Below are positions 1-64,000 of a stretch of DNA of 64,000 bases, one piece after another. Made by a program: the position numbers and the translations under genes. Location: contig DATALC010000054.1 of the NCBI GenBank assembly GCA_036261265.1, forward strand, positions 61,884-125,883, given 5' to 3'. Numbering within the stretch: the stretch's first letter is position 1; every line of letters starts with the position of its first letter. Below the pieces are notes generated by a model. It ran no database searches. It had not been told where the DNA came from and saw nothing but the letters and a program-made list of their open reading frames with translations. Origin of the DNA: Bacteroidales bacterium (lineage in GTDB: Bacteria; Bacteroidota; Bacteroidia; Bacteroidales; VadinHA17).

Positions 1-78
1 TTTCTGTACCGCTTCCTTCATCTGGTTCTCAGATAAAACGGGAGTTGCAATGAAAACGGTTTCGTACTGATTTAACAT
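1..78 (-). CDS. rpsF: 30S ribosomal protein S6, first 26 codons only (gene runs off the left edge)
   Basis: A minus-strand ATG at 78..76 opens MLNQYETVFIATPVLSENQMKEAVQK. This matches the conserved S6 N-terminus pattern (YETVFI..P.LSE.Q). Confidence 0.7.
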   Translation of the reverse strand, partial: MLNQYETVFIATPVLSENQMKEAVQK

Positions 79-114
79 AATGATTAATTGTTATTTAAAA
101 AATATTTTGGTTCG

Positions 115-145
115 CAAAAGTACAATTATTTTACAATTTGACAAA
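115..145 (-). promoter_or_regulatory. Bacteroidota-type promoter (-33 TTTG / -7 TAnnTTTG) for rpsF
   Basis: The minus strand reads TTTG (145..142), a 19-nt spacer, then TACTTTTG (122..115). The -7 box ends 36 nt upstream of the rpsF ATG. Confidence 0.55.
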
Positions 146-152
146 ATTCAGA

Positions 153-219
153 AGTTCATAAAGTTTGTAAAGTTTGTAAAGTTTGTAAAGTTCATAAAGT
201 TTATAAAGTTTGTAAAGTC
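153..219. repeat. Tandem repeat with a 9-bp unit AAGTTYRTA, about 7.5 copies
   Basis: Read directly: aagttcata, aagtttgta x3, aagttcata, aagtttata, aagtttgta, aagtc. It lies in the rpsF/dnaX divergent spacer. Confidence 0.95.
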
Positions 220-241
220 AGGATAACTCATATATTAAAAT

Positions 242-291
242 ACTCAGTGACTTGCTCTGTGCAACTCCGCGAAACTTCGTGGTGAAAAGTC
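242..291. repeat. Interspersed intergenic element, copy 1 (ACTCAGTGA ... AACTCCG ... ACT.CGTG)
   Basis: Shares with 59832..59877 an identical 9-mer ACTCAGTGA, an identical 7-mer AACTCCG and the GA.ACT.CGTG blocks in the same order. Internally it is a degenerate ~10-nt periodic sequence. It sits 23 nt after the 9-bp array. Confidence 0.7.
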
Positions 292-362
292 CACAAAGTT
301 CTGAATTATGTCAAGCTGAGGTTTCATTTTTGATTTTCCTTTTATCCTTTTCCTTTTTCGTT

Positions 363-370
363 TATATTTG
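363..370 (+). promoter_or_regulatory. Candidate -7 box TATATTTG upstream of dnaX
   Basis: Matches TAnnTTTG and ends 24 nt before the ATG at 395. It overlaps the TTG at 368 that the ORF track used as the start, which argues against that start. No well-spaced -33 TTTG is present. Confidence 0.4.
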
Positions 371-394
371 TACGGCTCAGCCGCATTGATTTCT

Positions 395-2179
395 ATGGAT
401 AATTTTATTGTTTCCGCAAGAAAATACAGACCTGCCAGCTTCGATATGGTCGTTGGCCAGGCTTCTATTACAAATACACTTAAGAGCGCCATAAAAAACA
501 ATAAGCTGGCACATGCCTATCTTTTCTGCGGACCTCGTGGCGTTGGGAAAACAACTTGCGCAAGGATCTTTGCAAAAACGATTAACTGCAGCAACATAAC
601 AGCAGACTTTGAAGCCTGTGACAACTGCGAATCGTGCAAATCCTTTAATTCACTCCGGTCATTTAATATACATGAGCTTGATGCTGCATCAAATAATAAG
701 GTTGAAGATATTAGAAGCCTGAATGATCAGGTCAGGATACCTCCGCAGGTAGGTAAATACAGCGTATATATAATTGATGAGGTTCACATGCTTTCTTCAT
801 CTGCTTTCAATGCTTTCCTGAAAACTCTTGAAGAACCTCCGGCTCATGCTATTTTTATACTTGCAACTACTGAAAAACATAAAATAATTCCGACAATTCT
901 GTCACGTTGTCAGATTTTCGATTTTAACAGGATCAAAATCGAGGACATTGTTTCAAGGCTCATGTTTGTTGCCCGGCAGGAAGGAATTGATGCTGCAGAG
1001 GAGGCTCTACATGTTATTGCCCAGAAAGCAGACGGCGCTATGCGCGATGCCCTGTCAATATTCGACCAGATTGCAAGTCTTTGTGACAGGAAGATCGCAT
1101 ATAATGATGTGATTGAAAATCTGAATGTACTTGACTATGAGTATTATTTCAGGTTGGTTGATGCGGCTCTTATGGGCGATGTATCATCAGTATTGCTTAC
1201 TTTCAATGAAGTGCTTGAAAAAGGTTTTGACGGGCATAATTTCATTTCAGGTCTCAATAGTCATCTTCGCGATCTGCTTGTGAGCAGGGATGAAGTTACT
1301 CTCAGGCTTCTTGAAGCCTCACCAGTAGTGAAACAGAGATATCTTCAGCAGACAGGCAGATGTACTCCTGATTTCCTTTTCAGAGCATTGGAGACTGGAA
1401 ATAATTGTGACCTGAATTACCGTAACAGCAAGAATCCGCGACTGATTGTGGAACTTGCATTGATAAAGCTCTGCAGGCTTCAGAACGGAAACGGAACTGA
1501 ACCGGAAAAAAAAAAGCCTGACAATGTAGGTCTGCCTGAAAATCACCAAAAGGTCGCTCAGAAAGATACTGTTTCCCCTTCAGTAGCAAAAGAAGCTGGA
1601 AAGAAGATTGACCCGGTTAATCCGGAAAATGAACATTCATCTCGTGAAAGCTCGCCTGATGCTGTCGCTCCACATGCAACCCATGAGCCTAAAATTGAAC
1701 GTCCGGTTAAATCATTTTCTATTAAAAATCTGCTGAACGACAACCCCGTGGTTGAAGTGAAGAAGGATAAATCTGTAACTGAACAAGTCACAAGTGAAAC
1801 TAATGATTCAAGAGCTGACTTCAACGCTGATGCATTTGCTGAAGCCTGGAATGATTTCGTTGAACAGCTTGAAGGCGAAGGCACCAGGATTGTGAGTATG
1901 TTCAAATCAGTTAAACCTGAAATTGAGGATGACAATACGATTAGGATTCATCTCCATAATGCAACCCAAAAAGATACTTTTGTACTAAATTATAAGCAGA
2001 GACTTATAAGCTTCCTTGAAAGCAGATTCAAAGTTCCAAATCTGGATATACTCACTGCTGTCGATCAGACTGAAGAGGAGGAAATTCTGTATACAGATGA
2101 GCAGAAACAGAATTATCTGTTTGGCAAATACCCGGGTCTGAAAGACATGAAAAAACTGTTCAATCTTGATATTCCCTGA
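395..2179 (+). CDS. dnaX: DNA polymerase III subunit gamma/tau
   Basis: Walker A GPRGVGKTT, Walker B IIDEVHML, sensor SRCQ, and the zinc module CDNCESC. The conserved clamp-loader core is followed by a low-complexity acidic/lysine-rich C-terminal half. Start moved to the first ATG (MDNFIVSARKYRP). Confidence 0.93.
   Translation: MDNFIVSARKYRPASFDMVVGQASITNTLKSAIKNNKLAHAYLFCGPRGVGKTTCARIFAKTINCSNITADFEACDNCESCKSFNSLRSFNIHELDAASNNKVEDIRSLNDQVRIPPQVGKYSVYIIDEVHMLSSSAFNAFLKTLEEPPAHAIFILATTEKHKIIPTILSRCQIFDFNRIKIEDIVSRLMFVARQEGIDAAEEALHVIAQKADGAMRDALSIFDQIASLCDRKIAYNDVIENLNVLDYEYYFRLVDAALMGDVSSVLLTFNEVLEKGFDGHNFISGLNSHLRDLLVSRDEVTLRLLEASPVVKQRYLQQTGRCTPDFLFRALETGNNCDLNYRNSKNPRLIVELALIKLCRLQNGNGTEPEKKKPDNVGLPENHQKVAQKDTVSPSVAKEAGKKIDPVNPENEHSSRESSPDAVAPHATHEPKIERPVKSFSIKNLLNDNPVVEVKKDKSVTEQVTSETNDSRADFNADAFAEAWNDFVEQLEGEGTRIVSMFKSVKPEIEDDNTIRIHLHNATQKDTFVLNYKQRLISFLESRFKVPNLDILTAVDQTEEEEILYTDEQKQNYLFGKYPGLKDMKKLFNLDIP
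1506..1515 (+). other. A10 homopolymer inside dnaX (candidate frameshift / transcriptional slippage site)
   Basis: Frame 0 reads GAA AAA AAA AAG CCT (EKKKP). The -1 frame reads GCC TGA and the +1 frame reads AGC CTG ACA ATG TAG. The run lies just after the conserved core ends (..LIKLCRLQNGNGTEPEKKK). Confidence 0.45.
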
Positions 2180-2294
2180 AAACATTTCTTAGTTGAAGAT
2201 TATCAGTCATTTTACTGACAACTGCCGGATATTCACATTTTGGCCTTCTTTTTGCTTGTCTGTAAGTTTTATAAACTATATCGGAAAAATCAGC

Positions 2295-2302
2295 TAATTT
2301 TG
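2295..2302 (+). promoter_or_regulatory. Candidate -7 box TAATTTTG upstream of secA
   Basis: Matches TAnnTTTG, 35 nt before the secA ATG. Confidence 0.45.
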
Positions 2303-2337
2303 CACCGTATTTTGAAAATCTGAAATATTACAGTGAA

Positions 2338-5300
2338 ATGAGTATCATAAACAGTGTCCTGGGTATTTTTCTCGGGAACAAATATGAGAGGGACATTAAA
2401 GAAATCAACCCTTATGTTGAAAAAATACATGAAGCTTTTGAACAGATTGGTTCCCTGTCGAATGACGAATTAAGAGACCGGAGTGATGCGCTCAGGAGTG
2501 AGATTCGTAAAAGCGTTGAAAATCTCGAAAATGATATATTGAACCTTCGTCAGCAAGCTGAAAAGGAAGAAAATGTTGATAAGAAGGAAGAGACCTACAA
2601 TCAGATCGATAAGCTTGAAAAGCAGATCGATGAAAAGCTTGAAGAAACTCTTGATAAGGTGCTCCCGGAAGCATTTGCGATTGTAAAAGAAACAGCAAAA
2701 CGATTCAAGGAGAACAGTGTTATTGAGGTAACAGCGCGACAATTTGACAGGGATCTGGCTGCCACCCGTGAAAGCATCACTATAGAAGGAGATAAGGCGC
2801 TCTGGAAAAACAAATGGATGGCGGGCGGTAATGAGATAACATGGGATATGGTGCATTACGATGTCCAGTTGATAGGTGGTGTGGCTCTTCATAAGGGGAA
2901 AATTGCAGAAATGGCAACAGGGGAAGGAAAAACTGTCGTTGCCACACTTCCGGTCTTCCTTAATGCGCTTGCAGGAAGAGGAGTACATATTGTCACTGTA
3001 AATGACTATCTATCAAAACGCGACTCCGAATGGATGGGGCCAATGTATGAATTCCACGGGCTCTCTGTAGATTGTATTGACAAGCACCAGCCTAACTCTG
3101 CTGAAAGGCGTAAAGCATATAATGCAGATATTACTTTCGGAACAAATAATGAATTCGGATTCGATTACCTGCGTGACAATATGGCAATCAATCCTGAGGA
3201 CCTTGTTCAGAGAAAGCACCATTATGCAATTGTCGACGAGGTTGACTCGGTTCTCATCGATGATGCACGTACCCCTCTTATTATATCAGGTCCAACTGCA
3301 AAAGGTGAAAACCAGCTTTTCGATGAGCTTAAGCCGAAAGTTGATAAGCTTGTAGCTGCACAAAGAAAGCTCGTGACCCAGATTCTTGCTGATTCAAAGA
3401 AACTCATTGCTGAGGGCAAGAATGAAGAAGGAGGTATGCTTCTGCTCAGAGCTCATAAAGGTCTGCCAAAGAATAATGCGTTAATAAAATTCCTAAGCGA
3501 GGAAGGAAACAAATCTCTTCTTCTCAAGACCGAAAATTTCTACATGCAGAACAACAGCAAGGAAATGCCGAAGGTCACTGACGAATTGTATTTCATTATC
3601 GATGAGAAAGCTAATTCTATCGAACTCACCGAAAAAGGTATTGATCTTGTCTCTACTTCAGTTGAAGACGCCAGCTTCTTTATTCTCCCCGATGTGGGCT
3701 CTAAAATTGCTGATCTTGAGAAATCAGAATTAACAGAGAGAGAAAAGCTTCTGAAAAAAGATGAACTGCTTCAGGATTATGCAGTCAAATCAGAACGCGT
3801 ACATACGATGACCCAGTTGCTCAAAGCCTGGACTCTCTTCGACAAGGATATCGAATATGTTGTTATCGATAATAAGGTCAAGATTGTTGACGAGCAGACA
3901 GGACGTATTCTTGAAGGAAGAAGGTATTCGGACGGTCTGCACCAGGCAATAGAAGCTAAGGAAAATGTGAAAGTCGAGGCTGCCACGCAGACTTATGCAA
4001 CAATAACGCTCCAGAATTACTTCCGTATGTACCACAAGCTTGCAGGTATGACAGGAACCGCTGAAACAGAAGCCGGCGAATTCTGGAATATATATAAGCT
4101 CGATGTAGTTGTCATCCCGACAAATAAACCAGTTATAAGAACCGACAGGGAAGATCTAGTCTATAAGACAAAGCGCGAGAAATATAATGCAGTAATAGAT
4201 GAGATTTCGGAGATGTACAAGCAGGGACGTCCTGTACTTGTCGGGACAACATCAGTTGAAATATCAGAGCTCCTTAGCAGGATGCTTAAGATGAAGGGGC
4301 TCAAGCATAACGTTCTTAATGCAAAGCTTCACCAGCGTGAAGCCGAGATCGTTGCCGAAGCAGGAAAGAAAGGAACAATTACGATTGCCACAAACATGGC
4401 CGGCCGTGGTACCGATATTAAGCTGACTGAAGAGGTTAAGAAGGCCGGAGGTCTTGCAATTATAGGCACTGAGAGGCATGAATCGCGCAGGGTCGACAGG
4501 CAGTTGCGCGGACGTTCAGGAAGACAGGGAGACCCGGGATCATCACAGTTCTTTGTCTCGCTCGAAGATGAGCTGATGAGATTGTTCGGGTCGGACAGGA
4601 TAGCAGGAATAATGGATAAGCTCGGACTTAAGGAAGGAGAGATGATCCAGCATCCGATGATTACAAAGTCTATCGAACGTGCCCAGAAGAAAGTAGAAGA
4701 GAATAACTTCGGTATAAGGAAGCGTCTGCTCGAATATGATGACGTTATGAACTCTCAGAGAGAGGTTATCTACAAAAAACGCCGTCATGCCCTTCTTGGT
4801 GAACGGCTCAGTGTCGACATAGCCAACATGATGTATGATGTGACCGAAAACCTTGTCGGTACCTATCATGAGGATACTGATTTTGATGGCTTTGAGCTGG
4901 AGCTGCTGCGCTCATTCTCGATGGAATCACCTGTCAGGGAAGAAGAATTTAAGAAGGACAATGCCTCTGAAATAACAGAAAATGTTTATGTAAAGGTCCT
5001 TGATGCCTACAAAAGAAAGGTCGAAGCAATTTCTGCCCAGGCTTACCCTGTTTTGAAAGATGTTTATGAAAGGATGTCTCATGTTTATGAGAATGTAGTT
5101 GTTCCAATAACCGATGGCGTCAGGGTTTACCAGGTGATAACAAACCTCAGGGCTACAGCTGAATCAGGTGGTGTCGAGCTTGCCCGCGCTTACGAAAAAA
5201 CTATTGTCCTTGCTACAATCGACGATGCCTGGAAAGAGCACCTTCGGGAAATGGATGAGTTGAAACAGTCAGTTCAGAATGCCACTTATGAACAGAAAGA

Positions 5301-5643
5301 TCCGCTTCTTATTTACAAGTTCGAGTCGTTTGAGCTCTTCAAGACGATGCTCATTAAAGTGAATAAGGAAGTTGTGAGTACATTGATGAAAGGTCATATT
5401 CCAACACAGGATCCCGAACAGGTAAAAGAAGCTCAACGAAGAAGAAATGTCGACATGAGCCGTATGAAAACCTCAAGGAGCGATTCATCACAGCTCAGCA
5501 CCGGCGGACAGGAAAATCAGAGACCGCCTGAACCCGTAAGAGTCGAAAAGAAAGTAGGTAGAAATGATCCGTGCCCATGCGGAAGCGGGAAGAAATATAA
5601 ACAATGCCACGGGGCTCAGCAGGGTACGCCGGCTAATGCCTGA
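2338..5643 (+). CDS. secA: Preprotein translocase ATPase SecA
   Basis: 1101 aa with MATGEGKT (Walker A), [28 protein letters not shown], and the C-terminal zinc finger [14 protein letters not shown]. Confidence 0.97.
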
Positions 5644-5646
5644 GAA

Positions 5647-5687
5647 ATTATAAAGGCAGCAAATTCAAAACTTGCTGCCTTTATAAT
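5647..5687. terminator. Bidirectional intrinsic terminator between convergent secA and dapA
   Basis: A perfect 16-bp inverted repeat, attataaaggcagcaa / ttgctgcctttataat, with a 9-nt loop. Both flanks are A/T-rich. Confidence 0.8.
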
Positions 5688-5693
5688 TTGAGC

Positions 5694-6572
5694 TCATCTG
5701 ACCTCTTTCATCGCTTTCAGAATTTTTTCCAGTGTTATTTTATTAACAGTAACAAGGGGTAGCCTGAGGGTGTTCTGACAGATATTCATCTGGTTAAGCA
5801 TTGCCTTGACTCCCGATGGATTTCCATCGGCGAAAAGCAATTCAATCATCTCCATGAAACGGAAGTGCATCTCACGTGAAGTTTTGAAATTACCTTTTAA
5901 AGCGTTGTTTACTATCTCACTTGTCTGAGAAGGGTATGCATTTGCAAGAACAGAAATAACTCCTGAACCTCCGGCTGCTATAACAGGTACTGTCATTGCA
6001 TCATCTCCGGAGATAACACTGAAATTGTCTGGTTTGTTCCTGATTATCTTCATTATCTGGGTAAGATCTCCTGAAGCTTCTTTAACAGCAACAATATTAT
6101 CGCATTCATTCGCAAGTTCAAGGCAAGTCTCAGCAGTCACATTACAACCTGTCCTCCCGGGAACATTATAAAGAATGACCGGTAGGGGACAACTGTTTGC
6201 AAAAGCTTTAAAATGCTGAAATAAACCCCTTTGCCCGGGTTTGTTATAATAAGGAGCAACTGATAGTACCCCGTCAACCCCTGTGAGATCTGATTCACGA
6301 ACAAAATTTATTATTTCCTGCGTGTTGTTTCCGCCTATGCCAACAACTACAGGTACCCTTTTATTAACTGTTTCAATGACCTGGGATATTACTGCATATT
6401 TCTCATCTTTAGTGAGTGTTGCCGACTCTCCAGTAGTGCCGAGAGCCACAATATAGTTGACTCCTCCCTCGATCACGTGGTTAACAACTCTGCCCAAAGC
6501 AGCAAAATCAATACTTAAATCATTTTTAAAAGGAGTAACGATGGCAACTCCTGTGCCTTTGAATTTTTTCAT
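5694..6572 (-). CDS. dapA: 4-hydroxy-tetrahydrodipicolinate synthase
   Basis: 292 aa. Has the GTTGES motif, the active-site region AVKEASGD, and DapA-like length and layout. Confidence 0.93.
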   Translation of the reverse strand: MKKFKGTGVAIVTPFKNDLSIDFAALGRVVNHVIEGGVNYIVALGTTGESATLTKDEKYAVISQVIETVNKRVPVVVGIGGNNTQEIINFVRESDLTGVDGVLSVAPYYNKPGQRGLFQHFKAFANSCPLPVILYNVPGRTGCNVTAETCLELANECDNIVAVKEASGDLTQIMKIIRNKPDNFSVISGDDAMTVPVIAAGGSGVISVLANAYPSQTSEIVNNALKGNFKTSREMHFRFMEMIELLFADGNPSGVKAMLNQMNICQNTLRLPLVTVNKITLEKILKAMKEVR

Positions 6573-6587
6573 CTGGGGTTTTAAAGG

Positions 6588-7157
6588 TTAATGTATTTTT
6601 TCTGCCTGCTCTGCATGGATCATCTCAAGGTAATGTATTGTCTGTTCCAGGAAGGTATCAACTCTCACAGGCTTTTTCAGATCGATCATAAGATCGAAGC
6701 CGTTTCCGCTTTTTTCATGCTCCGATAATCCTACTTTAAGAGCCGCATTCGACAGCGAGGATATATATTTAAGCGGAAGAAGATTTTTAAAATTAATATC
6801 GATCAGGACATCAAATCTCTTATTAATGAATGACTCTGCTTCGTATGAGACAGGTAAGTAAAAGAAACTGACTTCCTCCCGTCTTAAGCAGTTAAGATAT
6901 CTCTGGGCTGTATACCTGTCAGGCAGGTTTTTACCGGCGTAATACCCGATTATTTTAACTTCAACCTGCTTCTCATTCATAGTCTGGCAGAACTTCGACA
7001 GGTATGCGAAATCATCAACCTGTGAAGCATCCCATACTATACCGATCTTCTTTACAAATTCGATATTTGAATAACAGACTTTTCTTTTGATCTTTTCAAC
7101 CTTCTTTCTCAGAATGTTATTCCCGATCTTCAGTCTGATATTTTTAATCAGTTCCAT
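6588..7157 (-). CDS. Hypothetical protein (189 aa) between ligA and dapA
   Basis: ATG-initiated ORF packed into the ligA-dapA co-oriented gene string (15-nt gap to dapA). I recognise no motif. Confidence 0.6.
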   Translation of the reverse strand: MELIKNIRLKIGNNILRKKVEKIKRKVCYSNIEFVKKIGIVWDASQVDDFAYLSKFCQTMNEKQVEVKIIGYYAGKNLPDRYTAQRYLNCLRREEVSFFYLPVSYEAESFINKRFDVLIDINFKNLLPLKYISSLSNAALKVGLSEHEKSGNGFDLMIDLKKPVRVDTFLEQTIHYLEMIHAEQAEKIH

Positions 7158-7200
7158 AATACAAACCTAACAGTTTTTTGTAAAAAACATAATTAAAATG

Positions 7201-9222
<2,022 letters not shown>

Positions 9223-10365
9223 TTAAGTCTTCTTCCAGACACCATCTATCATTGTCCCGCATTTAATGCACTTGCCGTCATGAATTGTGTTTTCAGCTAT
9301 TCTGAATCCTTTTCTTCCGATTACCCTTGAATTGCATTTGGGACAGAAAGTGTTGGATATTTCACTTCCCGGAATGTTACCGGTATAAACATATTTTAAA
9401 CCTTCATGTTTAGCAATTTCATGCGCTTTCTGCAACATATCTGCAGGCGTTGGAGGAAGCTGTTCTAGCTTATGAAGAGGATAAAAGCGGCTGAAATGAA
9501 GAGGTGTATTGCTGAATCCGTTTGATGCAAGCCATTTGCACATTTCCCTTATCTCTTCTGTCTTATCAGTATATGTCGGAACAATCAGGTTCGTTATCTC
9601 GAGCCATACACCCATATCACGGTACATTTTCAGTGATTCAAGAACCGGTTGAAGACGGGCTCCGCTTAGTTTAAGATATGTTGAATCGTTGAAGGATTTG
9701 AGATCGATATTTGCGGCATCAATAACTGAACAAAGCTTTTTCAAAGGTTCAGGATTGATATAACCATTCGATTTTATAATGTTTTTAATTCCTGCTTTTC
9801 TGGCAGCAGTGGCTGTTTCAAAAACGTATTCATAAAAAGTTGTCGGCTCAGAGTAGGTATATGCTATTGAGGCACAACCTCCTTTTATTGCTTCAGTAAC
9901 TACATCAGAAGGTGGAAGATCATAATTCTTTGTAGTTTCAGGACTCGACTGGGAGATTGTCCAGTTCTGGCAATTGAGGCACGCAAGATTACAGCCTGCA
10001 GTTGCTATCGAAAAAGCCCTTGAACCCGGAAGAAAATGATACAGAGGCTTTTTCTCAACAGGATCAATCGCTACTGAACACGGGTTTCCGAAAGCAAGGG
10101 TGTACAGTTTTGAGTTCTGAACTTTTTTGTTCCTGCATTTGCTTGTTTCACCTTCTTTGAGAACACATTCATTCGGACACACAAGGCACATGATGCCTCG
10201 TGGAGTTTCCTCCTGGAACATAGCCTCTTTTTTGTGCAAAATCTGTATCCCCCTGGCATTACCGGCAAATGTTCCGTATGGAAAACAGATCAATCCTGCC
10301 GACAGAGCGAGTGATTGTTTCAGAAATTTCCGTTTGCTTATATTTCCGTGCTTATAATGCATCAT
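9223..10365 (-). CDS. AmmeMemoRadiSam-system radical SAM enzyme with a Tat-like N-terminal leader
   Basis: Radical SAM motif CNLACLNC, N-terminal CLVCPNEC..C, and C-terminal CPKC..CIKC, which is the pyruvate-formate-lyase-activase-like AmrS layout. The first ~45 aa read SKRKFLKQSLALSAGLICFPYGTFAG. An alternative canonical start is the internal Met at 10221 (MFQEETPRG). Confidence 0.85.
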   Translation of the reverse strand: MMHYKHGNISKRKFLKQSLALSAGLICFPYGTFAGNARGIQILHKKEAMFQEETPRGIMCLVCPNECVLKEGETSKCRNKKVQNSKLYTLAFGNPCSVAIDPVEKKPLYHFLPGSRAFSIATAGCNLACLNCQNWTISQSSPETTKNYDLPPSDVVTEAIKGGCASIAYTYSEPTTFYEYVFETATAARKAGIKNIIKSNGYINPEPLKKLCSVIDAANIDLKSFNDSTYLKLSGARLQPVLESLKMYRDMGVWLEITNLIVPTYTDKTEEIREMCKWLASNGFSNTPLHFSRFYPLHKLEQLPPTPADMLQKAHEIAKHEGLKYVYTGNIPGSEISNTFCPKCNSRVIGRKGFRIAENTIHDGKCIKCGTMIDGVWKKT

Positions 10366-10378
10366 TCTTCAATTTTAT

Positions 10379-12781
10379 TTATTTCATCTGTCTCGCGCTT
10401 CTGAAAATAGTTCCTGCAAAAATAATAAGAGCCAGGATAAAGACAGAGTTTTTTATTCCAAGTAACGGAATAGAAAAAGAAGATATTATAAATCCGAGAG
10501 CTGATCCCATGAGATCGGAACTGTATACTTCAGAAGTGATTTCCTTTCCTGTGTTCCCGGTTGTCATATCTCTGAAGATAGTTCCTGTAATATACGCAGG
10601 GATGAATAGAAGGATGAACAGCGTAATGACTGTTAAAAGTTCATTGTTCATCTCCCTTAAAATACCGTAGCTTAAACCTGTGACAAGATAAAAAACACCA
10701 AGTATCGTACCTTTTTTCCTTATAGATAAGCGGAAATATCCTGATTCGAAACGCGAACCAGCAGCGAGGCCTGCCATTAACCCTGCAATCAGTATACCTG
10801 TCAACTGGTACATGTTTCCTGTATTCATCTGGAGAATCAGCAGCCCTGTTATTTCAAAACCTGCCAGTGACAATGCTCCTGAATACATAATAGTGTTTTT
10901 TCTTCTTATAGTGAATGCCGGAATTGCGAAGATCAAAGCCATTAGTGCAAAGGAGGGTATCTTCTCCAATGGATTCATGCTGAGAATCAATGATTGATGA
11001 TTAAGGCTTGCAACGGGGAATTCAGTCGTATTCTTTTTAGCTTCGTGATCAATTATTGACAAAAACTCCTGAGATTTTTGTTTTAAAAGATCATCAGAGA
11101 GGTAATCGGAACTCACATAAATGTTACTTATTTTTCTTAGTTCTGTTAAATAAATAACAGATGGTGAAAGTTCCTTATCCGACGCAACGAAATATAACTT
11201 ATTCCCGGCAATTGGAATTATATTTCTGAAGGTTGACTTCAGACTGTTGTATACAGAAGAATATTTCATCACATATTCTTTGTTATAATAGTTTTCCGAA
11301 ACGCCGGGAGAACACATAAAAACTCCATTGGGTGACAGTTTATTCCTGACTTCCTCAAAAAAATCTTTAGTATAATACCTGTTCAGTTGAAGAGTTGATG
11401 GGGGAGAATTGAGCATTATTACGACGTCAACAGGTTTCTTTATTTTTTTTATTGTCCTCAGTGCATCATCCTGCGAGATGATTATCGGAACTTTGACCGA
11501 ATCGGGAATGGAGGCATACATTCTGGCAAGAAAAGGATCTCTTTCGATATAAGTAATTTCATTAACCGGGTATTTTAATATTTCACCCAGATGCGAGTCA
11601 AGAGAGCCCGAGATCAGGACTATTTGAGAAGGTTTGTCGCTCTGGAGCATTGCGTAATGAATATCCTCTTCACTTTCAGTTACATCGTTAAGATATGAAA
11701 GCAAACGATGATTGTAATAAATGCTTTCCTCTCCTGATGATTCACCTGTTGTAACATTCCCGTAAGGGGTATCATGTGTTGAAATAACATTAACACCGGG
11801 GAGTAGTAACTGTCTGAAATAGATATCTACATTGAAGATCAGGACGAGAGATGATATAGTAACTGCCAGAATTTTTATGAATGTTCGCCATGGTTTTGTT
11901 ATATTGTTAAATGTTAGTAGGCTATAAGCAATTGAAACTACAAGAATGAGAAAAAAAACCTGGTATGTATTGAGGCTCCCGGCTGTCAGAACCGGAACAA
12001 GTATCCCCGATAATATACCTCCGGTAGTTTCAAGTGAGAAAGACTTACCTGCGGAATATCTCGATGACTTTATAAGTTTTATAAATGTGAATCCTGAAAT
12101 AATACAGATAGGCATCAACACAAGGAATGTGTATATGAAGCTCACAAGAAATGATGGTGTCTCTCCGGAAATTGTGAGCATTCGCGGTAAGACCAGAAGT
12201 AAAATTAACGACAGAAAAGGACCCGCGGAGAATATTGAATTTATCCTTCTGATATCGTTTAATTCTGATCTGCCGGCTAGGAAAGCTCCGTAGGCCGATA
12301 AAATGAGCCATGATCCGAAATATATGCCTGAAATAAGCTCATAACCGCCGGTAAAGTTCATTATCTCTCTTAAAAACAGCAACTGTACCGAAGAGCTGAC
12401 AAATCCAACTACAAAGAGATTAATACCGGACCTTACATGTTTCTCTATTGCTCGTTCGGAATCATTTCCTGAAACAATTCCATTGTGTTTTGTATAATAC
12501 TTCACGTGCCATAAAAAATGGAAAAAGCCTGTTATTGCAAGTATTATTCCTGCATCAACATGCAGTTTCAGAAATCTCTCTGTGAATTGAAGATTCCATT
12601 TATTGTTGACCTGTAATGCAAGAAAAATTCCGGCAAGTGCTGTGAAAGTAAATGACGCTGCAAGGATGAAGTTCCATATCTTTCTGTGAAAATGAATAGT
12701 ATAGTATCCCAATCTCTGGAAGAAAAAGCTTAACAGGTAAAAGATAGTGGCGACTGATATTGTGCCAGCGACATGATACAT
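10379..12781 (-). CDS. Polytopic membrane protein with a central spermidine-synthase-like (class I methyltransferase fold) domain
   Basis: 800 aa. Many hydrophobic helices lie on both sides of a soluble region, QIVLISGSLDSHLGEILKYPVNEITYIERDP...DVVIMLNSPP...NGVF, that aligns by eye to SpeE (VLIIGGGDGG...EID...DVII.D..DP). The GGGDGG and D..DP motifs are degenerate. The N-terminal helices are His-rich (HFH, LHVD, HFLWH). Confidence 0.75.
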   Translation of the reverse strand: MYHVAGTISVATIFYLLSFFFQRLGYYTIHFHRKIWNFILAASFTFTALAGIFLALQVNNKWNLQFTERFLKLHVDAGIILAITGFFHFLWHVKYYTKHNGIVSGNDSERAIEKHVRSGINLFVVGFVSSSVQLLFLREIMNFTGGYELISGIYFGSWLILSAYGAFLAGRSELNDIRRINSIFSAGPFLSLILLLVLPRMLTISGETPSFLVSFIYTFLVLMPICIISGFTFIKLIKSSRYSAGKSFSLETTGGILSGILVPVLTAGSLNTYQVFFLILVVSIAYSLLTFNNITKPWRTFIKILAVTISSLVLIFNVDIYFRQLLLPGVNVISTHDTPYGNVTTGESSGEESIYYNHRLLSYLNDVTESEEDIHYAMLQSDKPSQIVLISGSLDSHLGEILKYPVNEITYIERDPFLARMYASIPDSVKVPIIISQDDALRTIKKIKKPVDVVIMLNSPPSTLQLNRYYTKDFFEEVRNKLSPNGVFMCSPGVSENYYNKEYVMKYSSVYNSLKSTFRNIIPIAGNKLYFVASDKELSPSVIYLTELRKISNIYVSSDYLSDDLLKQKSQEFLSIIDHEAKKNTTEFPVASLNHQSLILSMNPLEKIPSFALMALIFAIPAFTIRRKNTIMYSGALSLAGFEITGLLILQMNTGNMYQLTGILIAGLMAGLAAGSRFESGYFRLSIRKKGTILGVFYLVTGLSYGILREMNNELLTVITLFILLFIPAYITGTIFRDMTTGNTGKEITSEVYSSDLMGSALGFIISSFSIPLLGIKNSVFILALIIFAGTIFRSARQMK

Positions 12782-12785
12782 GAAG

Positions 12786-14270
12786 TTAATTTTTCTTTTC
12801 TTCCAGAACTACTCCATCGTAGATGTACAATTCTGCATCTTTCCAGCCTTCCCAGCCTATTCCTGCCTTATCCCTTGCTGTATACCCGAGAAACTGCTCT
12901 TTTGTCCAGCCGTTTTCAGTGGCAACCTGGGGAAGCATTGTTCCGCTTCTCATATCTTTCCTCATATAGATGCCATGTTTACCGAGTATTAGCTCATCAA
13001 TGCTTTTGATCCTCTTTAACGGGCCGAGAACAGTTATCTCGAAATCTGTTTTTTCAAATTCTTTTCTTGTAAGAGGGGGGAAGCGAGGGTCTTCAAATGC
13101 GGATGATACTGCTGATGCCTGCACAACCTCATATAATGGTTCAGAGGAGATGAACCTGCCTATGCATCCCCTTAGAGCTCCGTCTATCTTTAGTGTAACG
13201 AACACTCCCATTGGCTCAGAAAGCTTTGGTGAGAGTGCAGAAATCACAGGTTTGTAAACAGTATTATCCAGCTTTGCTTTAACGCTGTTCTTCGCAAGAG
13301 TGAATAACTGTTCTTTTTCACTTTCTGTAAAAGAGAATTCCCTGCTTTCAACTTTTTCTGTGAGTGAAATCGCGTTATATCCGACTACTTCATCCTTACT
13401 GCCATAACTAGAATCTCCTGAATTTGTATAATCGATAAGGTTGTACCCGAGGTTGCCGGCATCTTCTGCAAGGTACAGAAGTGTAAGGCCCGATGTCCAT
13501 CCGCACATGCTCGTTACAAGACCTTTAAAATGTTTTTGTTCATTCTGCTCAAGCGAGTTCAGGAACAATGATGGTTTTCCTGTCATAATGCCAAGGGCTG
13601 TTCTTTTATCGGCTTCAACTGCATCTCTGTAACCCGGGTAGTGTGAAAAATCACTGCTTATTATGAACAGGTTTTCTTTTGTGAAGTATGGTTTCAGGGC
13701 TTCTGCAATTTTCCTGAGAGTACCTTCTTTCTGTGTTCCTATTATTATCGGAACAATCTTTGCCTGATGTTTGAAATGATACTGGATGAATGGAATCTGT
13801 ACTTCAATGCTGTGTTCCTGGATATGTGCTGTAACAGGATAGTTAAATACATTGTTGTCTTTAATCAGCTTATCGGCTAATTCCCTGTTGACTGCTACTT
13901 TCCCCAATGGGGTGATATAATCGCCGATATTATACACTGAAGCCCCGTCGAAAGACATCACATGACTCGATCCTATTATGAAAATATTATTGAACGTTGC
14001 ATCAGAAGGTATTGAATAATATGCACTTGCAGCTGTCTTTCCTGAAAACACATAACCAGCATGCGGAACAATTATAGCACGCACAACGTTATCCCCATCG
14101 CTTTTTTTACATTCCCTGAAAAATCCTTCAAGATCATTTTTAAGAGTTGTTTTATCTGCTGAATAGAACCTTCCTGCCGCAACTGGTTGTCTGTCAGTTA
14201 TATTGTTTTGTGATGAGGCTTCCATAGCAAAGAGTAATAGTGAAACAAAGGATATGAGTAGAATGCGCAT
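12786..14270 (-). CDS. Memo-like / AMMECR1 fusion protein (AmmeMemoRadiSam proteins B+A) with a signal peptide
   Basis: N-terminus MRILLISFVSLLLFAMEASSQ. Memo motifs are present: RFYSAD, IIVPHAGYVFSG, IIGSSH, SSDFSHY and SMCGW. The C-terminal AMMECR1 motif is GALRGCIGRF. The stop is 4 nt before the next gene's ATG. Confidence 0.85.
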   Translation of the reverse strand: MRILLISFVSLLLFAMEASSQNNITDRQPVAAGRFYSADKTTLKNDLEGFFRECKKSDGDNVVRAIIVPHAGYVFSGKTAASAYYSIPSDATFNNIFIIGSSHVMSFDGASVYNIGDYITPLGKVAVNRELADKLIKDNNVFNYPVTAHIQEHSIEVQIPFIQYHFKHQAKIVPIIIGTQKEGTLRKIAEALKPYFTKENLFIISSDFSHYPGYRDAVEADKRTALGIMTGKPSLFLNSLEQNEQKHFKGLVTSMCGWTSGLTLLYLAEDAGNLGYNLIDYTNSGDSSYGSKDEVVGYNAISLTEKVESREFSFTESEKEQLFTLAKNSVKAKLDNTVYKPVISALSPKLSEPMGVFVTLKIDGALRGCIGRFISSEPLYEVVQASAVSSAFEDPRFPPLTRKEFEKTDFEITVLGPLKRIKSIDELILGKHGIYMRKDMRSGTMLPQVATENGWTKEQFLGYTARDKAGIGWEGWKDAELYIYDGVVLEEKKN

Positions 14271-14339
14271 GACCCTGACACTAAAATTTGCTAAAGTTAC
14301 AAAAAAACTCTTTGAAGTATAACTAGTTGGAAAAGGGAA

Positions 14340-14819
14340 TCAGATGAATACTGTCGATTCTTTCATTATGGCTCCTTTTACTCCTGTGCCATAAATTTTA
14401 ATACCTATACTGATCGTGGGATTACCGATCATGTCCATTATCGGGCTTAAAGCTTCTTTCAGGTCTTCCTGCTGCATAGAATCGAAATCTTCAATGTCAA
14501 AATATAGGTGGATAAAAAGAGTATAATCAGTTTTATCAACTGAACATAACGCTTTTATAATTTTTGCGAACCAGATTGAGGATGAAGAATTGAAGTATTC
14601 AAGATTCAGCCTGAGATTAGTCACAGAGCGCGGATTTTCTGCGTATGTCTGAACCCACTTAAGAACGTTTTCATAGAGTGCTGCTGAATTCTCGGGTATT
14701 GATTTTCCACAGAAAATCAGCTCACCTGTCAAATGATTAAGGTCAATCTGTGGGGTCTTTACACCAGCTTCAATAAACAACTCTTTAATTTCCACTTTTG
14801 AGGAATATAGGTTCACCAA
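14340..14819 (-). CDS. DUF1987 / SiaC-like small protein
   Basis: 159 aa. TPQIDLN..GELIFCGKSIPENSAALYENVLKWV..Y......LRLNLEYFNSSSS matches the SiaC-family pattern (G.S.PEN...Y..V..W, L.YFN.SS). The start codon is non-ATG (TTG 14819 or GTG 14816). Confidence 0.6.
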   Translation of the reverse strand: MVNLYSSKVEIKELFIEAGVKTPQIDLNHLTGELIFCGKSIPENSAALYENVLKWVQTYAENPRSVTNLRLNLEYFNSSSSIWFAKIIKALCSVDKTDYTLFIHLYFDIEDFDSMQQEDLKEALSPIMDMIGNPTISIGIKIYGTGVKGAIMKESTVFI

Positions 14820-14946
14820 AAATATGATATCTTTTTTATTTGCATTTGCTGCTTAGTCAAAAAGAGAAGCCCTGTCGTCAATAAATTAAATTAGGTTTCA
14901 CATATCTGTGCTTAAGCCTTATGAATAAATTCTAACTGTAAAACAT

Positions 14947-14954
14947 TATCTTTG
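14947..14954 (+). promoter_or_regulatory. Candidate -7 box TATCTTTG upstream of argS
   Basis: Matches TAnnTTTG, 20 nt before the argS ATG. Confidence 0.45.
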
Positions 14955-14974
14955 CCACCGAATTTGAAAATACG

Positions 14975-16762
14975 ATGGAAATCATTCTTAAAAAGAAAAT
15001 CAGTGAGGCTGTAAAAATTCTGTTTAACAACGATATTCAGGATGAGCTTATTCAATTACAGGAAACAAGGAAAGATTTCAGAGGTGATTTCACACTCGTG
15101 GTTTTTCCTCTTCTCAGATTTTCAAAAAATACTCCTGAGAAAACAGGTGAATTGATCGGAAATTATCTTGTATCTCATTTTGAAGCAATATCCCGGTTCA
15201 ATGTAATTAAAGGCTTCCTTAATCTCGAAGTAGCTGATTCATGGTGGATAGATTACTTTAAGAACATTGCAGGAGGCCTCGATCCGTTATCAGCCGCACA
15301 GGTGAGTAAACCTGAGATAATTCTTGTGGAGTATTCATCTCCAAATACAAATAAGCCTCTTCACCTGGGCCATATTCGCAACAACCTGCTTGGATATTCT
15401 CTTTACCGTATCCTGTCTTCGTGCGGACATAAGGTAATCAAAACAAATATAGTTAACGACAGGGGTATTCATATCTGTAAATCGATGCTTGCCTGGCAGA
15501 AATTCGGAAATGGAGAGACACCGGAAACTTCAGGAATGAAAGGTGATCATCTTGTTGGTAAATATTATGTCCTGTTTGATAAGGAGTACAAAGCGCAGAC
15601 TGAACAGCTCATAAACCAGGGCATGAGCGAAAATGAGGCAAAGAACAACGCTCCGTTTATGAAAGAAGCAAGGGAGATGCTGCTGAAGTGGGAAGCCGGT
15701 GACAAAGAAGTTGTTGACCTCTGGAAAACAATGAATTCATGGGTTTATGCAGGTTTTGACGAAACCTACAGGAAGCTTGGCGTTGAGTTTGACAGGATAT
15801 ATTATGAATCCGAAACATATAAGCTTGGAAAAGAGATTGTGTTGTCGGCTCTGAAAAAAAATATATTGTATCAGAATGACGATAGCTCGATATGGGCAGA
15901 TCTTTCAAACGAGGGACTTGACCAGAAGCTATTGTTAAGATCCGACGGTACAGCGGTATACATGACCCAGGATCTCGGAACTGCAGTTGATCGCTATAAC
16001 GATTACAAATTCAATAAAAGTGTCTATGTTGTCGGAAATGAACAAAACTATCATTTCCAGGTTTTAAGGGCAATTCTTAAAAGGATGGGGTATGAGTGGT
16101 CCGATGGGCTTATTCATTTTTCATACGGCATGGTCGAGCTCCCTGAAGGTCGCATGAAATCCCGCGAAGGAACTGTTGTTGATGCCGACGATCTTATAGC
16201 TGAAATGCAGGACACTGCAAGAGATGTCTCACTTGAGCTTGGAAAGCTGACCGGTTTCTCAAATGAGGAAAAGGATGATATCTTCAGGAAAGTTGGTCTC
16301 GGCGCGCTTAAATATTATATTCTTAAAGTTGATCCAAAGAAGAATATGACATTTAATCCTGCTGAGTCGATAGACTTCAATGGTAATACCGGACCCTTCA
16401 TTCAATATACCTATGCCAGGATTAAGTCTGTTTTCAGAAAGGCTGAACAGATGAACATCACTGAAGATCTCGCAGGTATTGGTAAAGCTTCTGTGGGTAA
16501 GAAAGAGATCGATCTTATAAGACTTCTGAGAAAGTTTCCTGAAATTGTTTCAGAAGCCGCATCAGAATACAGTCCTGCGCTGATTGCAAATTATTGTTAT
16601 GAACTGTCGAAAGAATATAACCAGTTCTATCATGACTTTACAATACTGGGAGAAACTGATGCCTCAATAAGAAATTTCAGACTTGTGCTGTCAAGGGTCA
16701 CAAGCGAGGTTATTTTCAGAGGGATGTGGTTGCTTGGCATCGAAATGCCTGAAAGAATGTAA
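14975..16762 (+). CDS. argS: Arginine--tRNA ligase
   Basis: 595 aa. Class I HIGH motif (PLHLGHIRN), MKSREG in place of KMSKS, and the C-terminal anticodon-binding (DALR) region. Confidence 0.95.
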   Translation: MEIILKKKISEAVKILFNNDIQDELIQLQETRKDFRGDFTLVVFPLLRFSKNTPEKTGELIGNYLVSHFEAISRFNVIKGFLNLEVADSWWIDYFKNIAGGLDPLSAAQVSKPEIILVEYSSPNTNKPLHLGHIRNNLLGYSLYRILSSCGHKVIKTNIVNDRGIHICKSMLAWQKFGNGETPETSGMKGDHLVGKYYVLFDKEYKAQTEQLINQGMSENEAKNNAPFMKEAREMLLKWEAGDKEVVDLWKTMNSWVYAGFDETYRKLGVEFDRIYYESETYKLGKEIVLSALKKNILYQNDDSSIWADLSNEGLDQKLLLRSDGTAVYMTQDLGTAVDRYNDYKFNKSVYVVGNEQNYHFQVLRAILKRMGYEWSDGLIHFSYGMVELPEGRMKSREGTVVDADDLIAEMQDTARDVSLELGKLTGFSNEEKDDIFRKVGLGALKYYILKVDPKKNMTFNPAESIDFNGNTGPFIQYTYARIKSVFRKAEQMNITEDLAGIGKASVGKKEIDLIRLLRKFPEIVSEAASEYSPALIANYCYELSKEYNQFYHDFTILGETDASIRNFRLVLSRVTSEVIFRGMWLLGIEMPERM

Positions 16763-16805
16763 TTCTTAAAAAACGATTAAACAATTATTAACTCCTTAAT
16801 ACAAT

Positions 16806-18125
16806 ATGTTTGAGAATTTAAGCGACAGGTTGGAGAAATCCTTTAAAATTCTTAAAGGACAGGGCAGGATCTCGGAGATTAACATTGCTGAGACGCTGAA
16901 AGAGGTACGCAGAGCCCTTCTCGATGCCGACGTTAACTTTAAAATTGCAAAGCAGTTCACCGACACAATAAAGCAGAAAGCCATAGGACAGGAGGTCATC
17001 AAATCTGTGAATCCATCTCAGATGATGATCAAGATCGTTCACGATGAGCTTGTCGAGCTTATGGGCGGTGATAAAACTGATATAAATATAAAGATCAATC
17101 CCTCGGTTATCCTGATCGCAGGTCTTCAGGGTTCTGGAAAGACAACTTTCAGCGGGAAGCTTGCAAAGCTTATTAAGAGCAAGCGTGGAAAACATCCTCT
17201 TCTCGTTGCAGGCGACGTTTACAGGCCCGCTGCAATCGAGCAGCTTAAAGTAATTGCTTCACAGATCGAAGTCCCGGTCTATACGGAGGATGGTAATATG
17301 AACCCAATAGCGATAGCGAAAAATGCAGTTCGCGAGGCTAAGATGAAGGGGAACGACGTTGTAATAATCGATACTGCGGGTCGTCTCGCAATTGACGAAC
17401 AGATGATGAATGAGATAGCTGCCGTGAAGGATGCAGTCAATCCTCATGAGATATTGTTCGTAGTCGATTCAATGACAGGACAGGATGCAGTTAATACTGC
17501 AAGGGAATTCAACGAAAGGCTTGATTTTGACGGCGTTGTTCTTACAAAGCTTGATGGTGATACCCGCGGTGGTGCAGCCTTATCAATCAAATCGGTCGTA
17601 AATAAGCCTATCAAGTTCGTCAGCTCAGGCGAAAAAATGGATGCTGTCGACATTTTCTATCCTTCAAGGATGGCAGATCGTATTCTTGGCATGGGCGATA
17701 TTGTTTCACTTGTTGAAAAAGCCCAGGAACAATATGATCTCGAGGAAGCTCGTAAGCTTCAGAAGAAGATTGCGAAGGATCAGTTTAATTTCGACGATTT
17801 TCTTGCACAGATTCAGCAGATAAAGAAGATGGGAAATGTCAAGGATCTCATGGCAATGATACCGGGTGTTGGAAAGGCAATTAAAGATCTCGACATTGAT
17901 GATAATGCTTTTAAGGGAATTGAAGCGATAATAAGGAGCATGACCCCGGAAGAAAGGAGCAATCCTCTTGTTCTCAACGGCAGCCGGCGTAAGCGGATCG
18001 CCACTGGAAGCGGTACAAGTGTCCAGGACGTAAATAAGCTTGTGAAACAGTTCGACGAAACACGCCGTATGATGAAAATGATGACAACAAAAGGAAATGT
18101 TGCCGGAATGATGCGAAGAAAATAA
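16806..18125 (+). CDS. ffh: Signal recognition particle protein Ffh
   Basis: 439 aa. GTPase motifs [14 protein letters not shown] and TKLDGD, followed by a Met-rich M domain ([15 protein letters not shown]). Confidence 0.97.
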
Positions 18126-18133
18126 GCGCCTGT

Positions 18134-19000
18134 ATGTATACTATTATTGACGGTAAAAAAATTGCTGCTGAAATCAGAAGCGAAATCGCAGATGAGGTTT
18201 TAAAGATGAAATCTGCGGGGAAGAAGATCCCTCATCTCGCTGCAATTCTTGTCGGAAACGACCCCTCAAGCGAGAGCTACGTGGCAAATAAGGTAAAGGA
18301 TTGTAATGAGGTAGGCTTCCGGTCAAGTCTGATCCGCTTTAACACTGATGTTACGGAGAAAGAATTGTTGTCAAAAATAAATGAACTGAACAATGACAGC
18401 GATATCGATGCGTTCATTGTTCAGCTTCCATTGCCGCTGCATATTTCAGATAATAAGATAATTGAGTCAATTAATCCTGATAAGGACGCTGATGGCTTTC
18501 ATCCTGTTAACCTCGGCAGGATGCTCATTGGTGAAAAAGCATTTCTTCCTGCAACTCCATTTGGCATTCTTGAACTTCTTCAACGATATAAGATTCCTAC
18601 ATCAGGTTCTAACTGCGTAATAATAGGCAGAAGCAATATTGTTGGAAGACCTCTCAGCGTTTTGTTATCGAAAAAAGGAGTCGATGCAACTGTAACAGTT
18701 GTTCACAGCCGCTCAAGAAATATTAAGGACATTGTATCATCGGCTGATATAATAGTCGCTGCAATCGGGTCACCCGGATTTGTGACTGCCGATATGGTGC
18801 AGGAAGGGGCTGTTGTAATCGATGTTGGAACAACCCGTGTGAAAAGCTCTGCATCGAAATCAGGTTTCAGGCTCACAGGTGATGTTGATTTCGAAAATGT
18901 GGCGCCAAAATGCTCGTTCATTACTCCGGTTCCTGGCGGAGTGGGGCCAATGACAAGAGTTTCCCTTCTGAAGAACACAATGATGGCTGTTACAAGGTGA
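18134..19000 (+). CDS. folD: Bifunctional methylenetetrahydrofolate dehydrogenase / methenyl-THF cyclohydrolase
   Basis: 288 aa with [12 protein letters not shown] and [10 protein letters not shown]. Confidence 0.95.
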
Positions 19001-19016
19001 GCTGCTTATAGGGCTT

Positions 19017-20027
19017 TTACTCGAAATCTATACCTGTGAAATAAAGATCATATCCACCCTGGCCGCCCGGCCTGTCAGATGAAAACATCATAAAATAATT
19101 AGTGAAATTATCCTGCAGGCCAAGAACAGGCCTGTATTCATTAGATGCCGAGTTGACAGAGGGTCCGAAGTTCATGGGCGAGCTCCATGAGCCATTCTTC
19201 ATAACGGAATAATAAAGATCAAAACCACCCAGTCCGCCAGGCCGGTCAGATGAAAAAACAATTACTTTTCCAAAAACCTGCGGGCACTTATCATCAGCGC
19301 TGCTGTTCAGGTTTGTTACTGCCGTTAATGAAGCCCCGTTTTGTATGAACCAGGCGCTTATTTCAGTTTTTGGTGGTTTATGAAGCATATAGATATCGAA
19401 ATCACCATTTCTTGATGAACAAAGGTATGCAGTGTCCTGCGTGCTGTTAATACTGAAATATGCATCATCAGAAGTAGAATTAAATACACTTACAGTGACA
19501 GGTCCGCTAATTTGAGGCACAGCCTGGCTGAATTGCGGCCTGTTTCTCAGATATTGAATATCAAGATTCCCTTCAGAATTGACTGATGAAAACATGAGAT
19601 ACTCATATCCGTCCTCGTTACAGTAAAACCTGTATGGCCCGAATTCATTCTTCTGTGTATTTGCTTTTGTAATAAGTGCGCTTATATAGGAGTCATTGCC
19701 GATTGACGATGTAAGGCTGAAATTGCCATTTGTCTGGTCGAAAACAAATGTGATCATTCCCTGTACAAGGTCAAACTGGTTTCCTGAACTGTTCCTGTTA
19801 CTTGAGAATATGACCGGCCCGCTTCCTGATAGCTGATATAAATCGAGATTATAATCATCATATTGAGAGTTTATGCTACCCATGTTGATGACGGTATCGG
19901 GGAAAAAACCAGAAGAATATTTGACCGGATTATCGTTCTTCTTTGAGCAACCTGTTATATTCAGATAGAACAAAGTGATTGCCAGGACAAAAATGTATTT
20001 TGATGATGAATGTATCTGTTGGTTCAT
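19017..20027 (-). CDS. Lipoprotein with TolB-like (PD40 / WD40-like beta-propeller) repeats
   Basis: Lipobox LNITGC after a hydrophobic leader. The motifs FSSDRPGG(L/Q)GG(F/Y)DLY(Y/F) and FSSNR are typical of PD40 repeats. Start set to the ATG at 20027. The track's GTG at 20051 falls inside a -7 box. Confidence 0.7.
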   Translation of the reverse strand: MNQQIHSSSKYIFVLAITLFYLNITGCSKKNDNPVKYSSGFFPDTVINMGSINSQYDDYNLDLYQLSGSGPVIFSSNRNSSGNQFDLVQGMITFVFDQTNGNFSLTSSIGNDSYISALITKANTQKNEFGPYRFYCNEDGYEYLMFSSVNSEGNLDIQYLRNRPQFSQAVPQISGPVTVSVFNSTSDDAYFSINSTQDTAYLCSSRNGDFDIYMLHKPPKTEISAWFIQNGASLTAVTNLNSSADDKCPQVFGKVIVFSSDRPGGLGGFDLYYSVMKNGSWSSPMNFGPSVNSASNEYRPVLGLQDNFTNYFMMFSSDRPGGQGGYDLYFTGIDFE

Positions 20028-20050
20028 TTTTATCAGTCTAAGGGTATTCA

Positions 20051-20058
20051 CAAATATA
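20051..20058 (-). promoter_or_regulatory. Candidate -7 box TATATTTG for the PD40 lipoprotein gene
   Basis: Minus-strand TATATTTG, 23 nt upstream of the ATG at 20027. Confidence 0.45.
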
Positions 20059-20070
20059 ATAAAAATGAAA

Positions 20071-20091
20071 AACCGGGAGGGTATCCCGGTT
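20071..20091 (-). other. GC-rich hairpin (terminator-like on the minus strand) upstream of the lipoprotein promoter
   Basis: An 8-bp stem, aaccggga / tcccggtt, with a 5-nt loop. On the minus strand it is followed by TTTCATTTTT. No annotated minus-strand gene ends here. Confidence 0.35.
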
Positions 20092-20323
20092 TCTCGAAGG
20101 TTGAATTTAGGTTAATTTTAGGAAAATAGAGTGTGGTTTTAATCAATACTAATCAATTTATAGTTGATAGATGGAAATTCAGCCTTTATGGTTGCGTTAC
20201 CCCGGAAAAAAAACATGTATTATATGCGATATGATTGTATATACATGAAATACAGATAGATATTAAAATTCCTTATTGTTAATAAATGATATTTTGTAAC
20301 AGTCACCTTATAAAAAATAGTGT

Positions 20324-20331
20324 TAATTTTG
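20324..20331 (+). promoter_or_regulatory. Candidate -7 box TAATTTTG upstream of the TPR gene
   Basis: Matches TAnnTTTG, 17 nt before the ATG at 20349. This supports that start over the track's 20286. Confidence 0.45.
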
Positions 20332-20348
20332 TATTTTATTTGTGCGCT

Positions 20349-21764
20349 ATGGAAGATGACAAGTTCGGATTTTCCTTTGAGGAAGAGGTGAAGAATGCAG
20401 TCCAGAAGTTCGAGCGGATGAGGAAGAATAATGAGAATTATTTCTTTGATGTAATTGAATTTGAATCCATAATCGATTATTATATTGAAAGCAATAATGC
20501 TACAAAAGCTTATGATGCAGCAGATCTTGCAACAAAACAACACCCGAATTCAGTTTCGATACAACTTCGAAAGGCACGCGTTCTTCTTGATAAAGGCAAA
20601 GCAACTGAAGCTTTAAGGATTCTGAAGAAGCTTGAGAGCATTGAACCTGGCAATCATGAGATTTTTATTGCAAAGGGTACAGCCCTTGGAATCCTTGGGA
20701 ATATACTCGGAGCAAAGAGGATGTTCGATTATGCTCTTACTCTTGATTCGGATGATATCGAAAACATATTGTTCGAAATCACTTCAGTTCTTCAGAATCT
20801 CAATTATTACGAGCAACTGATCCCATATATGAAACGTCTGGTTGAGCTTGAGCCTGATTTTATGGCACATGTATATGACCTGGCTTATGCTTACGAGAAG
20901 ACAGAAGATTACGAAAACAGTGTAAAGTATTATAAACAATATCTCGACGAAGAACCTTTTTCCGACAGCGCCTGGTACAATCTGGGAATTGTATATAATA
21001 AGCTTGAGAAATATGAAGAGGCAATGGAGGCTTATGATTATGCCCTTGCTGTAAACTCACAGAATACTTTTGCTCTATTCAATAAGGCTAATATTCTCAG
21101 CAATCTTGAACGCTGTACAGAAGCTATTCCTGTCTATCATGAATACCTTGAGATGGAGCCCGACAGTTTTGAGGCTATGTGTTACCTGGCTGAAAGCTAT
21201 GAGCTGACCGGAGACATGGCTTTTGCAAAAAAGTATTACCAGGAAGCAATAGAGCTTGCACCTGACTTTGCTGATCCCTGGTTTGGACTGGGTGTAATTG
21301 CATTGAACAGCGGGCAGGTAGATGACAGTCTTATTTTCTTCAGAAAAGCAGTGAGGCTTGATGATGAAAACCCTGAATACTGGTATCTTCTTGGTAAAGC
21401 TCATTACGCAAAAAAGGAAAAGAAGTCGGCTCTTCGCTGCTTTAGGGAAGCCCTGAAACTTGATGTTTACTATGACGAGGTCTGGGCCGATCTTGGGAAA
21501 ATACTGCTCGATGCAGGTCTTGCTGAAAAATCACTCCAATACCTTGAACAGGCATTAAAGATTTCAGGTGATCTGCCGGCTATAAATTATCTCCTGGCTT
21601 CATTTAATATGCATTGCGGGGAAAATGAAAAAGCTTTCAGAATATTGAATCATGCTCTTGAACTTGATGCTGAACTTTTTGAAGATTTTGAAGCTCTTTT
21701 TCCCGTACAGATGATGACAAAAAAAATTAAAAAATTGCTAATTTCAAGCGGTTATAACCACTGA
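20349..21764 (+). CDS. Tetratricopeptide (TPR) repeat protein
   Basis: About 471 aa of consecutive 34-aa TPR-like units (A..YY..AL.L.P....A...LG pattern repeated). Confidence 0.8.
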   Translation: MEDDKFGFSFEEEVKNAVQKFERMRKNNENYFFDVIEFESIIDYYIESNNATKAYDAADLATKQHPNSVSIQLRKARVLLDKGKATEALRILKKLESIEPGNHEIFIAKGTALGILGNILGAKRMFDYALTLDSDDIENILFEITSVLQNLNYYEQLIPYMKRLVELEPDFMAHVYDLAYAYEKTEDYENSVKYYKQYLDEEPFSDSAWYNLGIVYNKLEKYEEAMEAYDYALAVNSQNTFALFNKANILSNLERCTEAIPVYHEYLEMEPDSFEAMCYLAESYELTGDMAFAKKYYQEAIELAPDFADPWFGLGVIALNSGQVDDSLIFFRKAVRLDDENPEYWYLLGKAHYAKKEKKSALRCFREALKLDVYYDEVWADLGKILLDAGLAEKSLQYLEQALKISGDLPAINYLLASFNMHCGENEKAFRILNHALELDAELFEDFEALFPVQMMTKKIKKLLISSGYNH

Positions 21765-21772
21765 TTATTTTC

Positions 21773-22546
21773 ATGAAAAACCCTCTGAACTTTATACCCG
21801 ACCGACCAGAAAAACCAAGAGAATCAGGATTGACAATGGTTATGGACAAAGGACTCAGCCTGAGGCAGGCTGAAGACCTGATGTCTGTCGGAAGTGAATA
21901 TATAGATTTTGTTAAGCTTGGTTTCGGAACCTCAGTCATCACACCAGGTGTGGAAAAGAAGATAGAAGTGTACCGGAAGGCAGGAGTGATTCCTTATTTT
22001 GGCGGAACACTTTTCGAAGCTTTCATCATAAGAAACATGTTCGATGCATTTGTTGAGCTTCTTGAGAGTACTGGTATCGGACTTGTTGAGGTATCCGATG
22101 GCTCTTATGATTTTGACCGCCGGAAGAAACTTGATTTCATAAGTAAGCTGGCTGAAAAGCATACAGTAATATCTGAGGTCGGTTCAAAGAAGAAGGATGT
22201 TGTATATTCACCCGAACAATGGGTCGAAATGATGCGTGAAGAACTGCAGGCCGGCTCTGTTAAGGTTATAGCTGAAGCACGGGAATCAGGTACAACAGGG
22301 ATTTACAATGAGGATGGCTCAGTAAATAACAAAATTATCCAGGCTATTTCAGTGCATGTTAAGCTCGATAATGTTATTTGGGAAGCCCCTCTGAAATCAC
22401 AACAGGCCTGGTTCATCAAACATTTCGGAGCCAATGTGAACCTTGGTAATATTCCTCCTGATGAGATCATTCCTCTCGAATCCCTCAGGCTTGGACTCAG
22501 AGGCGATACATTTTTCCAATTCCTGCCGGAAAACCTGAAGAAATAG
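21773..22546 (+). CDS. comA: Phosphosulfolactate synthase (ComA family)
   Basis: 257 aa. R.KPR..GLTMVMDKGL, YIDFVKLGFGTS, YFGGTLFE, EVSDGS and ISEVGSKK align by eye with archaeal ComA (VLDKGL, YIDFVKFGWGTS, PGGTLFE, EISDGS, LTEVGKK). Confidence 0.8.
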   Translation: MKNPLNFIPDRPEKPRESGLTMVMDKGLSLRQAEDLMSVGSEYIDFVKLGFGTSVITPGVEKKIEVYRKAGVIPYFGGTLFEAFIIRNMFDAFVELLESTGIGLVEVSDGSYDFDRRKKLDFISKLAEKHTVISEVGSKKKDVVYSPEQWVEMMREELQAGSVKVIAEARESGTTGIYNEDGSVNNKIIQAISVHVKLDNVIWEAPLKSQQAWFIKHFGANVNLGNIPPDEIIPLESLRLGLRGDTFFQFLPENLKK

Positions 22547-22563
22547 AACCTTTTATAAATCTG

Positions 22564-23319
22564 ATGAGAAAATACGGGCTCATAGGATTTCCCCTTGGGC
22601 ATTCATTTTCAAAGAAATATTTCACTGAGAAGTTTCAGTCGGAGAACATTGTTGATTGTTCTTATGAGAACTTCCCGATAAAGGATATCGATCAACTTCC
22701 TGATCTGATTGAAAATGAACCTGAGCTAGTTGGGTTTAATGTCACAGTACCACATAAGTCTGATGTGATAAAGTACCTGAGTTACATTTCTCCCGAAGCG
22801 AAAGAGATTGGAGCTGTGAATGTTGTAAAGGTACATCGCAATGAGAACAGCTATAGTTTATCGGGGTTCAACAGTGATGTTTACGGTTTCACAATGTCGA
22901 TACTTCCCTGGCTAAAAAGCAGGTCAGGGAATGCTCTTATTCTCGGTACAGGCGGAAGCTCTAAGGCGGTCAGCTTTGCTTTGAGGAAGATTGGCATGAA
23001 CGTGACCCTCGTTTCAAGAAGGAATTCACCTGATGGTATCACATACAATGACATTAATTCTGATATAACAGAGAAGACAGATATTATTGTTAATACAACA
23101 CCTCTTGGTATGTACCCTGATATCGAAGGAAAGCCTCCGATTAATTACGACCTGTTAAATTCAACACATATTATTTATGACCTTGTTTATAACCCTGAGC
23201 TTACTGCTTTTCTGAGGGAAGGACAGGAGAGAGGATGTGTTGTTGTAAACGGATTGAGGATGCTTCATCTCCAGGCGGAGAAAGCCTGGGAGATATGGAA
23301 CGATGAAAATCTTCCCTGA
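22564..23319 (+). CDS. aroE: Shikimate dehydrogenase
   Basis: 251 aa with GFPLGHS.S, NVT.PHK, GAVN and the Rossmann motif GTGGSSKA. Confidence 0.9.
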   Translation: MRKYGLIGFPLGHSFSKKYFTEKFQSENIVDCSYENFPIKDIDQLPDLIENEPELVGFNVTVPHKSDVIKYLSYISPEAKEIGAVNVVKVHRNENSYSLSGFNSDVYGFTMSILPWLKSRSGNALILGTGGSSKAVSFALRKIGMNVTLVSRRNSPDGITYNDINSDITEKTDIIVNTTPLGMYPDIEGKPPINYDLLNSTHIIYDLVYNPELTAFLREGQERGCVVVNGLRMLHLQAEKAWEIWNDENLP

Positions 23320-23327
23320 AAGGATTC

Positions 23328-23657
23328 TTATTTCTTCCTGAGCCAGTACATAGGATTGCAGTCGTTGCATTCCTGCTTCCAGTAACCCTGGGTTACTATT
23401 CCACCTTCTTTTGTCTTCAGCCTTCTTTCGTAGATAGCAAAAACAGGATTGAATACAAGGTCTGTCACGCCAATAGTATATGTCTGCGGGTCTGAAGGAT
23501 TTTTTAATTGTTCCTTCAACTCTTTTACTTCAAGCTTATTGAACTCTAGAAGATCTGTCAGGAATGCGGCTCTCTCCATCGTAGCGCCTGTTTCAATTAT
23601 TGTGCATCGTACTCCGTCGATTTCCCCGATTATATGTTTCGCGTTATTTATTGCCAT
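23328..23657 (-). CDS. Hypothetical protein (109 aa)
   Basis: ATG-initiated ORF directly upstream of, and co-oriented with, nothing else. It is convergent with aroE and 11 nt downstream of nuoN. No motif recognised. Confidence 0.5.
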   Translation of the reverse strand: MAINNAKHIIGEIDGVRCTIIETGATMERAAFLTDLLEFNKLEVKELKEQLKNPSDPQTYTIGVTDLVFNPVFAIYERRLKTKEGGIVTQGYWKQECNDCNPMYWLRKK

Positions 23658-23668
23658 AACAAATTGTT

Positions 23669-25093
23669 TTAAACACCGAAACTAAGATTTCTGATCATTT
23701 CAAAAATAGAGCTGGCAAAGCCTGTAACTACAATCCCGGCAATGCAGATCCCCAGTGCAAGCTTAGTTGAAAAATCACTCCTGAACCTGCTGATCGGCGC
23801 TTCATTCTTGTTCATGAACATAGCCTTCACAACAAGAAGATAGTAATAAAGTGAAATTATGGTGTTGAGAACTGCTATCAAAACGAGGATGTAAAATCCC
23901 TTTTGGGCAGCAGCTGTGAAAAGGAAGAACTTACCGAAAAAACCAGCAACAGGTGGAATTCCTGCCAGTGAAAACAATGAAAGTGTAAGCGCAAGACTTA
24001 GTCGGGGATTTGTATGGTAAAGTCCATTATAATCATCCATATTCTCCTTCCCCGTGGCATTTGATATTGCTGTAACAACCCCGAATGCGCCCAGATTTGA
24101 AAATACATACACAAGTATATAATAGATTACAGTTGCCATGCCGAGTCCCGTTCCTCCAATAAACCCGAGCATAATATATCCGGCCTGCGATATTGATGAA
24201 AAAGCAAGAAAGCGTTTAAGGTTCTGCTGACGTATAGCAAATAGATTTCCGATTGTCATTGTCAGTATCGCAACGACGTAAACTGTCTTTTGCCATACAC
24301 CTGTAATAACAGGGAATACGGTGAAAAGTATGATAATAAGTATAAAAACAGCAGCTCCTTTTGACACAACTGACAGATACGATGTAATGTTTACAGGAGC
24401 TCCTTCATAAACATCTGCTGCCCAAAGGTGAAAAGGAACAAGCGAAATCTTGAAGGCCATCCCGGCAAAGAAGAAAATGAATCCAAGTATCTGGAGGTTT
24501 TCTCCACGGAATAATGATGCAACCTCATTGAAATACAATGTACCTGTGGTCCCGTAAATCATCGAAAGGCCGTAAAGCAAAATGCCTGATGATAATGATG
24601 ACGACAGGATCAGCTTGATCCCTGCTTCAGCGGATTTATTCCTGTATTTTTCAAATGCAGCAAGTGCTGTGATTGGAATAGTAGCAAGTTCAATCCCAAT
24701 GTAAAACATTATGAAATGACCGGCTGAAATCATAAAATTCATCCCGATAACAGTCGAAATAATTAGAAGAAAATACTCACTTATCCTGTCAGAGTTCTCT
24801 TCTTTTTTCAACCAGCTGACAGATTGGATCAATATGATAAGAACACCTGTATTAAGGATGTTTTTCATCAGTATCCTGGTTCCGTCTGTTATGTACATTC
24901 CTCCGAACAACGAGCCTTCGCCGGACGGAATAAATCCTGTCAGCGTTATAATTGCATAAACTGAAATCATCAGCGTGCTTATGCTGTTTCCTGTCTTACC
25001 CGGTTCTCTGAAAATTTCAGCAATAAGTACAAGTACAGCCGCTGCAGTTAGCAGCAGTTCATGACGCATTAATAAGAAAGTTTCTGAGTTCAT
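23669..25093 (-). CDS. nuoN: NADH-quinone oxidoreductase subunit N
   Basis: 474 aa polytopic antiporter-like subunit, the last gene of the nuo string. Confidence 0.9.
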   Translation of the reverse strand: MNSETFLLMRHELLLTAAAVLVLIAEIFREPGKTGNSISTLMISVYAIITLTGFIPSGEGSLFGGMYITDGTRILMKNILNTGVLIILIQSVSWLKKEENSDRISEYFLLIISTVIGMNFMISAGHFIMFYIGIELATIPITALAAFEKYRNKSAEAGIKLILSSSLSSGILLYGLSMIYGTTGTLYFNEVASLFRGENLQILGFIFFFAGMAFKISLVPFHLWAADVYEGAPVNITSYLSVVSKGAAVFILIIILFTVFPVITGVWQKTVYVVAILTMTIGNLFAIRQQNLKRFLAFSSISQAGYIMLGFIGGTGLGMATVIYYILVYVFSNLGAFGVVTAISNATGKENMDDYNGLYHTNPRLSLALTLSLFSLAGIPPVAGFFGKFFLFTAAAQKGFYILVLIAVLNTIISLYYYLLVVKAMFMNKNEAPISRFRSDFSTKLALGICIAGIVVTGFASSIFEMIRNLSFGV

Positions 25094-25123
25094 CTGATTT
25101 TATTACAGGTAGTAGATATCTTG

Positions 25124-26629
25124 TTAAAAAGGATTAAGTGCGATGATTTTTTCAATTATCGGTTGCATGCTTTTCCCAATCATTGTTGATAACCATAGAG
25201 GAGCAAGACCTATTCCTGCAACTGACACTATAAGTGTAACAACTGAAAGTTTTTCATACCATTTGGCGTCAGGGAGATGTTCGAAATGAGGATCTTTAAC
25301 CGGGCCGAGAAGCAAAATTGCAACTACTCTCAGGATGTAAACTGCTGTTATAACTATCGATGTAACAGCAAGTATCGTGACAGTCCTGTGGAAAATGTCT
25401 GTATGCTGGAATGCCCCCACGAAGACAGTCATTTCTGCCACAAAACCACTTAATCCCGGAAGCCCCAGTGAAGCAAGTCCTGCAATGACATAAGCAACTG
25501 AGAGGAAAGGAATTACTTTCATTAATCCGCCCATCTGATCGATCATTCTTGTGTGAGTCCTGCCATATATCATTCCTATAAGAGCAAAGAAGAGGGCTGT
25601 CATGAGACCATGAGAAATCATCTGGATAACTGCTCCGTTCATTGCCGTCTGATTCATCATGAGCACTGCAAATAATACAAGACCGCAGTGACTTACTGAT
25701 GAATATGCGTTGATGTACTTCAGATCCTTCTGAACAACTGCGCCAAATGCGCCGTAAACAACGCTTATTGATGTGAGTATTATGAATATCCAGGATAATT
25801 CATTTGCTGCCTCAGGCATAAGGAAAATTGCAACTCTGAATGCTCCGTATCCACCTAACTTCATCAGAACGCCTGCATGAAGCATTGAAACAGCTGTCGG
25901 CGCCGAGGCATGACCGTCAGGCGACCATGTATGAAACGGGAAGAGAGCTCCAAGCACTCCAAAACCAACAAAAGTCATCGGGAAAAAGAATCTCTGAGCC
26001 TCAATCGGAATAGTTACCTTAGAGATCTCGAGTATATTGAATGTGTAAGTTCCTCCGTCCGGAGCTGAGTTGAAGTAAATTCCAAGAAGTCCAAGTAAAA
26101 GAAGGGCCGAGCCTCCCATAAGCATAAGAGTCAGCTTCATGGCAGAGTATTCTTTCGGGCCGCTGCCCCAGATTCCTATGAGAAGATACATTGGTATAAC
26201 AGCAAGTTCATAGAACAGGAACATCGTGAAAAGATCTATTGAAATGAAGAATCCGAATACTCCCGATGCAAGGAGGATAAGCGATATGAAGAACTCCTTT
26301 CTTAAAAACTCCACTTCCCATGAAGCAAATATTCCTGCGAATACAACCACAGATGTAAGCGCTATCATTGCTACTGAGATACCGTCGACTCCAACTGCAT
26401 AATGTATATTCAGTGTCTTAAACCATAAAAAATCGCGCATGAAGAGCATCTGGTCAGTATTTCCTGCATGCCGCGCAGATAAATACAGATATACGAGAAC
26501 CGCCGCCATTATCAGCTGAATACCCATTCCGAGTGCAGAAACCAGACGAACCTGCTTTTCATTCCTGAGAAAAAGTATCCCGGCGATAGTCAGGAATGGT
26601 ATTAATACAAACAACGATAAAATATCCAT
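25124..26629 (-). CDS. nuoM: NADH-quinone oxidoreductase subunit M
   Basis: 501 aa polytopic antiporter-like subunit, positioned between nuoL and nuoN. Confidence 0.9.
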   Translation of the reverse strand: MDILSLFVLIPFLTIAGILFLRNEKQVRLVSALGMGIQLIMAAVLVYLYLSARHAGNTDQMLFMRDFLWFKTLNIHYAVGVDGISVAMIALTSVVVFAGIFASWEVEFLRKEFFISLILLASGVFGFFISIDLFTMFLFYELAVIPMYLLIGIWGSGPKEYSAMKLTLMLMGGSALLLLGLLGIYFNSAPDGGTYTFNILEISKVTIPIEAQRFFFPMTFVGFGVLGALFPFHTWSPDGHASAPTAVSMLHAGVLMKLGGYGAFRVAIFLMPEAANELSWIFIILTSISVVYGAFGAVVQKDLKYINAYSSVSHCGLVLFAVLMMNQTAMNGAVIQMISHGLMTALFFALIGMIYGRTHTRMIDQMGGLMKVIPFLSVAYVIAGLASLGLPGLSGFVAEMTVFVGAFQHTDIFHRTVTILAVTSIVITAVYILRVVAILLLGPVKDPHFEHLPDAKWYEKLSVVTLIVSVAGIGLAPLWLSTMIGKSMQPIIEKIIALNPF

Positions 26630-26683
26630 GCTTAATACTATTTCAATTTCGTTTCTATATTATTTTTATTCATTTCTATCTGA

Positions 26684-28603
26684 TTATTTCCACAGGTAAA
26701 TGAATAAAATTGCGAGCATAACAGCTCCTGTAACAAAAATATATGCATATTTCTGAAGCTGCCCCGACTGAAATCCCCTTATTCTGAAAGAGATCACCTG
26801 GGTCGCTTCAGCAATTGCATTCATTGTCCCGTCAACAACATGCCTGTCAAACCACGCAATCGGACGAGATATGTATCTGAATATTATCTTCTTTGTCACG
26901 AAAAGCCAGAGTTCATCCATATAAAACTTGTTGAATGCCCATTTGTATCCGAGCCTGAATGTTTCAGCCATTTTATCAGGAAGAGAGTTATCTTTTTTAT
27001 ACATAAGGAATGCAAATCCTATTCCTGCAAGGCCGATTAAGACAGATGGAATTGCAACAGCCATATCAATATGTGATTCAAATGGCATGCCGTCAGAAGT
27101 GATAAGCTCATTAAATGGCAGGAATCCGGCGAATACTGATCCGATAGCGAGTATGATAAGCGGAACTGTCATCACGGCAGGAGCTTCATGCGGGGTGTGA
27201 TGATAATGTGTATCCCTGCTCCAGAAAATCCTGAAATACAATCTGAACATATAAAACGCTGTTAATCCGGCAACTGCATATTCAACGGCAAAGAGGACTT
27301 TGTTATGATGAAGCGCAGCTGTGAGTATCTCATCCTTGCTGAAAAAACCGGATAATGGCGGTATTCCTGCAATTGTAAGGCAGGCTATCAGGAATGTAAG
27401 ATGCGTGACTGGCAGGTATTTTCTTAATCCTCCCATGTCGTTCATATCATTGCTGTGTACTGCGTGTATAATAGCTCCGGCGCCAAGGAAGAGGAGGGCT
27501 TTAAAAAATGCATGTGTGAAGAGGTGAAACATTGAAGCCATATAGCCGAGTCCTTCATGTCCGCCATAACCTGATACCCCAAGGGCAAGCATCATATAGC
27601 CGATCTGCGACATCGTCGAGAATGCGAGAACTCTCTTTATGTCAGTCTGGGTGCATGCGATAATTGCTGCGAAGAGTGAAGAAAAAGCTCCAACATAGGC
27701 TACAACATTAAGTGCGGCAGGTGCGCTTATAGCATAAATTGGGAACATTCTTGCGACAAGATATACACCGGCAACAACCATTGTGGCTGCGTGTATCAAC
27801 GCCGAGACGGGTGTCGGACCTTCCATGGCATCAGGGAGCCATATATGGAACGGGAACATTGCCGATTTCCCGACCCCACCCATGTATACAAAGATCATCG
27901 ACCATGTCATTACGGATAAACCGAGGAAAGAAATACCGCTTCCCTGGCTTATTGCTGGGCCGTTCACACTGGTCAGGGTTATGAAATCAAATGTTTTTGT
28001 ATTGAATGAAAGTATGAGTATACCTATAAGGAAACCCAGATCTGCAAACCTTGTTACTATAAACGCCTTCTTCGAAGCCCTTACAGCCGAAGGTTTAGTA
28101 TAATAAAATCCGATAAGCAGGAAGGACGATACGCCAACAAGTTCCCAGAATATATACATCTGAAAGATATTGGTTGCCACAACAAGACCCAGCATTGAGA
28201 AAGTGAACAGTGAAAGGAATGCGAAGAACCTCTCATATCCTTTCTCACCCTTCATGTAGCCGATACTGTAGATATGCACCATAAATGATACTGTGGTCAC
28301 AACGATAAGCATCATTACGGAAATTGGATCGAGGATGATGCCAAGATCTATATGCAGGTCTTCAGTGAACCTGAGCCACGTTGTATTGAATGCGGTTATT
28401 TTCTCAAATACCCCGTTTACCTTTCCGCTTACAAAAAAGTACCTGTAAGCTGTCACATAAGAAAGAATAGTGATTATTCCGAGACTGATTGTTCCAATAA
28501 GGCCGGAGAGTTTTTCTTTCAGCTTATGTCCTGCGAGCCCCAGCACGAGGAACATAAGAAGGGGTAGGAGCGGGATCCAGAGTGTATAAGTGAAATCTGT
28601 CAT
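26684..28603 (-). CDS. nuoL: NADH-quinone oxidoreductase subunit L
   Basis: 639 aa polytopic subunit with WLPDAMEGPTPVSALIHAATMV and a C-terminal extension typical of NuoL. Confidence 0.93.
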   Translation of the reverse strand: MTDFTYTLWIPLLPLLMFLVLGLAGHKLKEKLSGLIGTISLGIITILSYVTAYRYFFVSGKVNGVFEKITAFNTTWLRFTEDLHIDLGIILDPISVMMLIVVTTVSFMVHIYSIGYMKGEKGYERFFAFLSLFTFSMLGLVVATNIFQMYIFWELVGVSSFLLIGFYYTKPSAVRASKKAFIVTRFADLGFLIGILILSFNTKTFDFITLTSVNGPAISQGSGISFLGLSVMTWSMIFVYMGGVGKSAMFPFHIWLPDAMEGPTPVSALIHAATMVVAGVYLVARMFPIYAISAPAALNVVAYVGAFSSLFAAIIACTQTDIKRVLAFSTMSQIGYMMLALGVSGYGGHEGLGYMASMFHLFTHAFFKALLFLGAGAIIHAVHSNDMNDMGGLRKYLPVTHLTFLIACLTIAGIPPLSGFFSKDEILTAALHHNKVLFAVEYAVAGLTAFYMFRLYFRIFWSRDTHYHHTPHEAPAVMTVPLIILAIGSVFAGFLPFNELITSDGMPFESHIDMAVAIPSVLIGLAGIGFAFLMYKKDNSLPDKMAETFRLGYKWAFNKFYMDELWLFVTKKIIFRYISRPIAWFDRHVVDGTMNAIAEATQVISFRIRGFQSGQLQKYAYIFVTGAVMLAILFIYLWK

Positions 28604-28626
28604 TGTTTTCTCAGGTTATTTCAGGA

Positions 28627-28944
28627 TCAGTACTTCATTTCATTCACATCTTCCACATTGATCGTGGTAAAACGCCTGTAAATATTTATAATAATGGCAA
28701 TTGCAACAGCCGCTTCAGATGCTGCGACGGCTATGATAAACAAGCTGAAGAACATGCCTTCGAGCTTGTTCGGATACAGGTACCTGTTAAAAGCCATGAA
28801 ATTTATGTTCACTGAGTTCAGAATAAGCTCAACGGACATTAATATGGTTATGAGGTTTCTCCTTGTAAGAAAACCGTAGATGCCTGTAAAAAACATTAAA
28901 GTGCCAAGAATAAGAAAATATTGAACGGGTATTCCTGTATTCAT
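28627..28944 (-). CDS. nuoK: NADH-quinone oxidoreductase subunit K
   Basis: 105 aa with three TM helices and the conserved Glu-containing AASEAAV segment. Confidence 0.9.
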   Translation of the reverse strand: MNTGIPVQYFLILGTLMFFTGIYGFLTRRNLITILMSVELILNSVNINFMAFNRYLYPNKLEGMFFSLFIIAVAASEAAVAIAIIINIYRRFTTINVEDVNEMKY

Positions 28945-28948
28945 TTTA

Positions 28949-29488
28949 TTACTGGTTTAATGTAGAAGTTTCAGTTTTCCTGGGTCCGCCTTTTTTGGCA
29001 ATAGCAATTGCTGCAACCATTGCTGCAAGAAGAAGCACTGAGATGACTTCGAACGGAAGTACATAGCCATCATAGTCAACAGATAAAAGGCTCTTCCCGA
29101 TGAATTTCATGTTGGTTTCCTGTGCTGCAATATCAGTGGCTGAAAACCTGTAATCGAGAATTGTCACTATAGATAATATTGCGCCTGCAACCGATGCTAA
29201 AGCTGAAAAAACAGATTTCTTTAATCCTGCTGGTTCAAATTTTTGTGATATATGGCTTGTAAGAAGGATTGAAAATATAATCAATACTACAATACCACCC
29301 GCATATAGTGTAAGCTGTACCGCGGCAAGAAAATGGAAATTCAGCATGAAGTAAAGACCTGAAGTCGAGACCAGCACGAACAACAGGTAAACCGCTGCAC
29401 GTAAAATCTTCCTCGATGTAACTGTCAGTATTGAAAAGACAATTATAATCGCAGAAAAGAGTATGAACATGATTTGATTTGCTTCCAT
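28949..29488 (-). CDS. nuoJ: NADH-quinone oxidoreductase subunit J
   Basis: 179 aa membrane subunit in the canonical position. Its ATG shares one nucleotide with the nuoI stop codon. Confidence 0.88.
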   Translation of the reverse strand: MEANQIMFILFSAIIIVFSILTVTSRKILRAAVYLLFVLVSTSGLYFMLNFHFLAAVQLTLYAGGIVVLIIFSILLTSHISQKFEPAGLKKSVFSALASVAGAILSIVTILDYRFSATDIAAQETNMKFIGKSLLSVDYDGYVLPFEVISVLLLAAMVAAIAIAKKGGPRKTETSTLNQ

Positions 29489-29964
29489 TATTCTTTTTCT
29501 TTAAGTTTTGAACCAGGCTTGTTGAGCACTTTAACGAGCAGTTGCCTGTTGAATACTGCATGTTCAAATTCCTGGGAAAACGCAAGGGCATTTGATGGGC
29601 ATGTCTTTACGCATAGTCCACAGAATGTACACATGCTCAACCTGTATATATGCTTGTCAATGACTTTCTTCTTCCTGCCGTCGGGAGTTTCGACAGTTTT
29701 TGTTATTATTTCAATAGTGCCGTTCGGGCAATTCATTTCACAAATCCCGCAACCTGTGCATCTATGCTCATTATTTTCATCATGAGGCATTACAACTTCG
29801 CCCTTGAAGCGCTCAAACATCTTCAAATCCTTCCGGTTTTCAGGATATTTCTGGGTAACGATTGACCCAGGTTTAAAAAAATAGGAACCGGTGACTTTCA
29901 TCCCTCTCAGGAGAGATGCAACACCTGTCACTATTTCCTTCAGATAATTATAAATACTACTCAT
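29488..29964 (-). CDS. nuoI: NADH-quinone oxidoreductase subunit I (2x[4Fe-4S])
   Basis: Two ferredoxin motifs, CTGCGICEMNCP and CTFCGLCVKTCP. Confidence 0.93.
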   Translation of the reverse strand: MSSIYNYLKEIVTGVASLLRGMKVTGSYFFKPGSIVTQKYPENRKDLKMFERFKGEVVMPHDENNEHRCTGCGICEMNCPNGTIEIITKTVETPDGRKKKVIDKHIYRLSMCTFCGLCVKTCPSNALAFSQEFEHAVFNRQLLVKVLNKPGSKLKEKE

Positions 29965-29996
29965 TCAGAGTTATATATTGTTGTTTTATTGAATAA

Positions 29997-31073
29997 TTAA
30001 AAATGCCACCCCATAAGCACTATCAAAGCCATTATAAGGACATTGACAAGGTTTACCGGAAGCAGGTACTTCCATTCGAGCGTAAGCAACTGGTCGATCC
30101 TCAATCTCGGGAATGTCCATTTGAACCACATCATAAGGAAGATTACTATAAATGTCTTTCCAAGATACCAGACGAATGGCGGGATAAAATCCATGATCAT
30201 GTTCAGTCCTTCCCAGCCGCCAACATGGAACGGCATCCAGCCACCCAGAAACACTGTTGCTGCAATTGATGCCACTATGAACATGTTCATATATTCAGCA
30301 AGGAAAAAGAATGCGAACTTTATACCTGAATATTCTGTATGAAAACCTGCAGTGAGCTCCGATTCGGCTTCCGCAAGGTCGAACGGACCACGGTTTGTCT
30401 CTGCTGTACTTGAGATCAGGAAAACTATAAAAGCAATGAATGCAGGTATATGTCCTTTGAAGATGAACCAGCCGTTTCTCTGCGCTTCGACTATTTCTCC
30501 AAACTGCATCGTGCCTCCAAGAATAACAACAGTAACAAGAGCCAGGCCTACTGATAATTCATAGCTTACAATCTGGGCGCCGCTCCTCATAGCGCCAATA
30601 AGTGAATACTTATTATTGCTTGACCATCCTGCAAGGAGAACACCTATAACACCCATCGACGATACAGCCATTATATAAAGTACGCCTATATTAAGATCGA
30701 TTGCATGAAGTCCTTTTGCAAAAGGTATTGCAGCAATCGCCATGAAGGAGGCGATTATTACAATGAAAGGAGCGAGGTTAAACAGGAATTTATCAGCGTT
30801 CTTAATAGGCACGAGTTCCACGAAAAGCAGCTTCACGAGGTCGGCAATAGTCTGGAATATTCCGAAAGGACCAACCCTGTTGGGTCCAAGTCTGTTCTGC
30901 ATGAATGCACAGACCTTCCTTTCGGCATACACAAGAAAAAGACCGATGATTGCATAAAAGACAAGGATCAGAACACCGATAATAAGCATCTCGGTGACTG
31001 TAGTCCAGAAAGGTGATAAGACACTTTCAAGCGCGTTGTCAATCCTTGTTGTTAACGATGTAAAATCGTACAT
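29997..31073 (-). CDS. nuoH: NADH-quinone oxidoreductase subunit H
   Basis: 358 aa polytopic subunit with RKV.A.MQ.R.GPNRVGP and the NRGPFDLAEAESEL motif. Confidence 0.95.
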   Translation of the reverse strand: MYDFTSLTTRIDNALESVLSPFWTTVTEMLIIGVLILVFYAIIGLFLVYAERKVCAFMQNRLGPNRVGPFGIFQTIADLVKLLFVELVPIKNADKFLFNLAPFIVIIASFMAIAAIPFAKGLHAIDLNIGVLYIMAVSSMGVIGVLLAGWSSNNKYSLIGAMRSGAQIVSYELSVGLALVTVVILGGTMQFGEIVEAQRNGWFIFKGHIPAFIAFIVFLISSTAETNRGPFDLAEAESELTAGFHTEYSGIKFAFFFLAEYMNMFIVASIAATVFLGGWMPFHVGGWEGLNMIMDFIPPFVWYLGKTFIVIFLMMWFKWTFPRLRIDQLLTLEWKYLLPVNLVNVLIMALIVLMGWHF

Positions 31074-31107
31074 AAATTATTTCTTTTATATAATTCGAAA
31101 AATTTTT

Positions 31108-31145
31108 CTACAATGCTTAATCCCCTACAATGCTTCATTCCCTAC
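31108..31145. repeat. 17/18-nt direct repeat x2 (CTACAATGCTTMATYCCC) just upstream of nuoH
   Basis: Read directly: ctacaatgcttaatccc then ctacaatgcttcattccc, followed by a partial tac. Confidence 0.9.
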
Positions 31146-31165
31146 GGGAAATGGAATTTATTAAT

Positions 31166-31250
31166 TCAATCGATCAATCATTCAATCATTCATTCATTCA
31201 ATCATTCAATCATTCATTCATTCATTCATTCAATCAATCATTCATTCATT
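31166..31250. repeat. Tetranucleotide microsatellite (TCAW)n, about 21 units, in the nuoD-nuoH spacer
   Basis: Read directly: tcaa tcga tcaa tcat tcaa tcat tcat tcat tcaa tcat ... On the coding strand this is (AATG/ATTG)n, preceded by TGA GGGGGG. Confidence 0.95.
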
Positions 31251-31256
31251 CCCCCC

Positions 31257-32381
31257 TCACCTGTCAATGTCCGGTATAATCAAATCAAGCGATCCACCGA
31301 TAGCCACAAGATCGGCTATCTTGAATCCTTTCGATAATTCATTAAGTACAAAGAGATTTGAAAAATTAGGTGATCTGAATTTTACCCTGTATGGATTCTT
31401 ATTCCCGTCACTTATGATGTATACGCCCAATTCACCTCTTGCCGTTTCAACCCGCTGATAATACTCACCTTCAGGAAGCTTGATAATGGGTTTCATCTTT
31501 ACGGCGTAAGGGCCTTCAGGAATATTATCGATAAGCTGTTCAATTATGCTCATCGATTCCCACATTTCTTTCATCCTGATCTGGTATCGGGTGTACGTAT
31601 CACCTTTTGTATCCAGGATTTCATTGAACTTTACCCTGTCATAAGCGCTGTATGGTTCGTGCTTTCTGACATCGCATGAAAAGCCTGAAGCTCTTGCTAC
31701 CGGACCTGTAGTACCAAAGGAGATGGCATTCTCGCGTGAAAGAGTGCCAATATTCATTGTACGTTCACGGAATATAATGTTTCCTGTAAGCAATTGATCA
31801 TATTCGGGCAGTGTTTTTTTGAAATAGCTTATAAATTCTTTCACCCTTTTCTGAAAATTTGGATGAATATCATACATCAATCCACCCGGGCAGTTATAGC
31901 TGACTATCATCCTGCCGCCGGTTGTTTCTTCAAAAATGTCAAGTACTTTTTCCCTGTCGCGAAGACCATAGAAAAAGGTTGTAAGAGCGCCAAGATCCAT
32001 GCCGAATGTAGCCCAGAAAAGCTGATGTGACTGGATCCTCGTAAGCTCAGCCATTATTGTGCGGATAATCTTTATACGATCAGGAATATCTATCTCAAGA
32101 GCTTTCTCAACGTTAAGACAAACTGCCTCATTGTTTATGTGAGCTGACAGATAATCCATCCTGTCAGTCAGGTGAATTATCTGGGGGTAGGCGAGAGCTT
32201 CACACATTTTTTCAATCCCGCTGTGAATGTAACCTATATGCGGTTCAACATTTTTGACAACTTCGCCTTTCAGGGAAACAACGAGCCTCAGCACACCATG
32301 AGTTGAAGGATGCTGCGGCCCCATATTGATGACATATTCCTGTTGCTCGTCGGGTATTATATTTTTTACTTCTTCTGCCAT
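31257..32381 (-). CDS. nuoD: NADH-quinone oxidoreductase subunit D
   Basis: Has MGPQHPSTHGVLRL, and the C-terminus ends IIPDIDR. Start moved to the ATG at 32381 (MAEEVKN), 4 nt after the nuoC stop. The track's longer ORF would overlap nuoC. Confidence 0.93.
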   Translation of the reverse strand: MAEEVKNIIPDEQQEYVINMGPQHPSTHGVLRLVVSLKGEVVKNVEPHIGYIHSGIEKMCEALAYPQIIHLTDRMDYLSAHINNEAVCLNVEKALEIDIPDRIKIIRTIMAELTRIQSHQLFWATFGMDLGALTTFFYGLRDREKVLDIFEETTGGRMIVSYNCPGGLMYDIHPNFQKRVKEFISYFKKTLPEYDQLLTGNIIFRERTMNIGTLSRENAISFGTTGPVARASGFSCDVRKHEPYSAYDRVKFNEILDTKGDTYTRYQIRMKEMWESMSIIEQLIDNIPEGPYAVKMKPIIKLPEGEYYQRVETARGELGVYIISDGNKNPYRVKFRSPNFSNLFVLNELSKGFKIADLVAIGGSLDLIIPDIDR

Positions 32382-32385
32382 AGGT

Positions 32386-32841
32386 TTACTTCGTAACAAC
32401 ATTAATATCATCAACGAAATCCTTTCTGAGAGGATAACCGAAATTTTTCTCAAGGAAAAATCTTCTCAGGTCAGGGTGATTATCGAACCTTATTCCAAGA
32501 AGATCAAAAACTTCTCGCTCATGAAATTCAGCAGTTTTCCAGATATCGGAAACAGTTTCGAAATGTGGATTAAGCCTGTCGGATGTTCTTACTTTCAGAA
32601 CAACAGTATGATTTAATTCTGTTGACCGGAGGTGATAGACAACTCCAAGATCATTTTTGTAATCGACACCTGAGAGACAGAATAAAAAGTCAAATTTCAG
32701 TTTTTCATTATTCCTGAGCTTCAATGCTGTTTCATGCAGCCTGGCTGGAGGAACAGTAACTTCGGGAAACTGTTTCCCTTCAACTACCGTGAGTTCACTG
32801 CCAATTGATCTTAAAAATTCCGAAAGCTGTGTCTTATCCAT
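32386..32841 (-). CDS. nuoC: NADH-quinone oxidoreductase subunit C
   Basis: 151 aa containing W..A.F.EREV.DL.GI.F..HPDLRR. Confidence 0.88.
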   Translation of the reverse strand: MDKTQLSEFLRSIGSELTVVEGKQFPEVTVPPARLHETALKLRNNEKLKFDFLFCLSGVDYKNDLGVVYHLRSTELNHTVVLKVRTSDRLNPHFETVSDIWKTAEFHEREVFDLLGIRFDNHPDLRRFFLEKNFGYPLRKDFVDDINVVTK

Positions 32842-32880
32842 TATATTTTAGTCCGTTAGGTATTTAACTCTAAATACTCT

Positions 32881-32961
32881 AGTCACTTTAGTCACTCTAG
32901 TCACTTTAGTCACTTTAGTCACTTTAGTCACTTTAGTCACTCTAGTCACTCTAGTCACTTA
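32881..32961. repeat. Tandem repeat with a 9-bp unit AGTCACTYT, 9 copies, in the nuoB-nuoC spacer
   Basis: Read directly. The last unit (agtcactta) contains the nuoB TAA stop codon. A partial unit precedes the array at 32877. Confidence 0.95.
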
Positions 32962-33519
32962 TTTTACATCATGCGATTCATTCCGTTTTTTCCTTGATTT
33001 TATGTTCTCGGTTTCGATCTTTCTCTGCAGCTGAAGCATTCCATAAAGCAGAGCTTCAGGCCTTGGAGGACAACCGGGTACATAAACATCAACAGGGATG
33101 ACATGCTCAACGCCCTTGATAACACTATAAGAATTCAGGAAGAACGGACCGCCTGATATTGCGCATGCTCCCATCGCAACTACATATTTTGGCTCCGACA
33201 TCTGATCATATAATCTCTTGAGAACAGGAGCCATTTTTTGTACTATTGTACCGGCTACGACAATCACATCTGCCTGCCTTGGACTTGCGCGATAGACTTC
33301 CATGCCAAACCTCGCAAAATCGTGTCTTGGAGCTCCTGCAGCCATCATCTCTATTCCGCAACAACGAGTTGCAAATGTCAATGGCCAGAGTGAATTTTTC
33401 CGTCCCCAGTTAATTACATCATCTATTGTTGCTAGAAGCACATTCGCTCCTGATTCATTAAGCAATTCAAGACTTTCATTATCGTTGAACTCTTCGTTTT
33501 TTATACCTTTTATTCCCAT
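32959..33519 (-). CDS. nuoB: NADH-quinone oxidoreductase subunit B
   Basis: Has [15 protein letters not shown] and VPGCPPRPE (the N2 cluster ligands). Confidence 0.95.
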
Positions 33520-33860
33520 ATAAGCGCATGTTTTTTCCAGGCATAGAGAAGACCCAGGCCCAGAATGAAAAAGAAAATAACTATTTCAACGAATGCGGCT
33601 ATACCGACTTCCTTCATAACAACAGCCCATGGAAACACAAGAACAGTTTCTACATCAAACACAAGAAACAATATAGCGAAAAGATAGTAGCCGACGTTGA
33701 ATTGAAGCCAGGTTACACCCTGTGTGGGTATACCGCATTCATAAGGATCAAATTTCTGAGGATTGACAGATTTTGGGGCGACAAAGCCTGAAAAAATAAG
33801 GACAAGCCCTACAAAAATTGCTCCCACAAGGAAAAACAAAATCAACCATTCATTATTCAT
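33510..33860 (-). CDS. nuoA: NADH-quinone oxidoreductase subunit A
   Basis: 116 aa with three TM helices and the YECG motif (PYECGIP). It overlaps nuoB by 10 nt. Confidence 0.9.
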
Positions 33861-33888
33861 AGTAACATAATTTTGGTTTGATGCCGCG

Positions 33889-33896
33889 CAAAAGTA
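33889..33896 (-). promoter_or_regulatory. Candidate -7 box TACTTTTG for the nuo operon
   Basis: Minus-strand TACTTTTG, 28 nt upstream of the nuoA ATG. Confidence 0.5.
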
Positions 33897-33953
33897 TTAT
33901 TTCGCGTGAAATTAGTAACACTATAAACAAGTGATAATTATCACTTTTGTCAT

Positions 33954-34715
33954 CTATGATCCGTAAAAAATACCTGACGGATATTCGATATCCGTAAGAA
34001 ACAGACCCTTTGCCGGAGCTGATTGTCCTGCCTTCCCCCTGTCTTTTGCAATGATGATATTTTCAAAATCCTCCAATGTCAGTTTTCCCTGACCAATGTC
34101 GACCATTGTACCAACAATTGCCCTGACCATATTTCTGAGAAATCTATCTGCTTTTATAGTGAAGATCAGGCGTTCACCTTCCTGTTCCCAGTTCGCATTG
34201 TAAATTTTGCAGTTATTCGTTTTAACATCTGTGTGAAGTCTGCTGAAGCTTGTAAAATCCTTATAATTCGACAGAATAGCACATGCTTCATTCATTTTTA
34301 CAATATCCAGATCACCATAGAGGCACCAGGTTGTTTCTGTTGAGAAAGGATCTTTTTTTCTGCTAATATAATATTTATAGGTTCTTGATAAAGCGCCAAA
34401 GCGGGCATGAGCCTCAGGCAAAGCTTTCTTAATGCTTATTATTGAAATGTCCCATGGTATGAATTTATTGATCCTGAAAATAAGGTTTTTCCTTGTATCA
34501 AGATCATCTGCCTTACAATCAAAGTGCGCGCAGAAATAGCTTGCATGGACACCTGTATCTGTCCTTCCTGCTCCTGTAAGTTCAGTTTTCTCTCCCAGTA
34601 TAAGACTTAAGCAATCTTCGAGTGTCTGCTGGATCGTTCTTGAACCGGGTTGTATCTGCCAGCCATGATAAAGGGTTCCTTTATAACTTATAAATATGAA
34701 ATATCTTGTTTTCAC
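33954..34715 (-). CDS. truA: tRNA pseudouridine(38-40) synthase
   Basis: 253 aa with YKGT.YHGWQ.Q and the catalytic GAGRTDTGVHA. The start codon is GTG. Confidence 0.93.
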   Translation of the reverse strand: MKTRYFIFISYKGTLYHGWQIQPGSRTIQQTLEDCLSLILGEKTELTGAGRTDTGVHASYFCAHFDCKADDLDTRKNLIFRINKFIPWDISIISIKKALPEAHARFGALSRTYKYYISRKKDPFSTETTWCLYGDLDIVKMNEACAILSNYKDFTSFSRLHTDVKTNNCKIYNANWEQEGERLIFTIKADRFLRNMVRAIVGTMVDIGQGKLTLEDFENIIIAKDRGKAGQSAPAKGLFLTDIEYPSGIFYGS

Positions 34716-34728
34716 ATCTCTGTTTATG

Positions 34729-34736
34729 CAAATGTA
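34729..34736 (-). promoter_or_regulatory. Candidate -7 box TACATTTG for truA
   Basis: Minus-strand TACATTTG, 13 nt upstream of the GTG start. Confidence 0.4.
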
Positions 34737-34871
34737 ACTATATAAGCATTAGAACAATCGTGTTTATGTTCAATTATTACAGACGTCTTTCATTGTATTC
34801 GCTCGAACGGCCTGATTATTTTTAGAATCACTATATTTACACTTAATATTAATCATTTTAATCAATTATAC

Positions 34872-36155
34872 ATGACAAAAGCAGATAATCTGATTTCAAA
34901 GATCAATAATGGCAACAATAAGGCCTTCAGCGAGCTCTATGGCAATGACCAGGCTGTTCTGATGAAAAATGCAAAACGGTATATTGATATAATGAAAAAG
35001 TATACCAGTGAATTCGGAGAAGCCGATATTGAGTTTTTCAGTTCACCCGGCCGCACAGAAATAGGAGGTAATCACACTGACCATAACTATGGACGTGTAC
35101 TTGCCGGTGCAGTTAATCTTGACATTATCTGTGTGGCCGCAAAAACTAATACAGATGTAATAAGGATATTATCTGCGGATTATCCCAAATTTGAAGTGAA
35201 GCTCACTTCTCTTGAAGTTTCTGAAAAAGAAAAATATACATCTGCAGCTCTTGTGAGAGGAATTTGCTCACGTCTTAAAGAGCTTGGTTATAAAATTGGA
35301 GGTTTTGATGCATGCATTGATGGAGGAGTTCCCAAAGGATCGGGATTAAGTTCATCCGCTTCATTTGAAGTGCTGATCGGCGCAATAATCAGTTACTTTT
35401 ATAATAGCGGGAAATTAGATCCAATTGAAAATGCCAAGATCGGCCAGTATTCTGAAAATAACTATTTCGGGAAACCCTGCGGCCTTATGGATCAGACAGC
35501 CTGTGCTATGGGTGGGCTCATAACAATTGACTTTAAGGATCCCTCCAAACCTGTAGTGAAGAAAGTGAATTTTGATTTTGTTTCGACAGGTTTTTCACTT
35601 GTTATTACTGATACAGGCGGCAGTCATGCAGATCTCAACGATGAATATGCTTCCCTGCCTGCTGACATGAAGGCTGTGGCTGCAGAGCTGGGAGCAAAAG
35701 TTCTCCGCGAGGTCACTCTCGGCAAAATCCTTGAAATAACCCCTTCAATACGTACTAAGGTAGGCGACAGGGCTATTTTAAGAGCAATCCATTTCCAGGT
35801 AGAAAATCAGAGGGTTGTTGATCAGGTTGATGCTCTTGAAAGAAACGACTTCAAATCATTCCTTGGAATGGTTATTGATTCCGGATTCAGTTCATATATG
35901 TACAACCAGAACATTTACCCGGTTAATAATATCAGGGAACAAAATGTATCACTCGCTTTAGCTCTGAGCCATCTTGTCCTTAATGGGGAGGGTGCATGGC
36001 GTGTACATGGGGGCGGCTTCGCAGGAACAATTCAGGCTTTTGTTCCACAGAAATTGCTTGGCGCGTATGTCAGTACACTGGAGCATGTCTATGGAAAAGG
36101 CTCATGCCATATCCTGTTTATAAGGCAGCAGGGCTCCGGCAGAGTAGATTTATGA
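34872..36155 (+). CDS. galK: GHMP-family sugar kinase, galactokinase-like (divergent signature)
   Basis: 427 aa. The GHMP ATP motif PKGSGLSSSAS is intact. The N-terminal signature reads GRTEIGGNHTDH instead of the classical GR.N(LIV)IG(DE)H.D(YF). It is followed by galM and a sugar/H+ symporter. Confidence 0.7.
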   Translation: MTKADNLISKINNGNNKAFSELYGNDQAVLMKNAKRYIDIMKKYTSEFGEADIEFFSSPGRTEIGGNHTDHNYGRVLAGAVNLDIICVAAKTNTDVIRILSADYPKFEVKLTSLEVSEKEKYTSAALVRGICSRLKELGYKIGGFDACIDGGVPKGSGLSSSASFEVLIGAIISYFYNSGKLDPIENAKIGQYSENNYFGKPCGLMDQTACAMGGLITIDFKDPSKPVVKKVNFDFVSTGFSLVITDTGGSHADLNDEYASLPADMKAVAAELGAKVLREVTLGKILEITPSIRTKVGDRAILRAIHFQVENQRVVDQVDALERNDFKSFLGMVIDSGFSSYMYNQNIYPVNNIREQNVSLALALSHLVLNGEGAWRVHGGGFAGTIQAFVPQKLLGAYVSTLEHVYGKGSCHILFIRQQGSGRVDL

Positions 36156-36178
36156 CGAATCTGTTATCTCTTAAAATT

Positions 36179-37231
36179 ATGAATATTATTAAAAGTGAGT
36201 CATTTACCGGCGTACATAATGGTAAACAGGTAGGACTTTATACACTGAAGAATAAAAATGGTTATATCGCTCAGGTGACAAACTATGGCGCTATTATTGT
36301 CAGCATCTTCACACCTGACAGGAAAGGCAACCTTGCAGACATCGTTCAGGGATATGATACAATTTCAGAATATATAAATGGTAACGGACCGTACATGGGT
36401 GCAGTATGTGGCCGTTGTGCGAATCGCATAGCATTGGGTAAATTCATTCTCCTTGGCAAAGAATACACACTTGCTGTGAATAATGGCCCAAACCATCTCC
36501 ATGGCGGATTAAAAGGGTTCAGTAAAGTTGTCTGGGATGTTGTGGATTCATCTTCATCTCATGTCAGGCTTGAATATTTTTCAAAAGACATGGAGGAAGG
36601 TTATCCTGGTAATCTAAAAGTTACGGTTACTTACACAATGACAGATGGTAATGCTCTTAATATTGATTATAAGGCTGTTACAGATAAAACAACAATTGTG
36701 AACCTTGCAGGGCATTCTTATTTCAATCTTTCAGGTGAAGGCTCGGGAAGTATCTATGATCAGGAATTAATTATCAATGCTGATTTTTTTACTCCTGTTG
36801 ATGAGTCATCGGTACCTACAGGTGAAATACTGAGTGTACATGGAACTCCGATGGATTTTACAAAACAAAGGAAAATTGGTTCTTCAATCGATGAATATTA
36901 TGAGCAGTTGAAATTCGGAGCAGGCTATGACCATAACTTTGTTCTAAATCATCGTTCCGGGACTATGGGGCTGGCTGCTGCAGCTTATGATCCACAGTCA
37001 GGCAGAATGCTGGAAGTTCATACTACTCAGCCTGGGGTCCAGTTATACACAGCAAACTGGATTGATAATGAAAAAGGTAAAGGCGGCAAGAGGTATGGCA
37101 GGAGATGGGCATTCTGCCTCGAAACCCAGCATTTCCCCGATGCAGTTAACAAACCCTACTTTCTCTCAGTTATATTGAACCCGGGAGAGGCATACAGTCA
37201 TAGTTGCATTTATAAATTCAGCACCAGATAG
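36179..37231 (+). CDS. galM: Aldose 1-epimerase (galactose mutarotase)
   Basis: Has N.GPNHLHGG, YPG.L, and ETQHFPDA. Possible starts are the ATG at 36179 (MNIIKSE) or the ATG at 36152, which overlaps the galK stop as ATGA. The track's 35996 start lies deep inside galK. Confidence 0.88.
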   Translation: MNIIKSESFTGVHNGKQVGLYTLKNKNGYIAQVTNYGAIIVSIFTPDRKGNLADIVQGYDTISEYINGNGPYMGAVCGRCANRIALGKFILLGKEYTLAVNNGPNHLHGGLKGFSKVVWDVVDSSSSHVRLEYFSKDMEEGYPGNLKVTVTYTMTDGNALNIDYKAVTDKTTIVNLAGHSYFNLSGEGSGSIYDQELIINADFFTPVDESSVPTGEILSVHGTPMDFTKQRKIGSSIDEYYEQLKFGAGYDHNFVLNHRSGTMGLAAAAYDPQSGRMLEVHTTQPGVQLYTANWIDNEKGKGGKRYGRRWAFCLETQHFPDAVNKPYFLSVILNPGEAYSHSCIYKFSTR

Positions 37232-37258
37232 AATATTTATAACTTTCAAACCTAACCT

Positions 37259-38464
37259 ATGAAAAACAAGAATTCCTACCTTTTACCATTGATTGTGATG
37301 GCCGCGATGTTCTTCCTTCTTGGCTTTATCACAACAATGAACAATTCGTTGATAAACTACCTTAAGGATGCATTCGGGCTTAATGAAGTTGAAAAACAAC
37401 TTCCGAATACTTTCTTTTATGGCGCTTATATTCTTTCAATCCCCGTTGGCTACATTCTGAATCGTATAGGTTATAAGAATGGTGTTCTTGGAGGGCTTGG
37501 GATGATCTGCCTCGGGTTCTTTCTTTGCATACCGGCCGTTGCACTGGGATATTATGCTTTCCTTAGCGCCGTTTCTGTATTTGCAATAGGTGTTGTATTA
37601 CTCCAGGTTGCAGCAAATCCTTATGTTAATGCACTAGGAAGCCCTGAAACAGCAGCAAGCCGTCTTACGCTTACAAATGCTCTTAATTCTGTAGCTACAG
37701 TAATTGCTCCAATATTTGTATCAATGCTCATTGTTTCTGCTAATACCAGTGGAGGCTCTGATCCAAAAACTGTACAGGGACCCTTCGCAGGTATTGGAAT
37801 AATAACACTTGTAATAGTCGTTATTATGTTCTTCCTGAAGCTGCCTGAGATTAAAGAGCCTGAAACAGCTGAAGGCGCTGTTAAAAAGATTAAGAATAGC
37901 GCTTACGCATACCCTCACATGTGGCTGGGATCTCTTGCTATTTTCTTCTATATGGGAGTTGAGATTGGAATTCCTAGCTTTTTTGCTGACTATTCCGCAA
38001 AGCTTGGTTTTGATTTCGACGGCGGAATGCGGACAAAATACCTTGCATATTACTGGGCCGGACTTATGGTAGGACGTGTTGCAGGCATTTTTATACTTAG
38101 GAAGTATACAGCACACAAGATTCTCAGTATTAATGCTATAGTTGGTGCATTAATGCTTCTGTCATCACTCATCCTGGGATCTATGGGAATGAGTATGGTG
38201 GCGCTTGTCTTGTTCCTGGGTACAGGTCTCATGCACTCAATTATGTGGCCCTGTATTTATAATCTCGCACTCGAGGATCTTGGTATACATTCAAAAGTGG
38301 GATCTGGCGTCATCGCTACATCTGTTATCGGAGCCGCTTTGTTACCAATAATGATGGGAGGTATCCAGAGAAGCATTGGTTTAACAGTTGCTGTCTGCTG
38401 TCTGTTCGTATATTACGCATATATAACGTTCTTTGCCGTCAAAGGCTCAAGAATAAGATCTTGA
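37259..38464 (+). CDS. MFS sugar:H+ symporter (FucP / glucose-galactose GluP family)
   Basis: 401 aa with about 12 TM helices. The N-terminus FFLLGFIT..N..L resembles the FucP/GluP family. The gene is adjacent to galK-galM. Confidence 0.8.
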   Translation: MKNKNSYLLPLIVMAAMFFLLGFITTMNNSLINYLKDAFGLNEVEKQLPNTFFYGAYILSIPVGYILNRIGYKNGVLGGLGMICLGFFLCIPAVALGYYAFLSAVSVFAIGVVLLQVAANPYVNALGSPETAASRLTLTNALNSVATVIAPIFVSMLIVSANTSGGSDPKTVQGPFAGIGIITLVIVVIMFFLKLPEIKEPETAEGAVKKIKNSAYAYPHMWLGSLAIFFYMGVEIGIPSFFADYSAKLGFDFDGGMRTKYLAYYWAGLMVGRVAGIFILRKYTAHKILSINAIVGALMLLSSLILGSMGMSMVALVLFLGTGLMHSIMWPCIYNLALEDLGIHSKVGSGVIATSVIGAALLPIMMGGIQRSIGLTVAVCCLFVYYAYITFFAVKGSRIRS

Positions 38465-38480
38465 TAATTCACAAACCAAA

Positions 38481-38520
38481 GCTGCCGGATAATGAATTTA
38501 TTCCGGCAGCTCTTTATTTT
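38481..38520 (+). terminator. Intrinsic terminator after the sugar transporter gene
   Basis: A 9-bp GC-rich stem, gctgccgga / tccggcagc, with a 12-nt loop, followed by tctttattttattt. Confidence 0.75.
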
Positions 38521-38530
38521 ATTTATGCTT

Positions 38531-39589
38531 ATGCAACAAATTTTAAAAAGGGGATTTGCAAGCGATAATAATGCAGGAGCTCATCCCGAAATTCTTAAAG
38601 AAGTGATTAACGCCAATGCCGGCCATGTTGTTGGTTATGGAGCGGATACATACACAGAGAAGGCTGAAGAGTTATTCAGGGAACATCTCGGAAGTGCAAC
38701 CCGGCCTTTTTTCGTATTTACGGGAACCGCAGCGAATGTATTGGGGATAACTGCAATAACACGTTCGTGGAATTCAGTGGTTACAGCAGACACAGCGCAT
38801 CTTGAAACTGATGAATGCGGAGCTCCTGAAAAGTTCACAGGATGTAAAATTCTGACAGTTGAGACACCTGACGGAAAGATTACTCCTGAATTAATCGCCC
38901 GTCATATTCATGGATTTGACTTTGAACACCATTCACAGCCAAAAGTAATATCAATCACACAATCGACTGAGATGGGTACAGTTTACACTGTGCAGGAAAT
39001 AAAAAAGATATCTCACTATGCTCATTCCATGGGGTTGCTTCTCCATATGGACGGTGCAAGGATAGCAAATGCAGCAGCGGCTATGGGGCTTCCTTTCAGG
39101 GCGTTTACCACAGATGCAGGAGTGGATATTCTCTCTTTCGGAGGGACAAAAAACGGCATGATGTTCGGTGAGGCGATATGCTTTCTCAGGCCTGAGCTTG
39201 CTGCAAACTTTAAATATATAAGAAAGCAGGGAATGCAGCTGGCCTCAAAAATGAGGTTTATTTCAGCCCAGTACATCGCATATTTCAAAAATGATTTATG
39301 GAAGGAGCTTGCAACGCATGCAAATGAGATGTCGCAGGTTCTTGCCGAAAAGCTGCAACAGGTCGATGGTATTCGAATCACTCAGAAAGTCCAGGTGAAT
39401 GGCGTATTTGTTATAATACCAAAGGATGTTGCTGAAAAAGTAAGAAAGCAATATTTCTTTTATCCCTGGAATGAGTTTACATCTGAATACAGGCTTATGA
39501 CGAGCTGGGATACAACAATTGAAGATATTGAAAATTTCATCGGACTCCTGAAGCATGAAATGTCCGTAAAGAGCAAATTAAAAGATTAA
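38531..39589 (+). CDS. ltaE: Low-specificity L-threonine aldolase / beta-eliminating lyase family (PLP enzyme)
   Basis: Has FASDN, GT.AN, HMDGAR and FGGTKNG (PLP lysine). Start moved to the ATG at 38531 (or 38525), because the track's ATG at 38492 sits in the terminator loop. Confidence 0.8.
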   Translation: MQQILKRGFASDNNAGAHPEILKEVINANAGHVVGYGADTYTEKAEELFREHLGSATRPFFVFTGTAANVLGITAITRSWNSVVTADTAHLETDECGAPEKFTGCKILTVETPDGKITPELIARHIHGFDFEHHSQPKVISITQSTEMGTVYTVQEIKKISHYAHSMGLLLHMDGARIANAAAAMGLPFRAFTTDAGVDILSFGGTKNGMMFGEAICFLRPELAANFKYIRKQGMQLASKMRFISAQYIAYFKNDLWKELATHANEMSQVLAEKLQQVDGIRITQKVQVNGVFVIIPKDVAEKVRKQYFFYPWNEFTSEYRLMTSWDTTIEDIENFIGLLKHEMSVKSKLKD

Positions 39590-39603
39590 TAATCAATAAT
39601 TAC

Positions 39604-39634
39604 AAAAAAAGCCGGATTGAAATCCGGCTTTTTC
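39604..39634. terminator. Bidirectional intrinsic terminator between convergent ltaE and tonB
   Basis: aaaaaaa gccgga ttgaaa tccggc ttttt. The GC stem is flanked by an A-run and a T-run. Confidence 0.8.
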
Positions 39635-39650
39635 TATCTCTAAACAATAT

Positions 39651-40430
39651 TTACTTAAGCGTAAATGTAATTGGTACCATGTACCACACAGGAACTGGTT
39701 TTCCACCCTGTTTACCGGGTTTGAACGGAGGTAATGTCTGAACCACTCTTATGGCCTCGGCATCAAGTTCCGGGTCAACGCCCTTGAGAACACTAACCTG
39801 GCTTACACCGCCTTTTGCAGTAACGCAGAATCTAACGATTACCCTTCCCTGGATGTTGTTTTCTTTAGCAACTTCAGGATACTGGGTGTTTTCTCCGATA
39901 TACTTCAGAAGGGCGACGTCACCGCCGGGGAACATTGGCATTTCCTCAACAACCACGAAGGGAACTTCCTCAGGTTCTTCTTCCTGAACTTCTTCCTTCA
40001 CTTCGACAGGAATGTCAACAACTTCAGTGTTCTGAACAACTTCCTCAGCTTCATCAGCAGTCATAAGTTGAACTTCCTCCTCAGGTTTTACTGAGTCTAC
40101 AACAACCGGTGGAACATATCTTGCCTGCTGTACAACGTCTGATGGAGGAGGTGGAGGAGGTGGAGGAGGAGCAACCTGTTCAACAGGAGCATCCATTGCT
40201 TCCATCTTGATCTCAACAGTTCTCTCAGCGCGTTTCCTGCTGTTTTCTGTAGCTTTTGCATTCAGGTATGGCCCGATTATAAGCGAAGCTACAATGATTG
40301 AACCAATTAAAAGAGCAAGTATTACAGTAGGTCTGTATTTTTTACGAATTGCGTAGGCCCCGTATTCCTTATTCCTGTTTGCGAACACTATGTCGTCAAA
40401 CTTCGGTGCATTAATTTTATCTTTTGCCAT
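39651..40430 (-). CDS. tonB: Energy transducer TonB
   Basis: 259 aa. It has an N-terminal TM anchor, a PPPPPPPPP run followed by an acidic E/V-rich spacer, and a C-terminal TonB_C domain (GRVIVRF.V...G.V..V.VLKGV...LD.EA.RVV). Confidence 0.9.
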   Translation of the reverse strand: MAKDKINAPKFDDIVFANRNKEYGAYAIRKKYRPTVILALLIGSIIVASLIIGPYLNAKATENSRKRAERTVEIKMEAMDAPVEQVAPPPPPPPPPSDVVQQARYVPPVVVDSVKPEEEVQLMTADEAEEVVQNTEVVDIPVEVKEEVQEEEPEEVPFVVVEEMPMFPGGDVALLKYIGENTQYPEVAKENNIQGRVIVRFCVTAKGGVSQVSVLKGVDPELDAEAIRVVQTLPPFKPGKQGGKPVPVWYMVPITFTLK

Positions 40431-40447
40431 CTCTCTACGGTTTACGG

Positions 40448-41131
40448 TTAATTGGCAGAGGCGCCAGGTTGTGCGGCAGCAGGAGTAATACCAGCTTGTC
40501 TCTCAACCATTTTTTCCTCGTACCAGGCAATGTCAACAAACGTATAACGTGCAATTCCGCATATTGTCATCTCATCGAGAATGTCAACGAAGTTGCCGTA
40601 TTTGGCTTCTTTGTAAGCCTTAATAAGTACTATTGGACCTGTATCATCATCTCTCTTCATTCTCGAAACATTAGAATCGACTGAATCCTGATTGAGGGTC
40701 CCGTATGTACCTTTCTTAACTTCTTCCTTATATTCAGCAATTTTTCTGAACAATGCCCTGTTTCTTTCCAGAAGCATATATCTTATTCCGCTTTGTCCGT
40801 CGCTAAAGTCAAGTTCCTGCATAGGAGGGAGGTTATTGAAATCTTCAACTCTTCCAGGATAATAATAGACTTTGTTATTCGGACCAATAATGAGATTTAA
40901 GGTACGGCTTGCCGAGATACGTGGAGCCTCCTGTTTTGTAGGATCCTTAATTTTCTCGGGAAGATTGATCTCCATTATTTTCGACTTATTGAAAGCGGTA
41001 GTAAGCATGAAGAAGGTGATCAGCAGACACATCAGGTCAACCATCGGTGTCATATCAATGTGCGGCGGATGCTTCTTAGCTTTTTTCTTTTCACCCTTAC
41101 CGGCTTTTTCTTCTTGAATTATTTCTGCCAT
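40448..41131 (-). CDS. exbD: ExbD/TolR-family biopolymer transport protein (long form, 227 aa)
   Basis: Has the DMTPMVDL motif plus a TM helix, and an extended periplasmic region. Confidence 0.85.
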   Translation of the reverse strand: MAEIIQEEKAGKGEKKKAKKHPPHIDMTPMVDLMCLLITFFMLTTAFNKSKIMEINLPEKIKDPTKQEAPRISASRTLNLIIGPNNKVYYYPGRVEDFNNLPPMQELDFSDGQSGIRYMLLERNRALFRKIAEYKEEVKKGTYGTLNQDSVDSNVSRMKRDDDTGPIVLIKAYKEAKYGNFVDILDEMTICGIARYTFVDIAWYEEKMVERQAGITPAAAQPGASAN

Positions 41132-41132
41132 A

Positions 41133-41771
41133 TCACTTCTGTATTTCTTCCAGGTTTATCTTAGCAGCCTCAAGACTCGTGATAAGATTGAACTTATTCA
41201 CATTCTTGTCCTGCATTATATCAAGAACTTTCTTTACAAGCGGGAAACCTGTTTTGGCATCTCCTTTAATTACGGCATTTATGTTCGGATTCACCTTACG
41301 TGCAAACAGAATCCAGTCTGCAAGCTGATTATTCAGTGAATCTATTGGAATACCTACCTGCATTTCATCTCTTTCAGCGTTGTTCTTTGTATCAAGAAAG
41401 GCCTTCATATTTTCGATCGGTACACCAATTGAGGATTTGTATACCTCAAACTGCCTCAATTCAGCTTCAGTGAACTGGATGTTATATCTTGCACCCATCT
41501 CTGTAAGAATTTTAGGTCTGAATTTGAGCAGTGTATCAGGACCGTTATCAAAATTTATGAAAACCTTGTCGTCTGGAGAGAGCAGCAATGTAAATGTATT
41601 GAAGTCGTATGTTGGTTTCTCCGATATTGAAAAAGGCGTATCAACATTAGCCGGTTCAGGCTGTCTCATCGTAGTGGTGAGCAGAAGAAAGATCAGCAGC
41701 ACCGAGAAGAGGTCAACCATTGGCGTCATGTCGATCCTTGGCTGTTTTGTTGGTAATTTAATCTTTGGCAT
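41133..41771 (-). CDS. exbD: ExbD/TolR-family biopolymer transport protein (paralog, 212 aa)
   Basis: Has the DMTPMVDL motif plus a TM helix. There is a 1-nt gap to the next exbD. Confidence 0.85.
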   Translation of the reverse strand: MPKIKLPTKQPRIDMTPMVDLFSVLLIFLLLTTTMRQPEPANVDTPFSISEKPTYDFNTFTLLLSPDDKVFINFDNGPDTLLKFRPKILTEMGARYNIQFTEAELRQFEVYKSSIGVPIENMKAFLDTKNNAERDEMQVGIPIDSLNNQLADWILFARKVNPNINAVIKGDAKTGFPLVKKVLDIMQDKNVNKFNLITSLEAAKINLEEIQK

Positions 41772-41809
41772 CTCTTAAATTTATTAAAGAATTCAACCAA
41801 CAATCCATA

Positions 41810-42625
41810 TTAGCTCTTCAGTGAAGCAGCGAAGTTCTGTGTCAGACTGAAACCTGCTTCATCAATCTTAAATGTATAAGCGTCGATTGTTGATGAGAAA
41901 TAGTTAAATGCAATAATTGACAGGGTAGAACCTGTGATACCGAATGCTGTATTAACAAGAGCTTCGGAAATACCCTGAGAAAGTGCGAGAGCATCGGGAG
42001 CACCTGACTGAGCAAGAGCAGCGAATGCACGGATCATACCAAGCACTGTACCGATAAGACCGATAAGCACTGAAATTGAAGCAAGTGTTGAGAAAATTAC
42101 CATGTTCTTTGAAAGCATCGGCAGCTCGAGAGCTGTAGCTTCTGTGAATGCTGTCTGGATTGACAGAATTTTCTGGTCTTTCTCAAGTGTTGTATCTTTC
42201 TGAAGATCACGATAACGGATGAGACCTGCTTTCATTACGTTTGCGAGTGAACCTCTCTGCTTGTCGCAAGCTTCGATAGCTTCTTCAATCTTGTCCTGCT
42301 GCAGAAGACTCTGAAGTCTGCTGACGAATGAATTTAATCTGCCTTTTCCTTTAGCTCTTGAAAGCGTGATAGCCCTTTCGAAAACGAAAATAATAAGACT
42401 AAGAACGCATGTCATGAGGATAGGCACAATACTTCCTCCTTTGTAGATAATACCAAGGTAATTACCTTCCAATGCACGGCCTTCAGGATTGCCGCCTTCG
42501 AAGTTAATTGGATTACCCATGATAGTCTCGAACAAAATATAGGAAACTATAAACGCTACTACAATAGCACCAGTTGCAAAAACGTTCTGCAACGCATCTT
42601 TGAAAGCACTTCCTTGTTTACTCAT
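41810..42625 (-). CDS. exbB: MotA/TolQ/ExbB proton channel protein
   Basis: 271 aa with three TM helices and the conserved C-terminal segment LIGTVLGMI.AF...A......AL..GISEAL..TA.G. Confidence 0.9.
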   Translation of the reverse strand: MSKQGSAFKDALQNVFATGAIVVAFIVSYILFETIMGNPINFEGGNPEGRALEGNYLGIIYKGGSIVPILMTCVLSLIIFVFERAITLSRAKGKGRLNSFVSRLQSLLQQDKIEEAIEACDKQRGSLANVMKAGLIRYRDLQKDTTLEKDQKILSIQTAFTEATALELPMLSKNMVIFSTLASISVLIGLIGTVLGMIRAFAALAQSGAPDALALSQGISEALVNTAFGITGSTLSIIAFNYFSSTIDAYTFKIDEAGFSLTQNFAASLKS

Positions 42626-42665
42626 TTCTATTAGTTTGTTTAGGTTTAAGATTTTTAATGATTTG

Positions 42666-42673
42666 CAAATATA
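42666..42673 (-). promoter_or_regulatory. Candidate -7 box TATATTTG for exbB-exbD-exbD-tonB
   Basis: Minus-strand TATATTTG, 40 nt upstream of the exbB ATG. Confidence 0.45.
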
Positions 42674-42753
42674 AATGTTGTTAAGTTTATTTCATCTATA
42701 CAATATTCATTTTTTTTTACACTTTTTTCCTTTTAAGAGTCTTTTGTAAAAGG

Positions 42754-45000
42754 TTATTGTTCAAGTGTTATGGGATAAGTTCTGGATTTTGTAATGGGTA
42801 TTTCAACAGTCTTATATCCCTTGGCGCTGACTATAAGTGTTTCGGAACTCTGTGGAATTTCAAACTTGAATTCTCCCTTGGCATTTGTGAGGTTTTCAGC
42901 AGCTGTATCCTTTACCCTGATCGAAGCGAATGCAATCGGTTCGCCTGCTCCGTTCTTTACAGTTCCCTTGATTTCATTCGGGTTAATCCCTTTCTTGATC
43001 TGGGCTTCGAATTCACGAACGTAATTCAGCTGTGATTTTGCATAATTATTATTCGGATCAAGAGCCAGTACCTTGTTATAAGATTCTGTAGCACGCTGCA
43101 GGTATGGAAGCCTGCCTTCATTTGTTTTTTCGGTCTTTGTAGCCTGAAGTTCAAGTGATCCAAGGCTGTTATATCCCCTGACCTTTACATCCTTGTTGTC
43201 AGAAAGATTAACTAACCTGTTATAGTATTCTTTAGCCTGCCCGAAATTATCATGAGACATGTAGTAATAACCAAGATAAGTAATAGCATCAATCATAGCT
43301 GATGAGTTGGCAACTGAGTCCTTTGCAGCAACCTGAAGAACTTTATCGAATTTAGGTTTTGCAAGTCCAAGGCTACCGTCAGCATCCATTTTCGAATATG
43401 TATTTGCTATCCAGAGATATGCAGGTACATAATCGGGGTGTGATTTGGTTATTGCAGTGAAAACAGAATCTGCAGCTTTGTAATTCTCACCAGTGTAGTA
43501 TGTTCTTCCTATTCGCATCAGCTCATCAAGATTCTCTTTTGATGGATCAAGAAGCTTTGCATAAATTCTTGCTGCATCGCTGTATCTTCTGAATGAGTAG
43601 TATTGATTACCCATTTCATTGAGAATTGCCCTGTCGTTTGGTCTGTATTCAAGAACCTTGTTATATGCAACAAATGCTTTATCAATTTCCTGGTTAGCCT
43701 GCTGAACCTGTTTCTCAACATCGGCGATTTTATTCTCTAAATCGGCCATGCCGGCTTTGATTTTAGCTTTTTCTGCTGCAGATGCCGTAGATGATCTTCC
43801 CTTTTCCTTTTCAAGCTGTTGCTTAAGTGTATTAAGCTCTTCATTCAGCTTTGAATAACCTGCATTCCTTTTAACATAGATTCTTGCCAGGTAAAGATAA
43901 TCTTTCCATAAAATTCGATCAGGCGAGACTGTTTCAAAAAGCTTTTCCATGTAGGCGAGAGCCTGGTTATAATCGGGAGGGTTTTTTTCGTATGATGAAT
44001 ACCCTGCAATACGGTTCATGTATGCTCTTGACTGATCAACTTTGAAGATTTCTTCAACATTCTTTATAACACCTTCGTAATCTTTTGCGTAAAAGAGGGC
44101 ATTGACGTATCTTATTTTAGCAGGGATGTTACCTGCAGTAAGCTGAAGGTATTTTTCAAAATATGTTTTTGCCTGTTCGAATCTTTGTGCAAGAAGGTAC
44201 ACCTGACCAAGTTCACGGTAAGCCGGAGCATAGTTTTCATTCAGGTTTATGGCCTCCTCGAAAGATGAAATTGCAGGTTGCCATGCTCTTCCTTTGACGT
44301 AAATATTACCGATCTTCATTGCAGCGGTAGGAGAGGTAGGATCAGCCATCTGTGCCTGATTGTACATCGCAATTGCAGGTGTTCCTGCGTTCTTCAGGAT
44401 AAATATATCACCACCAATAAGGTAAATATCCGGATTCTTGTTGTCGATCATTATTGCTTCCCGGATTAGCGGAAGGGCTTTTGAAGTATCGACAGTTGCT
44501 TTCGAATTATCAATATATGATTCTGCAACTTTTGCAAGAACAAAGGCATATTCCGGTGCCGGCGGAACCATTTTCTTGCTGACCTTTTTATATGGCATCA
44601 GGAAACTTCTTGCCTTTGTCCGCATCTCATCTGCTGTTTTATCATCATTCTGAATAAGAGCTACTTTTGCGAGACCTACATAGTTAAGAGGTTCATTTGC
44701 ATTTGCCTCAACACCTTTCTGATACATATTCTTTGCATCCCTGGCTGCAACTTCAAGCGAATTTGATATTGTATCAGAATAATAATCGGCAATTATATTT
44801 TCACCGAGGTAAAAATAATTTTTCCCGTTTGCCGGCTCTTTTTTGATTAGATCCTGAAGCATAGCAGCAGCCTGATCATACTGTTCGCTCCTGGTCAGAG
44901 ATATTGCTGACTTCAGATCCTGCGCTTTCAGAACCTGTTTTGGCGAGAAGGCTATCAACGCTATCAGCAATATAGCCGGACTGAATTTTACACGTTTCAT
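42754..45000 (-). CDS. Secreted TPR-repeat protein with a C-terminal carboxypeptidase-regulatory-like domain
   Basis: 748 aa. It has a signal peptide (MKRVKFSPAILLIALIAFSPKQVLKA), many TPR-like units, a coiled-coil stretch, and a C-terminal IKGTVKN..GEPIAFASIRVK....TNAKGEFKF......L.VSAKGYK (CarboxypepD_reg-like). Confidence 0.75.
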   Translation of the reverse strand: MKRVKFSPAILLIALIAFSPKQVLKAQDLKSAISLTRSEQYDQAAAMLQDLIKKEPANGKNYFYLGENIIADYYSDTISNSLEVAARDAKNMYQKGVEANANEPLNYVGLAKVALIQNDDKTADEMRTKARSFLMPYKKVSKKMVPPAPEYAFVLAKVAESYIDNSKATVDTSKALPLIREAIMIDNKNPDIYLIGGDIFILKNAGTPAIAMYNQAQMADPTSPTAAMKIGNIYVKGRAWQPAISSFEEAINLNENYAPAYRELGQVYLLAQRFEQAKTYFEKYLQLTAGNIPAKIRYVNALFYAKDYEGVIKNVEEIFKVDQSRAYMNRIAGYSSYEKNPPDYNQALAYMEKLFETVSPDRILWKDYLYLARIYVKRNAGYSKLNEELNTLKQQLEKEKGRSSTASAAEKAKIKAGMADLENKIADVEKQVQQANQEIDKAFVAYNKVLEYRPNDRAILNEMGNQYYSFRRYSDAARIYAKLLDPSKENLDELMRIGRTYYTGENYKAADSVFTAITKSHPDYVPAYLWIANTYSKMDADGSLGLAKPKFDKVLQVAAKDSVANSSAMIDAITYLGYYYMSHDNFGQAKEYYNRLVNLSDNKDVKVRGYNSLGSLELQATKTEKTNEGRLPYLQRATESYNKVLALDPNNNYAKSQLNYVREFEAQIKKGINPNEIKGTVKNGAGEPIAFASIRVKDTAAENLTNAKGEFKFEIPQSSETLIVSAKGYKTVEIPITKSRTYPITLEQ

Positions 45001-45079
45001 AATTTCTCCTGAATTTTGGTTGTGTTATGTTAATTTATGTGATTTGTTCATTAAATTTGAATAAAGAGGATCCGGACAT

Positions 45080-46135
45080 TCATTCCTGTTTTACCTGAAC
45101 AAGTCTTATCGGCATTGTAGCCGGTACAAGACCGGACTTTAATACTATCTTCTGACCTTGTTCTGCACAAAGCCAGTTAATAAATCCTGATCCAAGACCG
45201 GCAAATGTTTCTCTTGAAATAAGGTATACATCCCTTACAAAAGGATATTCCTTGTTATAAATCGAACCCTGTAATGGACGGTAATAATACCCGTCATCAA
45301 GGAACTGATGAGAAACTGCGACTATATTCACTTTGTTCAGGTACTCCCTGGCAGTGGAATCATCCTTGTCACTTATCCAGTTCACACTTATAATACCGAG
45401 TGCATCTTCATTTCTTGACACAAAATTAATAACTTCCGGATTACTGTTAACAGCAAAAAAGTTGCTTCCAAGTGAATCAGTTTCGAAAAGTTCCTTGAAA
45501 TAGCGTATGTTTCCCGATTTATTATTATCAAAGATAACACGTATATCACCAAGCTTTGATTTTTGACTGATTTGTTGCCATTTAGTTATTTTGCCCTGAA
45601 AAATGTCCTTAATTGTGTTATATTTAAGAAGGCTGTCAGAATTATTCTTGTTAGTCACAAGAGCAAGGGCATCATAAGCAAATGTGGTTGTACGTGCTAT
45701 AATCTGGGAATCGCGGAGATATTGCACCTGATAATCAGTTAATTTCTTGCTTGAAACAATCACCTTTACAGAATCATTCATGAAATCATTTATCACATCT
45801 ACTTCAGGTTCATATTGAGCTGTTACGCTTGCTGAAGTATACAGATGGGTAAATGTGAATATCTCAGCTTCTATTATGGGTTGAAATGATTCATCAACAG
45901 AAATCCTGATCTTCCCTCTTGTTGGAGTCTCATTCAATGGCCTTTTGCCCATCTGATTACAGGAACAAGCCATCACCATAATAAATGTAAACGGTAAAAT
46001 AATGAATCTCAGTTGCCTGATCGCCGTGGTCACTTTTCTTCTTTTGAATGAATTTTTATTACCGCTCGCAATAATAATAAAATTTTGGATAAGTCGTACT
46101 CTGTTCATTTTCTTGGAATTTGACTCGTTTAACAT
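45080..46135 (-). CDS. PstS-like periplasmic substrate-binding (PBP) lipoprotein
   Basis: Has a lipobox-like FIMVMAC followed by a type-2 PBP fold by eye (IRISVDESF.P......F, GSGF.NW). The true start may be Met10 (46108). Confidence 0.6.
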   Translation of the reverse strand: MLNESNSKKMNRVRLIQNFIIIASGNKNSFKRRKVTTAIRQLRFIILPFTFIMVMACSCNQMGKRPLNETPTRGKIRISVDESFQPIIEAEIFTFTHLYTSASVTAQYEPEVDVINDFMNDSVKVIVSSKKLTDYQVQYLRDSQIIARTTTFAYDALALVTNKNNSDSLLKYNTIKDIFQGKITKWQQISQKSKLGDIRVIFDNNKSGNIRYFKELFETDSLGSNFFAVNSNPEVINFVSRNEDALGIISVNWISDKDDSTAREYLNKVNIVAVSHQFLDDGYYYRPLQGSIYNKEYPFVRDVYLISRETFAGLGSGFINWLCAEQGQKIVLKSGLVPATMPIRLVQVKQE

Positions 46136-46197
46136 CTTCTGTTAAAATTACAGCAAAGCTTGTGCCACATGAAGACCTTACCCTCAGCAACTTATCA

Positions 46198-46467
46198 TCA
46201 CCGACCTATACGACCGTTACGATTGTTGTTTTCCCTGTCACTATCATCATATTTTGTGAAAAATGCCTCCCGGATTTTTTCAAATGACCTGAATGCCCTG
46301 TAAATTCCATAGAACAAAAATGTGGAACCAAGTATTACTCTCACAGCTTTATCAATTGTGCTTCTATCGGCATACCAGATAAAAAATATGCCGATCCCCA
46401 CATAGAAAAATACCATGAATGTCGAAAAAATTGCCGTAACCTGCTGCATTAACCTGCTTTCATTCAT
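46198..46467 (-). CDS. Small membrane protein (89 aa, two TM helices)
   Basis: ATG ORF with two clear hydrophobic segments and a basic tail. A candidate -7 box lies upstream. Confidence 0.5.
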   Translation of the reverse strand: MNESRLMQQVTAIFSTFMVFFYVGIGIFFIWYADRSTIDKAVRVILGSTFLFYGIYRAFRSFEKIREAFFTKYDDSDRENNNRNGRIGR

Positions 46468-46540
46468 AATGATGATTTGCTTTAAATCTGATCTAATTTT
46501 TGACTCGACTAAATAAATAAAAAGACAACTATATTCAATA

Positions 46541-46548
46541 CAAATATA
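46541..46548 (-). promoter_or_regulatory. Candidate -7 box TATATTTG upstream of the small membrane protein gene
   Basis: Minus-strand TATATTTG, 73 nt upstream of the ATG at 46467. Confidence 0.35.
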
Positions 46549-46603
46549 AACTAAATATTTCGTTATGTCAAAAATATTTCAAATAGTATCTGATAGCCAA
46601 CTT

Positions 46604-47818
46604 TCAGGGAAATAATAGTGAACTGTCTCCATAGCTAAGGAACCTGAAATTATTCTCAAGGGCATAAGAGTATGCTTCCTTCCATCTATCACCAATCCAT
46701 GCAGATACAAGTAACAGGAGAGTGCTGCGAGGTTGATGAAAATTAGTGATAATCCCGTTTACAACTCTGTATTTATAGCCGGGTATTATCATTATTCCTG
46801 TGGAAGCATACAAAGATAATACTTTTTTCTCTTTCATCATCAATAAAATCGCATTAAGTGCTTCATTAGCGGGAATTTCCGTTTTGATTTTATATGCGTC
46901 CCATTGCCCGAGAATAAGTTTTGAACAATCGCCCTGAGATTTGTTGATAAGTTTTATTCCAAGCCAGTAAAGGCTCTCAATAGTTCTTACTGATGTCGTC
47001 CCAACGGCAATTATCTTTCCTTCATTGGCAACCAGGCTTTTAACAGTATCTTGTGTTACTAAAAAATGCTCATAATGCATCTTATGATCCGTTGCATTTT
47101 TAACTTTAACAGGTTGAAAGGTTCCTGCACCTACATGCAACGTCAGTTCAGTCATCTTTATTCCATTATCCTTAAGATTCTCCAAAACATTTGAAGTAAA
47201 ATGCAAACCTGCGGTTGGTGCAGCTACTGAACCTTCCATCCTTGAATAAACTGTCTGATATCTGTCGGCATCCAAAGTTTCGTCGGGTCTTTCTATGTAA
47301 GGAGGAAGCGGAATATGTCCTGCTGCCTCAAGTACTTCTGCAAACGAAATACATGAGTCCCATGTAAATCTGATAATCCATGTTTCTCCATCGCCTTGTT
47401 TTGTCTTTTCAGCTTCAAGGTATCTTGTTGCCCCATTATGGACGAAGCTTGTCCTGATTATCCCCTTCTTCCATTTCTTAAGATTTCCTATTATGCATTT
47501 CCATTCAACAGGACTTGATGATCTGAACGACATTTCATATCCGGATGGAACTTCAGGTTCAAGACAAAACACCTCAATTTTTGCTCCTGTATCTTTTCCG
47601 AAAAGTAATCTTGCTTTTACTACTTTGGAATTATTAAAGACAAGCAACGATTTATCGGGCAAATACTTGTCAATATTAGAGAATAGATCCTGGCTTATCT
47701 CACCTTTTTTCATGACAAGAAGCCTCGAAGAATCGCGTCTCTCAACCGGGTATTGAGCAATCCTTTCATCAGGAAGATTATAATCGTAATCATCAATATT
47801 AATATGGCTTTCAAACAT
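46604..47818 (-). CDS. queA: S-adenosylmethionine:tRNA ribosyltransferase-isomerase
   Basis: Has DYDY.LP.E.IAQ.P, PLPPYI, YQTVY....GSVAAPTAGLHF, GTTSVR.IES and NFHQPRSTLL.LVSA. Start set to the ATG at 47818. The track's start at 47857 is a TTG inside a -7 box. Confidence 0.92.
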   Translation of the reverse strand: MFESHINIDDYDYNLPDERIAQYPVERRDSSRLLVMKKGEISQDLFSNIDKYLPDKSLLVFNNSKVVKARLLFGKDTGAKIEVFCLEPEVPSGYEMSFRSSSPVEWKCIIGNLKKWKKGIIRTSFVHNGATRYLEAEKTKQGDGETWIIRFTWDSCISFAEVLEAAGHIPLPPYIERPDETLDADRYQTVYSRMEGSVAAPTAGLHFTSNVLENLKDNGIKMTELTLHVGAGTFQPVKVKNATDHKMHYEHFLVTQDTVKSLVANEGKIIAVGTTSVRTIESLYWLGIKLINKSQGDCSKLILGQWDAYKIKTEIPANEALNAILLMMKEKKVLSLYASTGIMIIPGYKYRVVNGIITNFHQPRSTLLLLVSAWIGDRWKEAYSYALENNFRFLSYGDSSLLFP

Positions 47819-47854
47819 TCTTGATATGTTTACATTAAGTACAGTAATAAGCCG

Positions 47855-47862
47855 CAAAATTA
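47855..47862 (-). promoter_or_regulatory. Candidate -7 box TAATTTTG for queA
   Basis: Minus-strand TAATTTTG, 36 nt upstream of the ATG at 47818. Confidence 0.45.
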
Positions 47863-47898
47863 CTCAATATTCTTTCATGCGGACTTTACGGATTTTTG

Positions 47899-47906
47899 TA
47901 ACTTTG
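47899..47906 (+). promoter_or_regulatory. Candidate -7 box TAACTTTG for the RNase P RNA gene
   Basis: Matches TAnnTTTG and ends 4 nt before the inferred rnpB 5' end (start of the P1 helix). Confidence 0.55.
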
Positions 47907-47910
47907 CGGC

Positions 47911-48309
47911 GCAGCGGGTTGTTCCATCGTCCCTGAATTTATCAGGGAAGGAAAGTCCGGGCAACACAGGGCACCATACTTCCTAACGGGAAGATATCCG
48001 CGAGGGTATAGTAGTGTAACAGAAAATAACCGTCAGCCGGATTGACAAAGGGAAACCTCGTCAGATTCGGCTGATAAGGGTGAAAAGGTGAGGTAAGAGC
48101 TTACCGGGTCCTGTAGCGATACAGGAAGCCGTACACCTTCTGGGTTGAAAGACCATGTATACCGGCGTTTGAGGGCTGCCCGCCCGATGCCGGGGGGTAG
48201 GTCGTATGATCCTGCCAGTGATGACAGGACAAGATAAATGATGGAAACGGTTCAATTTTCTTTTAAAGAAGCCTGAACCTCGACAGAACCCGGCTTACAG
48301 ACCAGCTGC
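47911..48309 (+). ncRNA. rnpB: RNase P RNA, bacterial class A
   Basis: Universally conserved blocks are present: GGAAAGTCCGGGC, ACAGAAA, AGGGTGAAA, GGTAAGAGC and ACAGAACCCGGCTTA. The 5' GCAGCGGGT pairs with the 3' ACCAGCTGC (P1). It has its own -7 box and a terminator immediately downstream. The ends are approximate, within a few nt. Confidence 0.92.
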
Positions 48310-48311
48310 AT

Positions 48312-48345
48312 AAAAAACGCGGAACATAAAATTCCGCGTTTTTTT
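48312..48345. terminator. Intrinsic terminator after rnpB (bidirectional design)
   Basis: aaaaaa cgcggaa cataaaa ttccgcg ttttttt. Confidence 0.8.
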
Positions 48346-48378
48346 CTACATCCCGGGTCCGGCATCTATCTGGTACCC

Positions 48379-48406
48379 AGCATCCAGCACCAAGCATCCA
48401 GCACCT
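48379..48406. repeat. 14-nt direct repeat x2 (AGCATCCAGCACCW)
   Basis: Read directly. The second copy overlaps the stop codon (TAG at 48407..48405) of the minus-strand gene by one nucleotide. Confidence 0.9.
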
Positions 48407-49106
48407 ATTTTATTGTAAAAATACTGTCTTCCATAGGCACATTCACTTCAATCTTGTCGAACACCATCACAATATCCATACCCTGGGTTGAAGAGCTTGT
48501 TTTCATTGGAAAAATCAGTCCATTAATTTCTTTATAATCCGATGGGTATGAATCCACAACCATGTCCATCCCATTCTGGTTCACAGTTGCAGTTGTCTTT
48601 GCAAGAAGATATGTTTCTTTATCGATAAACATAACTGATGAATTCACACCACTTATATCGGCTTTAATCTTAAAAGCAGGTTTATTATTCACATTTTCTT
48701 CGCCAAGAAGCGTGAGCTTTCCATCCTTGTGATAATCAGCAAGAGTATTCCGGAACATATTGTTATTCTGAACCTGCTTTGCTTCATCGGCAGACATCTC
48801 AACTGGTGTTGTGGATCCGGTCATGGGATTGATCGTATATCCCTTTGTTCCGTCAAAAGCGGTGACCATTTCCTGTCCGTTGAAATTTGTAACTGTTTTG
48901 ATCTTGTCGGGATTCTTCATCCACATCTCCATAGGTATGTCCATACCCATCATTGACATCCTCGCGGATATTTTAATTGTTGATAGTTCTGCAATCTTGT
49001 CATACCTGTTCGCTTCGCCGAATTTTTTTACAATTTCATCAAGCGACTGTGCATTGAGAACAGCAACAACAAGAAGACCTGTAACAATAGTTAGGATTTT
49101 TTTCAT
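48405..49106 (-). CDS. Secreted LolA-like / outer-membrane lipoprotein-sorting-like protein
   Basis: 233 aa. It has a signal peptide (MKKILTIVTGLLVVAVLNAQS) and a Met-rich beta-rich sequence that resembles the LolA-like family. This is an assignment from memory, not a search. Confidence 0.5.
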   Translation of the reverse strand: MKKILTIVTGLLVVAVLNAQSLDEIVKKFGEANRYDKIAELSTIKISARMSMMGMDIPMEMWMKNPDKIKTVTNFNGQEMVTAFDGTKGYTINPMTGSTTPVEMSADEAKQVQNNNMFRNTLADYHKDGKLTLLGEENVNNKPAFKIKADISGVNSSVMFIDKETYLLAKTTATVNQNGMDMVVDSYPSDYKEINGLIFPMKTSSSTQGMDIVMVFDKIEVNVPMEDSIFTIK

Positions 49107-49126
49107 TTTGTGATTGTTTAAATTAA

Positions 49127-49921
49127 TTAAAGGGTGTTTATCGTCTTTCTTAAAATGACAAGTTTTCTTAACAGATCATCCATTCCGGATAGTTTAAGCA
49201 TATTTGCTCCATCCGATTTGGCTTTTGAAGGATCAGGATGTGTCTCGATGAAGATTCCATCAGTCCCGATGCTTATTGCAGCTCTACCGATTGTTTCTAT
49301 CATCTCCGGTTTTCCTCCTGACACACCCGCTTCCTGGTTTGGCTGCTGGAGTGAATGTGTAATATCCATAACAACCGGCACTCCGTTCTTTTGCATTTCG
49401 GGTATGTTCCTGAAATCTACAACAAGATCCTGGTAGCCGAACATATTTCCCCTGTCGGTAAGCATTATATTATTATTTCCTGATTCTCTTACTTTCTCAA
49501 CCGCAAACTGCATTGATGCACCCGAAAGAAACTGGCCTTTCTTTATATTGACCCATTTCCCTGTCTTTGCGGCTGCTGTAAGAAGGTCCGTCTGGCGGCA
49601 AAGGAATGCAGGGATCTGAAGAATATCAACATATTCCGCTGCTAAGCCTGCTTCATCCGGATTATGTATGTCGGTAATAACAGGAATAGAGTATTTGCTT
49701 CTGACTCCGGATAGAATTTCAAGGGCTTTCCTGTCACCTATTCCTGTAAATGAATCTGACTTTGACCTGTTGGCTTTCCTGTATGAAGATTTAAAAACAA
49801 ATGGGAGCCTGTATTTCTCTGAGAGTTTGACAAGATGCTCGGCAGTCTGATAAACAATCTCCTCACTCTCTATAACGCATGGTCCTGCAATGAGGAAGAA
49901 ATTGCCTGAGTCCTTGTACAT
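49127..49921 (-). CDS. kdsA: 3-deoxy-8-phosphooctulonate (KDO-8-P) synthase
   Basis: Has FFLIAGPCVIESEE, FKSS..KANRS, K.GQF and HSLQ.P. The start is either the ATG at 49921 (MYKDSGNFFLIAGP) or the ATG at 49954. The track's TTG at 49963 lies inside a -7 box. Confidence 0.9.
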   Translation of the reverse strand: MYKDSGNFFLIAGPCVIESEEIVYQTAEHLVKLSEKYRLPFVFKSSYRKANRSKSDSFTGIGDRKALEILSGVRSKYSIPVITDIHNPDEAGLAAEYVDILQIPAFLCRQTDLLTAAAKTGKWVNIKKGQFLSGASMQFAVEKVRESGNNNIMLTDRGNMFGYQDLVVDFRNIPEMQKNGVPVVMDITHSLQQPNQEAGVSGGKPEMIETIGRAAISIGTDGIFIETHPDPSKAKSDGANMLKLSGMDDLLRKLVILRKTINTL

Positions 49922-49960
49922 TATTCCTTGAATATCTGGTACAGCTTTAGACATATAAAA

Positions 49961-49968
49961 CAAATATA
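49961..49968 (-). promoter_or_regulatory. Candidate -7 box TATATTTG for kdsA
   Basis: Minus-strand TATATTTG, 39 nt upstream of the ATG at 49921 (6 nt upstream of the ATG at 49954). Confidence 0.45.
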
Positions 49969-50024
49969 ATAATAATTTAAAAATCTGGTTCAGGTTGTAT
50001 TAATTTGGTAGACAAGGGTAATCA

Positions 50025-51323
50025 TTAATGCTCGCCGTACTTATACATATCTTTCCATATTGCCGCGAGCCGTTTCCTGATCTCCTCTTCTTTCTGATTT
50101 CTTCCGGGTTCATAAAAAATTGTTCCTTTTATACCTTCGGGCAGGAAGTTATCTTTTACGAAATTCCCTTCAAAGCTGTGAGCATACTTGTAATCTTTTC
50201 CGTAACCTATGTTTTTCATGAGCTTTGTAGGCGCATTCCTGAGATGCAGGGGAACAGGAAGATCGCCTGTTTCTCTTACTTTTTCAATGGCACTGTCAAT
50301 AGCCATGTATGAAGCATTGCTTTTTGGTGAAGTTGCAAGGTAGACAGCGGTCTCTGCAAGTATGATTCTTGATTCAGGCCAGCCTATAACATTTATTGCC
50401 TCAAAGCATGATTGGGCAAGCAGCAATGCGTTGGGATTTGCCAGTCCTATATCCTCTGCAGCGAGGATCAGCATTCTTCGTGCAATAAATTTTGGATCTT
50501 CACCGCCTTCAACCATCCTTGCAAGCCAGTACACTGCAGCATTAGGATCACTTCCCCTCATAGACTTGATGAAGGCTGAAATTATATCATAATGCTGTTC
50601 ACCGTTCTTGTCATACATTGCGAGGTTTTTCTGCACATGCTTCAGAACCTTTTCATTATTTATCACAATTTTTTCGGATCCTTCATCAGCTTCAGCGCTT
50701 ACAACAAGTTCAAGGGCATTGAAAAGTTTCCTTGCGTCTCCTCCAGAAATGCGTATAAGCGCTTCATATTCATCAATTTCTATCTTATGAGCCGCAAGAT
50801 AAACATCCTTTTTCAGCGATCTGTCGATAAGAACTCTCAGATCATCCTCCGATAAAGGATTCATTATGTAAACCTGGCATCTGGAAAGGAGAGGGGAGAT
50901 TACTTCGAATGACGGATTCTCGGTTGTGGCGCCTATTAAAGTAATAATACCCTGCTCAACGGCGCTTAATAATGAGTCCTGCTGGGATTTGTTGAACCTG
51001 TGAATTTCATCTATGAACAATATGGGGTTGGGCTGGTTGAAAAACTGTTGTTTTTTTGCCTTATCTATAGTATCTCTTACGTCCTTTACCCCTGAATGTA
51101 CAGCACTCAGTGAAAAGAATGGCCTTTTAAGCCTGTTGGCAATTATGTTGGCCAGAGTTGTTTTTCCCACACCCGGAGGCCCCCATAATATAAAGGAGGG
51201 TAAATTGCCTGTTTCTATGACTTTTCTTAATACACCGTTTTTCCCTACAAGATGTTCCTGTCCTGAAAATTCATCAAGATCTTTCGGTCGTAGCCTTTCG
51301 GCGAGAGGTTGATTAGCGAGCAT
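50025..51323 (-). CDS. rarA: Replication-associated recombination protein A (AAA+ ATPase RarA/MgsA)
   Basis: 432 aa with LAERLRP..L.EF.GQ.HL, GPPGVGKTT, FIDEIHRFNK.QQD, and the C-terminal MgsA region (HYD.ISAF.KS.RGSDP.AA.YWLARM). Confidence 0.95.
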   Translation of the reverse strand: MLANQPLAERLRPKDLDEFSGQEHLVGKNGVLRKVIETGNLPSFILWGPPGVGKTTLANIIANRLKRPFFSLSAVHSGVKDVRDTIDKAKKQQFFNQPNPILFIDEIHRFNKSQQDSLLSAVEQGIITLIGATTENPSFEVISPLLSRCQVYIMNPLSEDDLRVLIDRSLKKDVYLAAHKIEIDEYEALIRISGGDARKLFNALELVVSAEADEGSEKIVINNEKVLKHVQKNLAMYDKNGEQHYDIISAFIKSMRGSDPNAAVYWLARMVEGGEDPKFIARRMLILAAEDIGLANPNALLLAQSCFEAINVIGWPESRIILAETAVYLATSPKSNASYMAIDSAIEKVRETGDLPVPLHLRNAPTKLMKNIGYGKDYKYAHSFEGNFVKDNFLPEGIKGTIFYEPGRNQKEEEIRKRLAAIWKDMYKYGEH

Positions 51324-51337
51324 CCGGGATTTTTTTG

Positions 51338-51345
51338 CAAAAATA
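51338..51345 (-). promoter_or_regulatory. Candidate -7 box TATTTTTG for rarA
   Basis: Minus-strand TATTTTTG, 14 nt upstream of the ATG at 51323. Confidence 0.4.
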
Positions 51346-51436
51346 ATAAAACTAATACTGGTATGAATCTATCCCCGTGATTATCTCTCTGGTTTTTACT
51401 AATATTGTATGAAGATGAAATATCATATTAAGCGAA

Positions 51437-53140
51437 ATGATAAAAAACAAGATTGAAGCAGGCATTCTGGTCTTTATGTTCATTCTTACAGGATGTTCAG
51501 CAGGTAAAAAGACTCTGATTGAAGGTTCCGGCATCATTACTCCAAATGCGATGGTTGTCACGGCTCATCCTGAAGCATCCCGGGCAGGAGCATTAATTCT
51601 TAAATCAGGAGGCAATGCTGTTGATGCGGCTGTGGCAACTGAGTTTGCACTTGCTGTATGCTATCCTGAAGCCGGTAATATTGGTGGAGGCGGGTTTATG
51701 GTGATAAGAACAGCAGATGGAAGAACTGAGGTCATTGATTACCGCGAGAAAGCTCCCGGGCATGCCACAAAAAATATGTTTCTCGATTCATCAGGAAATA
51801 TATCTGACAACCTTAGTACAGAAACACACCTTGCAAGCGGGATCCCGGGTACTGTTGACGGAATGATCACTGCTCATTCAAAATATGGCAAACTTTCTTT
51901 TAACACTGTAATCCAGCCTGCTATTGATCTTGCAAAAAAAGGCTTTCGCATTACCGAAAAACAAGCCATAAAACTCAATTCGAACAGAGACGTATTTATT
52001 CAGAGAAATGCAGAAAAAACAGCGTTTGTGAAAGATTCACTGTGGAAAAAGGATGACATTCTTGTTCAGGAGGAGCTTGCAGGCACACTCGAAAGAATCC
52101 GGGATTACGGTCGCGATGGGTTTTATTCAGGCATCGTCGCCTCTGCTATCATGAATGAGATGAAACGCGGTAATGGCATAATTACATTAACGGATCTTGC
52201 AGATTACAGGTCAGTCTCGAGAGTACCGCTTTCAGAAGATTATAAAGGATATAAAATCATTACAGTACCTCCGCCTTCAGGTGGAGGAATCTTGCTGATC
52301 CAGCTTCTGCGAATGACAGAGCCTTATCCCGTTGCTGAATGGGGATTCAATTCACCGCACACAATACATCTGATAGTTGAAGCAGAAAGGCGTGCATTTG
52401 CTGACAGGTCAGAGCACCTGGGCGATCCGGATTATATGAAAGTACAATATAAATCTCTTCTTGATAAAAAATATCTTGAAAACAGGATGAGCAATTTTGA
52501 TGAAAAGAAAGCATCATTATCATCAGAGATATCACCGGGAAATCCGGAATCTTATGTTTCTGAAGAGACAACACATTATTCTGTTGTTGATGCTGAAGGA
52601 AATGCAGTTTCTGCAACGACAACGCTTAACGGCTCATTTGGCAACAGCATCGTAGTTCAGGGCGCCGGGTTTCTGCTAAACAATGAAATGGATGACTTTT
52701 CAGTTAAACCAGGTTATCCGAACATGTTTGGTCTTGTGGGAGGCGAGGTCAATTCAATTGCCCCGGGGAAAAAAATGCTGAGCTCAATGTCACCTGTAAT
52801 TGTTGAAAAAGAAGGAAAACTTTTTATGGTTACGGGAACACCTGGTGGATCAACAATACCAACAACAGTTTACCAGGTGATTATTAATGTAATTGAGTTT
52901 GGAATGAGCATCTCCGAAGCTGTGGATGCTCCAAGATTCCATCATCAGTGGCTTCCGGATATAATAATGTTTGAAAATGACAGATTCAGCCGTGGCTTGT
53001 CAGACACACTTCAAATGATGGGACATAAGTTGTCAGGGCCGGGTTCTATCGGTCGAATCAATTCAATAATGATCCTTGATAATGGAACCAGGGCGGCAGG
53101 AGCTGACAAAAGAGGCGATAACAGTGCCAGCGGGTATTGA
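51437..53140 (+). CDS. ggt: Gamma-glutamyltransferase
   Basis: 567 aa. It has a lipoprotein-like leader (LTGCS), GGNAVDAAVA, GGGGF, the autoprocessing/catalytic Thr in ETTHYSVVD, and GTPGGS.I. Confidence 0.93.
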   Translation: MIKNKIEAGILVFMFILTGCSAGKKTLIEGSGIITPNAMVVTAHPEASRAGALILKSGGNAVDAAVATEFALAVCYPEAGNIGGGGFMVIRTADGRTEVIDYREKAPGHATKNMFLDSSGNISDNLSTETHLASGIPGTVDGMITAHSKYGKLSFNTVIQPAIDLAKKGFRITEKQAIKLNSNRDVFIQRNAEKTAFVKDSLWKKDDILVQEELAGTLERIRDYGRDGFYSGIVASAIMNEMKRGNGIITLTDLADYRSVSRVPLSEDYKGYKIITVPPPSGGGILLIQLLRMTEPYPVAEWGFNSPHTIHLIVEAERRAFADRSEHLGDPDYMKVQYKSLLDKKYLENRMSNFDEKKASLSSEISPGNPESYVSEETTHYSVVDAEGNAVSATTTLNGSFGNSIVVQGAGFLLNNEMDDFSVKPGYPNMFGLVGGEVNSIAPGKKMLSSMSPVIVEKEGKLFMVTGTPGGSTIPTTVYQVIINVIEFGMSISEAVDAPRFHHQWLPDIIMFENDRFSRGLSDTLQMMGHKLSGPGSIGRINSIMILDNGTRAAGADKRGDNSASGY

Positions 53141-53290
53141 TAAATTTTGCTGTTCAATAAATTTTATTAAATTGCCTCAAATTTATTTTCTTTGAATAAA
53201 TAAATTAATACTTTTAACAGTTGTATATATATTATTGGTAATAAGCACACCCGTTATTATCGTAATTGAATCCACTCAGATGTTTCAACT

Positions 53291-54463
53291 ATGAAAAAAA
53301 CCCTGCTTGTCGTTGTAATTATTCTGGCAGTAATCCTGGCTCTGCCTGCATTTAATCTGATCCAGTGGTTCTTTCAGTCAAAAAAAACCATGGATATCAT
53401 TCTGCTCGACAAAACTGTTCCATCGGTTGAGCGGGAAAATCATAAGGCTTTCAGCTGGATAATGACCCATGACAGATATGTTGACAGCACACGGAAATCT
53501 TATAATTATAAGAAGGATTACTATGGATGGTTCCCCCTGCGTCCTCTCCGTGACCATGAATATAAAATTGTGGATTATCGTCTGACAGATGTAATAGAAT
53601 ATGCAAAGAAACACGAGGCTTTGTATATTGCCGATACCTATGGAGTGTTCTTCAATGACTGGTACAGGGGAATAAATAAAAGCAGGAGGACAAGGAAACT
53701 TTTTGGAGGTCTCAACAATACAGATAATCTCCTCATAAAAGAGATGAAGGACAGGAACAAGCTCGTAATTCTTGAGTATAATTCATTTGATTACCCTACT
53801 GCAGCTTTTGATTCTTACAGAACACAGGAGAGAATGGGAGTAGAGTTCACGGGCTGGACAGGCAAGCATTTTAATTCGCTGGATACCGCATCGAAAGATT
53901 TCCCTGTTTGGTTGCCGGGATACTACAGGAAAGAACATAAAAAACCTTGGACATTTACAAAAAGCGGTATAGTACTCATCAATCAGAAAAACAATGTAAT
54001 TGTCCTTGAGGAAGGTACTCATCTTTCAGGTACTTACCCTATAATTGTTTCTGATACAGCTTCATGTGAGAAATATGGTTTCTCATCAAAGGTTGCTTTC
54101 GATGAATGGTTCGATATTATTGTTCCTGTTTCATCACGTGTAATCTCTTCATATCATCTTCAGACAACTCCTGAAGGTGACAGCCTGTTGATGGACCATA
54201 ACCTGACAGGGGTTTTCCCTGCTGTTGTCCAGGAGTCAAATTCACCGAATGTATATTATTTCGCAGGCAATTTTGCATATTCTGATAAACCCGAATGGAC
54301 TGCACTATTTAAGAACATTGAGATTCTGAACAGGTTCTTCTACTCGGAAAAGGCTGATGATCCCCGCAGATTCTTCTGGCTATATTATAAACCTCTCGTA
54401 AGTACGATTTTTGGAGATTATTATAAGTCAATGAAGGGTCAGGTTACGGCAGTAGATAAATAG
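53291..54463 (+). CDS. Hypothetical membrane-anchored protein (390 aa)
   Basis: ATG ORF with one N-terminal TM helix (LLVVVIILAVILALPAF), then a Tyr/Trp-rich soluble domain. A terminator follows. No motif recognised. Confidence 0.6.
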   Translation: MKKTLLVVVIILAVILALPAFNLIQWFFQSKKTMDIILLDKTVPSVERENHKAFSWIMTHDRYVDSTRKSYNYKKDYYGWFPLRPLRDHEYKIVDYRLTDVIEYAKKHEALYIADTYGVFFNDWYRGINKSRRTRKLFGGLNNTDNLLIKEMKDRNKLVILEYNSFDYPTAAFDSYRTQERMGVEFTGWTGKHFNSLDTASKDFPVWLPGYYRKEHKKPWTFTKSGIVLINQKNNVIVLEEGTHLSGTYPIIVSDTASCEKYGFSSKVAFDEWFDIIVPVSSRVISSYHLQTTPEGDSLLMDHNLTGVFPAVVQESNSPNVYYFAGNFAYSDKPEWTALFKNIEILNRFFYSEKADDPRRFFWLYYKPLVSTIFGDYYKSMKGQVTAVDK

Positions 54464-54496
54464 ACTGATAACAGATAAAATCTGAAAGAATATCTG

Positions 54497-54528
54497 AGTA
54501 CAGGATGCAAATTCTGTACTTTTTTTTA
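54497..54528 (+). terminator. Intrinsic terminator after the 390-aa gene
   Basis: A 7-9 bp stem, agtacag(ga) / (tt)ctgtact, followed by T8. Confidence 0.7.
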
Positions 54529-54593
54529 TAATAGCTAATTAAGTCATAGCTTTGTAAATTCTTAACCGGTTCTTACTGGGTCTTAAGATGACG

Positions 54594-54831
54594 GATATGA
54601 GAAGATCAATCTATAAAGAAAAGTTTAAAGTCCCCCCCGGGGGATTCAGGGGTGGCATAGATGAATCTTCCTGCATTTATCACTCCCAAGCCCTCAAGCG
54701 GGCCTTAAATGTGGGATACGAGAAAATTCCCCTGGAAAACACCCCCAACCCCCCAAGTGGGGCTTAAAATACTTTATATGAGGAAATTAAGTTTTAAAGA
54801 AAATCAAAGTCCCCTTGGCTGGTTGGGGTAA
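54594..54831. repeat. Repeated modules with C-run/G-run mini-hairpins in a 445-bp spacer
   Basis: Two ~48-nt direct repeats lie at 54681..54728 and 54740..54788 (cac.cccaa..ccc.caag.ggg.cttaaa...at..ga..aaatt). Two related modules lie at 54594..54655 and 54776..54831 (ATGAGRAA...aaagtcccc...gggg). The four hairpins are at 54632..54643, 54690..54703, 54749..54762 and 54811..54828. Confidence 0.75.
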
Positions 54832-54908
54832 ATAAATTGATTTTCGAGCGGTTAGTCATAACGCCAGTAGGGCAAAAAAACTGAATAAAGCCTAAGAAAT
54901 ATTTTCAA

Positions 54909-55670
54909 ATGAAAATCTCAATTCTTCAGATCAATCCTGTTTGGGAAGATAAGACTGCGAATTTTATTAATATATCCCGAATGATGAGAGATCTATATGC
55001 AAGTACTGACCTCATCATATTACCTGAAATGTTTTCAACAGGCTTTTCAATGAATACAAGCCTTGCAGAAGAATATAATGGTACGACATTTAAATGGATG
55101 CGGGAACAGGCTGAACATGGAAAATTTGCTGTTTGCGGGAGTTTTATTGTAAGAGAGGATAATAAATACCATAACAGGTTTGTATTTGTGAGCCCTGAAG
55201 AAGTATGGTTCTACAATAAGAGGCATTTGTTCAGCATGGGCAATGAAGACAAATTTTTTACTCCCGGAAACTCAAGATTAATATTCAATTATAAAGGTTT
55301 CAGAATATGCCCGTTCATTTGTTATGATCTGAGATTTCCTGTCTGGAGCAGGAATCGAAGTGAATATGATCTTGCAATCTACTCTTCAAGCTGGCCTGCA
55401 GCACGCGCAAATGTATGGAGTACACTTTTAAAGGCAAGAGCCATAGAAAACCAATGCTATGTTGCCGGTGCAAACAGAACGGGTACTGATGGCAATAATA
55501 TACTCCATAACGGAAAGTCGCAGATCATCGATGCAAAAGGAGAAATAATCCTCTCGGCAGGAGAAAAAGAAGAAGTTTTCAGCGCTGAACTTTCTTTGGC
55601 TGAATTGAATCTTTTCAGAAAAAAGTTCAATACACTGAAGGATTCAGATGATTTTATCTTAAATACGTAG
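54909..55670 (+). CDS. Carbon-nitrogen hydrolase family protein (omega-amidase YafV-like)
   Basis: 253 aa. The catalytic triad context is present: PEMF (Glu), YNKRHLF (Lys) and ICYDLRFP (Cys). Confidence 0.8.
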   Translation: MKISILQINPVWEDKTANFINISRMMRDLYASTDLIILPEMFSTGFSMNTSLAEEYNGTTFKWMREQAEHGKFAVCGSFIVREDNKYHNRFVFVSPEEVWFYNKRHLFSMGNEDKFFTPGNSRLIFNYKGFRICPFICYDLRFPVWSRNRSEYDLAIYSSSWPAARANVWSTLLKARAIENQCYVAGANRTGTDGNNILHNGKSQIIDAKGEIILSAGEKEEVFSAELSLAELNLFRKKFNTLKDSDDFILNT

Positions 55671-55691
55671 AATTTAGATCAGTAGCAGCAT

Positions 55692-58619
55692 TTATTTCTT
55701 AAAGGCTTCCCATAATACAACGGCAGGATGAGATGCAACCTTGCCGGTTCCGTCCTTAATATGATGCCTGCAGCTTGTTCCCGGAGCAGATATTATTGTC
55801 TCAACAGATGCTTTTCTTACTTCAGGAAAAAGAATAAGCTCACCGATTTTATTTGAAAGATCAAAATGCTCTTTTTCATATCCGAATGAACCCGCCATCC
55901 CGCAGCATCCGGAAGGAATTTCCCTGACTGAATAGTTTACAGGGATAGATAGCATATCGATTGTAGATGATGAAGATGCAACAGACTTCTGCTGACAATG
56001 TGCATGTACAAGGACATCTCTTTTTTCTTCAGAAAACAGATTCCTGTCAATTCTTCCTTCTTTGTACTCTCTTGTTATAAACTCATCGAACATGAATGAA
56101 TTCGCGGCAATCTTTCCTGCAGCAAGCTTCTGATCTTCCCTCGCCAGCTCCGGGTATTCGTCTCTAAAACCAAGAATGGCTGATGGTTCAATCCCGATAA
56201 GCGGTGTGTCTTCTCCGATAATCAACTTCAACATATCGATATTCTTTCTTGCTTTTTTTGCTGCAGTTCTTACGAGACCTTTTGAAAGGAATGTTCTTGC
56301 ACTCACTTTGTGATCAGTAATTATAACCTTATAATTCAAAGCTGTAAGTAAGCGGATTGCGGCAATTCCTATTTCAGTGTCATTAAAATCAGTGAATTCA
56401 TCGACAAACAGGCAGACAGTCAGGATGGGTTCCTTCGGATTCAGCTTATCAAGATTCCTTTTAGCCCATTTGCGGAGAGTCGTATTATAAAGCAGCGGAA
56501 TAGAGCGTTTTGCAGCAAATCCAGTGAAGCGTTTTATTAAAGCTGATGTAAATTTGTTGCCAAGGAAAAAATTATATATATGCGGTATGTACGAACCTAT
56601 TTTGTTGAATAATGCAATATAAGCAATCATTCTGGTTCTCAATGGTATACCGTGCCTGTCATACCAGTGCTGCAGAAACTCTGACTTGATCTTAGCCATG
56701 TCCACGTTCGACGGACACTCCGACTTGCAACCTTTACATCCGATGCACAGATCAAGTATCTCGTACATCTCCTTATGATCCCAGGGATCATCTTTTTTCA
56801 GACACTCACGTACAACATTTGCCCGCGCCCTTGTCGTTTTATCTTCATCACCTGTTGCCATGTATGTGGGGCACATTATGCCGCCTATTCCGGAGGATTT
56901 CCGGCAATCTCCCGAACCGTTGCATCTTTCCGCTGCCCTGATTATGCCATCACTCGATGAGAAATCATACACTGTATCAATCATTGCAGTTGGAGCACCG
57001 GGTTCGTGTCTCAGGAAGGTATTCATCGGCGGAGTGTCGATTATCTTCCCGGGATTAAAAATACAAGCGGGATCCCAGCATTCTTTGACTTTCCTGATCA
57101 GGGCATAATTATTTTCACCCAGCATAAGAGGAATGAATTCACCTCTTAGTCTGCCGTCTCCATGTTCACCGCTTAAGGAGCCGCGATATTTTTTAACAAT
57201 CTTAGCCGTTTCAAGACCTATTGTCCTGAAAAGCTCCGCATCATTCTTATCCTTAAGATTCAGTACCGGTCTTATATGAAGCTCCCCTGTACCGATATGG
57301 GCATGAAACACGGCAGATTTATCATGTGATGAAAGCATTTGTTCAATCTCTTCCATGTATTCGGGGAGAACTTCGACACTGATTGCCGTATCTTCCATGA
57401 GTGTGACAGGTTTGCCGTCCCCTTTCATATTCGAGAGTACCCCCAGTCCGGCTTTTCTCAGATTCCATACTTTAGAAATATCCTTACCTCTTATAATCGG
57501 GAAAGCGTAACCGTAACCGGCTGCTTTCATTTCAGAAATCATCGCTGAAGACTCCTTATCTATCTCTTCATCGCTGTTTCTTACAAATTCAACTATTAAG
57601 ATTGACCCAGGATCACCTGCGAGGAAGAACCTGTTTTTTCTCTGGCTTATATTTTCTTCAGTGAGCTTCAATATTCTGTCGTCCATCATTTCAACGGCTG
57701 AAGGACCGTGTTTTAATGCTATGAGATTAGCCCTGAATGCATCATTCCTCTTTTCAAGGTGAACACATACAAGTGCTTTTTTCGAGGGGGGCAGAGGGAC
57801 AAGATTGAGCTTAATTTCAGTCGAAATTGCAAGTGTTCCTTCTGAACCGGTAAGCAAATTGCAGAAGTTGAATTTTCTCTGTGAATCAGGGGTGAATAAT
57901 GCTGATTCAAGGAGCATATCAAGAGCATAACCGGTGTTTCTTCTAGCGACATCAGGATGCGGGTATTCATCGCGGATACTCTTTTTATTCTTTTCATCCT
58001 GAAGGATTTCATGTATATTCCTGTATATTCTGCCTTCTATGTCATTCTGTTCGCACTTTTTCCTGAAAGTTTCATCATTAACGGGTCCGAAAACTGCAGG
58101 TGTAGAATCGCTAAGAACGGCTCTGATCTCAAGTGTATGTTCACGTGTTGACCCGTAAATCACCGAGTGTGATCCGCAGGCATTATTTCCCACCATCCCG
58201 CCTATATTGCACCTGTTTGATGTTGAAGTTTCAGGACCAAAGAACAAACAATACTCTTTAAGCTTCATGTTAAGTTCGTCAAGAACAACCCCCGGCTCTA
58301 CACGGACCCATTTTTCTTCTCTGTTGATCTCAATTATACGGTTCATATACTTTGAGATATCTACTATAATACCGCTGCTGACGACCTGCCCGGCGAGTGA
58401 TGTACCTGCTGCCCTGACTGTCAGTCCTATGTTTTCTTTTTTTGCAAAACGAACGAGCTTTTGAATATCAGATTCATTCTTTGGCCATACTACGGCTAAC
58501 GGCTGTTCCCTGTAAACTGAAGCATCAGTGGAATATATTGTTTTTGTTTTTAAATCAGTTCCGAGATCTCCATCCAGAGTCCTGGCAAGCTCTTCAATTT
58601 TTACCTGTAAATCGTTCAT
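55692..58619 (-). CDS. FAD-linked oxidase fused to Fe-S / CCG domains (YdiJ-like, GlcD-GlcF type fusion)
   Basis: 975 aa. It has an N-terminal FAD_binding_4-like region (VRAAGTSLAGQ), central ferredoxin-type motifs (CIGCKGCKSECP, and C.GSGDCRKS...CPTY), and C-terminal cysteine-rich CCG-like repeats (CCGMAGSFG). Confidence 0.8.
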   Translation of the reverse strand: MNDLQVKIEELARTLDGDLGTDLKTKTIYSTDASVYREQPLAVVWPKNESDIQKLVRFAKKENIGLTVRAAGTSLAGQVVSSGIIVDISKYMNRIIEINREEKWVRVEPGVVLDELNMKLKEYCLFFGPETSTSNRCNIGGMVGNNACGSHSVIYGSTREHTLEIRAVLSDSTPAVFGPVNDETFRKKCEQNDIEGRIYRNIHEILQDEKNKKSIRDEYPHPDVARRNTGYALDMLLESALFTPDSQRKFNFCNLLTGSEGTLAISTEIKLNLVPLPPSKKALVCVHLEKRNDAFRANLIALKHGPSAVEMMDDRILKLTEENISQRKNRFFLAGDPGSILIVEFVRNSDEEIDKESSAMISEMKAAGYGYAFPIIRGKDISKVWNLRKAGLGVLSNMKGDGKPVTLMEDTAISVEVLPEYMEEIEQMLSSHDKSAVFHAHIGTGELHIRPVLNLKDKNDAELFRTIGLETAKIVKKYRGSLSGEHGDGRLRGEFIPLMLGENNYALIRKVKECWDPACIFNPGKIIDTPPMNTFLRHEPGAPTAMIDTVYDFSSSDGIIRAAERCNGSGDCRKSSGIGGIMCPTYMATGDEDKTTRARANVVRECLKKDDPWDHKEMYEILDLCIGCKGCKSECPSNVDMAKIKSEFLQHWYDRHGIPLRTRMIAYIALFNKIGSYIPHIYNFFLGNKFTSALIKRFTGFAAKRSIPLLYNTTLRKWAKRNLDKLNPKEPILTVCLFVDEFTDFNDTEIGIAAIRLLTALNYKVIITDHKVSARTFLSKGLVRTAAKKARKNIDMLKLIIGEDTPLIGIEPSAILGFRDEYPELAREDQKLAAGKIAANSFMFDEFITREYKEGRIDRNLFSEEKRDVLVHAHCQQKSVASSSSTIDMLSIPVNYSVREIPSGCCGMAGSFGYEKEHFDLSNKIGELILFPEVRKASVETIISAPGTSCRHHIKDGTGKVASHPAVVLWEAFKK

Positions 58620-58667
58620 GTAACTTAAATGAAGCTGCTAAAATAGGAAAAACAATTTCATGAAGCG

Positions 58668-58712
58668 TTAATGTCGGTGTTGAAATACATTCCTTGTGAA
58701 GTCTGACATTAA
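58668..58712. promoter_or_regulatory. Inverted repeat TTAATGTC-N29-GACATTAA in the divergent spacer
   Basis: Read directly. The arms are 8 bp each. It lies between the YdiJ-like gene (-) and pta (+). Confidence 0.3.
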
Positions 58713-58796
58713 TCATGTTTTTTGAAATTGTTTAATCGAACTTTTTTTTCGTACATTTATGACAAATTTTCGAACGTTTTAATTAACTGATACACA

Positions 58797-59804
58797 ATGG
58801 AATTATTGGATAGCATTAAACAAAATGCAAGAAAACACAATATGCGTATTGTGCTTCCTGAAGGGTATGAAGAAAGGAACATCCGTGCTGCTGATGAAGC
58901 AATAAGGGATGGACTTGCAAGAATTATACTTATAGGAGATCCTGAAGAAATAAAAGCTCATGCATCTAAGCTTGGACTTCAGAATATATCTAAAGCCCAG
59001 GTTGTTAACCCTCTCAACAATGAGAAAAAGCAGCATTACATCGATACTATGCTTGAACTGAGAAAAAGCAAAGGTCTTACTAGAGAACAGGCTGAAAAGC
59101 TTATTCAGGATCCGCTTTATCTTGGCGTTCTCATGATTAAGTGCGGCGATGCAGATGGCGAAGTGTCTGGTGCTGATCACGCAACAGGTGATGTTCTTCG
59201 TCCGGCATTCCAATATGTAAAAACTGCTCCCGGTATTTCAGTTGTATCAGGCGCCTTTATAATGATCTTAAAGGATAAGAGTTTCGGCGAAAATGGCGTT
59301 CTTATTTTTGCCGATGGTGCTGTCCATCCGAATCCAACTGATAAAGAATTGGCTGAAATTGCCGTCGCCTCGGCTCATACTGCCAGGGCAATTGCAGGTT
59401 TTGAACCAAGAATAGCAATGCTGAGCTTCTCAACAAAAGGAAGTGCAAAACATGAAATGGTTGATAAGGTAGTGAACGCTACCAGGATTGCAAAAGAAAT
59501 GGCTCCTGATCTTCAGATAGATGGTGAACTTCAGGCCGATGCTGCCCTTGTTGAAGCAATCGGTAAAAGCAAAGCTCCCGGAAGTAAAATTGCCGGAAAA
59601 GCTAATGTTCTCATCTTCCCTGATCTTAATGTTGGCAATATAGCATACAAGCTTGTCCAAAGACTTGCTCACGCTGAAGCAGTAGGTCCTGTTCTCCAGG
59701 GAATGGCAGCTCCAATAAACGATCTTTCACGTGGCTGTTCTGTAAGCGATATAGTAAGCATGATCGCAATTACTGCAAATCAGGCAGCCGGGATTAAGAA
59801 GTGA
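58797..59804 (+). CDS. pta: Phosphate acetyltransferase (short, PTA_PTB-domain-only form)
   Basis: 335 aa with RIVLPEG.E.R...A, GDADG.VSGA..TT, a C-terminal region containing SRG.S, and high by-eye similarity to the Firmicutes/Bacteroidota Pta. Confidence 0.9.
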   Translation: MELLDSIKQNARKHNMRIVLPEGYEERNIRAADEAIRDGLARIILIGDPEEIKAHASKLGLQNISKAQVVNPLNNEKKQHYIDTMLELRKSKGLTREQAEKLIQDPLYLGVLMIKCGDADGEVSGADHATGDVLRPAFQYVKTAPGISVVSGAFIMILKDKSFGENGVLIFADGAVHPNPTDKELAEIAVASAHTARAIAGFEPRIAMLSFSTKGSAKHEMVDKVVNATRIAKEMAPDLQIDGELQADAALVEAIGKSKAPGSKIAGKANVLIFPDLNVGNIAYKLVQRLAHAEAVGPVLQGMAAPINDLSRGCSVSDIVSMIAITANQAAGIKK

Positions 59805-59830
59805 GCGTAAAGCGTAAAGCAAAGCAAAAA
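59805..59830. repeat. Short degenerate tandem repeat (GCGTAAA x2, GCAAA, GCAAAAA) abutting the pta stop codon
   Basis: Read directly. It begins at the nucleotide after the pta TGA. Confidence 0.85.
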
Positions 59831-59831
59831 G

Positions 59832-59877
59832 ACTCAGTGAAACTCCTTGTAACTCCGTGAGACTACGTGTTAAGGTC
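59832..59877. repeat. Interspersed intergenic element, copy 2 (ACTCAGTGA ... AACTCCG ... ACT.CGTG)
   Basis: Shares ordered identical blocks with 242..291. Internally it is ~10-nt periodic (gtgaaactcc ttgtaactcc gtgagactac gtg). Confidence 0.7.
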
Positions 59878-59927
59878 ATCATTGAAGAAATGGAGAAATA
59901 TTAAAAAAGCAACTTTAAAACAAAAAT

Positions 59928-60896
59928 ATGGCAGACAATACTGAAAGGCTCGAAGATTATGGTTTGTCGAAAGATACAAGGCCAAAAACACTTTTCTCAA
60001 AAGTAGGGATCGTTGGTGCAGGATCGGTAGGGCAGAATATTGCAAGGATGATCAGCTCGAAAGGAATGGATGTGATCATCCTCGATCTTACGCGCGAAAA
60101 AATCGATAATGCGTATGCTGAGCTTGCCCGCGAACTCGATATGATGATAGAACGATGGGGAATGACAAACTCGGAGAAACTTGGTATTTTATCGAGGATA
60201 AAAGGAACGATTTCGTATGAAGACTTTAATGGTTGTGATATTGTTATTGAAGCTGTTAAATCTCTCAGGCGCGAGCAAACACATGAAATTCGAAGTGAAA
60301 TACTGAAGAACATTGAGAAAAATGTTGGCAATAAAACTATAATCGCAACAAATTCATCAACTCATGTAATAACTGAGTTGACCACCGACCTTGAGTATAA
60401 AGATCGTTGCGTTAGCTTTCATTTTCTTACTCCCGAAGCTGATGCAAGGGTTGTTGAAGTTGTAAAGGGTTTGTACACATCACAGGAAACTTACGATAAT
60501 ACAGTCAAATTTGCGCATCTCATCGGAAAAAAGGTGGTAGCAGTGAAAGAATCTCCGGGTATTATAAGCACTCGCTTATTTGTTCCACTCATCAATGAGG
60601 CATGTGAAATTCTGATGGAAGGAGTAGGCAGCATGGAAGATATTGATCTTACAATGCGCGTCGGTTTTGGACTGCCTCTTGGCCCATTTGAAATGGCTGA
60701 TAAAATTGGTCTCGACAAGATCCTTCGGTGGTGCGAGAATCTTTATGATGAATTCGGTGAAGTGAAATACAAATCTTCACCTCTCTTAAAGAAGCTTGTT
60801 CGCGCCAATAACTGGGGAAGACGGACCGGAAGAGGATTCTATGAGTATAACAAAGACGGAGTTAAAATCGGCAAGAATTCATTTCTGCAGGCTTGA
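59928..60896 (+). CDS. 3-hydroxyacyl-CoA dehydrogenase family protein (Hbd-like, divergent)
   Basis: 322 aa. It has the Rossmann motif GIVGAGSVG, NSST, FHF..P, VEVV, and the C-terminal dimerisation domain (PLGPFE..D.IGLD). The usual PGF..NR reads PGIISTR. Confidence 0.75.
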   Translation: MADNTERLEDYGLSKDTRPKTLFSKVGIVGAGSVGQNIARMISSKGMDVIILDLTREKIDNAYAELARELDMMIERWGMTNSEKLGILSRIKGTISYEDFNGCDIVIEAVKSLRREQTHEIRSEILKNIEKNVGNKTIIATNSSTHVITELTTDLEYKDRCVSFHFLTPEADARVVEVVKGLYTSQETYDNTVKFAHLIGKKVVAVKESPGIISTRLFVPLINEACEILMEGVGSMEDIDLTMRVGFGLPLGPFEMADKIGLDKILRWCENLYDEFGEVKYKSSPLLKKLVRANNWGRRTGRGFYEYNKDGVKIGKNSFLQA

Positions 60897-60932
60897 TTCC
60901 ATAAAACTTGTTCAGTAAAAATATATCCAATA

Positions 60933-62150
60933 ATGAAAATACTAGTTCTAAACTGCGGAAGCTCATCAATAAAATATCAGCTGTTCGACATGACATCCGG
61001 CGTTGTTCTCACGAAAGGAATTGTTGAGAAAATCGGGTTAAAAGGCTCATTCCTTAAAAATGAACGTTTTGATGGCGATAAAGTAAAGCTGGAGGGTGAA
61101 ATCCTTGATCATCAGACAGGCATCGAATATCTTCTTGGACTGATGATAAGCAAGAAAAGAGGAGTTCTTAAGAGTCTTAACGAAATTGAAGCCGTTGGAC
61201 ACAGGCTGGTTCATGGAGGTGAAAGATTCCAGGAAAGCTGCTATCTCGATGATGTGACAATAAAAGCAGTTGAAGATTGTTCAAGCCTGGCTCCATTGCA
61301 TAATCCTGCTAACCTCAAAGGTATTTATGCAATGAAAAATCTTCTGCCAGAGGTTCCGCAGGTTGGGGTATTCGATACGTCTTTTCACCAGACAATGCCT
61401 AATTACTCATTCATGTATGCTTTGCCTTATTCACTTTATAAAAAATACGGAATAAGGCGTTACGGGTTCCATGGCACGAGCCATAGTTATGTTTCAAAAA
61501 GAGCTTGTGAGATATTGAAGGTTGATTATAAATCGAAGAAGATAATTACCTGCCATCTTGGTAACGGCGCTTCAATTACAGCGATAAAAAGCGGGAAATC
61601 TCTTGATACATCAATGGGGCTTACTCCGGTCGAAGGCCTGATAATGGGCACAAGGTCAGGAGATGTGGATGCAGGGGCTCTGACACTTATAATGGAAAAG
61701 GAAGAAATTGATTTCGCATCCCTTAACACGCTTCTTAACAAACATAGCGGTATGCTGGGAATTTCCGGAATATCTTCTGATATGAGAGAGGTTGAAGCCG
61801 CTGCAGCTGAAGGTGATGAACGTGCTATACTTTCATTGAAAATGTATGATTACCGTGTGAAGAAATATATTGGCTCCTATGCAGCTGCAATGGGTGGTGT
61901 CGATATTGTTGTTTTTACAGGAGGAATAGGTGAAAATGCTGCCGAAACCCGAGAAGCAATCTGTAAGGACATGGAATTCCTCGGGATAGAGTTCGACAAA
62001 AAGAAAAATGAAGGCTGCAGGGGTAAGGAACAGGTTATAAGTAAGGATAATTCAAAAGTGACTGTTATAATCGTTCCAACCAATGAAGAGTATGTGATTG
62101 CTTCTGATACACGTGAAATAGTCGAAAGCAGGCTCAAATCAAAAAAGTAA
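60933..62150 (+). CDS. ackA: Acetate kinase
   Basis: 405 aa with ILVLNCGSSSIKYQLF, HRLVHGG, FDT.FH.TMP, RYGFHGTSH and TGGIGEN. Confidence 0.95.
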   Translation: MKILVLNCGSSSIKYQLFDMTSGVVLTKGIVEKIGLKGSFLKNERFDGDKVKLEGEILDHQTGIEYLLGLMISKKRGVLKSLNEIEAVGHRLVHGGERFQESCYLDDVTIKAVEDCSSLAPLHNPANLKGIYAMKNLLPEVPQVGVFDTSFHQTMPNYSFMYALPYSLYKKYGIRRYGFHGTSHSYVSKRACEILKVDYKSKKIITCHLGNGASITAIKSGKSLDTSMGLTPVEGLIMGTRSGDVDAGALTLIMEKEEIDFASLNTLLNKHSGMLGISGISSDMREVEAAAAEGDERAILSLKMYDYRVKKYIGSYAAAMGGVDIVVFTGGIGENAAETREAICKDMEFLGIEFDKKKNEGCRGKEQVISKDNSKVTVIIVPTNEEYVIASDTREIVESRLKSKK

Positions 62151-62162
62151 ATTGCAGAATCT

Positions 62163-63065
62163 ATGGTGCTCAAAAGTCTTGGTGATCTGAATCGCCTTAT
62201 TCCCACAGGCAAAAAGAAAAAGCTTGCTCTTGCAGCAGCTCAGGATCAGCATTCTCTTGGCGCAGTCCTGAAAGCCTGGGAGTCAGGCCTTATTGAACCA
62301 GTTCTTGTTGGCGATAAGCCTGGTATTGAGCGCATCTGCGAGGAATACAATTATGATATTTCAGAGATAAATGTTATTCACGAGGCTGACCCGGAGAAAG
62401 CAGTAGTAAAAGCTGTCAGGATGACTAGCTCGGGTGAAGCTGATATACTGATGAAGGGCAAGATAGGAACATCGTCTCTGCTCAAAGGTGTACTCAACAA
62501 GGAGTGGGGACTGAGAACAGGAAACCTTTTATCGCACATTGCGCTTTTCCAGGTTGAGACTTATCATAAAGTGATTGCCGTTACTGATGTTGCAATGAAT
62601 ATTGCGCCAAATCTGCAGGAAAAGATCGGAATAGTTAATAATTCAGTTGCCTGCCTGAATAAACTAGGTTACATAATGCCTAAAGTAGCCGTCCTGGGCG
62701 CTGTAGAGATGGTGAACGAGAACATGGAGGCAACTCTCGATGCTGCTCTTCTTTCGAAAATGAACCAGCGCGATCAGATTAGAAACTGTATAATTGACGG
62801 TCCTCTGGCTTTTGATAATGCAGTCAGCCTTGAGAGCGCCAAACACAAAGGTATAAGAAGCGATGTTGCAGGAGATACCGACTTGCTGTTAATGCCAGAT
62901 ATTGAGGTTGGAAATGTCCTGTATAAATCACTTGTCTTCTTCGCAAAAGCTGATGTGGCTTCTATTATACTTGGCGCCTCTGTACCAATAGTGCTCACTT
63001 CACGTTCAGATTCGGAAAAAGCTAAATACGACAGCATCCTTCTTGCGGTTGCTGCAAGCAGATAA
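62163..63065 (+). CDS. ptb: Phosphate butyryltransferase-like acyltransferase (paralog 1)
   Basis: 300 aa PTA_PTB-domain protein of Ptb length. Has A.D...L.A...A...G...P.LVGD and ADILMKG. Confidence 0.8.
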   Translation: MVLKSLGDLNRLIPTGKKKKLALAAAQDQHSLGAVLKAWESGLIEPVLVGDKPGIERICEEYNYDISEINVIHEADPEKAVVKAVRMTSSGEADILMKGKIGTSSLLKGVLNKEWGLRTGNLLSHIALFQVETYHKVIAVTDVAMNIAPNLQEKIGIVNNSVACLNKLGYIMPKVAVLGAVEMVNENMEATLDAALLSKMNQRDQIRNCIIDGPLAFDNAVSLESAKHKGIRSDVAGDTDLLLMPDIEVGNVLYKSLVFFAKADVASIILGASVPIVLTSRSDSEKAKYDSILLAVAASR

Positions 63066-63070
63066 AACCT

Positions 63071-63976
63071 ATGATCAGGACACTCGATCAGATGGAGAGC
63101 CTGGTAGCAGGATCAGGAAAAAGGCGGCGCATTGCCGTTGCCTGGGCACAGGATTCAAATACAATATCAGCTCTGCATAACGCCGTTAATAAAGGTTTTG
63201 CTGAAGCCCTTCTGATCGGCAGGAAAAATGAAATAATAGATACTTGCGGTGAGCACGGAATAGATAATTCAATATTCAGGATTATTGATTCCGAAAATGA
63301 GTCTGCAGCATCTGAAAAAGCTGTAGCAATGGCGAGGTCAGGCGAGGCCGATATTGTTATGAAGGGCCTCGTAAACACGGACAAATTCCTTAAAGCAGTT
63401 ATGCATAAAGAAAAGGGAATTATGTTGCCCGGAGCTGTTCTCAGCTATGTTTGTGCCATTCAGCTGCCGGCTTATCATAAATTGCTGTTTGTAACTGATC
63501 CTGCTGTGATTCCATTCCCGGATCTCGATCAGAAGATCGCAATGACTGGGTATGCAATTGAAATGGCAAACAGATTCGGTATTGAAAAACCTAAGATCGC
63601 CCTCATCGGAGCATCGGAAAAGATGAACAAACACTTCCAGAGTTCCGTTGATTATTCAATAATGTGTAAGATGGCTGACAGAGGTCAGATAAAGAGTTGC
63701 ATTATGGATGGTCCGCTTGATCTTTTCCTTGCATGTGACGAGAAAAGCATTCAGATCAAAGGGGTATCGACACCTGTTGGTGGCGATGCCGACATACTTC
63801 TCTTTCCGTCACTTGAAGCAAGCAATCCATTTTACAAAGGATTGATGCTTTTTGCAGGAGGGGAGCTTGCAGGCCTTATACGGGGAACCCAGAAACCTGT
63901 TGTTGTTATGTCAAGGAGCGAAAGCGAAAAATCTAAATATTATTGTGTTGTTCTTTCTTGCCTGATGGCAGATTAA
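63071..63976 (+). CDS. ptb: Phosphate butyryltransferase-like acyltransferase (paralog 2)
   Basis: 301 aa, collinear with and clearly paralogous to the preceding gene (ADIVMKG, MSRSESEKSKY versus TSRSDSEKAKY). There is a 5-nt gap between the two. Confidence 0.8.
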   Translation: MIRTLDQMESLVAGSGKRRRIAVAWAQDSNTISALHNAVNKGFAEALLIGRKNEIIDTCGEHGIDNSIFRIIDSENESAASEKAVAMARSGEADIVMKGLVNTDKFLKAVMHKEKGIMLPGAVLSYVCAIQLPAYHKLLFVTDPAVIPFPDLDQKIAMTGYAIEMANRFGIEKPKIALIGASEKMNKHFQSSVDYSIMCKMADRGQIKSCIMDGPLDLFLACDEKSIQIKGVSTPVGGDADILLFPSLEASNPFYKGLMLFAGGELAGLIRGTQKPVVVMSRSESEKSKYYCVVLSCLMAD

Positions 63977-64000
63977 TCAGGCAAATAGCATATTAAACTA

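Follow-up and report, generated by a model that had tools for sequence, protein, structure and literature searches.

In Thermus thermophilus, transcriptional slippage on a run of nine adenines (A9) in dnaX has been shown experimentally (Larsen et al. 2000 PNAS, as described in PMC1088944 and PMC5009743). In Caulobacter crescentus, gamma is produced by proteolysis of tau, according to work cited in PMC5009743. Two-ORF dnaX genes with an A10 run were predicted with GeneTack and aligned to the Thermus site by Antonov et al. 2013 (PMC3711429). The carriers are Flavobacterium johnsoniae, F. psychrophilum, Cytophaga hutchinsonii, Capnocytophaga ochracea, Chlorobium, Prosthecochloris, Pelodictyon, and Coraliomargarita. 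In RefSeq, none of the two-ORF dnaX genes in that study (0/17) carried an annotation of programmed frameshifting. This is the one report on dnaX slippage in Bacteroidetes that we found, and our literature search returned no transcript or protein data on dnaX from the source organism of the DNA described here or from any of the Bacteroidota. Because GeneTack finds only genes with a broken frame, genes that carry the run within a single ORF, which make up 87 of the 102 run-bearing loci in our dataset, were invisible to that screen. Here we describe a dnaX gene of this single-ORF form, located in a 64 kb stretch of Bacteroidales DNA (64,000 nucleotides, hereafter the window), and compare it with its relatives.

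The dnaX gene and its A10 run

The dnaX ORF begins with an ATG at position 395, ends with a stop at 2177-2179, and encodes 594 amino acids as a single ORF that is uninterrupted across a run of ten adenines. The gene was identified by its profile match to NCBIfam PRK14971 (777 bits), and its product has Pfam matches to DNA_pol3_delta2, DNAX_ATPase_lid, and DNA_pol3_gamma3. The product is 41% identical to E. coli DnaX over residues 3-284, its C-terminal region is kept in homologs, and the public record names it "DNA polymerase III subunit gamma/tau". The same dnaX sequence, A10 included, is present in an independent Logan assembly (SRR12844103). The features of the locus are as follows.

395..2179, + strand: dnaX coding sequence, from the ORF and its translation (594 aa plus stop); standard decoding gives a full-length tau-like subunit
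395..1483, + strand: clamp-loader core, domains I-III, aa 1-363 (Pfam match ends at aa 363, TIGR02397 match at aa 360); common to both predicted products
1506..1515, + strand: A10 homopolymer, candidate slippage site, codons 371-374 (GAA AAA AAA AAG)
1510..1516, + strand: in-frame A_AAA_AAG heptamer, a slippery site of the E. coli dnaX type by sequence and frame, inside the A10 run
1517..2176, + strand: tau-specific part, a low-complexity linker plus C-terminal domain, from the translation; missing from the predicted short product
1519..1521, + strand: TGA stop in the -1 frame, one codon past the run; an extra A or a -1 shift would give ...EKKKA, 375 aa
1527..1529, + strand: TAG stop in the +1 frame, four codons past the run; one fewer or two extra A's, or a +1 shift, would give ...EKKSLTM, 377 aa

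Positions 1499-1530 read GAACCGGAAAAAAAAAAGCCTGACAATGTAGG. In the zero frame this region is decoded as GAA(371) AAA AAA AAG(374) CCT GAC and stays open for 221 codons past the run. The original prediction had described an A10 run in dnaX with near stops in both alternative frames, and we confirmed its coordinates and both off-frame products from the sequence. It had also placed the run at the same domain boundary as the E. coli frameshift site, which is correct in part. The TIGR02397 dnaX_nterm match covers residues 6-360 and the Pfam domain III match covers residues 238-363, which puts the end of the core at about aa 360-363; the crystallised core constructs of E. coli end at residues 368-373, with an offset of +1-2 to the window protein. 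The run sits past the core and before the tau-specific part, as in E. coli, but not at the same point: it lies about 8-10 codons beyond the structured core, whereas the E. coli site lies about 55-60 codons beyond it.

Conservation of the run and of the off-frame stops

We compared 158 dnaX loci, consisting of the window and 157 relatives with about 36-81% identity; the relatives from a metagenome scan are distant (36-71% identity) and serve to provide breadth rather than population variation. A run of 9 to 12 adenines is present at the domain III/linker boundary in 102 of the 158 loci, with lengths of A9 (10 loci), A10 (70), A11 (20), and A12 (2). The floor is nine, with a mode of ten. Bacterial RNA polymerases slip on runs of this length, which coding sequences avoid (Baranov 2005, PMC1088944), and the Thermus run is likewise an A9. 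The run falls in codon phases 0, 1, and 2 in 12, 65, and 25 loci, respectively. The peptide that it encodes varies (EKKK, EKKN, VKKK, QKKK, EKKT, and others), and KKK is absent in 25 of the 102 loci. It had been proposed that the run, if functional, would be conserved at the nucleotide level in relatives while the flanking linker varies. This is the pattern that we found, with a conserved nucleotide run amid variation in the linker, codon phase, and peptide. These comparisons show selection, as read from the aligned loci, to be targeting the nucleotide run and not the lysine peptide.

Only 26 of the 102 loci have the A_AAA_AAG heptamer in frame, and the heptamer is therefore not the conserved feature; the base following the run is C or T in 56 of the 102. 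The run is missing from about one third of all loci (56/158), which are of gut Bacteroides, Phocaeicola, and Prevotella types; making a short product by slippage is therefore not a universal need. At one locus (L138) the site is displaced within the linker.

The off-frame stops are also kept near the run in relatives. Single-ORF loci account for 87 of the 102 run-bearing loci, and in 75 of these both alternative frames are closed within six codons, against 13% under a null built from linkers (P 2e-53, a value that overstates independence as the loci are phylogenetically related); after thinning, both frames are closed in 55 of 64. The -1 frame meets a stop within one codon in 48 of the 87 loci (null 0.18; median one codon) and the +1 frame within five codons in 66 of the 87 (null 0.26). 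Overall, off-frame stops are five- to six-fold above the linker-specific null, and both frames close far nearer to the run than expected for the same linkers. The null was restricted to linkers because linker composition differs; an earlier null drawn from whole genes gave the same conclusion.

The other 15 loci (e.g. L061, L078, and L142-L147) have a reversed, two-ORF layout in which a zero-frame stop lies 0-6 codons past the run and the tau part is in the -1 frame (14/15). The window dnaX does not have this layout, as its zero frame has no stop directly past the run. Judging from these reading frames, neither layout would work unless much of the decoding departed from the templated frame. 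Run length is alike in closely related loci and co-varies with frame (L114/L125/L141; L144-146). In two near relatives, L020 and L057, one more A would be needed to reach the tau frame. L057 belongs to a series of long-read MAGs, where the length of a homopolymer may plausibly be miscalled.

A caveat attached to the original prediction was that a KKK linker in an AT-rich genome can produce such a run by chance. The corresponding explanation dispenses with recoding: a conserved lysine-rich linker in an AT-leaning genome would yield the run as a by-product, and the stops would be incidental or merely limit the cost of errors. AAA is indeed the commoner lysine codon (62% of Lys codons in the window and 68% in relatives), and a GC content of 40% makes off-frame stops frequent. 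The comparative evidence nevertheless leads us to reject the caveat. Every other homopolymer in the 64 kb window is shorter than the A10 run, and no other coding run there reaches nine. Each of the six other window stretches of at least three lysines contains an interrupting AAG (0/6 unbroken), and lysine triplets are unbroken in only 2 of 8 cases in flanking genes. Unbroken lysine triplets are found in 78 of 86 cases at the dnaX boundary versus 2 of 14 elsewhere (Fisher P 9e-9, which likewise overstates independence). Runs of at least nine are absent from the 169 kb that cover dnaX domains I-III, and only four A9 runs occur in 105 kb of flanking ORFs. Against a by-product, the run is conserved where the peptide is not, 15 loci keep it although it breaks their tau frame, and the off-frame stops exceed the linker-specific null. 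Furthermore, one synonymous AAG would end the cost of slippage, but such a change is almost never found. The explanation without recoding is strongly disfavoured and we regard it as very improbable. On these comparisons the A10 run is not a chance feature. At the distances compared, substitutions at synonymous sites have reached saturation, and thinning the loci does not change the result. The aligned relatives show the run, its position, and both near off-frame stops to be under strong nucleotide-level purifying selection across Bacteroidota.

Probable transcriptional slippage and alternative mechanisms

The A10 run is probably a programmed transcriptional slippage site of the T. thermophilus dnaX type that yields gamma plus tau. 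RNA polymerase would transcribe the ten A's (template T's) through a short, weak rA:dT hybrid that can realign, giving mRNAs with 9, 10, 11, 12, or more A's. Those with 10 A's (or 10 +/- 3n) would encode full-length tau (594 aa), and all other counts would lead into a frame that closes within 1-4 codons, giving a gamma-like protein of about 375-377 aa. This predicted protein would correspond approximately to the clamp-loader core (domains I-III) and would be missing the tau-specific C-terminal part, whose counterpart in E. coli comprises the helicase- and polymerase-binding domains. We infer that slippage occurs, mainly at transcription, and that the short product functions like gamma of E. 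coli and Thermus.

A -1 ribosomal frameshift of the E. coli type would instead take place at 1510-1516 on a homogeneous mRNA, with slippage on AAA-AAG followed by GCC and UGA to give a 375-aa gamma. The window heptamer is in the right frame and UGA follows one codon on, like gcA_AAA_AAG_AGU_GA in E. coli. The -1 frame stop is also the most tightly placed feature of the family, and the unaided E. coli heptamer shifts at about 14-16% in vitro (bioRxiv 10.1101/2025.10.02.679949). We searched for the stimulators that accompany such a shift. There is no downstream stem-loop in the window (60 nt fold, -9.3 kcal/mol, z +0.16; 100 nt, z +0.48), and folding of 55 loci, both up- and downstream, gave no signal across the family (downstream mean z -0.58). 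Inspection of positions 1466-1505 (upstream sequence ...cagaacggaaacggaactgaaccgg) revealed no Shine-Dalgarno (SD)-like stimulator of the kind expected about 10 nt 5' of the heptamer (GGAG/AGGAGG, or AGGGAG as in E. coli). Rfam RF00382 (DnaX element) has no match in positions 1-2400 of the window at E<=0.1; the E. coli element, used as a positive control, scores 96.8 bits (gathering score 35).

Two other observations were made in these searches. A small hairpin at 1476-1503 ends 2 nt upstream of the run (z -1.9 in a 60-nt fold) and is not conserved in the family. The sole Rfam match in positions 1-2400 at E<=0.1 is a spurious minus-strand hit to SNORD25.

The comparative data also argue against the -1 frameshift. 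The heptamer is in frame in about a quarter of the run-bearing loci, more than half of the runs are followed by C or T, and seven A's would be enough, but the conserved length is at least nine. The +1 frame is closed as well, far more often than by chance. As a -1 ribosomal shift needs just one closed frame, closure of both frames counts toward slippage. In addition, SD pairing plays a small part in Bacteroidota, which usually have a tRNA-Lys(CUU) that makes A_AAA_AAG less shifty; no tRNA genes were detected in the 64 kb window. We consider the -1 frameshift an unlikely explanation, though ribosomes may contribute at the perfect in-frame heptamer of the window, with its UGA one codon on. The original prediction favoured slippage in transcription rather than a stimulated shift of the ribosome, and this view gains indirect support from the lack of a structure in the folds, the lack of an RF00382 match, the low frequency of the heptamer, and the floor of nine in run length.

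Ribosomes could also pause on the AAA codons of the poly(A) lysine tract, slide in either direction, and terminate at the near off-frame stops. E. coli ribosomes slide on homopolymeric A, which leads to truncation at off-frame stops in either frame (Koutmou 2015, PMC4363877), and sliding would account for closure of both frames and for independence of codon phase. On the other hand, 80 of the 102 runs are A9 or A10, and the A9 run of Thermus dnaX was assigned to transcription by experiment, as related in the sources cited above. We judge sliding to be quite improbable as the main mechanism at this run.

In a fourth alternative, replication slippage alters the run length in the DNA and cells switch between tau- and gamma-encoding alleles. 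Long homopolymers are hypermutable, run length differs by species (A9-A12), and L020 and L057 do not have the tau frame. However, dnaX is an essential replication gene, and cells with tau switched off could survive only with slippage in transcription or translation. Both independent assemblies of the source organism have A10, related loci share the same run length, length co-varies with frame, and L057 is possibly miscalled. Phase variation at the DNA level is, in our assessment, barely credible.

It is conceivable, and in our judgement falls just short of probable, that A9-A12 acts as a frame-neutral switch across Bacteroidota. Slippage would then approach half of transcripts and the templated product would barely matter. 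Single-A indels would therefore let lineages pass back and forth between tau-in-frame (87 loci) and gamma-in-frame (15 loci) states, and the site could even change its place in the linker, as in L138. If true, this would be the most widespread programmed transcriptional realignment in an essential cellular gene, and the loci, with runs of 9-12, would form a natural series in which to measure the dependence of the gamma:tau ratio on run length.

Comparison with known dnaX systems

If the short product is made, these bacteria would assemble their clamp loader from two forms of DnaX, like E. coli and Thermus, which bears on the debated role of gamma. Where the 2013 prediction covered a handful of frame-broken genes, our results extend it to genes with a single ORF, the form that most run-bearing loci have. 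They are also relevant to annotation, as two-ORF relatives are at risk of being called pseudogenes or assembly errors.

C. crescentus has another route to a short DnaX without the C-terminal domains, evidence that having both products is under selection across diverse bacteria. Unlike the proposed mechanism in the window, this route, as cited in PMC5009743, is post-translational and has no slippery nucleic-acid signal.

The window shares with E. coli dnaX (RF00382) the gene itself, a predicted short gamma with the N-terminus of tau, and an in-frame A_AAA_AAG followed by one residue and UGA. It differs from E. coli in having no stem-loop, SD-like stimulator, or covariance-model match. The E. 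coli shift site is at codons ~428-430, and the window site is about 55-60 codons earlier relative to the core. The conserved element in Bacteroidota dnaX is a homopolymer of at least nine, versus a heptamer in E. coli.

The two-ORF genes of Antonov et al. 2013 are closer, with the same gene, A10 motif, phylum or superphylum (FCB group), and proposed mechanism. In those genes the templated frame leads to gamma and tau needs a shift, whereas in the window tau results from standard decoding and gamma needs a shift.

Like Thermus dnaX, as described in secondary accounts, the window gene is a single ORF whose templated frame encodes tau, with a long sense-strand A-run past the core, both alternative frames closed nearby, and no RNA stimulator required. 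The same hexamer, GCCTGA, follows the run in both (Thermus site from Antonov 2013 Fig. S3). The differences are an A10 rather than an A9 run, a host in the phylum Bacteroidota (order Bacteroidales), and a site that here is predicted from sequence. The window dnaX would be a further case, well supported by the comparisons, of the mechanism known from Thermus and predicted in other Bacteroidetes/Chlorobi, a pattern that recoding specialists would see as a modest and expected extension rather than a surprise.

The A10 run in the window dnaX gene

The first gene of the window is dnaX, which encodes a 594 aa protein by ORF translation and matches NCBIfam PRK14971 "DNA polymerase III subunit gamma/tau" (777 bits). 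The protein matches TIGR02397 (dnaX N-terminal region) at residues 6-360 and Pfam domain III at residues 238-363, and over residues 3-284 it shares 41% identity with E. coli DnaX. The gene and neighbouring features are as follows.

159-218: 9-bp tandem repeat TAAAGTTTG, 6.7 copies, 92% match, intergenic, about 180 nt 5' of the dnaX ATG
395-2179: dnaX (ATG at 395, stop codon at 2177-2179)
1476-1503: small hairpin GGCUUCAG...CUGAACC, ending 2 nt 5' of the A-run
1506-1515: unbroken A10 inside dnaX
2338-5643 (+): 1101-aa ORF adjoining dnaX downstream
42710-42718: T9, outside ORFs of at least 150 aa

The tandem repeat may form a promoter or regulatory element array, or may have arisen by chance. 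By eye, the 1101-aa ORF looks like SecA with a C-terminal zinc-binding motif. The hairpin (60-nt fold z -1.9) is not conserved in the dnaX family (mean upstream z -0.28); nascent-RNA hairpins 5' of slippage motifs stimulate slippage in some IS elements.

Codons 371-376 of dnaX read GAA AAA AAA AAG CCT GAC in the zero frame. A -1 shift or one extra A (the -1 frame) gives ...EKKK-A-TGA (375 aa), and a +1 shift or one fewer A (the +1 frame) gives ...EKK-SLTM-TAG (377 aa). Re-reading and translating the sequence showed that the coordinates and translations of the original prediction were all correct. An independent Logan assembly of SRR12844103 is identical over dnaX, A10 included, so the run is unlikely to be an assembly artefact.

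The E. coli gamma/tau constructs used for crystal structures of the clamp loader have their C-terminal ends at residues 368-373, and the window DnaX aligns to them with an offset of +1-2 over the aligned part, residues 4-284. On this alignment, the predicted 375-aa product would be essentially the minimal clamp-loader core, without the linker and the C-terminal domain of tau (full-length DnaX). The original prediction equated the domain boundary of the run with that of the E. coli shift site, which requires a small correction: the run lies just 8-10 codons past the core, whereas the E. coli site (codons about 428-430) lies some 55-60 codons past it.

The A10 is the longest homopolymer of the 64-kb window (GC content 40.6%), followed by the T9, and the remaining runs are of 8 or fewer nucleotides. 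Using ORFs of at least 150 aa as a proxy for coding sequence (94% of the window), it is the only run of at least 9 within them. In the window, 62% of the Lys codons are AAA. Nevertheless, among seven stretches of at least three Lys codons, the dnaX stretch alone is an unbroken A-run; AAG interrupts each of the other six, leaving a longest A-run of 3-6. The broken stretches and the lack of any other coding run of at least 9 in the window show that this genome avoids long coding A-runs, dnaX excepted.

Conservation of the run among relatives

E-K-K-K is near-invariant in the best 120 protein homologs of the window DnaX, from Bacteroidales metagenome-assembled genomes (68-75% identity), while the surrounding linker varies freely. 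At the nucleotide level, dnaX was compared across 80 species-representative genomes (about 48-81% identity for the best segment of the whole protein) and 80 contigs from metagenomes (36-71% identity), yielding 158 analysable loci (157 relatives and the window). Runs of A9-A12 were found in 102 of the 158 loci (A9 in 10, A10 in 70, A11 in 20 and A12 in 2), located about -4 to +16 codons relative to the domain III end except for a single outlier at +30. All three codon phases occur (12, 65 and 25 loci for phases 0, 1 and 2), and the encoded peptides include EKKK (34), EKKN (18) and VKKK (8), as well as QKKK, LKKK, EKKT and others; KKK is not encoded by the run in 25 loci. Since phase and peptide both vary, the nucleotide run is more conserved than the amino acids, and the comparative check proposed with the original prediction, whether the run is kept while the linker varies, was passed. 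As controls, domains I-III of the same loci (169 kb) contained no run of at least 9, and flanking ORFs (105 kb) contained four A9 and no longer run. Lys triplets were unbroken in 78/86 cases at the boundary versus 2/14 elsewhere (Fisher P = 9e-9).

No run of at least 9 occurs anywhere in dnaX in about one third of loci, most of which are of gut Bacteroides, Phocaeicola and Prevotella types (gut-associated examples include L046, L060, L066, L070, L079, L082, L083, L086 and L089-L092). These genes either make tau alone or have another route to a short form. One locus, L138, lacks a run at the usual boundary and has A11 followed by TAG about 79 codons past the domain III boundary; its slippage site may have been relocated, recalling the more distal E. 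coli position. In Flavobacteria-like metagenome loci (L114, L124-L126, L128, L129, L141, L144-L146 and L157), ATGGAG, containing an SD-like GGAG, lies directly 5' of the run, where the Thermus site has GGGAG (Antonov et al. 2013, Fig. S3, PMC3711429). This may be merely Met-Glu codons or a pausing signal.

Off-frame stops and gene layouts

The majority of loci with a run (87/102) have a single ORF, with a median distance to the next stop of 1 codon in the -1 frame and 4 codons in the +1 frame. Compared with a null that takes linker composition into account by sampling positions from the linkers of these loci, stops were enriched within 1 codon in the -1 frame (48/87; null 0.18) and within 5 codons in the +1 frame (66/87; null 0.26). 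In 75/87, a stop within 6 codons closed each of the two frames, compared with 0.13 under the null (a binomial P of about 2e-53, although such P values overstate independence as the loci are related); when each downstream hexamer was counted once, this held for 55/64. However, the sequences 3' of the run differ between loci (GCCTGA, GACTGA, TCCTGA, CAGTGA, CTTTAA, GATAA and others), and divergence at these distances has saturated the synonymous sites. In the closest clade, EKKK is followed by a conserved [PS]-[DE]; this is simply how NNT-GAN, the source of the TGA in the -1 frame, translates in the zero frame.

The layout is reversed in 15 loci, where the N-terminal frame stops 0-6 codons past the run and the tau C-terminus lies in the -1 frame (14/15) or the +1 frame (1/15, L130). 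Two of them, L061 (A11) and L078 (A10), read ...LALIRMAQLT[Q/V]KKK-stop with tau going on in the -1 frame, which is the "new structural type" described for 17 dnaX genes from 12 genera (Antonov et al. 2013, PMC3711429). The window dnaX is not of this two-ORF type but some relatives are. In its two closest genome relatives, L020 (A10) and L057 (A9), which have about 81% identity to it in the N-terminal core, the run (at ~2612) is retained but lacks one A for the tau frame, so that tau lies in the -1 frame. They may be real two-ORF alleles in the same clade or homopolymer miscalls; L057 comes from a long-read MAG series. It is quite possible, if somewhat short of probable, that the A-run acts as a frame-neutral switch: with the polymerase slipping near 50% of the time, lineages could change from one layout to the other.

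Slippage mechanism and known dnaX classes

The recoding interpretation of the original prediction is supported, and the dnaX A10 is very probably a selected signal at which slippage of one kind or another would yield a short DnaX. Transcriptional slippage is the probable main route, as realignment on the A10 would best fit the length floor of 9, the phase independence, the stops in both alternative frames and the layouts that can interconvert. Runs of nine are also avoided in the coding sequences of many bacteria (Baranov 2005, PMC1088944). An E. coli-type -1 ribosomal frameshift is unlikely. The window gene does carry A_AAA_AAG in frame with UGA one codon on, as does E. coli (A_AAA_AAG_AGU_GA), but the fold 3' of the run is no better than shuffled (z +0.16 and +0.48; family mean z -0.58), an SD-like sequence was not found upstream of the window run, and the Rfam DnaX element RF00382 (96.8 bits in E. 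coli) has no match at E<=0.1 in window positions 1-2400. Furthermore, the heptamer is in frame in just 26/102 loci, the run is followed by C or T in 56/102, and frameshifting needs the heptamer alone whereas selection keeps a run of at least 9. Ribosome sliding on poly(A) appears more improbable still, given that 80 of the 102 runs are A9 or A10.

The A10 dnaX motif of the Bacteroidetes/Chlorobi group was published as a prediction in 2013, with the A10 runs of Flavobacterium johnsoniae, F. psychrophilum, Cytophaga hutchinsonii and Capnocytophaga ochracea, several Chlorobi and Coraliomargarita aligned to the Thermus site (Antonov et al. 2013, Fig. S3, PMC3711429); our literature search found no later paper on it. 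That GeneTack screen missed the single-ORF form because only frame-broken genes are visible to it. The finding is real, and to a recoding specialist it will be expected rather than surprising.

The window dnaX falls outside the E. coli RF00382 class, having none of the stem-loop, SD and model match tested. For Thermus dnaX, passages in the literature report transcriptional realignment on A9 followed by GCCTGA (PMC1088944, PMC5009743, PMC3711429), with mRNAs whose A count is other than 9 +/- 3n ending at nearby stops in both frames (PMC1088944, PMC5009743). The window gene has every sequence-level feature of this class, whose two defining experimental criteria are heterogeneous mRNA and two proteins, and the hexamer after the run is GCCTGA in both.
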